In this document: positions 1 through 26,818 of the stretch, in pieces | Layout: every line of letters begins with the position of its first letter | Position numbering within the stretch: the stretch's first letter is position 1 | IMG/VR virus record: IMGVR_UViG_3300017910_000188 | Location: 1-26,818 of that record | Length of the DNA: 26,818 bases | Reading direction: 5' to 3' (one strand) | From: a virus | Lineage: Duplodnaviria; Caudoviricetes | The notes under the pieces: model-generated | The model's input: only the letters and a program-made list of their open reading frames with translations | Told to the model about the DNA's origin: nothing | Databases searched by the model: none | Program-made: the position numbers and the translations under genes

Positions 1-173
1 ATCTCCGCGAAGTCATCCAAACTCAGATCGACTGTGATCCCGTTAGCCGCCCAGCCTAGCACATACACGTCACACTCTTTCGGGTTCTTGCCACTAGTTG
101 CGCCGCCAATGTCCTGTGTCTTGATGAGAGCTTGACCGCCGCCCGGTAACGGACAACTGATAATCGGGATCAT
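1..173 (-). CDS. Hypothetical protein, partial (runs off the left edge); MIPIISCPLPGGGQALIKTQDIGG...
   Basis: Not in the ORF track. ATG at 173 overlaps the TGA of the upstream gene (ATGA), and the frame is open to position 1. Confidence 0.7.
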   Translation of the reverse strand, partial: MIPIISCPLPGGGQALIKTQDIGGATSGKNPKECDVYVLGWAANGITVDLSLDDFAE

Positions 174-1336
174 GCTTTTACCTCATCAATGCCGACCTTG
201 AACCGGCTATGCTCGCCATACTTCTTGTCGAGTATAACGCAGGACATAGACCTCGCTGAACCGTAGCCCGAAGCTGAATGGTAAGCATCGGGTGGACACA
301 AGACGCCAAACGATTCGAGGTGTAAGCCACCTAGCTCTGTCACAGTGCGATGGTGGATATGACCGTGATACAGATACCGATAGCGAGTGCGTCCCCATTC
401 TTCTGCGTAATCTCGCGTAACGGCTTCATAGAGTGCCTGAGTCTTCACTCGGTCGCCATGATGTAGGACCACGAGAGTCTCGCCCCATTCGAAGTGAATC
501 CACTTGGAGAAGTTATCAAAGACCTTCACCCGTGGCTCGTTTGCAAAATACAAGCGCATCATCTCATTCAGCCACAGACTCGCATCGGGATCGTGATTAC
601 CGCGCACGTTGATCAGCCACACTTCCTTGTGCGTCTCCAGCATACGAGTGATCAAGACTCTGAAGAGATTGCCGACAATGCGGATGACGCGGCCAAGCCT
701 TCCATCGACATCGACCGGGGTTCCTCTCGCGGTCTTGTTATCTGACGTATTGGCATGGAGGAAGTCACCCAAGTTAATCAGTGCGCCTACTTCCGAATCA
801 CCTGCAACCGATACCAGCTTATCGACTGCCTTGATCAGTACGTCTTGGGCTATGTTTGTATCCCAATCATCGCCACCCGTCTCAGGAGACCAGCACAGGG
901 CGTTCAGGTGATGATCTCCAATGAGGTAAGCCGATAACCTATCTGCTTCCTTCGCCGCTTCTGGGGCTTGTACGGGCTTGTAAAGGCCATCTATCTCTTC
1001 AAGGAATCCAGCCTTGAATGCTTCAAGCGCCGCCTCAAACATTGCCTCTTTGTCAGCCGTGGACTTCACCCACTGGCCGACTGGCTTGCCTTCATCATTG
1101 TAGTAAGTGGAGACGCCTCGGACTCTGAAGACATCCGGGACCGTGTGCGTCATGTCATGCTGAGGCGAGTAGCCCTGAGTCGCGGCACGATCAGAAATGT
1201 TTTTGAGCGTACTCTTGACCGTCTCTCGGGCAATACCTAAGTTCCGTCCTATCTCAGTCTTGTTCATGCCAGACTCAAACAGTCTGACTATCTCCGCTTG
1301 TCGTTCAGTGTTGCAATACTCAATTAAGCTCATCAT
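170..1336 (-). CDS. Calcineurin-like metallophosphoesterase with an N-terminal helix-turn-helix
   Basis: Motifs GDHH, GDFLH, GNHD, HHGD and GHIHH occur in canonical order. The N-terminal MNKTEIGRNLGIARETVK is HTH-like. SD GGGGAG upstream. Confidence 0.85.
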   Translation of the reverse strand: MMSLIEYCNTERQAEIVRLFESGMNKTEIGRNLGIARETVKSTLKNISDRAATQGYSPQHDMTHTVPDVFRVRGVSTYYNDEGKPVGQWVKSTADKEAMFEAALEAFKAGFLEEIDGLYKPVQAPEAAKEADRLSAYLIGDHHLNALCWSPETGGDDWDTNIAQDVLIKAVDKLVSVAGDSEVGALINLGDFLHANTSDNKTARGTPVDVDGRLGRVIRIVGNLFRVLITRMLETHKEVWLINVRGNHDPDASLWLNEMMRLYFANEPRVKVFDNFSKWIHFEWGETLVVLHHGDRVKTQALYEAVTRDYAEEWGRTRYRYLYHGHIHHRTVTELGGLHLESFGVLCPPDAYHSASGYGSARSMSCVILDKKYGEHSRFKVGIDEVKA

Positions 1337-1353
1337 CTCCCCCCGGATTGATG

Positions 1354-1749
1354 TTAGATGCGCCTCCCAAATGGCACGTTGATCGAGTATTTTTCGACAA
1401 GCAGTCTACTCAAGACCTCGTAAATGTCGTTGACTTCCATAGGATTGATCTTCCTCGTGGACTCAACGCCGGTTACTGCTTTCTGGATAGGTCGCCACAT
1501 GTAATCCTTAATCAGGTACATAGTGGGTTCGATAGGTACGCCGTCTTTGATGACGGTCTTCATGTCCATACCGTGCGCCGCCATAACACTAGCGACCTCA
1601 CGGCAATAAGCATGGATAGCATCGTTCTGCTTTCCGGTTCGGGTGACAGGGATAATCTCGTAGATATGACCCTTGTCCTGATTAGCCCGGATGTACTCAC
1701 AGAACTGATCGGCTTGGTACTTGTTGTTTACAAACCAGCGCTCGCTCAT
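1354..1749 (-). CDS. NinB/Orf-like recombination protein
   Basis: RTGKQNDAIHA and STRKINPMEVNDIYE resemble the NinB RSxxQN and STxxLxxxE motifs. ATGA coupling to the upstream gene. Confidence 0.65.
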   Translation of the reverse strand: MSERWFVNNKYQADQFCEYIRANQDKGHIYEIIPVTRTGKQNDAIHAYCREVASVMAAHGMDMKTVIKDGVPIEPTMYLIKDYMWRPIQKAVTGVESTRKINPMEVNDIYEVLSRLLVEKYSINVPFGRRI

Positions 1750-2123
1750 GCGGTTACTCGCTCGCCTTCAAACGTCACGTACTGCCCATACTTTTCGAGA
1801 CAATATGCTCGATAGCTTTCTGATTTCATAAAGTCGTGGGTGATATCGTCTGCGAAGCTCCAGCTCTTCAGTCCGATTTTACCACTATTTTCTTGTAATT
1901 TCGCGGCAAATGGGGACACTCCTCTTTCTTGCTGGGATGCCCGGCTAAGCCACGCTTGTGCAAATCGCTTGCCATCCTTCTTACGTTTCTTTGGATTAGC
2001 GTCACACCATGCGGCCATCGCACTAAGCTCGGCAAAGATATCCACCTTCGGAAAAGCATTCTGCCAGTAGATAATCTGCTCATCGTCGGGTTCGTAGTAA
2101 GTACCGTCATTTAAAATAATCAT
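1746..2123 (-). CDS. Phage replication protein: stand-alone C-terminal domain of a replication initiator/replisome organiser
   Basis: FPKVDIFAELSAMAAWCDANPKKRKK...RFAQAWLSRA resembles the C-terminal helical domain of phage initiators. ATG 2123 fits the SD (AAGGGAAG) better than GTG 2129. Confidence 0.6.
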   Translation of the reverse strand: MIILNDGTYYEPDDEQIIYWQNAFPKVDIFAELSAMAAWCDANPKKRKKDGKRFAQAWLSRASQQERGVSPFAAKLQENSGKIGLKSWSFADDITHDFMKSESYRAYCLEKYGQYVTFEGERVTA

Positions 2124-2140
2124 CCACACTTCCCTTTTGA

Positions 2141-2311
2141 TGCCGGAGCAAGCTCCGACAAATCAGTTAGTTAATAATGACGAGCTATGATTACTGTATC
2201 GAATCTTGACATCTATCCGCTTGATCTGCTCTCGACCAGCGGGGCGCATCATAGAGAGGGTCAACTCCGTCTCCGACGTTCTTAGGTTCGTCGGCCTAAC
2301 GCCCAGTAATC
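2141..2311 (-). ncRNA. Candidate structured cis-regulatory RNA (multi-stem, two pseudoknot pairings) in the leader of the replication gene
   Basis: Complementary blocks 2189-2196/2304-2311, 2273-2278/2289-2294, 2282-2286/2295-2299, 2206-2210/2260-2264, 2212-2216/2251-2255, 2217-2221/2238-2242 and 2243-2246/2300-2303. An 8-bp G(CUUG)C hairpin at 2141-2160 lies next to the SD. Confidence 0.55.
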
Positions 2312-2372
2312 TCTGACAAAAAAGTAGATGAGAGGAAACACGGAATGGTTTTGTAGTGTATAATCCATTCAT
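2163..2372 (-). CDS. Possible leader peptide (69 aa) spanning the structured RNA
   Basis: Its ATG overlaps the TGA of a 10-aa uORF (ATGA). No recognisable protein family; may be non-coding. Confidence 0.3.
   Translation of the reverse strand: MNGLYTTKPFRVSSHLLFCQRLLGVRPTNLRTSETELTLSMMRPAGREQIKRIDVKIRYSNHSSSLLTN
2359..2364 (+). promoter_or_regulatory. Perfect -10 box (TATAAT) of a putative antisense promoter
   Basis: TATAAT lies 7 nt upstream of a stem-loop array that ends in a plus-strand terminator. The -35 match is weak (GAAACA, 18-nt spacer). Confidence 0.5.
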
Positions 2373-2401
2373 CTTCTTTGTTGACCCCTTGAAGATACCA
2401 C
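2369..2401 (-). CDS. Putative 10-aa uORF (GTG start, MVSSRGQQRR)
   Basis: GGAGG (2412-2408) lies 6 nt before GTG 2401. The TGA overlaps ATG 2372. Confidence 0.35.
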   Translation of the reverse strand: MVSSRGQQRR

Positions 2402-2455
2402 GTAGTCCCTCCCTTGGACAAGTGACTCCTAGCCCCCGTAATGGGGGCTTTTTTA
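2371..2455 (+). ncRNA. Candidate antisense small RNA (~85 nt, three stem-loops)
   Basis: Bounded by TATAAT and a plus-strand terminator. SL1 is ATCTTC/GAAGAT (2371-2396), SL2 is GTCC/GGAC with loop CTCCCTT (2405-2419), and SL3 is the terminator. Confidence 0.55.
2431..2455 (+). terminator. Rho-independent terminator oriented against the genes
   Basis: AGCCCCC-GTAAT-GGGGGCT followed by TTTTTATT on the plus strand. There is no U-tract on the minus side. Confidence 0.8.
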
Positions 2456-2458
2456 TTC

Positions 2459-2659
2459 CTAAGCCTTTTTCTTAACCAAGTGATATCTGGCGTACCGCTT
2501 GCCATCCTTCTTGGCTATCTCCGTGTGTATTTTGTGACCGCTCATGCGAAGGTCATTGATACGTGCGGCCAGCCTGAAGCACCCGTAGTTGTTCAGGGCG
2601 TCCATAGCTGTGATCGGGCCTTTGGTTAAGTGGTCAAGAATCTGCGCTGAATGGCTCAT
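2459..2659 (-). CDS. Small winged helix-turn-helix protein (HTH_39-like)
   Basis: QILDHL..GPITAMDALNNYGCFRLAARINDLR..GHKIHT is the typical pattern of this phage wHTH family. Confidence 0.85.
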   Translation of the reverse strand: MSHSAQILDHLTKGPITAMDALNNYGCFRLAARINDLRMSGHKIHTEIAKKDGKRYARYHLVKKKA

Positions 2660-2880
2660 GCTTGCTCCTTGTATGGCAGATCAAGGAACGTCTCAAAGTC
2701 CATATCGAAACGCTCCGCAAAATCAACTATCCGGCCAAGGCTTGCGTCCTTGCTCTTGCGCCATCTGCCGATAGTCATCTCAGTCACGCCAAACTCTTCC
2801 GCCAGTTGCTTGTTACTGACACGGAATTGTTTTTGTGCTGTCCGCAACGACAGACCAATATCAAAATGGAATGTCGTCAC
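2656..2880 (-). CDS. Cro/CI-type HTH transcriptional regulator
   Basis: VSNKQLAEEFGVTEMTIGRWRK forms the HTH. The start is probably GTG 2880 rather than 2973, because the longer version overlaps the SSB-like gene by 113 nt. Confidence 0.8.
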   Translation of the reverse strand: MTTFHFDIGLSLRTAQKQFRVSNKQLAEEFGVTEMTIGRWRKSKDASLGRIVDFAERFDMDFETFLDLPYKEQA

Positions 2881-3262
2881 TGAACTGCTCGGTTGCGGCT
2901 GAGGTGGCGAGGGTGCTTCTGACTTGCTGAATGCCATCCGCATGAACTTTTGCCGGGTTGTTGAACTGGGCACTTGGAATCTCCTGTGATGCTGATTGAT
3001 CTTCAGACAATGCCGCTTTAGCTTTGTCTATTCCCTCTTTTCGAACGCGCTCTTTATACTCGCGGGTTTCATCATCAACCTTGGTGTAAAGATTGCCACT
3101 GCTTTTAGCGATCAGTGTTTCGATATAGATAGTATTTTCCGGCTGTTCTTGTAGCCACGGGATGAACTTTTCTCGATCAATGGTCTGCTTTAGCACAGCC
3201 CAATCTGGCGCATCTTCTTTGCGATTAGGCTTCATGCCATTTACAAAAGTAATATCAGCCAT
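2861..3262 (-). CDS. Putative single-stranded DNA-binding protein
   Basis: Low-complexity linker and C-terminal SDDIPF (SSB-type tail). Lies directly downstream of an annealing-protein-like gene. Confidence 0.65.
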   Translation of the reverse strand: MADITFVNGMKPNRKEDAPDWAVLKQTIDREKFIPWLQEQPENTIYIETLIAKSSGNLYTKVDDETREYKERVRKEGIDKAKAALSEDQSASQEIPSAQFNNPAKVHADGIQQVRSTLATSAATEQFSDDIPF

Positions 3263-3842
3263 TTGCTAACTCCTTTCTTGCTTTGTTAAATGCGTCATTG
3301 CCCTTGCAAGCATCACGCTCTTCGGTGGTAAAGATGCCGCCCTTAGTCGGCGCTCTGAACAACGTAGCCATAGTGTCGTGGCTTATGTCACCCCAGATAG
3401 CGGCCAACTCATCCCAGTCCTCATTGTGGATGGCACACTTGGCAAATGAGACCCAATCAAAGTTCTCTCGCACTGCTTCCATAAACTTCAGAAACTCGCC
3501 ATCATTCTGCTGTTTGATAGCGCTGGCTACTTCATCGGCAGACGCATACTCAGTACCGCCAAAGCCCAGAGCCGATAGGCATCGACCGATAGCGGAAGTC
3601 TCTGCGTTCTCTAGCGCACTGGTAGCATTGATCTTGCTGGCGGCACGTACCTCTTCTGAATAGCCAGTAGCCAAGAGGCGGCCATCGTTATCCAAGATGC
3701 TTGCCTTCATGATGACTAGCACATCGTTAGCTTCAACCAGATCGGTTGAAATTGTGTAGTCGGGATGGGCCGCTCTAAACTCTGCGACCCGAAGTGCCAC
3801 GGTTTTATATTCTTTGCCGTGGATTTTTACGACGCCATTCAT
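3255..3842 (-). CDS. Putative single-strand annealing recombinase (Rad52/Sak-like)
   Basis: ATGYSEE...SALENAETSAIGRCLSALGFG resembles the Rad52/Sak-type core. SSAP-SSB gene order. Confidence 0.6.
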   Translation of the reverse strand: MNGVVKIHGKEYKTVALRVAEFRAAHPDYTISTDLVEANDVLVIMKASILDNDGRLLATGYSEEVRAASKINATSALENAETSAIGRCLSALGFGGTEYASADEVASAIKQQNDGEFLKFMEAVRENFDWVSFAKCAIHNEDWDELAAIWGDISHDTMATLFRAPTKGGIFTTEERDACKGNDAFNKARKELANG

Positions 3843-4057
3843 AGCGTTTCTCCTGCGTGTTGTGATGCGTCTCGCATCTGAGTTAAGGCATAGCCATCGG
3901 CATAGCCTGATAGGTACATATCCGTTGCTGGATACTTCTGGCAGTTACACTCAAGGCCATCCATGAAGCCCTTGCGGAACTCACGGCTTGCGACCTGTAG
4001 CCAGTCTTTGTAGCGCTCAGTTAAAAAGTCCTCATCGGACCTAGATAGATCAATCAT
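3839..4057 (-). CDS. Hypothetical early protein (72 aa)
   Basis: SD GGGGAGG upstream; ATGA coupling at both ends. Confidence 0.75.
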   Translation of the reverse strand: MIDLSRSDEDFLTERYKDWLQVASREFRKGFMDGLECNCQKYPATDMYLSGYADGYALTQMRDASQHAGETL

Positions 4058-4377
4058 TGGTAATCCTCCCCCATGTCGCGAGCGTGTTTCTCAGCTTCAT
4101 CTTCGATGAGGCCGACAATCATTGACTCGGAATAGTTCCACAGCATCTCGCGGGTTTTCTGTACGACGACAGCCGGGTCAACCTCATCATTGAAGATCAG
4201 ATCTACCCATTCGATCTCACTGCCAGTCTGGTGCATTGCGGTTGGTGCAATCTCGGATGAGATTTCTTCGACATCGCACATGATCTCCCGACGGATATCG
4301 GGGTCAGTGATGTCGTGATAGTTTTCCTCCCATGAAGGGTGGTTAACCATGATTTCATAGAAATCAAAACGTGCCAT
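4054..4377 (-). CDS. Highly acidic hypothetical early protein (107 aa)
   Basis: First gene after the promoter, with SD AAGGGAG. 27 Asp/Glu versus 7 Lys/Arg. Confidence 0.8.
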   Translation of the reverse strand: MARFDFYEIMVNHPSWEENYHDITDPDIRREIMCDVEEISSEIAPTAMHQTGSEIEWVDLIFNDEVDPAVVVQKTREMLWNYSESMIVGLIEDEAEKHARDMGEDYQ

Positions 4378-4395
4378 TTGTCATCTCCCTTGGTT

Positions 4396-4411
4396 AGTTC
4401 CACATGGAACA
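4396..4411. promoter_or_regulatory. parS-like palindrome
   Basis: Minus strand TGTTCCATGTGGAACT matches the Pseudomonas-type parS TGTTCCACGTGGAACA at 14/16 positions. Intergenic. Confidence 0.6.
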
Positions 4412-4413
4412 AT

Positions 4414-4433
4414 AAACATATTAGGTTATGTTT
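4414..4433. promoter_or_regulatory. Putative operator overlapping the -10 box
   Basis: Perfect inverted repeat AAACATA-N6-TATGTTT. A related AACA-N5-TGTT at 4446-4458 abuts the -35. Confidence 0.5.
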
Positions 4434-4446
4434 TAGGGGAATGCAA
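4418..4446 (-). promoter_or_regulatory. Sigma70-like early promoter
   Basis: TTGCAT (4446-4441), 17-nt spacer, TAATAT (4423-4418), in an AT-rich gap at the lysis/early module boundary. Confidence 0.65.
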
Positions 4447-4459
4447 ACACTTTATGTTG

Positions 4460-4831
4460 TTATTTAGGGTAGTACGTCCACATGACGGGTGTGGTTTTGC
4501 GGGTGTCCAAATGTATAAAGCCATCACCCACGCCTATGCCATTCCAGCAATCCATCTTCAATGCTTCACGGACAAGGGTTAGCCGATCGACGCTATTGGT
4601 CACTGCGATATCTGCCGCAATACCTTGGCAGTGTGTGCCTGTACCGGGTTCTGACTTACGGGCTTCAGCGGGATGGGTCGCATCTCTCCAGCCAGACGTT
4701 ATGCGGAACGGGAAGCCACATATCTCGCGCAACTCATCGAGCCTTGCGAGGAACTCGGGGTCCATGTTGTCACCCCCAGTTCCAGTGTGGGTACAAGCGA
4801 ACTCTTCGAGTCTAAAATACTTGAATTTCAT
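4460..4831 (-). CDS. Endolysin, peptidase M15A family (Zn peptidase)
   Basis: [23 protein letters not shown] and FIHLDTR provide the His/Asp/His Zn ligands. Confidence 0.9.
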
Positions 4832-4956
4832 TTCTTTTTCTTGCCAGCTTTCGACAGCGCGATAGCGATAGCCTGCTTTTCTGGATAGCCTTCACCACGT
4901 AACAGGCTTATGTTCCTGCCGATAGTCTTACGGCTTCTTCCTTTCTTCAATGGCAT
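4828..4956 (-). CDS. Small basic protein (42 aa, [17 protein letters not shown]...[15 protein letters not shown])
   Basis: Below the ORF-track cutoff. ATGA coupling to the endolysin. The [11 protein letters not shown] pattern is common in small phage proteins. Confidence 0.75.
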
Positions 4957-5128
4957 CTTCGTACCTCGTACATCGTAGCTCTGTTACTTCTTCCGTTGCA
5001 CAAATGAGAGAGCCATAAAAGGGTATGCATCTCTCTCGCTCAAATATGATTGTCTTAAACTCTGCGCAATCCCTCTCTTCTTGAGCCGCACACCCAGCAA
5101 GCACAAGCAAGAGAGCGACGATCCTCAT
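4928..5128 (-). CDS. Small Cys-rich lipoprotein (possible o-spanin-like)
   Basis: Signal peptide II with lipobox LAGC, plus four further Cys. Located within the lysis cassette. Confidence 0.65.
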
Positions 5129-5520
5129 CTTCTCGCCACGTTCTTTGTCTTCTCGTAGGTACGCAGACCGCCAAGGCCAAGCATTCCCAAGAGGACGGGC
5201 ATCATCTCGCTCAGGTCCAAGGGTGGAACGGTGATAGGGGACTCAGTGATAGTAAGAATAAAATTGCAAACAGGAACAAACAGGTAGTTAGTCGCAAGGC
5301 CAATAGCGCAAATCCATCCAGTAGCCGGACGCCATCCAGCAACGAAAATCGAATGGCTTGTAGCCTCTTCTCGATTGACGGCAATCTGAGCCTTGGCAAT
5401 CTCATGGGCCTGCCGCTCCGCTAGTGTGGCGATCTCATGGGCTAACCGACTGCGCTCATCCGCATCGGGGATAATTTTATCAAGCAGGGTAGAGATTGGG
5501 CCAATCAGCTTATCTAACAT
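5125..5520 (-). CDS. Holin of 3TMs (GTA-type holin family)
   Basis: FVAGWRPATGW and LLGMLGLGGLRTYEK signature motifs. Confidence 0.85.
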   Translation of the reverse strand: MLDKLIGPISTLLDKIIPDADERSRLAHEIATLAERQAHEIAKAQIAVNREEATSHSIFVAGWRPATGWICAIGLATNYLFVPVCNFILTITESPITVPPLDLSEMMPVLLGMLGLGGLRTYEKTKNVARR

Positions 5521-5782
5521 AATAAGTCGCTAGACCAATAATTGCTGATATGAGAATCCAAACAAAACGCTCAGCAATCTTTACTGACTGCGCGTTATGC
5601 CCGACGATCTGCTTGATGTTATCAAGGTCGCCTTCGTATTCATCAAGACGATACTCAAGCCGATCAATCCTCGCGCTTCCTGCCGTTAGCTTTTCATCGA
5701 CTCGGGCAACCATAGTCATAGCTTCGGTAAGTTTGTCGAGCTTATTCTCGATCCGATTGAGACGTACCGCTTGATCGTCCAT
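5510..5782 (-). CDS. Coiled-coil protein with a C-terminal transmembrane helix (lysis-associated, holin-like)
   Basis: Heptad pattern RLNRIENKLDKL...RIDRLE, followed by FVWILISAIIGLATYY. Confidence 0.75.
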   Translation of the reverse strand: MDDQAVRLNRIENKLDKLTEAMTMVARVDEKLTAGSARIDRLEYRLDEYEGDLDNIKQIVGHNAQSVKIAERFVWILISAIIGLATYYVR

Positions 5783-5785
5783 GAC

Positions 5786-5890
5786 TTATCTCTTCTTTGG
5801 CTTGCCGTAAGGCTTTGCACGACTTCCACCCATACGCTTCATCATGCCATCGTACAGACTTGGCTTTTTCTTCTTGCCGTAATTCTTCAT
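5786..5890 (-). CDS. Tiny basic protein (34 aa, MKNYGKKKKPSLYDGMMKRMGGSRAKPYGKPKKR)
   Basis: Fills the gap exactly; ATGA coupling; not in the ORF track. Confidence 0.6.
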   Translation of the reverse strand: MKNYGKKKKPSLYDGMMKRMGGSRAKPYGKPKKR

Positions 5891-6063
5891 TTCTTGCCTC
5901 TCTTCCGTTGTTTCAGCTTCTTAACCAACTGCTCACGGTGAAATAATCGCTGGCTTGATTCCGTATGCTTTGCGCCTGTATGCAAAGAACCATCTGGCAT
6001 CTTGTGCGTGGCACCTTTGTATTCAGTACCGTCCTTTAGATAATGCGGTACGCCCTTAGCCAT
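5887..6063 (-). CDS. Small basic His-rich protein (58 aa, MAKGVPHYLKDGTEYKGATHKMPDGSLHTGAKH...)
   Basis: TAATG coupling upstream and ATGA downstream. HKMPDGSLHTG motif. Not in the ORF track. Confidence 0.75.
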   Translation of the reverse strand: MAKGVPHYLKDGTEYKGATHKMPDGSLHTGAKHTESSQRLFHREQLVKKLKQRKRGKK

Positions 6064-6311
6064 TACCGAAATCTCCTAGTCTTACGTGCAATGTTTGCTG
6101 GCTGTGCCGCAAACTGTTCGCCCTTCTTCTTGGCCCGACGCTTGGCTCTAGTGGTAGCCGCGTACTCTGCCGAACTTAAACTCTTGATAGCGGCCTCGGG
6201 TAGATAGCGCTCGCCTGTGGCCTTTGGCCCTTGAGTCGATGGCTTGCCTGACTTGGTGCGCCACTTCTGCTTGGTCCAGTCCATCAAAGATCGCTGTGAC
6301 TTCTTAATCAC
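6063..6311 (-). CDS. Small basic protein (DUF5872-like, C-terminal half)
   Basis: SQRSLMDWTKQKWRTKSGKPS and GERYLP motifs. GTG start at 6311 or 6320. Confidence 0.75.
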   Translation of the reverse strand: MIKKSQRSLMDWTKQKWRTKSGKPSTQGPKATGERYLPEAAIKSLSSAEYAATTRAKRRAKKKGEQFAAQPANIARKTRRFR

Positions 6312-6480
6312 GATATCCACCGCCTTTGGCTTTGTACTGCTTGGCTAACATCTGCGCCTTACGTGCCGACCATTGGCCGGGTGCGCCGCCTTTGCCACCT
6401 GCCTTGATACGGTCAAACAGGTTCTTTCTCATGGTTGGCTTTGTATAGTTGCCAGCCTTGTTGACAGTAGACTTTCTCAT
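6304..6480 (-). CDS. Small basic protein (58 aa; DUF5872-like, N-terminal half)
   Basis: NYTKPTMRK...GGKGGAPGQWSARKAQMLAKQYKAKGGGY. ATGA coupling. Not in the ORF track. Confidence 0.8.
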   Translation of the reverse strand: MRKSTVNKAGNYTKPTMRKNLFDRIKAGGKGGAPGQWSARKAQMLAKQYKAKGGGYRD

Positions 6481-6776
6481 GCCTTCCGCGCCTTGTTACG
6501 TCGAGAGATTGCCGCCGCTTTCCTTCTGGCGTCTGCCTTTGAGCTGGCACCCCATGCGTTCAATGATAACAATAAACGTGTAGGCTCGCCGTTCTTGCGT
6601 TCTGGCCCCGGCATATTGCCCATGCGAGCAAGGAACGATGCCCGTCGTGGGTTGTCACCGCTCTTTACAGGACGCTTGAGGTTCATCCCTTGAGCCTTGG
6701 CTGAACGTCTACCTGCTTCGTTCAAGCCGCCCTTGGGATTCTTCCCTGCCTTACGTTGCCAAGCTGGTGTCTTCAC
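6477..6776 (-). CDS. Small basic conserved phage protein
   Basis: PAWQRKAGKNPKGGLNEAGR...RRASFLARMG; Arg/Lys-rich; coupled at both ends. Confidence 0.8.
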   Translation of the reverse strand: MKTPAWQRKAGKNPKGGLNEAGRRSAKAQGMNLKRPVKSGDNPRRASFLARMGNMPGPERKNGEPTRLLLSLNAWGASSKADARRKAAAISRRNKARKA

Positions 6777-7078
6777 GATGAGAGGTAATCAATCCACTTG
6801 CAACCGATACGGACCTTGCACGTACCTGATCCGAAATCGCCAGTCTTAACGCCAATGCGATAAGTCTTGCGCTCCGCTTCAAAGCCGTAGGTCTCTGTAT
6901 CAGCCGTGAATGAGTCAACGTCTGTATAATTAGAGCCGTCAACTCCAGATATCTTTTGCACTGTTACTTCAGTGCCGCCAGCAATACCAGTGACAGAGAC
7001 GTTGAAATATCCCTGTACAGTGATGTCATCGCTGAATGTGTTCTGAGCTGTAATGCTCTTTGTTACTTCGCCTGCCAT
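6773..7078 (-). CDS. Hypothetical beta-rich virion-associated protein (101 aa)
   Basis: SD AGGAG; Thr/Gly/Ser-rich beta pattern; follows the tail genes. Confidence 0.75.
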   Translation of the reverse strand: MAGEVTKSITAQNTFSDDITVQGYFNVSVTGIAGGTEVTVQKISGVDGSNYTDVDSFTADTETYGFEAERKTYRIGVKTGDFGSGTCKVRIGCKWIDYLSS

Positions 7079-7087
7079 GTTAGGCTC

Positions 7088-7510
7088 CTATGTGAATGTC
7101 CTAATAACATCGTTAAAAGTTTCGGGTGTGTAATACGGTGACTTAATGATGCTGTTAAAGGGTGACTTCTTCAAAAACACCACATTCGATATGGTTGCAT
7201 TGACTGATCCACTGATACGCGCAAAGCCAATCTGCGTACTAACGGGCGCAATGAACTGTCCGGTAAACGTGCCTGTCGTTGTCAGATTCGATGCAGTGTT
7301 GCCAGAAAACACTTTGAGACTGCCGCCACTCAATGCGTCAACAGTTACTTGATAGTAAACAAGTGAATTAGCTGGAACGCTGGTGCCACATAGAATGGGC
7401 TGGAATGATCCATCACCTGCTAATGTATAAGAGCCATCGCCATTATCAGTCCACGCCCCAACATTCGGCGGGTTCCAGATTTCAAATCCCCAAGAGTTTT
7501 TAGTTAACAC
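7088..7510 (-). CDS. Small tail-associated beta-sandwich protein (carbohydrate-binding-like)
   Basis: GAGG lies 9 nt before GTG 7510 (MLTKNSWG...). Beta-strand pattern ending ATISNVVF. Confidence 0.6.
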   Translation of the reverse strand: MLTKNSWGFEIWNPPNVGAWTDNGDGSYTLAGDGSFQPILCGTSVPANSLVYYQVTVDALSGGSLKVFSGNTASNLTTTGTFTGQFIAPVSTQIGFARISGSVNATISNVVFLKKSPFNSIIKSPYYTPETFNDVIRTFT

Positions 7511-9209
7511 TACGCGATACCTCAAACCATGCAGTGCCATCACAAACAAAGGTTAGTGTGTCATCTGCTGTACTTGTGAAATTGCCCGCCATCTTCAATG
7601 CTGTGCCATCTGTGACGGTAGCGGCATCGTCAAACTTAATGGTTAATCTGCGACCAGCCTTTTTGTTGGATATGTCATTGAATCCAGTAGTTCCAGTGTA
7701 GACAACAAACTCGCCTTGAACTGGTATTTGCAACACGCTACTGGTCACGGTCGATACTGTGATCCCTAGGTTCTCACTAATGTTGCTATGGATTAGCGAG
7801 TTAGCATCTTGCGCGGCATCTGCAATCGGATCGGGAGTGCCAGACGACGCATCAAAGGTATTGTTGCTAATTAAATACCTAACATTAGATGAAGCGGCAA
7901 CATTGATTGCTTCGTTTCTGTGATCGTAGAACGAGTTATTGCTTATAACAGTGTGAGTACAATCATTGTTTAGCTTAATGCCGACGTTGTTTACTACAGC
8001 TTGGCAATCAAATATACAATTCGTAATGTTGCTGTTGTTTACGCCCTTGAGCAGTATGCAACTTGTAGCCGCATTTTGCCCCCACTGGAAAAACGTGCTG
8101 TCTGTTATGTTGACGCCGCGTGAATTAACACACTCGATAACAACATCATCAGCGCCCCAGAAACGACAAGTGTTTACAGTTGGTGCGGAATCTCCAGTTG
8201 TGGCGGCATCCATATCCCAGAAGATGCCTCTGGAATTATTTCGTCCAGAATTGTAAGGATCGGTTGGAGCAAAGAATGTGTTTTCTACATGAACGCCAAA
8301 ATGGGTAGTTCCTGATTGAGAGCCGTGCGTTGCATTGATTCCAAAATAACAACTATCAAATCCACAATTATTGACGTGTAAGGTCTCAACGCCGCCGGGG
8401 TTGGTAACATCTGTCCCAGCCGCTTGATAGTACATATTAATGCCTTCGTTGTAGCCATAGGCAAAAACGCTACTTAATACGCTCCAGCTTACCCGCCCTA
8501 AATCTATCGCAGTTGCATTTTGTGCAACATACCCAACCAATGAATTTGTGGCATTTACGCTTCCTCGATATGCCTGAAGCGGCTGGAAGTGAACGCCCTC
8601 AATGTAATCATTGTCAGTCATTGAGCCTAGACGAATACCGTATCGGATTGGGTAGCCTTTACAGTTTAAGACGCGCAATAAAGCGTGATCTCGTCTTGCA
8701 TCTACAGCGCTGTATGAGTTTACGAAAGCACAGTCAGATACAGTTATTCCGTTGCGTGTTGGCGCTACCGTAACCGTAGGCGGATACGTTGTTGGCGTGG
8801 TCGCAGTCATATCCTGATCGGGATAAACAAACGCAAATCCACGCACTCCGCTATTGTCATACATGGTAAGCGCGGCGCTTGCGTAAGTATCAGCAGATGA
8901 TCCGCCACCAAACTTCACATTGATTACGCTACCAGTATCTAATTGCTCCCAGCCCGTACCGTTTCGGTATCTAGGATTGGGCGGATTCTCTCCACCAAAT
9001 AGCGTTACGCCTTCTTTGATAATGATTCCAGACGTTAAAGCGAAATCCCCAATAGCGCGAACGGTTGATATTTGATTGGCATTCGCATAATCAATGGCGG
9101 CTTGGATTGCTGTGCTATCGTCTGTAGTCCCATCTGCAACCGCACCAAAATCTCGAACATCTACGGATGCTCCAGCAATCATGCGGTTGTGTGCTTTCGT
9201 TAATGCCAT
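7500..9209 (-). CDS. Second tailspike, pectate-lyase-like right-handed beta-helix
   Basis: VDVRDFGAVADGTTDDSTAIQAAID start motif and Asn-ladder repeats (ITNCIF, ISNNSF, ISNNTF). No T7 gp17-type anchor. Confidence 0.85.
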   Translation of the reverse strand: MALTKAHNRMIAGASVDVRDFGAVADGTTDDSTAIQAAIDYANANQISTVRAIGDFALTSGIIIKEGVTLFGGENPPNPRYRNGTGWEQLDTGSVINVKFGGGSSADTYASAALTMYDNSGVRGFAFVYPDQDMTATTPTTYPPTVTVAPTRNGITVSDCAFVNSYSAVDARRDHALLRVLNCKGYPIRYGIRLGSMTDNDYIEGVHFQPLQAYRGSVNATNSLVGYVAQNATAIDLGRVSWSVLSSVFAYGYNEGINMYYQAAGTDVTNPGGVETLHVNNCGFDSCYFGINATHGSQSGTTHFGVHVENTFFAPTDPYNSGRNNSRGIFWDMDAATTGDSAPTVNTCRFWGADDVVIECVNSRGVNITDSTFFQWGQNAATSCILLKGVNNSNITNCIFDCQAVVNNVGIKLNNDCTHTVISNNSFYDHRNEAINVAASSNVRYLISNNTFDASSGTPDPIADAAQDANSLIHSNISENLGITVSTVTSSVLQIPVQGEFVVYTGTTGFNDISNKKAGRRLTIKFDDAATVTDGTALKMAGNFTSTADDTLTFVCDGTAWFEVSRSVN

Positions 9210-9210
9210 A

Positions 9211-9606
9211 TCAGCCTCTCAGTTTTGCCATTACCATCTTAATGGCGACAGTAGTGGGGAGAATCGTTTTGTACCAAGGCCAGAATTTGTGGCCTAGCTC
9301 TTCCATGTCTTCACGGTCAACCCATGCCTTAGTCCAGTTATCAATGTACATATCGCCGTAGCGTAGTACAGCATGGCCGCCGCCCTTCGTATCACAGCCA
9401 CATATCTCAGCTTGGAAGGTGAACAGCATCCACCAGAACTTGAGCCATGACTCCTGACAGATGACGTAGCACAGGACAGATAATGAGTAGTCTTCGCAAT
9501 CGCCGTGATACTCGTTCAGTGCATTAGGCTTCAACACGCGCCACTGGTCCCGACCTTTGGGATCGAACTTGTAGCTGTATCGGTTGTTGAAGTTGGTTAG
9601 GGTCAT
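9211..9606 (-). CDS. Transglutaminase-like cysteine peptidase (BTLCP/LapG-like)
   Basis: GDCEDYS, GHAVL and YIDN give the Cys-His-Asp triad in BTLCP order. Confidence 0.8.
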   Translation of the reverse strand: MTLTNFNNRYSYKFDPKGRDQWRVLKPNALNEYHGDCEDYSLSVLCYVICQESWLKFWWMLFTFQAEICGCDTKGGGHAVLRYGDMYIDNWTKAWVDREDMEELGHKFWPWYKTILPTTVAIKMVMAKLRG

Positions 9607-12056
9607 TAGATAGAAACCTGCCTAACAGCCAAGAAAGTTTTAGCCGTTTTCTCAGTTGCTCCAGCTTGGGAGTACAGGCCAATCTGATCACCAGCGCTTA
9701 GCTTGTAAGTAGTTGACGCAGTGCCAATAGAATTTTGCGCCGCAGTCGTACCGCTTCCTCTATCATGAAAAAGATATTGAATGATGGTTCCAGACGCGCT
9801 ATCAATTCGTACTGTCCAATATGTATCGTCATACGCGCTTCCATTCCATCCAGCGGCGCCACCTGCCTCGATAGCGTAAATACCGTCTACCGGAATCGTG
9901 ATCTCATCATTGGCCGCCATGTTGCAGTTGTCATAACTCTCAGCACCAAGGTCTACCAAACCTGTTCCTGTTTGCGTACCGCCGCCGCCATAGATTCTTG
10001 CAGAAGGCATAATTGGCGAGCCATTGAAATAAGTAAACACAGGGGTCTCGTTGTATGGCGATCCAGAGTATGCGGAATATGTAGCTTTTGGCGTACCGTC
10101 TGAGTTTGTCAAAGCGCCCAATGGATTATCGGATGGGGTTCCGGTGTTCTGGTCTGAAACTTTCTGTATTGCAATGGCCGATGGGTATTCGCTAACACAT
10201 AGCTGTGGGCTGGTGCCGCCAAACCAGCGACCAGTCCATGTAAGCGAGCCGACATCAATAAAGGCAACAGGCTTGCTTCCCGACGTTGTGTTGTGGCGAA
10301 TGTTAAATGTCCGACAGCCTGTGCGAGAGTATTGACCGCCATTATCGCTATCGGTCAACGTCATGCCTTGAATGTTTGCTGTGCAATTAAAAGAAACGAT
10401 AAGCGCAGAGAAGTCTGAAACACAAGCAACGCCTTCCATGTGCAGGTGTCCAATAGCTATGTTTGAACCATCATCTAGTTTAAGCAATCCTCTAGCTTCT
10501 GTTGCGCTAGTGTTATCAACCACGGCTCGCTCAATGTTAAGTGTGCCAATGTGGATGCCTTCAGTGCGCTTCACTCGTAAAGCAAATTCAAGCTGGCCCT
10601 GACACGTTACAGTCGCGGCTGTTTGGGTAATATCAAACGAAGTGCCTGTGCCATTGTGTCGCCCATCGAGATACATATGCGCGATTGTACTAGGCGTGTT
10701 GTAGCCTTCATTGAAAGCTGAGTTAATATCGAATAGGAAACGACTGGCCTTTGACATCCAAATGATGCCAATGTTGTTCGACCAAAATTGATTTTTGTTT
10801 CCTGTAGATTGCGCCCATAGCTCATCAACGCCATTGCGACACGCATTCAAAGAGTAAAGCATCCCAAACGTGCAGAAAGTTACATTACGCAATGATATTC
10901 CGTATGTGTCAGCGTCTCGCGCTTGGCCTGTTGTGTACTCCACGCGGATAGCTTCCGAGCTAAGACCTCGGCCTTGAATAATGACGGCAGTGTTGGAGTG
11001 CGCGGCCTTAATCAAACTGCTGTATGTAAAGCCGTAGTCAATGCGCTCAGGAATGTTTTGCCCTGCTTTTGGATTGCCAGAGGGGTAAGCTGTTAATGCC
11101 TCTGGATCAAATCCCAAAAGGCTAACTGTATCAGTGGTCTTATAAACACCTGCCGCTCGGCAAGCTGGTTGATAAGTAAACACATGATCTAAATATGCTT
11201 GGAGCGCAGTGGTATCGTCAGCAGATCCATCGCCAACAGCCCCGAAATCTTCGGGAGTTACATATTGGCGTAGCTTGGTCTGTACTGTGGTTTGTACTGC
11301 GCCAGTGCCAGCGGGTAGGTAAGTCACAGAGTTAGCATCAGTCGTGCCAATAGCCGTTGTCTTATAGCTAACAATCTCAATGCTTGCGTTAGTTGGTGGG
11401 GCTTCTGTGAACGTGACAGTTGAGCCGCTTACGCTATAGGCATCCTCTTCCTGATATACGCCGTCAATGTAGATGACAACGCCAGCAGGGGAACCGGGGT
11501 CAGCCGCTAGAGTGAATGCAGTTGTTGAGCCGTCACCTGTGAACTGTTGACGCGTAATGATCGACGGGCTGAGTGCGCTTGATAATGGTGACGTGCTTAC
11601 CGCGCCAGTTGAATCAAAGGTTAGGAAGCTATTGGTACGATTAGCCGCCTCGGGTAGCTCCATCGAGATAGAGTCAGAGTCGGTAATAGGCTTGCGGATA
11701 GACTGTGAGAATGATCGGTTAGTCTGCTCGCCTGCCAGCCATAGATTATCGAAGTCGCTGTTTACTTCAGAGGCAAGGAAGTCACCAGAGTTTGTATAAT
11801 TCTGGGTGCGAGCGTAGGGCATATCCCGGTACAGGGTAAGGATGTCGCCTGCTGTAGCGCCAGACGTTAGGGTTACGTTACCCCCGCTATCATTGCCCAC
11901 GTTCGACACAGTGTAATTAGTGCCCTCTGAGAGGGTCGTGCCGTTCTTCAATACGACAATATCGTCCTTGTCTACGATCTCAAACGTATACGCAAAGACC
12001 GTCTGACCAGAAGTCGCGGTATATTGGTTACGGCTTGTGTTGTCTGCTACTGTCAT
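9606..12056 (-). CDS. Tail fibre/tailspike: gp17-like N-terminal anchor, beta-helix body, C1q-like C-terminal domain
   Basis: YTATSGQTVFAYTF anchor; FTGDGSTTAFTL..YIDGVYQ..FTEAPP domain; PEDFGAVGDGSADDTTALQA; ITIPVDGIYAI..KLSAGDQI. Confidence 0.88.
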   Translation of the reverse strand: MTVADNTSRNQYTATSGQTVFAYTFEIVDKDDIVVLKNGTTLSEGTNYTVSNVGNDSGGNVTLTSGATAGDILTLYRDMPYARTQNYTNSGDFLASEVNSDFDNLWLAGEQTNRSFSQSIRKPITDSDSISMELPEAANRTNSFLTFDSTGAVSTSPLSSALSPSIITRQQFTGDGSTTAFTLAADPGSPAGVVIYIDGVYQEEDAYSVSGSTVTFTEAPPTNASIEIVSYKTTAIGTTDANSVTYLPAGTGAVQTTVQTKLRQYVTPEDFGAVGDGSADDTTALQAYLDHVFTYQPACRAAGVYKTTDTVSLLGFDPEALTAYPSGNPKAGQNIPERIDYGFTYSSLIKAAHSNTAVIIQGRGLSSEAIRVEYTTGQARDADTYGISLRNVTFCTFGMLYSLNACRNGVDELWAQSTGNKNQFWSNNIGIIWMSKASRFLFDINSAFNEGYNTPSTIAHMYLDGRHNGTGTSFDITQTAATVTCQGQLEFALRVKRTEGIHIGTLNIERAVVDNTSATEARGLLKLDDGSNIAIGHLHMEGVACVSDFSALIVSFNCTANIQGMTLTDSDNGGQYSRTGCRTFNIRHNTTSGSKPVAFIDVGSLTWTGRWFGGTSPQLCVSEYPSAIAIQKVSDQNTGTPSDNPLGALTNSDGTPKATYSAYSGSPYNETPVFTYFNGSPIMPSARIYGGGGTQTGTGLVDLGAESYDNCNMAANDEITIPVDGIYAIEAGGAAGWNGSAYDDTYWTVRIDSASGTIIQYLFHDRGSGTTAAQNSIGTASTTYKLSAGDQIGLYSQAGATEKTAKTFLAVRQVSI

Positions 12057-12057
12057 A

Positions 12058-15000
12058 TCAGCGTCCTATTCGCAAAGCCATCTCTCTTTCTTTGGCTTCA
12101 ATTACCATATTCATAAGTCTACCATCCTCTTGCAACATCTTCGCCTGAGCTTGTAGCTTATATTGATCGAAAATTCCTTTGATAAATACAGCCTTCCCAC
12201 CTTCAGGGCCATCTGACGCATTTTTGTATGACTGGCTATTCATCGTAATACGTAGTTGCTCTCTTAAAGAAAATTGCGACTCAATACCACTATACAAAAG
12301 AACGTAACGATCATACTGCTGGGCATCTAGTTCAACATTCTCAATAACTCGCCTTGGCATACCAACGGCAACCTGCTGGCGCACCATCTCATCTGCAATA
12401 GGGTCATCCTTTGCTGTAGACGTGTAGATAGGCGACATGATATCGGGGCCAATACCGCCTTCTAGTACGATGGGTTCGCCAAAGATGTTACGACGTGGTG
12501 GCAAGTCATCTGAGTATCCGGGGATACGTGACTTGACGCGATCTAAGAATCCATACGTTGCACTCATTTCTGGGCTTAGATAGCGCTCAATGTTTGCCAC
12601 GCTTGCAGGAACAATCGACGCCGCCTGACGTTGGAGATAGGACATCAACTTGTAGTTGCTGGACTCAGGATCAAGGCTTGCAGAGAAAAAGGCATCAAAG
12701 AAGTCAGTGACGCCTGACATATAGGTCTTGCTTGCCATATTCTGAGCAACAGATAGTGCCGCCGCTGTAGCAATCTGCGCCGCTTCCGCCTCGGTTGTTT
12801 GTCCGATAATCTCAGTCACGTCAGCCGACAAGCCTAGTAACGCACCAACAGGGTCAAGCCGGTTGTATGCGTAATACTTGTCGCCAACTTTAATCGAGTA
12901 GGGTTGCCAGCCAGTAGCTCGCATAATGTTTCGCATCTTGGGGTTGGTTGGTCCTGCGCCCGTGATTGATCCACTCATCACGAGATCAGCAGATACAGCC
13001 ATCGCCATCGAGCCAGCGATCAACTTGCCCAAAGCTAGGTCACGACGTGCGCCACCTGCCGCGATCTCTTCTCTAAACGAGCTAGACAGCGGAGCCAGAG
13101 GTGTACGCTCAAACGCATACGACATGACATTCACGGGTGTACGGACAAATGGCATAACGACACGAGCGTATGGGATGTTATTCCGCACTTGCTCAACAGC
13201 CTTGCCCGTCTTACCTAGCTGGTTGGTAAAGGTCTGATAGCGTGACGCATCAATCGCCGCTTGCTTAATGTTCTCAGGCGGGTTCTCGATGATCTCAACA
13301 ACACGTTTTGCCGCCGCTTCATCGCGCAAACCTTCGTTAAATGCCTGACGGTATGCCTGTGCGTATAGCTCCATGCGGTAGCCGACAGACTTAAAGTATT
13401 CATCACCAGCCGTTAGCAGACGACCGGGTACACGTATCGCTTCACCCATAAAGTCAGCGAAGCGACCAGCAGGACCAGCAATGTTGAGGTTCTCAGAAGT
13501 CACTGCGCGGAACTTCTCAGCCTCTACCTTTTGCATTGGGTCAGTAGGCTCGCCCGTCTTGAGTGCATTCCATGCCAATCGGAAGCCGTCACGCGCACCA
13601 TCTACCAAGCCTTTAAGCTGTGCGGATGTCTCACCCGGTGGGATATTAGGGCCGATAGCACTTGCAATCTTACGTTCGCCAACAGTCAAAGCCGCGACCA
13701 TTGTGTTTGATAGGATGTTGACCATGTGAGTCGTAGGTGACGACAACAAGCCGTTAATCCAAATCTCGTATAGCTGGTCTTTGGTAGTCGCTCGGTTCGC
13801 ATCCTTAACAAAGCGACCGATCTTCTCGGGGCTATCTAGCTCTGACAACATAGCCGCCATGTCACGCGATACAGCTTCGCCGCCTGTAGTCTCAAGCGCT
13901 TCTTTAATCAATCGCTCTTGCTCTCTCGAACTAGCCGCCACAACTCGGAATGACTGTAATGCACGACCAGCCTCAGCCGTCATGCCTGATACTTGTGACT
14001 GAATGGCTCGGTGCTGTGACATAGCCCTACGGAATAGAGCCAGATCCATCTCACTGCCGTTCTTGGCCGCGTTTGCCAGCTTCACAAGGCTCTCACCAGA
14101 AGCCACAAGGATCTTACGTGCCGCTAAAATCTGCTCTGCGTTGAATGCCTCACCCTGACGACGTGCCAACAAGTCCTCGACAGTCATGCCAAGGTCATCG
14201 GCTAACTTGGGCAACTCATCATTCGTAATCTTTTGACGACGTGCATCGTTAATGTTGGGCGCGTCAGCCTTCGCCACTTCATCAATGAGGGTTGATACAT
14301 CCTCAGTCGTATTGAGGTTAGCCAGATTGATATTACGTGCGGCCTCGGGGTCTGCCTCAGTAGTTCCGGGCTTAAACTCAGGGACGCGGATTGTAGGCTG
14401 TACAGCTTCAGCCGCCTCATCAAACGGTATGTACTCTTGACCGAGCGGCATCTCGCGAGGGATTGGCATTCCACCCTTCATGGTAGCCATAGCCTCTTCG
14501 ATCATCTGCTCAACTGGCTTGCCTTCTGCCTCAGCTACCTCTACAAGCGCCCTACGGTTCTTCACAAGACGAATACCTTGGATAAGACCGTCAGCTACAC
14601 CACCAAGCGCAAGCCCTTCCACGGCGTTTTTAAAGCGCCCCTCAGCGTCCGTATCTTCTGGACTAGCCGCAAGGTATTCAGTGATTGGGCTTTGTAGTGC
14701 TGGCACTTCTTGGATGAGGTTAGATAGTCGCTCTTCCTGTGGATCGAACACTGTAGCGTCCGCGATAGCACCTGCCGCCGCTGGAGCCGCAACACCTGTG
14801 ACACCAAGCGCCTTGACGCCACGCAATGCTGGAATAAAGCCTGTAAGGAACTGGCTGATAGCACGTACACCCGCGCCCGTTACAGTACGAGGGTCGGCTT
14901 CAATCTCAAGATACTCAGGCTCCGCACCGCTAATAGTGCCTAGCGGGATGATTGACTCCATCACACGAGCCGCTTCAGCAGTCGCATCAAGGAAGCCAGC

Positions 15001-16242
15001 TACAGCCTGACGTGGTGCTTCGATTACCCCGCCAAAGATGTCTGCGAATGCGGGTAATGTGACCTCACGAGCAAGGCGTTCAGCTCTTGCAGGTATGGCC
15101 TCGAAGGGTGTCATTGGCTCTTGCTCTGCCTGACGCTTCATCATGGCCCGGTCGTATGCTGATAGGTCTGCGCCTTGACGCGCATCAAGCACCTTGCCGG
15201 TAGCATCGTCGTTTTCAAACGTAGGCATACGCATTGGTGGGCGCGGCTCAGTAGTTAGAGCCATAGACTCAGCGGCTTCAGCTTCTTGGGTAGCCAGCAT
15301 AAGGCCAGCCATCGGTAAAGTAATGCCGTAGCGTGTGGCAATATCTAGTGTTCGAGGATCAAAGATGACAAAGTTTTTTGCGCCAGCTTTAGCATAAGGA
15401 TCGTTATACTGAATGCCCTTTATGCCCAAGGCTTCTGCCGCCTCGGTTGCCTTCTTTTGAGCGTCTGGACCCTTAGCGTCTTTTGCTAATTGATAATAAG
15501 CGTTTTGCCCTGAAGTTGTTTCCTTTATGCCTTTGGCAAGTAGCGCATCGCGAATGGCTGGTGGCTGATCGGCAACAGCCTTACTCCAATCTAATAGCTC
15601 TGACTTGTCGGCTTTTATGGTCACTTCATAAAGAGCGCCGGGAGCATCAAAGTTTGGCTGTACAGTTTCCTTGAACCACTTATATACGCCTTCGGGATAT
15701 GCGTCGTATTCCTCTTGACGTTGTACAACTCCCAGCGTATCGCCATCAATCATTATCTGCTCAATGATTTCAGCCTTTTGATAGTCAAGATCGGTGGCTC
15801 GCGCACCAGTTAAATCACTATAAAGCTCATTAATATCTCGACCGTCAATGGTCATATTATAATCTCTAAGGCTGTTTCTTTCATCTATTAGGCGATCATA
15901 TTCACCTGCAAGCTCAAAGCCTTTTGGATCATTAAATTGTCTGTATTGACCAGCGACTTCGTACTTTGGCATCTCTTTTGAAATTTCAACAAGACGATTG
16001 GTAATACTATCGAGCCGATCTCTATTAACATTTCTTCTAAATGGGCGTGCGGAGTCTGTGGTTTCTGTTAAATAAAACCCTTCTCCATACATCTGTGCAC
16101 CTTCGCCACGCCCAATCTTTTCTCGATCAAACTCTGAAAATCTGTATGGGCTACCTGTATAGGCCTTGAAGCCTGACTTGGGAGCTTCTGGGCCAGCCTT
16201 AGCAACACCCTCTGCAACAGCAGTGATTACCTTGCTAACCAT
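12058..16242 (-). CDS. Large internal virion (ejection) protein with an N-terminal ADP-ribosyltransferase-like (ART-PolyVal-type) domain
   Basis: Occupies the gp16-equivalent position and is Ala-rich and helical (PFVRTP, GWQPYSIK..YNRLDP). The N-terminus carries AYTGSPY..FD...IGRGEGAQMYGEGFYL...GIKGIQY..NFVIFD. Confidence 0.8.
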   Translation of the reverse strand: MVSKVITAVAEGVAKAGPEAPKSGFKAYTGSPYRFSEFDREKIGRGEGAQMYGEGFYLTETTDSARPFRRNVNRDRLDSITNRLVEISKEMPKYEVAGQYRQFNDPKGFELAGEYDRLIDERNSLRDYNMTIDGRDINELYSDLTGARATDLDYQKAEIIEQIMIDGDTLGVVQRQEEYDAYPEGVYKWFKETVQPNFDAPGALYEVTIKADKSELLDWSKAVADQPPAIRDALLAKGIKETTSGQNAYYQLAKDAKGPDAQKKATEAAEALGIKGIQYNDPYAKAGAKNFVIFDPRTLDIATRYGITLPMAGLMLATQEAEAAESMALTTEPRPPMRMPTFENDDATGKVLDARQGADLSAYDRAMMKRQAEQEPMTPFEAIPARAERLAREVTLPAFADIFGGVIEAPRQAVAGFLDATAEAARVMESIIPLGTISGAEPEYLEIEADPRTVTGAGVRAISQFLTGFIPALRGVKALGVTGVAAPAAAGAIADATVFDPQEERLSNLIQEVPALQSPITEYLAASPEDTDAEGRFKNAVEGLALGGVADGLIQGIRLVKNRRALVEVAEAEGKPVEQMIEEAMATMKGGMPIPREMPLGQEYIPFDEAAEAVQPTIRVPEFKPGTTEADPEAARNINLANLNTTEDVSTLIDEVAKADAPNINDARRQKITNDELPKLADDLGMTVEDLLARRQGEAFNAEQILAARKILVASGESLVKLANAAKNGSEMDLALFRRAMSQHRAIQSQVSGMTAEAGRALQSFRVVAASSREQERLIKEALETTGGEAVSRDMAAMLSELDSPEKIGRFVKDANRATTKDQLYEIWINGLLSSPTTHMVNILSNTMVAALTVGERKIASAIGPNIPPGETSAQLKGLVDGARDGFRLAWNALKTGEPTDPMQKVEAEKFRAVTSENLNIAGPAGRFADFMGEAIRVPGRLLTAGDEYFKSVGYRMELYAQAYRQAFNEGLRDEAAAKRVVEIIENPPENIKQAAIDASRYQTFTNQLGKTGKAVEQVRNNIPYARVVMPFVRTPVNVMSYAFERTPLAPLSSSFREEIAAGGARRDLALGKLIAGSMAMAVSADLVMSGSITGAGPTNPKMRNIMRATGWQPYSIKVGDKYYAYNRLDPVGALLGLSADVTEIIGQTTEAEAAQIATAAALSVAQNMASKTYMSGVTDFFDAFFSASLDPESSNYKLMSYLQRQAASIVPASVANIERYLSPEMSATYGFLDRVKSRIPGYSDDLPPRRNIFGEPIVLEGGIGPDIMSPIYTSTAKDDPIADEMVRQQVAVGMPRRVIENVELDAQQYDRYVLLYSGIESQFSLREQLRITMNSQSYKNASDGPEGGKAVFIKGIFDQYKLQAQAKMLQEDGRLMNMVIEAKEREMALRIGR

Positions 16243-17837
16243 TATTGCCCTCTCTTAATATCAGCCATCATGTTCTGGAAGTTCCTAATGCGGACTAAAT
16301 ACTGCTGTAGCCTTTCCTCTTCCGCGTTGTAACCAACTTTGTCGTCTTTGTAAGTTGTATCAACTTGGTCGGCTAAACGCTCAAGCGCTTTGTTCACATC
16401 GGCTTCGCTAGTGAATTGAGGCGGAATGTCGTTGATATCTAGCAACTGCTCCGCGACAGCGGCAGGATCTTCGCCAGCCAGCACCTTCTCATCAAACGCC
16501 AGCATCAAATCAGCCGCACGTTCCTTTGTACCTGCGCCAGTAAAGCGCCCTGTAATTGGGTCAACAATGCCCACGTTCGTACTGACATACTTGCGATAGC
16601 GTGTAGCCTTTGGCGTGTTCAATATTGGCTCTTCGCCCAGCGTGGACAGCAGTGATTGCGCCCTAGATGACGTTAATCGAGTGCCAGTGTTAGCAATGAT
16701 CAGGTTACGTGCCGCTTCTGGGTTCTGATACATCTGCGTCTGGATGTCATAGATCAGATCGAAGTCATCAATACCCTGACCGCGAGTGTTCATTACGTTG
16801 GTCAGTGTAGTCAGTTGTGACTGCGTGAGATTGCCAGCCATAGCAGTGCGTGTAATGTCGCCTACGTCCGTTTCGCCGTTAATGATGCCAACGTACAGGC
16901 TAGTGAAGTTCTCGCCTTGACGGGCCTTCAGCGCGTCCTCAGCTTGCTTCTCTTGGATGTTGGTCAGTGATATGTACTCGTTCAAGTCAGCACGTAGAAC
17001 ATTAGCCAGCTCTTCCTGCTGTTCGAGTGTAAAGTCACTAACAGGTGTCTCGGCTACAGCATTTATAAACTCAACCGCCGCATACGCGCCACGATTCTTG
17101 ATAATGGCTTGCAGTCCACCTCGGGCCTTCTCGCCTTCAGTGGCTACGATGATGTTTTGCTTGAGTGTCTCACCTGCCGCCGGAGTAATAGTGCCAGCTT
17201 CAACACGCGCATCAATGGATGAAAACGCATTCATACGACCAATCATTGCCGACTCATCATCACCAATACGTGCCGCCTTTAATGCCGCCTCGGTTGCTGT
17301 TTGAGCGGAGCGAATCAGGGTGTCATCTGCGTTCTTGAGATTCTTGGCTGTCTGCGCTTGGTGTACCTGAGATCGGGCGCTAGAGATCATCTGATCCATT
17401 GACTGGTCGATCAATGGTCGGAATTCATCGGCTATGTTCTGTGTAACGCCTGTGCGATACGAATTCACTGCCGCATCAAACGCCTCGATGTCATCCGGGT
17501 TGTCAGTCAGCAGTCGATTAATGCTTTCTCGTGCATCATTATCAACGCCCGCCACATAGGCCTTTGACAGTGCATTATTATATGCCTGATCGAATATAGA
17601 GATCTGTGACAGAAAGCCTTTCTGCGTCTCAATGATCTCGCCTTTCTCTGCCGCTTCTTGCCCAGCCTTGAGTCCGGCCTGTAATCCTCTGCGCTCTTGA
17701 ATGCCAGCGCCAACTTCATACGCAAGACCACCGACCTGTTCAGCCAAGCCAGAGAGAGCCTGCAAGCGTTTCGCCTGAGACGTATCTACACCTGTTGGCG
17801 TAAACCTGCCGTAGTAATCAATGCGCTTCTGAGCCAT
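16242..17837 (-). CDS. Internal virion protein (gp15-equivalent position)
   Basis: 531 aa, Ala/Gln-rich and helical; synteny; TAATG coupling on both sides. Confidence 0.7.
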   Translation of the reverse strand: MAQKRIDYYGRFTPTGVDTSQAKRLQALSGLAEQVGGLAYEVGAGIQERRGLQAGLKAGQEAAEKGEIIETQKGFLSQISIFDQAYNNALSKAYVAGVDNDARESINRLLTDNPDDIEAFDAAVNSYRTGVTQNIADEFRPLIDQSMDQMISSARSQVHQAQTAKNLKNADDTLIRSAQTATEAALKAARIGDDESAMIGRMNAFSSIDARVEAGTITPAAGETLKQNIIVATEGEKARGGLQAIIKNRGAYAAVEFINAVAETPVSDFTLEQQEELANVLRADLNEYISLTNIQEKQAEDALKARQGENFTSLYVGIINGETDVGDITRTAMAGNLTQSQLTTLTNVMNTRGQGIDDFDLIYDIQTQMYQNPEAARNLIIANTGTRLTSSRAQSLLSTLGEEPILNTPKATRYRKYVSTNVGIVDPITGRFTGAGTKERAADLMLAFDEKVLAGEDPAAVAEQLLDINDIPPQFTSEADVNKALERLADQVDTTYKDDKVGYNAEEERLQQYLVRIRNFQNMMADIKRGQ

Positions 17838-18268
17838 TACGTGTAGCTTTCCTTATCAAATAGACCAAGCTCGCCAGCCCTTTCCGCACCACTTAGCAGT
17901 GTGCTTGCCGCTGTGAGTCCCGCTGTTTGTGTTGCCGCTCTTGCCTGACGTTCTAATGACGCCCTTCGTAGCTTCTCCGACAAGTCGATGGTCATCTCGC
18001 TAAGACCTGCTTGACGTGCGCTTTCCAATGCCAGACTTGCTGGCGTACCTTCCCCACTAATTCCTGCGGTCGAGAGTGCCGCGACGTTAGCCGCCAATGC
18101 CCGGTTAAGTTCTTGGCGTCGTGCTAATTCTTGGCTTTGAGCCGCTAGTTCTTCTTGTTTGGCTTGTTCGCGCAACTGAGCCTTCTGCGCTTTGCCAGCT
18201 TGCACCTGACCGTAGGCTGACACTGCCGCGCTTGTTGCCGCTAATATTGCAAATATTGGGAGAGGCAT
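17837..18268 (-). CDS. Internal virion protein (gp14-equivalent position)
   Basis: Hydrophobic Ala-rich N-terminus followed by a Gln/Ala coiled coil and the AGISGEGTP motif; synteny. Confidence 0.75.
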   Translation of the reverse strand: MPLPIFAILAATSAAVSAYGQVQAGKAQKAQLREQAKQEELAAQSQELARRQELNRALAANVAALSTAGISGEGTPASLALESARQAGLSEMTIDLSEKLRRASLERQARAATQTAGLTAASTLLSGAERAGELGLFDKESYT

Positions 18269-20815
18269 CTAGTTACCCTCGATCTCGTATTCAATCATCT
18301 GTATGTGCATGGGTGTGGGATCAGGACACGTGATTGTCGGTATGACCTCTCTACCCCAGCCGTTAATGTCGTAAACATCCTCTATTATGCCACTTGTGGG
18401 GACAATAGACTCAGGAGTTAATGGTGACGTGATACCTGCCTCGCCAAACGAGCGGATAGGTACAGGGATGCCGTCGATATAGATGCCAGAAGACTCATAA
18501 ACACGTACGTTCATCCGTACGATTTTCTTTAGCCGCATCTGGTTCTGACCTGATCCGATGTTGGTATTCAGTGGCATCGGCTTGATCGTAGGAACAAACG
18601 GCAAGCCAACCTCATACGTCGTTAATGAGTATTGTTCGCTGGCATCAAGCGCGATCTCGCCACTAGCTACCGTGTAAGACGACAGCACATAGCCCTCGTT
18701 CTTGTCCAAATAACCTTCTCGTGTAATCACTTTGACCGATTCACCATTTAAATGGTCCAGTCCGTCGATATCGCCGCCAACTTGTACGCTTTTGATCGAG
18801 CAATCCATGAGATAGGTGAAGTCCCAGCGCTCAATGAACAGCTTTGCCACGCTGTTTACAGTGCGCTCAACCGTCATAAACAGCTGATCATCTACAACGC
18901 AAACGCTCTTGATGTCGCCGCTCGTACTCCAGCTAGTGAAGCCGTTGATGTCTTGGCTTCTCAGGGTATTCAGGATGGTCGCTGTACCGTCCGTGTTGAC
19001 GATAAACAGCCAATTAGCGTCGTCACTCGCAGTACCCGCTAGGAGCGCCATATCGACCGGCTGGTTGATCAAATGTGAGGCTAGTACCGACCTATCGTCT
19101 GTGGTGTAAGCGTCCTCGTTGAACGAATACAGGAAGCTCAGGAGCGACTTGCCATGACGGTCCACAAATATGGTTGAGCCATCCACGTCTTGGACCTCAA
19201 CATTGTTTGCGCCGTGTGAAGTCTGCGGCTGAATGTTGATACTGGACGGGGTGACTGGTCTGCTGGTTACTGCAAACTCCGCACCAGACGTAAATATTTG
19301 CAAGTTACGACCGGGATATACGTCAACAATATCATTCAGCTTGCGTGAAGAGATGGTTGCAAAGATCGCCTCATCGTCATCGCCGTCATCAATGTCAAAG
19401 TCAAAAAATGCGCCCGTCTTAGACATGAAGATCGACTGAGGCTTGGCCTGAGTGCCACCAAGCACCAATCGGCCTTCATAGAAACACGCGCTGATAGGAT
19501 ATCCACGGGTAGCAGACCAAACATCCTCTTTACGCGGGGAGCCTGATTGCGTCTTGGTAAACTCAATCTCGTGGTCAGTGGAACCTTCCGTTACATACGC
19601 AGAGAACAGTTCAAAATCCTTGGTCGATTCGCCAGATATGGTAATCGTGTACTCTCGAGTTCCTGTTCTTGCTACGGCTACACCTGTTTCGCCAAAGACT
19701 GGCATCTCTTGCAAGTTCTTCTGAATGTTGAAAACAGTTGCGGCCTGCTCGTCGGCAGTTGAGTCGCCCGCATAGCTGATAGATTTTGAAAGAATGCCCT
19801 CAATGTCTACCTCAAAACGGTCGCCACGCTTCCATTGTCCCGATCCAGTATGCCCCAGAGTCATCACCTGTATCTCATTAACAGGCGTGGGGCTTTGTGC
19901 ATCGTCAAAATCGTACTGAGGTACGTTCAAGAATGGGATGTTGTCGATCACCCAATCCGCATCCGTACCAATATTCACCAAACGAATAGGCTCGAAGTTG
20001 CCAAACACCAGCATGACGTTCTCGATCTGCGCTGTCCGCACAGTTGATACGTCAACAGTGGAATCGTAAGTCGGCTTGATATCCGCGACTCGCGTGGTCT
20101 GGATGTTCAGCCCCACAAGCTGAGAACGGAAGATAGCGATATTGTCCCGCGTGAACTCGATTAGGTAATGCCGGTCATCCTCAACGCTGAAGTCTTCCAG
20201 CTTGCAGTCACTATCAACGCCTGTTTCTTGGATTAGCTGAAACCCTGCCGCTGTGATCGTCGCTGATCCCAAGTCAGTCGTACCAACACGCACCAAACGC
20301 CAGTAGCGAGCGTATACGCCAATCTTGATGCGGAAGTCTTGCGGGCTTGTGCCGATCAATGGAACATCACCTGCGTCGGTATACGTCACATCGTCAGCAG
20401 AATATTGCACCTTGAACTCAGTCGAAGTGCCAGACGACAAGCTGATCTGTCGGATATCTATAAACTCGATATCAGCTATGTTGGTTGCGCCTTTGTCAGC
20501 CTTGACTACGACGTAATCATTGGTTGTGCCAATCGCTACCGTGGTTGATGTGGTTGTCGTGTCATTGCCATACAATACCGATGGTGTGCCGCCATTCGGC
20601 ATGGTTCCTGTGTAAGCAAAAGACACCAAATTGCGTGTGGTCTGCGCGATAAACTCAGTGCCGGGACGACGACGCATCCCGCCTTGAGGGACGATCACAA
20701 CATTACTAGCAGTCTCAACCGCCTGATAATATTGATTGATATCAATGCGACCCTTGAGAAGCGGGGATAGCTCGCCACTTACAAAGCTAGACTGAATATA
20801 TCTAGTCTTAGCCAT
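18269..20815 (-). CDS. Tail tubular protein B / nozzle (T7 gp12-like)
   Basis: QSSFVSGELSPLLKGRID, PQGGMRRRPGT and GYP...FYEGRLVLGG motifs; 848 aa. Confidence 0.9.
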   Translation of the reverse strand: MAKTRYIQSSFVSGELSPLLKGRIDINQYYQAVETASNVVIVPQGGMRRRPGTEFIAQTTRNLVSFAYTGTMPNGGTPSVLYGNDTTTTSTTVAIGTTNDYVVVKADKGATNIADIEFIDIRQISLSSGTSTEFKVQYSADDVTYTDAGDVPLIGTSPQDFRIKIGVYARYWRLVRVGTTDLGSATITAAGFQLIQETGVDSDCKLEDFSVEDDRHYLIEFTRDNIAIFRSQLVGLNIQTTRVADIKPTYDSTVDVSTVRTAQIENVMLVFGNFEPIRLVNIGTDADWVIDNIPFLNVPQYDFDDAQSPTPVNEIQVMTLGHTGSGQWKRGDRFEVDIEGILSKSISYAGDSTADEQAATVFNIQKNLQEMPVFGETGVAVARTGTREYTITISGESTKDFELFSAYVTEGSTDHEIEFTKTQSGSPRKEDVWSATRGYPISACFYEGRLVLGGTQAKPQSIFMSKTGAFFDFDIDDGDDDEAIFATISSRKLNDIVDVYPGRNLQIFTSGAEFAVTSRPVTPSSINIQPQTSHGANNVEVQDVDGSTIFVDRHGKSLLSFLYSFNEDAYTTDDRSVLASHLINQPVDMALLAGTASDDANWLFIVNTDGTATILNTLRSQDINGFTSWSTSGDIKSVCVVDDQLFMTVERTVNSVAKLFIERWDFTYLMDCSIKSVQVGGDIDGLDHLNGESVKVITREGYLDKNEGYVLSSYTVASGEIALDASEQYSLTTYEVGLPFVPTIKPMPLNTNIGSGQNQMRLKKIVRMNVRVYESSGIYIDGIPVPIRSFGEAGITSPLTPESIVPTSGIIEDVYDINGWGREVIPTITCPDPTPMHIQMIEYEIEGN

Positions 20816-21375
20816 TAGAACCTCACATTAGTGAACGGGTTGCTTCGTAGTTGCTCCGTTGGGTACTGCTGAGAGTCCGTATATCGCGCCATACGGGACG
20901 CATTCACATAGGCCGCCGCCATCTCACCCCTAGCCGCAGAACTGTCTCTAATGCTCGCCGCGAAGTCCATAGCCAATGCGTACTCGATCATCTTTGCAAA
21001 GTACACAGGCCACTCATCTTCAGTGACGTTTGCAATATAGTCAGCGTATAGGGCTTGGGTAGAATTGCTGTAAACCTTGTCACCATAGATCTGATAGTTG
21101 GAATCAGGGGTAACAGTGATCAAAAACAGCAGGTCAGTGGGTAGCTGGTAGATGCTTCTCCAGCCATTGGGGTCAACCGGGGTATCCGTCAACAGAGATA
21201 TCTGTGCCTTCTTACGCGCAAAGCCCCAACGATGCTTGGTTAGCTCGTTCTGGACTATGTTGTCGTAAAGATTGTTGGCAACTGTCTCGCGCCGTGATCC
21301 ACCAGTCAGTGAATTAATCGGAGTATCCCCGATCAGAATAAGCGCATTGCTAATTAAGTCGATCTTACTCGCCAT
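20815..21375 (-). CDS. Tail tubular protein A / adaptor (T7 gp11-like)
   Basis: SKIDLISNALILIGDTPI, HRWGFARK and YQLPTD motifs; synteny. Confidence 0.88.
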   Translation of the reverse strand: MASKIDLISNALILIGDTPINSLTGGSRRETVANNLYDNIVQNELTKHRWGFARKKAQISLLTDTPVDPNGWRSIYQLPTDLLFLITVTPDSNYQIYGDKVYSNSTQALYADYIANVTEDEWPVYFAKMIEYALAMDFAASIRDSSAARGEMAAAYVNASRMARYTDSQQYPTEQLRSNPFTNVRF

Positions 21376-21384
21376 AACTCACCT

Positions 21385-21411
21385 GAAAATAGAATGGCCC
21401 CCGAAGGGGCC
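21385..21411 (-). terminator. Intrinsic terminator after the capsid genes
   Basis: GGCCCC-UUCG-GGGGCC hairpin (21411-21396) followed by an interrupted U-rich tail (AUUCUAUUUUC). Confidence 0.8.
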
Positions 21412-21418
21412 GAGGAAC

Positions 21419-21676
21419 TTAGCTGTCGCCGAGTGCAGTTCCGGAAGCACAGTCGATTGCAGTGCCAGTGTTACTCTTCACAAAAGTGATAGTAACAGCC
21501 GCCGCATCCGAGTCGCTTACGAAAATGATGTCGTTGACTTCCAGCTCGTTGATTGCTGGCAGGAAGTAATCCGCGCCAGTAACAGTAGCGATTGAATCAG
21601 GTGACGCATATGCGTAAACCTTCTGAGCATCGCCCATACCGCCAATGCGTGAGAGCTTAGTGTAATCAAATGCCAT
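21419..21676 (-). CDS. Putative capsid decoration/minor capsid protein (85 aa)
   Basis: Lies between the capsid gene and the terminator, with a strong SD (AAGGAG). Confidence 0.7.
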   Translation of the reverse strand: MAFDYTKLSRIGGMGDAQKVYAYASPDSIATVTGADYFLPAINELEVNDIIFVSDSDAAAVTITFVKSNTGTAIDCASGTALGDS

Positions 21677-21689
21677 GACTTAGTTCTCC

Positions 21690-22523
21690 TTACGCAGTCT
21701 TGTCGTATTGAACTTTAACGAGACCACCCTCGTCACGTACAACAGAGCCAGCCTTCAACATACCGTTAGAAAGCCAAGCTGTACGCTCGGGAATCCAGTT
21801 AATTTCTGTCTTCATGTCGATGCCGATAGCGAGGCCAACAGCCGGACGCTGGAAGAACCAAGAGTCGACAACATTCGCCGCTTCAGTCAAACCACCCTCA
21901 GTACGAGTTTCGATCACCATGAACTGGAAACCAACAAGTGTGTTGACTTCACCAGATACGAGTGCCTTGATGTTTTGATAGTCGCTAGAAGTTGCCTTCT
22001 CGTCGTTCAACAATCCGCCCAAACCGCCTGCTTCGATAACAGCAAACAACTCAGAAGATGGAACACCTTGATCGCGAAGCTCAACCTGAGCGTCGATGAC
22101 CTTAGCCATTGTCAAGTTGGTGCCGCCCGCTGGGACTGTAGTAGTCAGCGGAGTAGAGGCATCCATCGCGTCAATGACAAGCTGGTCACAACGACGGCCA
22201 AGAGCGCCAGCGATAGTGTTCGCAAGCTCTTGCTTCTCGTCAAAGTTTACTTCCTGCTGGTCAAAGATGTCGGTGTACTCAGGAGCGTTCCAGTTTGCGA
22301 GAGTCGCATTCTTGAACTCATGAGTCACGTCCATTGGAGTGACGAGGTCAGAAGTAGATTTTTGGTTAGCCAAGCCCTTACCCATACGGCGGAACTTGTA
22401 GATGTCGCCCACAACATTGTTGCGAACTGTAACAGCAGGCTTGAGCACACCCATACCTTGGTATGCCTGTTTCACCATGCTGTCAAACTCTTGTACGGCA
22501 ACTGCCGAAAGATTCTTTGACAT
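21690..22523 (-). CDS. Major capsid protein
   Basis: FDSMVKQAYQ, ALGRRCDQLVIDA, LVSGEVNTLVGFQF and NWIPER resemble BPP-1-type capsids. SD GAGGAG; downstream of the scaffold gene. Confidence 0.9.
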   Translation of the reverse strand: MSKNLSAVAVQEFDSMVKQAYQGMGVLKPAVTVRNNVVGDIYKFRRMGKGLANQKSTSDLVTPMDVTHEFKNATLANWNAPEYTDIFDQQEVNFDEKQELANTIAGALGRRCDQLVIDAMDASTPLTTTVPAGGTNLTMAKVIDAQVELRDQGVPSSELFAVIEAGGLGGLLNDEKATSSDYQNIKALVSGEVNTLVGFQFMVIETRTEGGLTEAANVVDSWFFQRPAVGLAIGIDMKTEINWIPERTAWLSNGMLKAGSVVRDEGGLVKVQYDKTA

Positions 22524-22565
22524 GATTCAGTCTCCTCGTTGTCAAAGTTGATAACAATGATTTTG

Positions 22566-22670
22566 AGGTTTTGGACTGAGTACCCGATAGCCGGTCAGTC
22601 TTTCAACCTAAACTATCGGGCCTTGTGAAAGGGGTATCCGATGCGCCGATGATACCACTATTTGTTAGTG
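22566..22670 (-). ncRNA. Candidate structured leader (H-type pseudoknot plus three hairpins) upstream of the major capsid gene
   Basis: 22583-22590/22613-22620 (8 bp) crosses 22574-22579/22595-22600 plus 22566-22570/22605-22609. Hairpins at 22621-22632, 22633-22656 and 22656-22670. Confidence 0.6.
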
Positions 22671-23405
22671 TTAGCCAAACGTCTGGGTGTATGGCTTATC
22701 ACCACCAAACTCTTTCATCATGCGCTGAATCTTGCGCTCGTGGTTGATGTCAACAGAGCGAAGCAGATTGCCATTCTCATCCTTCTTGAACATCTCTGCC
22801 TCGATGTCTGCCCACTCGATTCCACCGGGTTCGATGTGTCCATCAATCGGTAGTTTTGCGGGTGCCGTTGATCGGACCAGTGCCTCCACTAGCTCAACCG
22901 CCTCAGCACTGTTCACAGCGTAACGCAGTCGCTCGTATGTATCGCCATCCAAGTTGTTCTTCATGTACTGCTCAACAACCTTGATGCGCTCAACAGCGTT
23001 ATCGCCCAGCTTTGCCATCTCAGCCTCAACAGAGACCTCTTCAATGGCTTGCTCTTGTGCGGTTAGTAGTTCCCACGCCTGATTCAATGCAGACTGAGAC
23101 ATATTGGTGCTGTTGCCAAACTCTACAAGCTCGCCCCACAGTGCATCATCAGACTCAACGCCATCATAAAGTGCGTATCCATCCTTCGGTGCGCCAGTGA
23201 ATCCGCCAAACTTTTTCTCAAGCTCGGTGTATGCCTTAGCTTGCTCTGCGACTGACTTGTACTTGTCGGCTTTGTACCACTCGGGTTGATCGCCAACGCC
23301 CTTGATCCCATCACTCAGAAAGTATTCGCCCTCGCCCAACGTGGGTTCAGCGGCATCTACTAATGATTGCAGGGTATCGTTACTCTCTACGGCCTGATCT
23401 TCCAT
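22671..23405 (-). CDS. Capsid assembly scaffolding protein
   Basis: Acidic and helical; KYKSVAEQAKAYTELEKKFG motif; lies between portal and capsid. Confidence 0.85.
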   Translation of the reverse strand: MEDQAVESNDTLQSLVDAAEPTLGEGEYFLSDGIKGVGDQPEWYKADKYKSVAEQAKAYTELEKKFGGFTGAPKDGYALYDGVESDDALWGELVEFGNSTNMSQSALNQAWELLTAQEQAIEEVSVEAEMAKLGDNAVERIKVVEQYMKNNLDGDTYERLRYAVNSAEAVELVEALVRSTAPAKLPIDGHIEPGGIEWADIEAEMFKKDENGNLLRSVDINHERKIQRMMKEFGGDKPYTQTFG

Positions 23406-23408
23406 GAT

Positions 23409-23726
23409 TTATCTCCAAGGATAGTTAATGACAGCCCTCTTAGGGCTTATGGGTTGGTGCCTGAGTTTGATGTCCTCAAGCCTTCGCTTGCCATTCAGCA
23501 GAGACAAGTCGTTGATGTCGATCCAATCAACGTGGTGCCCAGCTTTGTAGCATCGAAATGCGCGAAACTTATGCAGATACTCGAACTTATCGAACTGATA
23601 TTGGTCAGCTAGTCCGCCAAGCCAATCCATGTCGAAGCCTACTGACTTCAAGTGATCGGGTTCAGAGCAGACAACCTCGTACTTGGGCTTCGCTTTGCGT
23701 GCCCGCTTCTTGGTTTCTTCAGTCAT
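23409..23726 (-). CDS. Hypothetical protein in the head module (105 aa)
   Basis: Coupled ORF that fills the gap; no family recognised. Confidence 0.7.
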   Translation of the reverse strand: MTEETKKRARKAKPKYEVVCSEPDHLKSVGFDMDWLGGLADQYQFDKFEYLHKFRAFRCYKAGHHVDWIDINDLSLLNGKRRLEDIKLRHQPISPKRAVINYPWR

Positions 23727-23998
23727 AGTCGTTCAGCTTGTTGGATGTAGTGGATAATCATGCGGATAACGCCAGCCTCGCCATTGTGGTACGCCGCTTC
23801 ATACGCGACGTTCTGGCTAGATAAGGCAGTAGCGTTATCAAAGAGGAATCGACGGGTGAGGTCTTCTAAAACCTTCTGTCCGTCATCGGTATTGAAGCAA
23901 CGGGCATAGGCTTTCGATAACTCCGCCTGCTTTTCCCTTATTTCTGCCTGTTGTTTCTTAGCGTCTGGGCCTTGGCCCTCGATGTTTTCCCAGCTCAT
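23723..23998 (-). CDS. Conserved small head-module protein (Bbp19-like)
   Basis: YARCFNTDDGQKVLEDL..AYHNGEAGVIRMI; immediately after the portal. Confidence 0.75.
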   Translation of the reverse strand: MSWENIEGQGPDAKKQQAEIREKQAELSKAYARCFNTDDGQKVLEDLTRRFLFDNATALSSQNVAYEAAYHNGEAGVIRMIIHYIQQAERL

Positions 23999-25557
23999 TC
24001 AGCTTCCATCGGTTGTTCTTGTTGCATCATCTGTGCCTGTGCGCCAGCTTGGATGATCTGCTGTTTCTCAATCTCAGATCGCACCAATTCTGCTGGCATC
24101 CCTGTCTTCTGTGCCGCCCATGTGCCGAAGTCCTCGGTCTTGTACGCCATCAACACTTGTTCGGGGCCAGATGTACCCAATACGAACTGAACGGCCTGCT
24201 GAACAGCCAACAGATCCTCGCCATCCTGCGCTCGTGCTAGTGGAGAAGTGAACTTGACGGTGACATCCCGGCCTTCTAACTCAATGGGGACGATCAAGCC
24301 GCGTCGAGTCAGTATTGCGACGACACGCTTGAGTATTGGTACGAGTATCTCGGTCTGAAGTCGCCCAAATGCCGACCCGATCCGTTTTGCAAGTTCTCGG
24401 GATTCAATAGCAACTTCAGTGGCGCTACGCACAGGACCAGCAGGATCACGCAAGTCGTTGAACAGTGCCAACTTGATAGCGTTCTGAAGCTCCACGATTT
24501 CAAATTGCGCGAGAGCAAGGTTCGATCCTGTATCGAGACGTTGAATTGAAGGGTTGTTGGTGTTGTTTGATCCGACTGGAATCACGACACCCGGTGCAAT
24601 AACCATATTGTAAGGGTTTGTCACGCCGTCGTCAGTAGCCGTGTACATTCCTGCAAGGTCAATTGCGGCTTTTTGCAATACAAACTCTTTGGCTTTGTTC
24701 AGAGAGCGCACATCGGGTAACGCTTGCATCGCTGGACCACGACCACGGACCTCGCCAGCTACCTTTGTGTAGCGACCAGTGACCCATGGGCTTGATACAC
24801 CAAAGTCTTCAGTCCATGAGAAACGGTTTTCGCCGTTCACCCATAGACAGCCATAGTATTTCTTGTCCTTGGGGTCATAGATCACGCCCTCGTACACCTT
24901 CACCTCAGTGTTGGGGCTGTTCTCGATGAGGTTTCGGACCTTCTCAGACGGCTCAAAGCCACGCCACATACGCTCTAGCAGACGCGCCTTGACCTCAAAC
25001 CGTCGCCAGTGTGTCTCGACGCCGCCGTATGGCCCCTCTTCAAACGCAATGCCCTTCTGTGGGATCGTGTTGAAACAGATAGGGTTGGTCTCATCGTCAG
25101 TTTCCTCGATCTTCATGGTGGCTGTGCCTACCAATAGATCAAGCGCCGCCTCATAGAACTGCGTGTGGAAGTTAGAACGGTTGATGTAGTCAAAGACGAT
25201 CTCGCACTGCTGGTCTAGGTTCGCCCGAATGTCTTCCTCTGACACATCGAACTGGCCTGTCTCGACCAATCGGATGATCTCATCGGTTGGCTGGAAGGTA
25301 GCCCAACGAGACATGATCGGAGCGATGTTCTCTTGTAGCTTGCTCGCGCCCTGCTGGATAGCCGTCAACGCAGTCGAGTCGAAGATGCGGTCCATCTTCT
25401 TCTGTCCTTTGTCTTCACGGTCGAACAAGTTGCGCTGTGGCAAGAAATATTCATACACATCCTGCAACTGGTCGTGCCACATTGCCTGAGTGTTGAATGC
25501 CTTTGCTTCTCGTTCCTTGATGTCTTGGATCGAGCCTAGATGCGGGGGCAAGCTCAT
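23995..25557 (-). CDS. Portal protein (T7-like head-to-tail connector)
   Basis: IFDSTA, GEVRGRGPAMQALPDVRSLN, SATEV and FTSPLARAQ motifs; 520 aa. Confidence 0.95.
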   Translation of the reverse strand: MSLPPHLGSIQDIKEREAKAFNTQAMWHDQLQDVYEYFLPQRNLFDREDKGQKKMDRIFDSTALTAIQQGASKLQENIAPIMSRWATFQPTDEIIRLVETGQFDVSEEDIRANLDQQCEIVFDYINRSNFHTQFYEAALDLLVGTATMKIEETDDETNPICFNTIPQKGIAFEEGPYGGVETHWRRFEVKARLLERMWRGFEPSEKVRNLIENSPNTEVKVYEGVIYDPKDKKYYGCLWVNGENRFSWTEDFGVSSPWVTGRYTKVAGEVRGRGPAMQALPDVRSLNKAKEFVLQKAAIDLAGMYTATDDGVTNPYNMVIAPGVVIPVGSNNTNNPSIQRLDTGSNLALAQFEIVELQNAIKLALFNDLRDPAGPVRSATEVAIESRELAKRIGSAFGRLQTEILVPILKRVVAILTRRGLIVPIELEGRDVTVKFTSPLARAQDGEDLLAVQQAVQFVLGTSGPEQVLMAYKTEDFGTWAAQKTGMPAELVRSEIEKQQIIQAGAQAQMMQQEQPMEAE

Positions 25558-25567
25558 AGGGTTTTAC

Positions 25568-25882
25568 CTATCGGAGTTGAGGCATAGTGCCATTGTAGGT
25601 GCCAGTGCGTGGAGCGCCACCAGCACGACGGGGAGCGGCTCCGCCCATTCCACCCATACCCAACATGGTACGAGCGGGAGCGGCACGCCCTGCGCCTGTA
25701 CCTGCGGCTTCAGCACGAGTACGAGGTACGCCACCCAGAAGTGACTTGGCTCCTAGCTTGCCGCGAGCCATTGCACGGAAGCGCTCTTCCTGCTCTCGGA
25801 TCTCTTCATCCAATGCCGCCGCTTGACGACGCTCAACAGCAATTTGCTGTGCTGTGGGCTTAGGTGCTTTCGGTGCTTTCAT
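25568..25882 (-). CDS. Basic Ala/Gly/Arg-rich protein upstream of the portal
   Basis: MKAPKAPKP start, a coiled coil and GAKSLLGG; typical of the pre-portal slot. Confidence 0.7.
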   Translation of the reverse strand: MKAPKAPKPTAQQIAVERRQAAALDEEIREQEERFRAMARGKLGAKSLLGGVPRTRAEAAGTGAGRAAPARTMLGMGGMGGAAPRRAGGAPRTGTYNGTMPQLR

Positions 25883-25883
25883 T

Positions 25884-26078
25884 TCATCCCATCCTTAACG
25901 AGTCACGGGTTGTCTTCTGCCCGTTGCGTGTAAAGTTTGTTCCATCGTAGCCGATAACATTCTGAGGCTCTGATACGCGTCGTTTTTGTTCAAGACGATC
26001 AAGCAAGCCTCCAAAACCTTTGCGTTTTCGCTTGCGATTATCAATTGATTTTCCGACTGCGCCAAATCTACCCGACAT
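25884..26078 (-). CDS. Small basic hypothetical protein (64 aa)
   Basis: SD GGAG; fills the gap between neighbours. Confidence 0.6.
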   Translation of the reverse strand: MSGRFGAVGKSIDNRKRKRKGFGGLLDRLEQKRRVSEPQNVIGYDGTNFTRNGQKTTRDSLRMG

Positions 26079-26415
26079 TCTGTTTCTCCAAATACTTGAA
26101 CAACTGGTACGGCGTCCAGATGAACGGCTTGTTTATTCCTAGCACCTGCTTCGTATATCCGACGCAAGTGTTTAGCATAAATAGCCCGCGCTTGGGCCTG
26201 CGTATTTCGGATTTTATCAGAATGTCGTCCTCGACTACATCCTTAATATTCTCGACGATCATCACCTCTAAGCCTTGCGTTGACTTGCCCAACGCCAGCC
26301 ATTCGCCATCGTTAGGGATCACGACGTAACAGTGCTTGATCTCAGGGTGTAGCATCCACGACCACCAATGACCTTCATCCATCGAGAAAGCCACGTATGC
26401 GATATCAGAAGACAT
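26068..26415 (-). CDS. Putative permuted papain-like (NlpC/P60-superfamily) cysteine hydrolase
   Basis: His (KHCYVV) precedes Cys (NTCVGY), with a terminal TPYQLFKYL. Confidence 0.55.
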   Translation of the reverse strand: MSSDIAYVAFSMDEGHWWSWMLHPEIKHCYVVIPNDGEWLALGKSTQGLEVMIVENIKDVVEDDILIKSEIRRPKRGLFMLNTCVGYTKQVLGINKPFIWTPYQLFKYLEKQNVG

Positions 26416-26818
26416 TGAACTTCATCTCCGCCCGTCTCACCTGCCGCTGTTGTGTATGTAGGTTAGTCAATGCCTGTCTGCCTTCACCTTCGCCCTGCAA
26501 TGCGTACTCAAGCGCCTCGACCGGGTGCGAGTATTCATTCTTGTCTGGCTCATCCGTGTACTTCTCGCCCGATACCTGTATCCGTCGGTAGCAGAACCCG
26601 CCTTGCAACCCCTTGCGGATCATCTTCGCCTTGGGGCTGATTAAGAATCGAGGCTTGCCATCCATGCACAACTCTTTCATGGGTATTTCCAGAGCCGCAC
26701 GTCGCAATGCCGGGTCATTCGTTAGCGTAGGTGTGCAAGGTATGCCAGCCGCCCGCATGATCTTGAATGGTGTATCAGCATTCGCTTGGTTCTTGTTGTC
26801 GCCAGAGGGATCGCCCCA
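26405..26818 (-). CDS. terL: Terminase large subunit, C-terminal nuclease domain (partial)
   Basis: The frame is open to the right edge. WGDPSG and PDKNEYSHPVEALEY motifs; upstream of the portal. Confidence 0.9.
   Translation of the reverse strand, partial: WGDPSGDNKNQANADTPFKIMRAAGIPCTPTLTNDPALRRAALEIPMKELCMDGKPRFLISPKAKMIRKGLQGGFCYRRIQVSGEKYTDEPDKNEYSHPVEALEYALQGEGEGRQALTNLHTQQRQVRRAEMKFNVF

Follow-up and report, generated by a model that had tools for sequence, protein, structure and literature searches.

Features of the locus

The window is the whole stretch of DNA analyzed, 26,818 nucleotides (nt), which comprises positions 1 to 26,818 of the Caudoviricetes (Duplodnaviria) virus record IMGVR_UViG_3300017910_000188; all coordinates refer to it. 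A preliminary description made from the sequence alone had listed along the minus strand a Shine-Dalgarno (SD) sequence with a short upstream open reading frame (uORF), a 69-codon ORF coupled to it by ATGA, a hairpin with a CUUG loop, and the SD of an initiator-like gene, and on the plus strand a TATAAT box, three stem-loops, and a terminator. Each of these features lies where it had been placed (Table 1). The 18-nt spacer of the predicted sense promoter holds both the SD and the GTG of the uORF. The 69-codon ORF has no Pfam or PHROG family match, and its stop lies 40 nt before the ATG of the initiator-like gene. The leader hairpin P0 encloses the antisense promoter, and the antisense RNA would target the first ∼15 nt of this hairpin. 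The antisense promoter was not listed by a plain promoter scan because it has no good −35 box in the source genome, and we placed the antisense start 7 nt past the −10 box. Folding was modestly better than that of shuffled sequences for both the minus strand at 2110 to 2460 (z = −2.6) and the plus strand at 2369 to 2458 (z = −3.0).

Table 1. Features of the module and its flanking genes in the window
Feature	Position	Strand	Remarks
Cro/C1-type HTH gene	2656-2973	minus	Weak PF01381/PF13443 and PHROG repressor matches
Winged-helix gene PF14090 (HTH_39)	2459-2659	minus	Upstream of module
Predicted sense sigma-70 promoter	2421-2392	minus	−35 TTGTCC 2421-2416; TGn; −10 TATCTT 2397-2392
uORF	2401-2369	minus	GGAGG, then GTG at 2401; 10 codons; stop TGA 2369; judged incidental
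69-codon ORF	2372-2163	minus	Start in ATGA overlap at 2372; judged incidental
Predicted leader hairpin P0	2385-2315	minus	Predicted +1 2385 to 2369 paired with 2331-2315
Structured RNA core, ∼135 nt, pseudoknotted	2311-2178	minus	
Core P1	2311-2304/2196-2189	minus	
Core P2	2303-2299/2247-2243	minus	
Core P3	2294-2273	minus	
Core P4		minus	Loop ACCCU
Core P5	2242-2217	minus	
Core UUCGAUA loop	2203-2197	minus	T-loop-like
Core pseudoknot	2185-2182	minus	GCUC at this position with P5 loop GAGC
Small hairpin, CUUG loop	2160-2141	minus	3′ end of module; pairing kept despite differing sequences in relatives
AAAAGGG	2138-2132	minus	Conserved; SD in source genome; candidate RNA-to-DNA switch site
Initiator-like gene, 125 aa	2123-1746	minus	ATG 2123
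Antisense −10 box TATAAT	2359-2364	plus	
Predicted antisense RNA, ∼86 nt	2371-2456	plus	Three hairpins; ends in intrinsic terminator
Antisense terminator	Stem 2431-2449, T run to 2456	plus	

The neighbors of the module are genes for a Cro-like HTH protein, a PF14090 winged-helix protein, a NinB-like protein, and a metallophosphoesterase. As called, the cro-like ORF overlaps an upstream SSB-like ORF (2861 to 3262), and the relatives suggest a true cro-like start near 2877 (about 73 aa). A 388-aa HTH plus metallophosphoesterase gene (170 to 1336) is conserved downstream in the relatives inspected.

Relatives of the module and fate of the leader ORFs

By scanning viral and metagenome collections with the protein and with motifs, we obtained at least 169 distinct modules, each with at least 175 nt upstream. 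Among the modules listed, the initiator-like gene follows directly in at least 55 and after other genes in at least 81, while at least 32 are cut short and 1 has no initiator-like gene. At loci with enough DNA, the gene for the initiator C-terminal domain follows the core in 136 of 137, and other genes stand between in 81 of these 136, which does not fit the control of the initiator gene as a coupled unit that had been proposed. Since varied genes follow the module, it appears to act as a unit with start signals for whichever gene comes first. The position corresponding to the 2123-2124 junction is a gene insertion hot spot in relatives, where many unrelated small genes, HNH and PD-(D/E)XK nuclease genes among them, come first; the end of an inserted gene often coincides with the initiator start.

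A uORF of 6 to 16 codons with an SD is present in 33 of 162 modules and is coupled by ATGA in 26. The frame is open across the core in 60 of the 162, the core has frameshifting indels, and core lengths fall into modulo 3 classes of 93, 35, and 34 modules. We judged both the uORF and the 69-codon ORF to be probably incidental, and the tap/repY-type mechanism built on them is not supported: the leader ORFs are not conserved, and the supposed SD and GTG coincide with a conserved sense promoter. The placement in a podovirus was also too narrow, as the module is also present in a relative whose genes include a tape measure and siphovirus-type tail genes.

Among cultured phages and plasmids, sequence searches gave terminator-length matches only, and the protein gave one distant match among cultured phages, the replisome organizer of a Ruminococcus phage. 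The core was not found in the bacterial genomes searched, nor was a plasmid or small circular carrier of the module found in the collections searched. One genome among the relatives (G004; L573 and L574) apparently has two head/portal modules, and the record may be chimeric.

The core is a covarying, pseudoknotted RNA fold

We aligned 31 core sequences without a structure model. In this alignment, 98.0% of the cells in P1 to P5 and the pseudoknot are paired and 20 of 35 pairs change on both sides, a result reached by 0 of 500 shuffles, with slid controls at 31 to 43% paired; the pairing noticed in the preliminary description is thus borne out by covariation. RNAalifold recovers the identical nested fold. 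Two of the four pseudoknot pairs covary in the same alignment, and in distant members we found by eye a P5 loop CGGU with the partner ACCG. G-U pairs place the predicted fold on the mRNA-sense strand, and many junction bases are invariant. Covariance model R1 found distant core members at E values of 3e-12 to 4e-4, and model R2 found seven more; in the model-fitted alignment, which leans toward the model, 24 of 31 core pairs covary. An extra hairpin of 27 to 37 nt before P3 is tolerated by the core at L098:2555-2750, L615, and L646.

Against Rfam, the module has no gathering-level match and matches no known riboswitch or ribozyme family; the weaker hits are terminator driven. Contigs from seven RNA runs cover the core, and these contigs carry no strand, ends, or level. 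Whatever its function, the core appears from these alignments to be a real, uncatalogued, strongly conserved pseudoknotted RNA family with deep covariation, and it can be replaced in nature by another core and is accompanied by a defined protein, as described below.

Predicted facing promoters and the antisense cassette

Without anchoring, the sense promoter scored 8.8 at best versus 6.3 in shuffles (162 blocks). For the finer analysis, 136 of 158 blocks were anchored, and the following counts are partly circular since anchoring demands TAnnnT boxes. The sense −10 box reads TATCTT in 84 anchored blocks, TAGTCT in 34, TATCAT in 13, and otherwise in 5, with TGn in 99 and a −35 box matching at 4 or more of 6 positions in 87. 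The antisense −10 box is conserved in the same blocks, as the preliminary description would predict, and reads TATACT (61 blocks), TATAAT (46), TAAACT (12), TACAAT (7), or otherwise (10), which looks like the variation that a −10 box should have. The sense start near 2385 is supported independently because the first bases pair in a lineage-specific way with the bases just before the core: a 5′ end forms a duplex of −11.0 kcal/mol with its own partner versus −6.5 kcal/mol across lineages, and its own partner is better in 100 of 107 cases.

Given a predicted sense start at about 2385, the ∼86-nt antisense RNA would overlap the inner transcript by ∼15 nt; in 104 modules the predicted overlap is 12 to 18 nt, and its first 9 nt take 61 forms in 136 blocks. 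Full overlap would occur only with read-through RNA from upstream. The inner promoter is missing from a subgroup of about 14 of the 22 unanchored blocks, in which the antisense RNA could act only on read-through RNA; some members of this subgroup have an SD and ATG at that place. Candidate antisense RNAs of relatives have a median length of 84 nt, and the three hairpins recur in 131 of 133; folding energy does not favor the antisense strand (46 versus 86 of 133). The proposal of antisense control stands insofar as the counter-transcript cassette is conserved, but most distant relatives carry the core without it.

When we blocked the antisense target, the computed accessibility of the SD fell from 0.55 to 0.28, with a drop of more than 0.2 in 42 of 70 modules and a rise in none, and P1 mostly stayed (0.83 to 0.71). 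By this computation, some translational effect of the antisense RNA is possible. We rejected a conserved helix between the P0 partner and the SD (−10.8 kcal/mol versus −10.1 with a shuffled partner, n = 102) and also a conditional terminator, since several lineages lack the U run that follows P0. The promoter/terminator scan lists no minus-strand terminator, and we found no conditional leader terminator of the pT181/pIP501 type. At four distant relatives (L646, L604, L620, and L648), a second antisense-like cassette, with an A run, a terminator hairpin, two hairpins, and a facing −10 box, lies over the leader of the cro-like gene, just upstream of that gene.

AAAAGGG and the distant members

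The P4 loop reads ACCCT together with a downstream AGGG in 140 of 144 modules, and the other 4 have ACCT or ACTT with AAGGT. This suggests a long-range contact between the P4 loop and AGGG, although the four covarying cases could reflect as few as one or two events. In the source genome and in about half of the 140 close modules, AAAAGGG is spaced from an ATG as an SD would be. At 14 distant loci, AAGGG lies 60 to 71 nt past the core and is followed by a tract of 70 to 87% AT, and in 13 of the 14 the next ORF begins at least 82 nt beyond AAGGG. A GC hairpin with a separate AGGAG comes after the AT-rich tract. Two of these 14 loci were flagged for the antisense cassette and a third was recognized by eye; the others have promoter-like boxes directly before P1. 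The pattern at the distant loci therefore suggests that the core and AAGGG are constant, that the antisense RNA is optional, and that AAGGG is more than an SD. The GC hairpin just before the SD is conserved at L637:∼1985-2005 and 13 similar loci and is a possible primosome or primase signal. A DnaA-box-like TGTGGA follows AAAAGGG and is absent from some lineages.

An unrelated core behind the same promoter pair

Relatives without the main core carry behind the same promoter pair an unrelated conserved sequence of ∼220 nt, which we call type B (examples, L116:975-1397 and L505-L565). The same initiator-like gene lies downstream in 56 of 56 examined. Type B has no Rfam match. Its proposed fold, with crossing helices, is 98% paired, but covariation is limited to 1 of 30 pairs (17 of 500 shuffles); with too little variation for proof, this fold is weakly supported. 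A comparison of type B with the Aeromonas primer RNA (z = 3.2 in one of nine comparisons, with 30 shuffles) was not accepted. A third noncoding cassette of ∼350 nt precedes the stand-alone domain at L602:2055-2500, where by eye we noted an A run, a long hairpin, and a facing −10 box.

The downstream gene encodes a headless initiator domain

The gene at 1746 to 2123 has itself no Pfam or PHROG family match. Its first ∼70 residues, which are DnaT/DnaD-like and precede a ∼55-aa tail, match the C-terminal part of 55 proteins of 234 to 302 aa (E down to 2.5e-16); 22 of these 55 carry the replisome organizer N-domain PF09681, and the fused homologues match PHROG replication initiation families. By these matches, the 125-aa protein is a stand-alone C-terminal domain of phage replisome organizers that lacks the N-terminal DNA-binding domain, and the earlier link to replication is upheld. 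Its predicted structure (pLDDT, 84) ranks the DnaT-single-stranded DNA (ssDNA) complex 4OU6 third of 48,161 chains, a weak match within background (Z, 3.9; rmsd, 3.9; 64 aligned); 2ZC2 is likewise weak (Z, 3.5), and a Foldseek search with the model gave no match.

When loci were picked by the domain, 78 of the best 80 of 439 had it stand-alone and 2 had it fused. A core is present at 71 of the 78 stand-alone loci (65 of the main family and 6 of type B). Among the seven without one, five have 764 nt or less upstream, and L579 and L602 have neither known core. No core was found at either of the 2 fused loci among the best 80 of 439, nor at L039 or L040; these four are the fused initiators inspected, and all are distant. 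Family searches of 86 of 95 ORFs, drawn from two complete-rated records of which one encodes T7-like tail proteins and the other a tape measure, gave no polymerase, primase, helicase, loader, or integrase; many ORFs have no family, and a diverged replication gene may be among them. Direct repeats of 8 nt or longer are absent from the module. The PF14090 winged-helix gene lies upstream in 60 loci, lies downstream in 16, and is absent within 1.3 kb in 20 (96 loci), which suggests that it is not obligatory. A SAR86 MAG has a stand-alone domain gene among chromosomal genes (L375:3995-4429), and the context of L579 is similar; this is too weak a basis to name a host.

Comparison with known systems

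In the lambdoid cro-cII-oop-O-P arrangement, the origin lies 5′ of the initiator C-domain. The module shares the order of a cro-like gene, an HTH gene, a short antisense RNA, an initiator, and a ninB-like gene, but it is without iterons, an N-terminal domain, and a P/DnaC-like gene, and its antisense RNA stops 3 nt before it would reach the upstream ORF. In IS10 RNA-OUT/RNA-IN, the target is the ribosome binding site; facing promoters, a short overlap, and a hairpin loop that is predicted to capture the target's free 5′ end are common to both systems, whereas the target here is a leader hairpin before a structured core. R1 CopA/tap/repA and IncI/IncB Inc/repY/repZ likewise have a counter-transcript before a replication gene and a pseudoknot. 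In the module, the pseudoknot is inside the core, no conserved leader ORF is coupled to a rep start, and the gene is not a full Rep and is often not first.

RNA-only origins have been described for ColE1-type plasmids (PMC8683028) and for the MRB plasmids of Vibrionaceae (PMC3035462). As the ColE1/pMB1 account presents that system (PMC8683028), the module resembles it in its Rep-less layout, in a long folded sense RNA with a conserved A run near its 3′ end, and in a short three-hairpin antisense RNA with its promoter inside the leader stem. Here the latter arrangement is predicted, we saw no origin-binding Rep and no iterons, and the PF14090 gene is dispensable as counted above. The differences are that the sense RNA is ∼250 nt instead of ∼550 nt, that RNA I is fully complementary to the 5′ ∼100 nt of its primer while the overlap here is the short one given above and the antisense RNA is missing from most distant relatives, and that the module has no G run and sits in a phage with a headless initiator gene. 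Rfam RNA I has no match in the module. With models R1 and R2, nhmmer, and profile comparison, we found no homology to the ColE1, Aeromonas, Vibrio, or Pasteurella primer RNAs; neither model matched RNA II in the 16 plasmid loci searched, and profile comparison gave z values of −0.5 against the enteric set and 0.1 against the Aeromonas set, with a positive control at 84. A homology to ColE1 drawn by eye from shared short words in order was rejected, as several of the words are absent from other members of the ColE1 family.

The MRB origins, as that report describes them (PMC3035462), are similar in being marine and RNA only, with a small antisense RNA whose variable loops set incompatibility, and different in having a 68-nt RNA I with two hairpins and an origin of ∼500 bp. 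Neither pES213 nor pVCG1.1 was matched, and the conserved ∼110-bp RNA I region is absent from the module. ARRPOF, GEBRO, and PAGEV are the nearest in status: they are described as covarying motifs of 220 to 350 nt linked to replication by context, but they are plasmid borne (PMC5737381), and none is among the Rfam matches of the module. Our best inference is that the module works like ColE1 or MRB origins yet belongs to neither. We found no description of the element in the literature; the motif was not found in the supplements of PMC10690425 that were searched, but the element may be among the candidates of that study.

A candidate RNA-primed origin and its alternatives

An RNA-primed (R-loop) origin working like that of ColE1 is our best reading of the module, and we hold the chances that it is correct to be about even. 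RNA would be made from about 2385 by the predicted host-type promoter. Its pseudoknotted core would keep it bound to the template close to AAAAGGG, further downstream; there it would either serve as a primer for DNA synthesis or make the duplex accessible to the stand-alone DnaT-like protein. Host RNase H, Pol I, and primosome would be used, with host enzymes extending the primer, and the DnaT-like protein would help to load the host helicase. The antisense RNA would be an optional add-on, with a 5′ hairpin loop that catches the first ∼9 nt of the sense RNA; binding would open P0 and lower output, and the variable loop could provide phage-specific exclusion or copy control.

We favor this origin because the core co-occurs with the stand-alone initiator domain and is absent from fused ones, because replication enzyme families were not found in the two complete-rated records, because AAGGG and the AT-rich tract are kept in distant loci far from an ORF, and because the unrelated type B core replaces the main core behind the same control block. 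The module also lies just 5′ of the initiator C-domain, the place of the origin in lambdoid phages. Replication is known to start from R-loops in ColE1 and T4, and the R-loop start of constitutive stable replication needs PriA, PriB, DnaT, and Pol I, according to one account (PMC5333043). The reading is weakened because there is no homology to known primer RNAs, because there is no G run like that of ColE1 RNA II and the AU-rich 3′ tail is poor for an RNA-DNA hybrid, and because no plasmid-like carrier was found and AAAAGGG is also at SD distance in the source genome.

In a translational switch or riboswitch-like leader, AGGG would act as the first gene's SD, and the core, a protein, or a ligand would set whether it pairs with the P4 loop or a P0 partner freed by the antisense RNA, thereby controlling the initiator operon; this reading seems unlikely to us. 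It would account for the drop in SD accessibility, the aptamer-like wealth of invariant junction bases, and the inserted genes that end on the initiator start. The P4 loop and AGGG do change together in 4 modules, but as one or two events perhaps; the P0 partner pairs with the SD no better than a shuffled one, 13 of the 14 distant loci have AAGGG far from any start codon and an SD of their own, and the first gene varies widely and can be a nuclease gene. The core directly follows a predicted promoter and stands first in an operon, in a genome where nearly all genes run one way; such a position would suit an antitermination RNA of the kind known from HK022 put and Bacillus EAR, which act in cis; the nascent core would modify host RNA polymerase for read-through of the long genome, and the antisense RNA would block it. 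No N/Q-type family was found in the ORFs of the two complete-rated records. We consider this improbable: it does not account for the association with the headless initiator, for the AT-rich tract, or for the missing origin, and Rfam gave no match.

Marginally less probable again is a fold of ssDNA, a primosome assembly or helicase-loading site on the displaced sense strand that is bound by the DnaT-like protein, with transcription serving only to open the duplex. It shares the co-occurrence evidence with the origin reading and has 4OU6, an ssDNA complex, in its favor, and covariation fits RNA or ssDNA alike and cannot separate them, as noted for the plasmid motifs (PMC5737381). The frequent G-U pairs, the pseudoknot, and the T-loop-like UUCGAUA are features of an RNA type, however, and P0 pairing starts at the predicted +1 in both core types. 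The literal model, in which translation of the uORF, coupled to the 69-codon ORF, opens the ribosome binding site of the initiator and the antisense RNA covers the uORF SD as in CopA/tap and Inc/repY, we think highly improbable. Both ORFs exist in the source genome, mRNA reading through from upstream would be fully complementary to the antisense RNA, and the subgroup without the inner promoter would suit it, but the coupled uORF and the open frame are found in the minority of modules counted above and the 69-codon ORF stops short of the initiator start.

Building on the RNA-primed origin, we offer a broader proposal that is tentative and on balance doubtful. A marine phage lineage may have replaced the origin-binding half of a lambdoid initiator with RNA. 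Two or more folded transcripts, unrelated to each other yet interchangeable, would specify the origin and recruit the stand-alone DnaT-like domain. The antisense cassette, which can be swapped and carries a hypervariable 9-nt key, would let one phage exclude another or would support a plasmid-like carrier state in the absence of integrase and partition genes. If the reading as an RNA-primed origin is true, the module would be a separate solution to the RNA-only origin, compact, nonhomologous, and the apparent sole origin in widespread uncultured marine phages, and it would explain how these phages replicate without recognizable replication genes. The 340-bp module would then be a candidate replicon.
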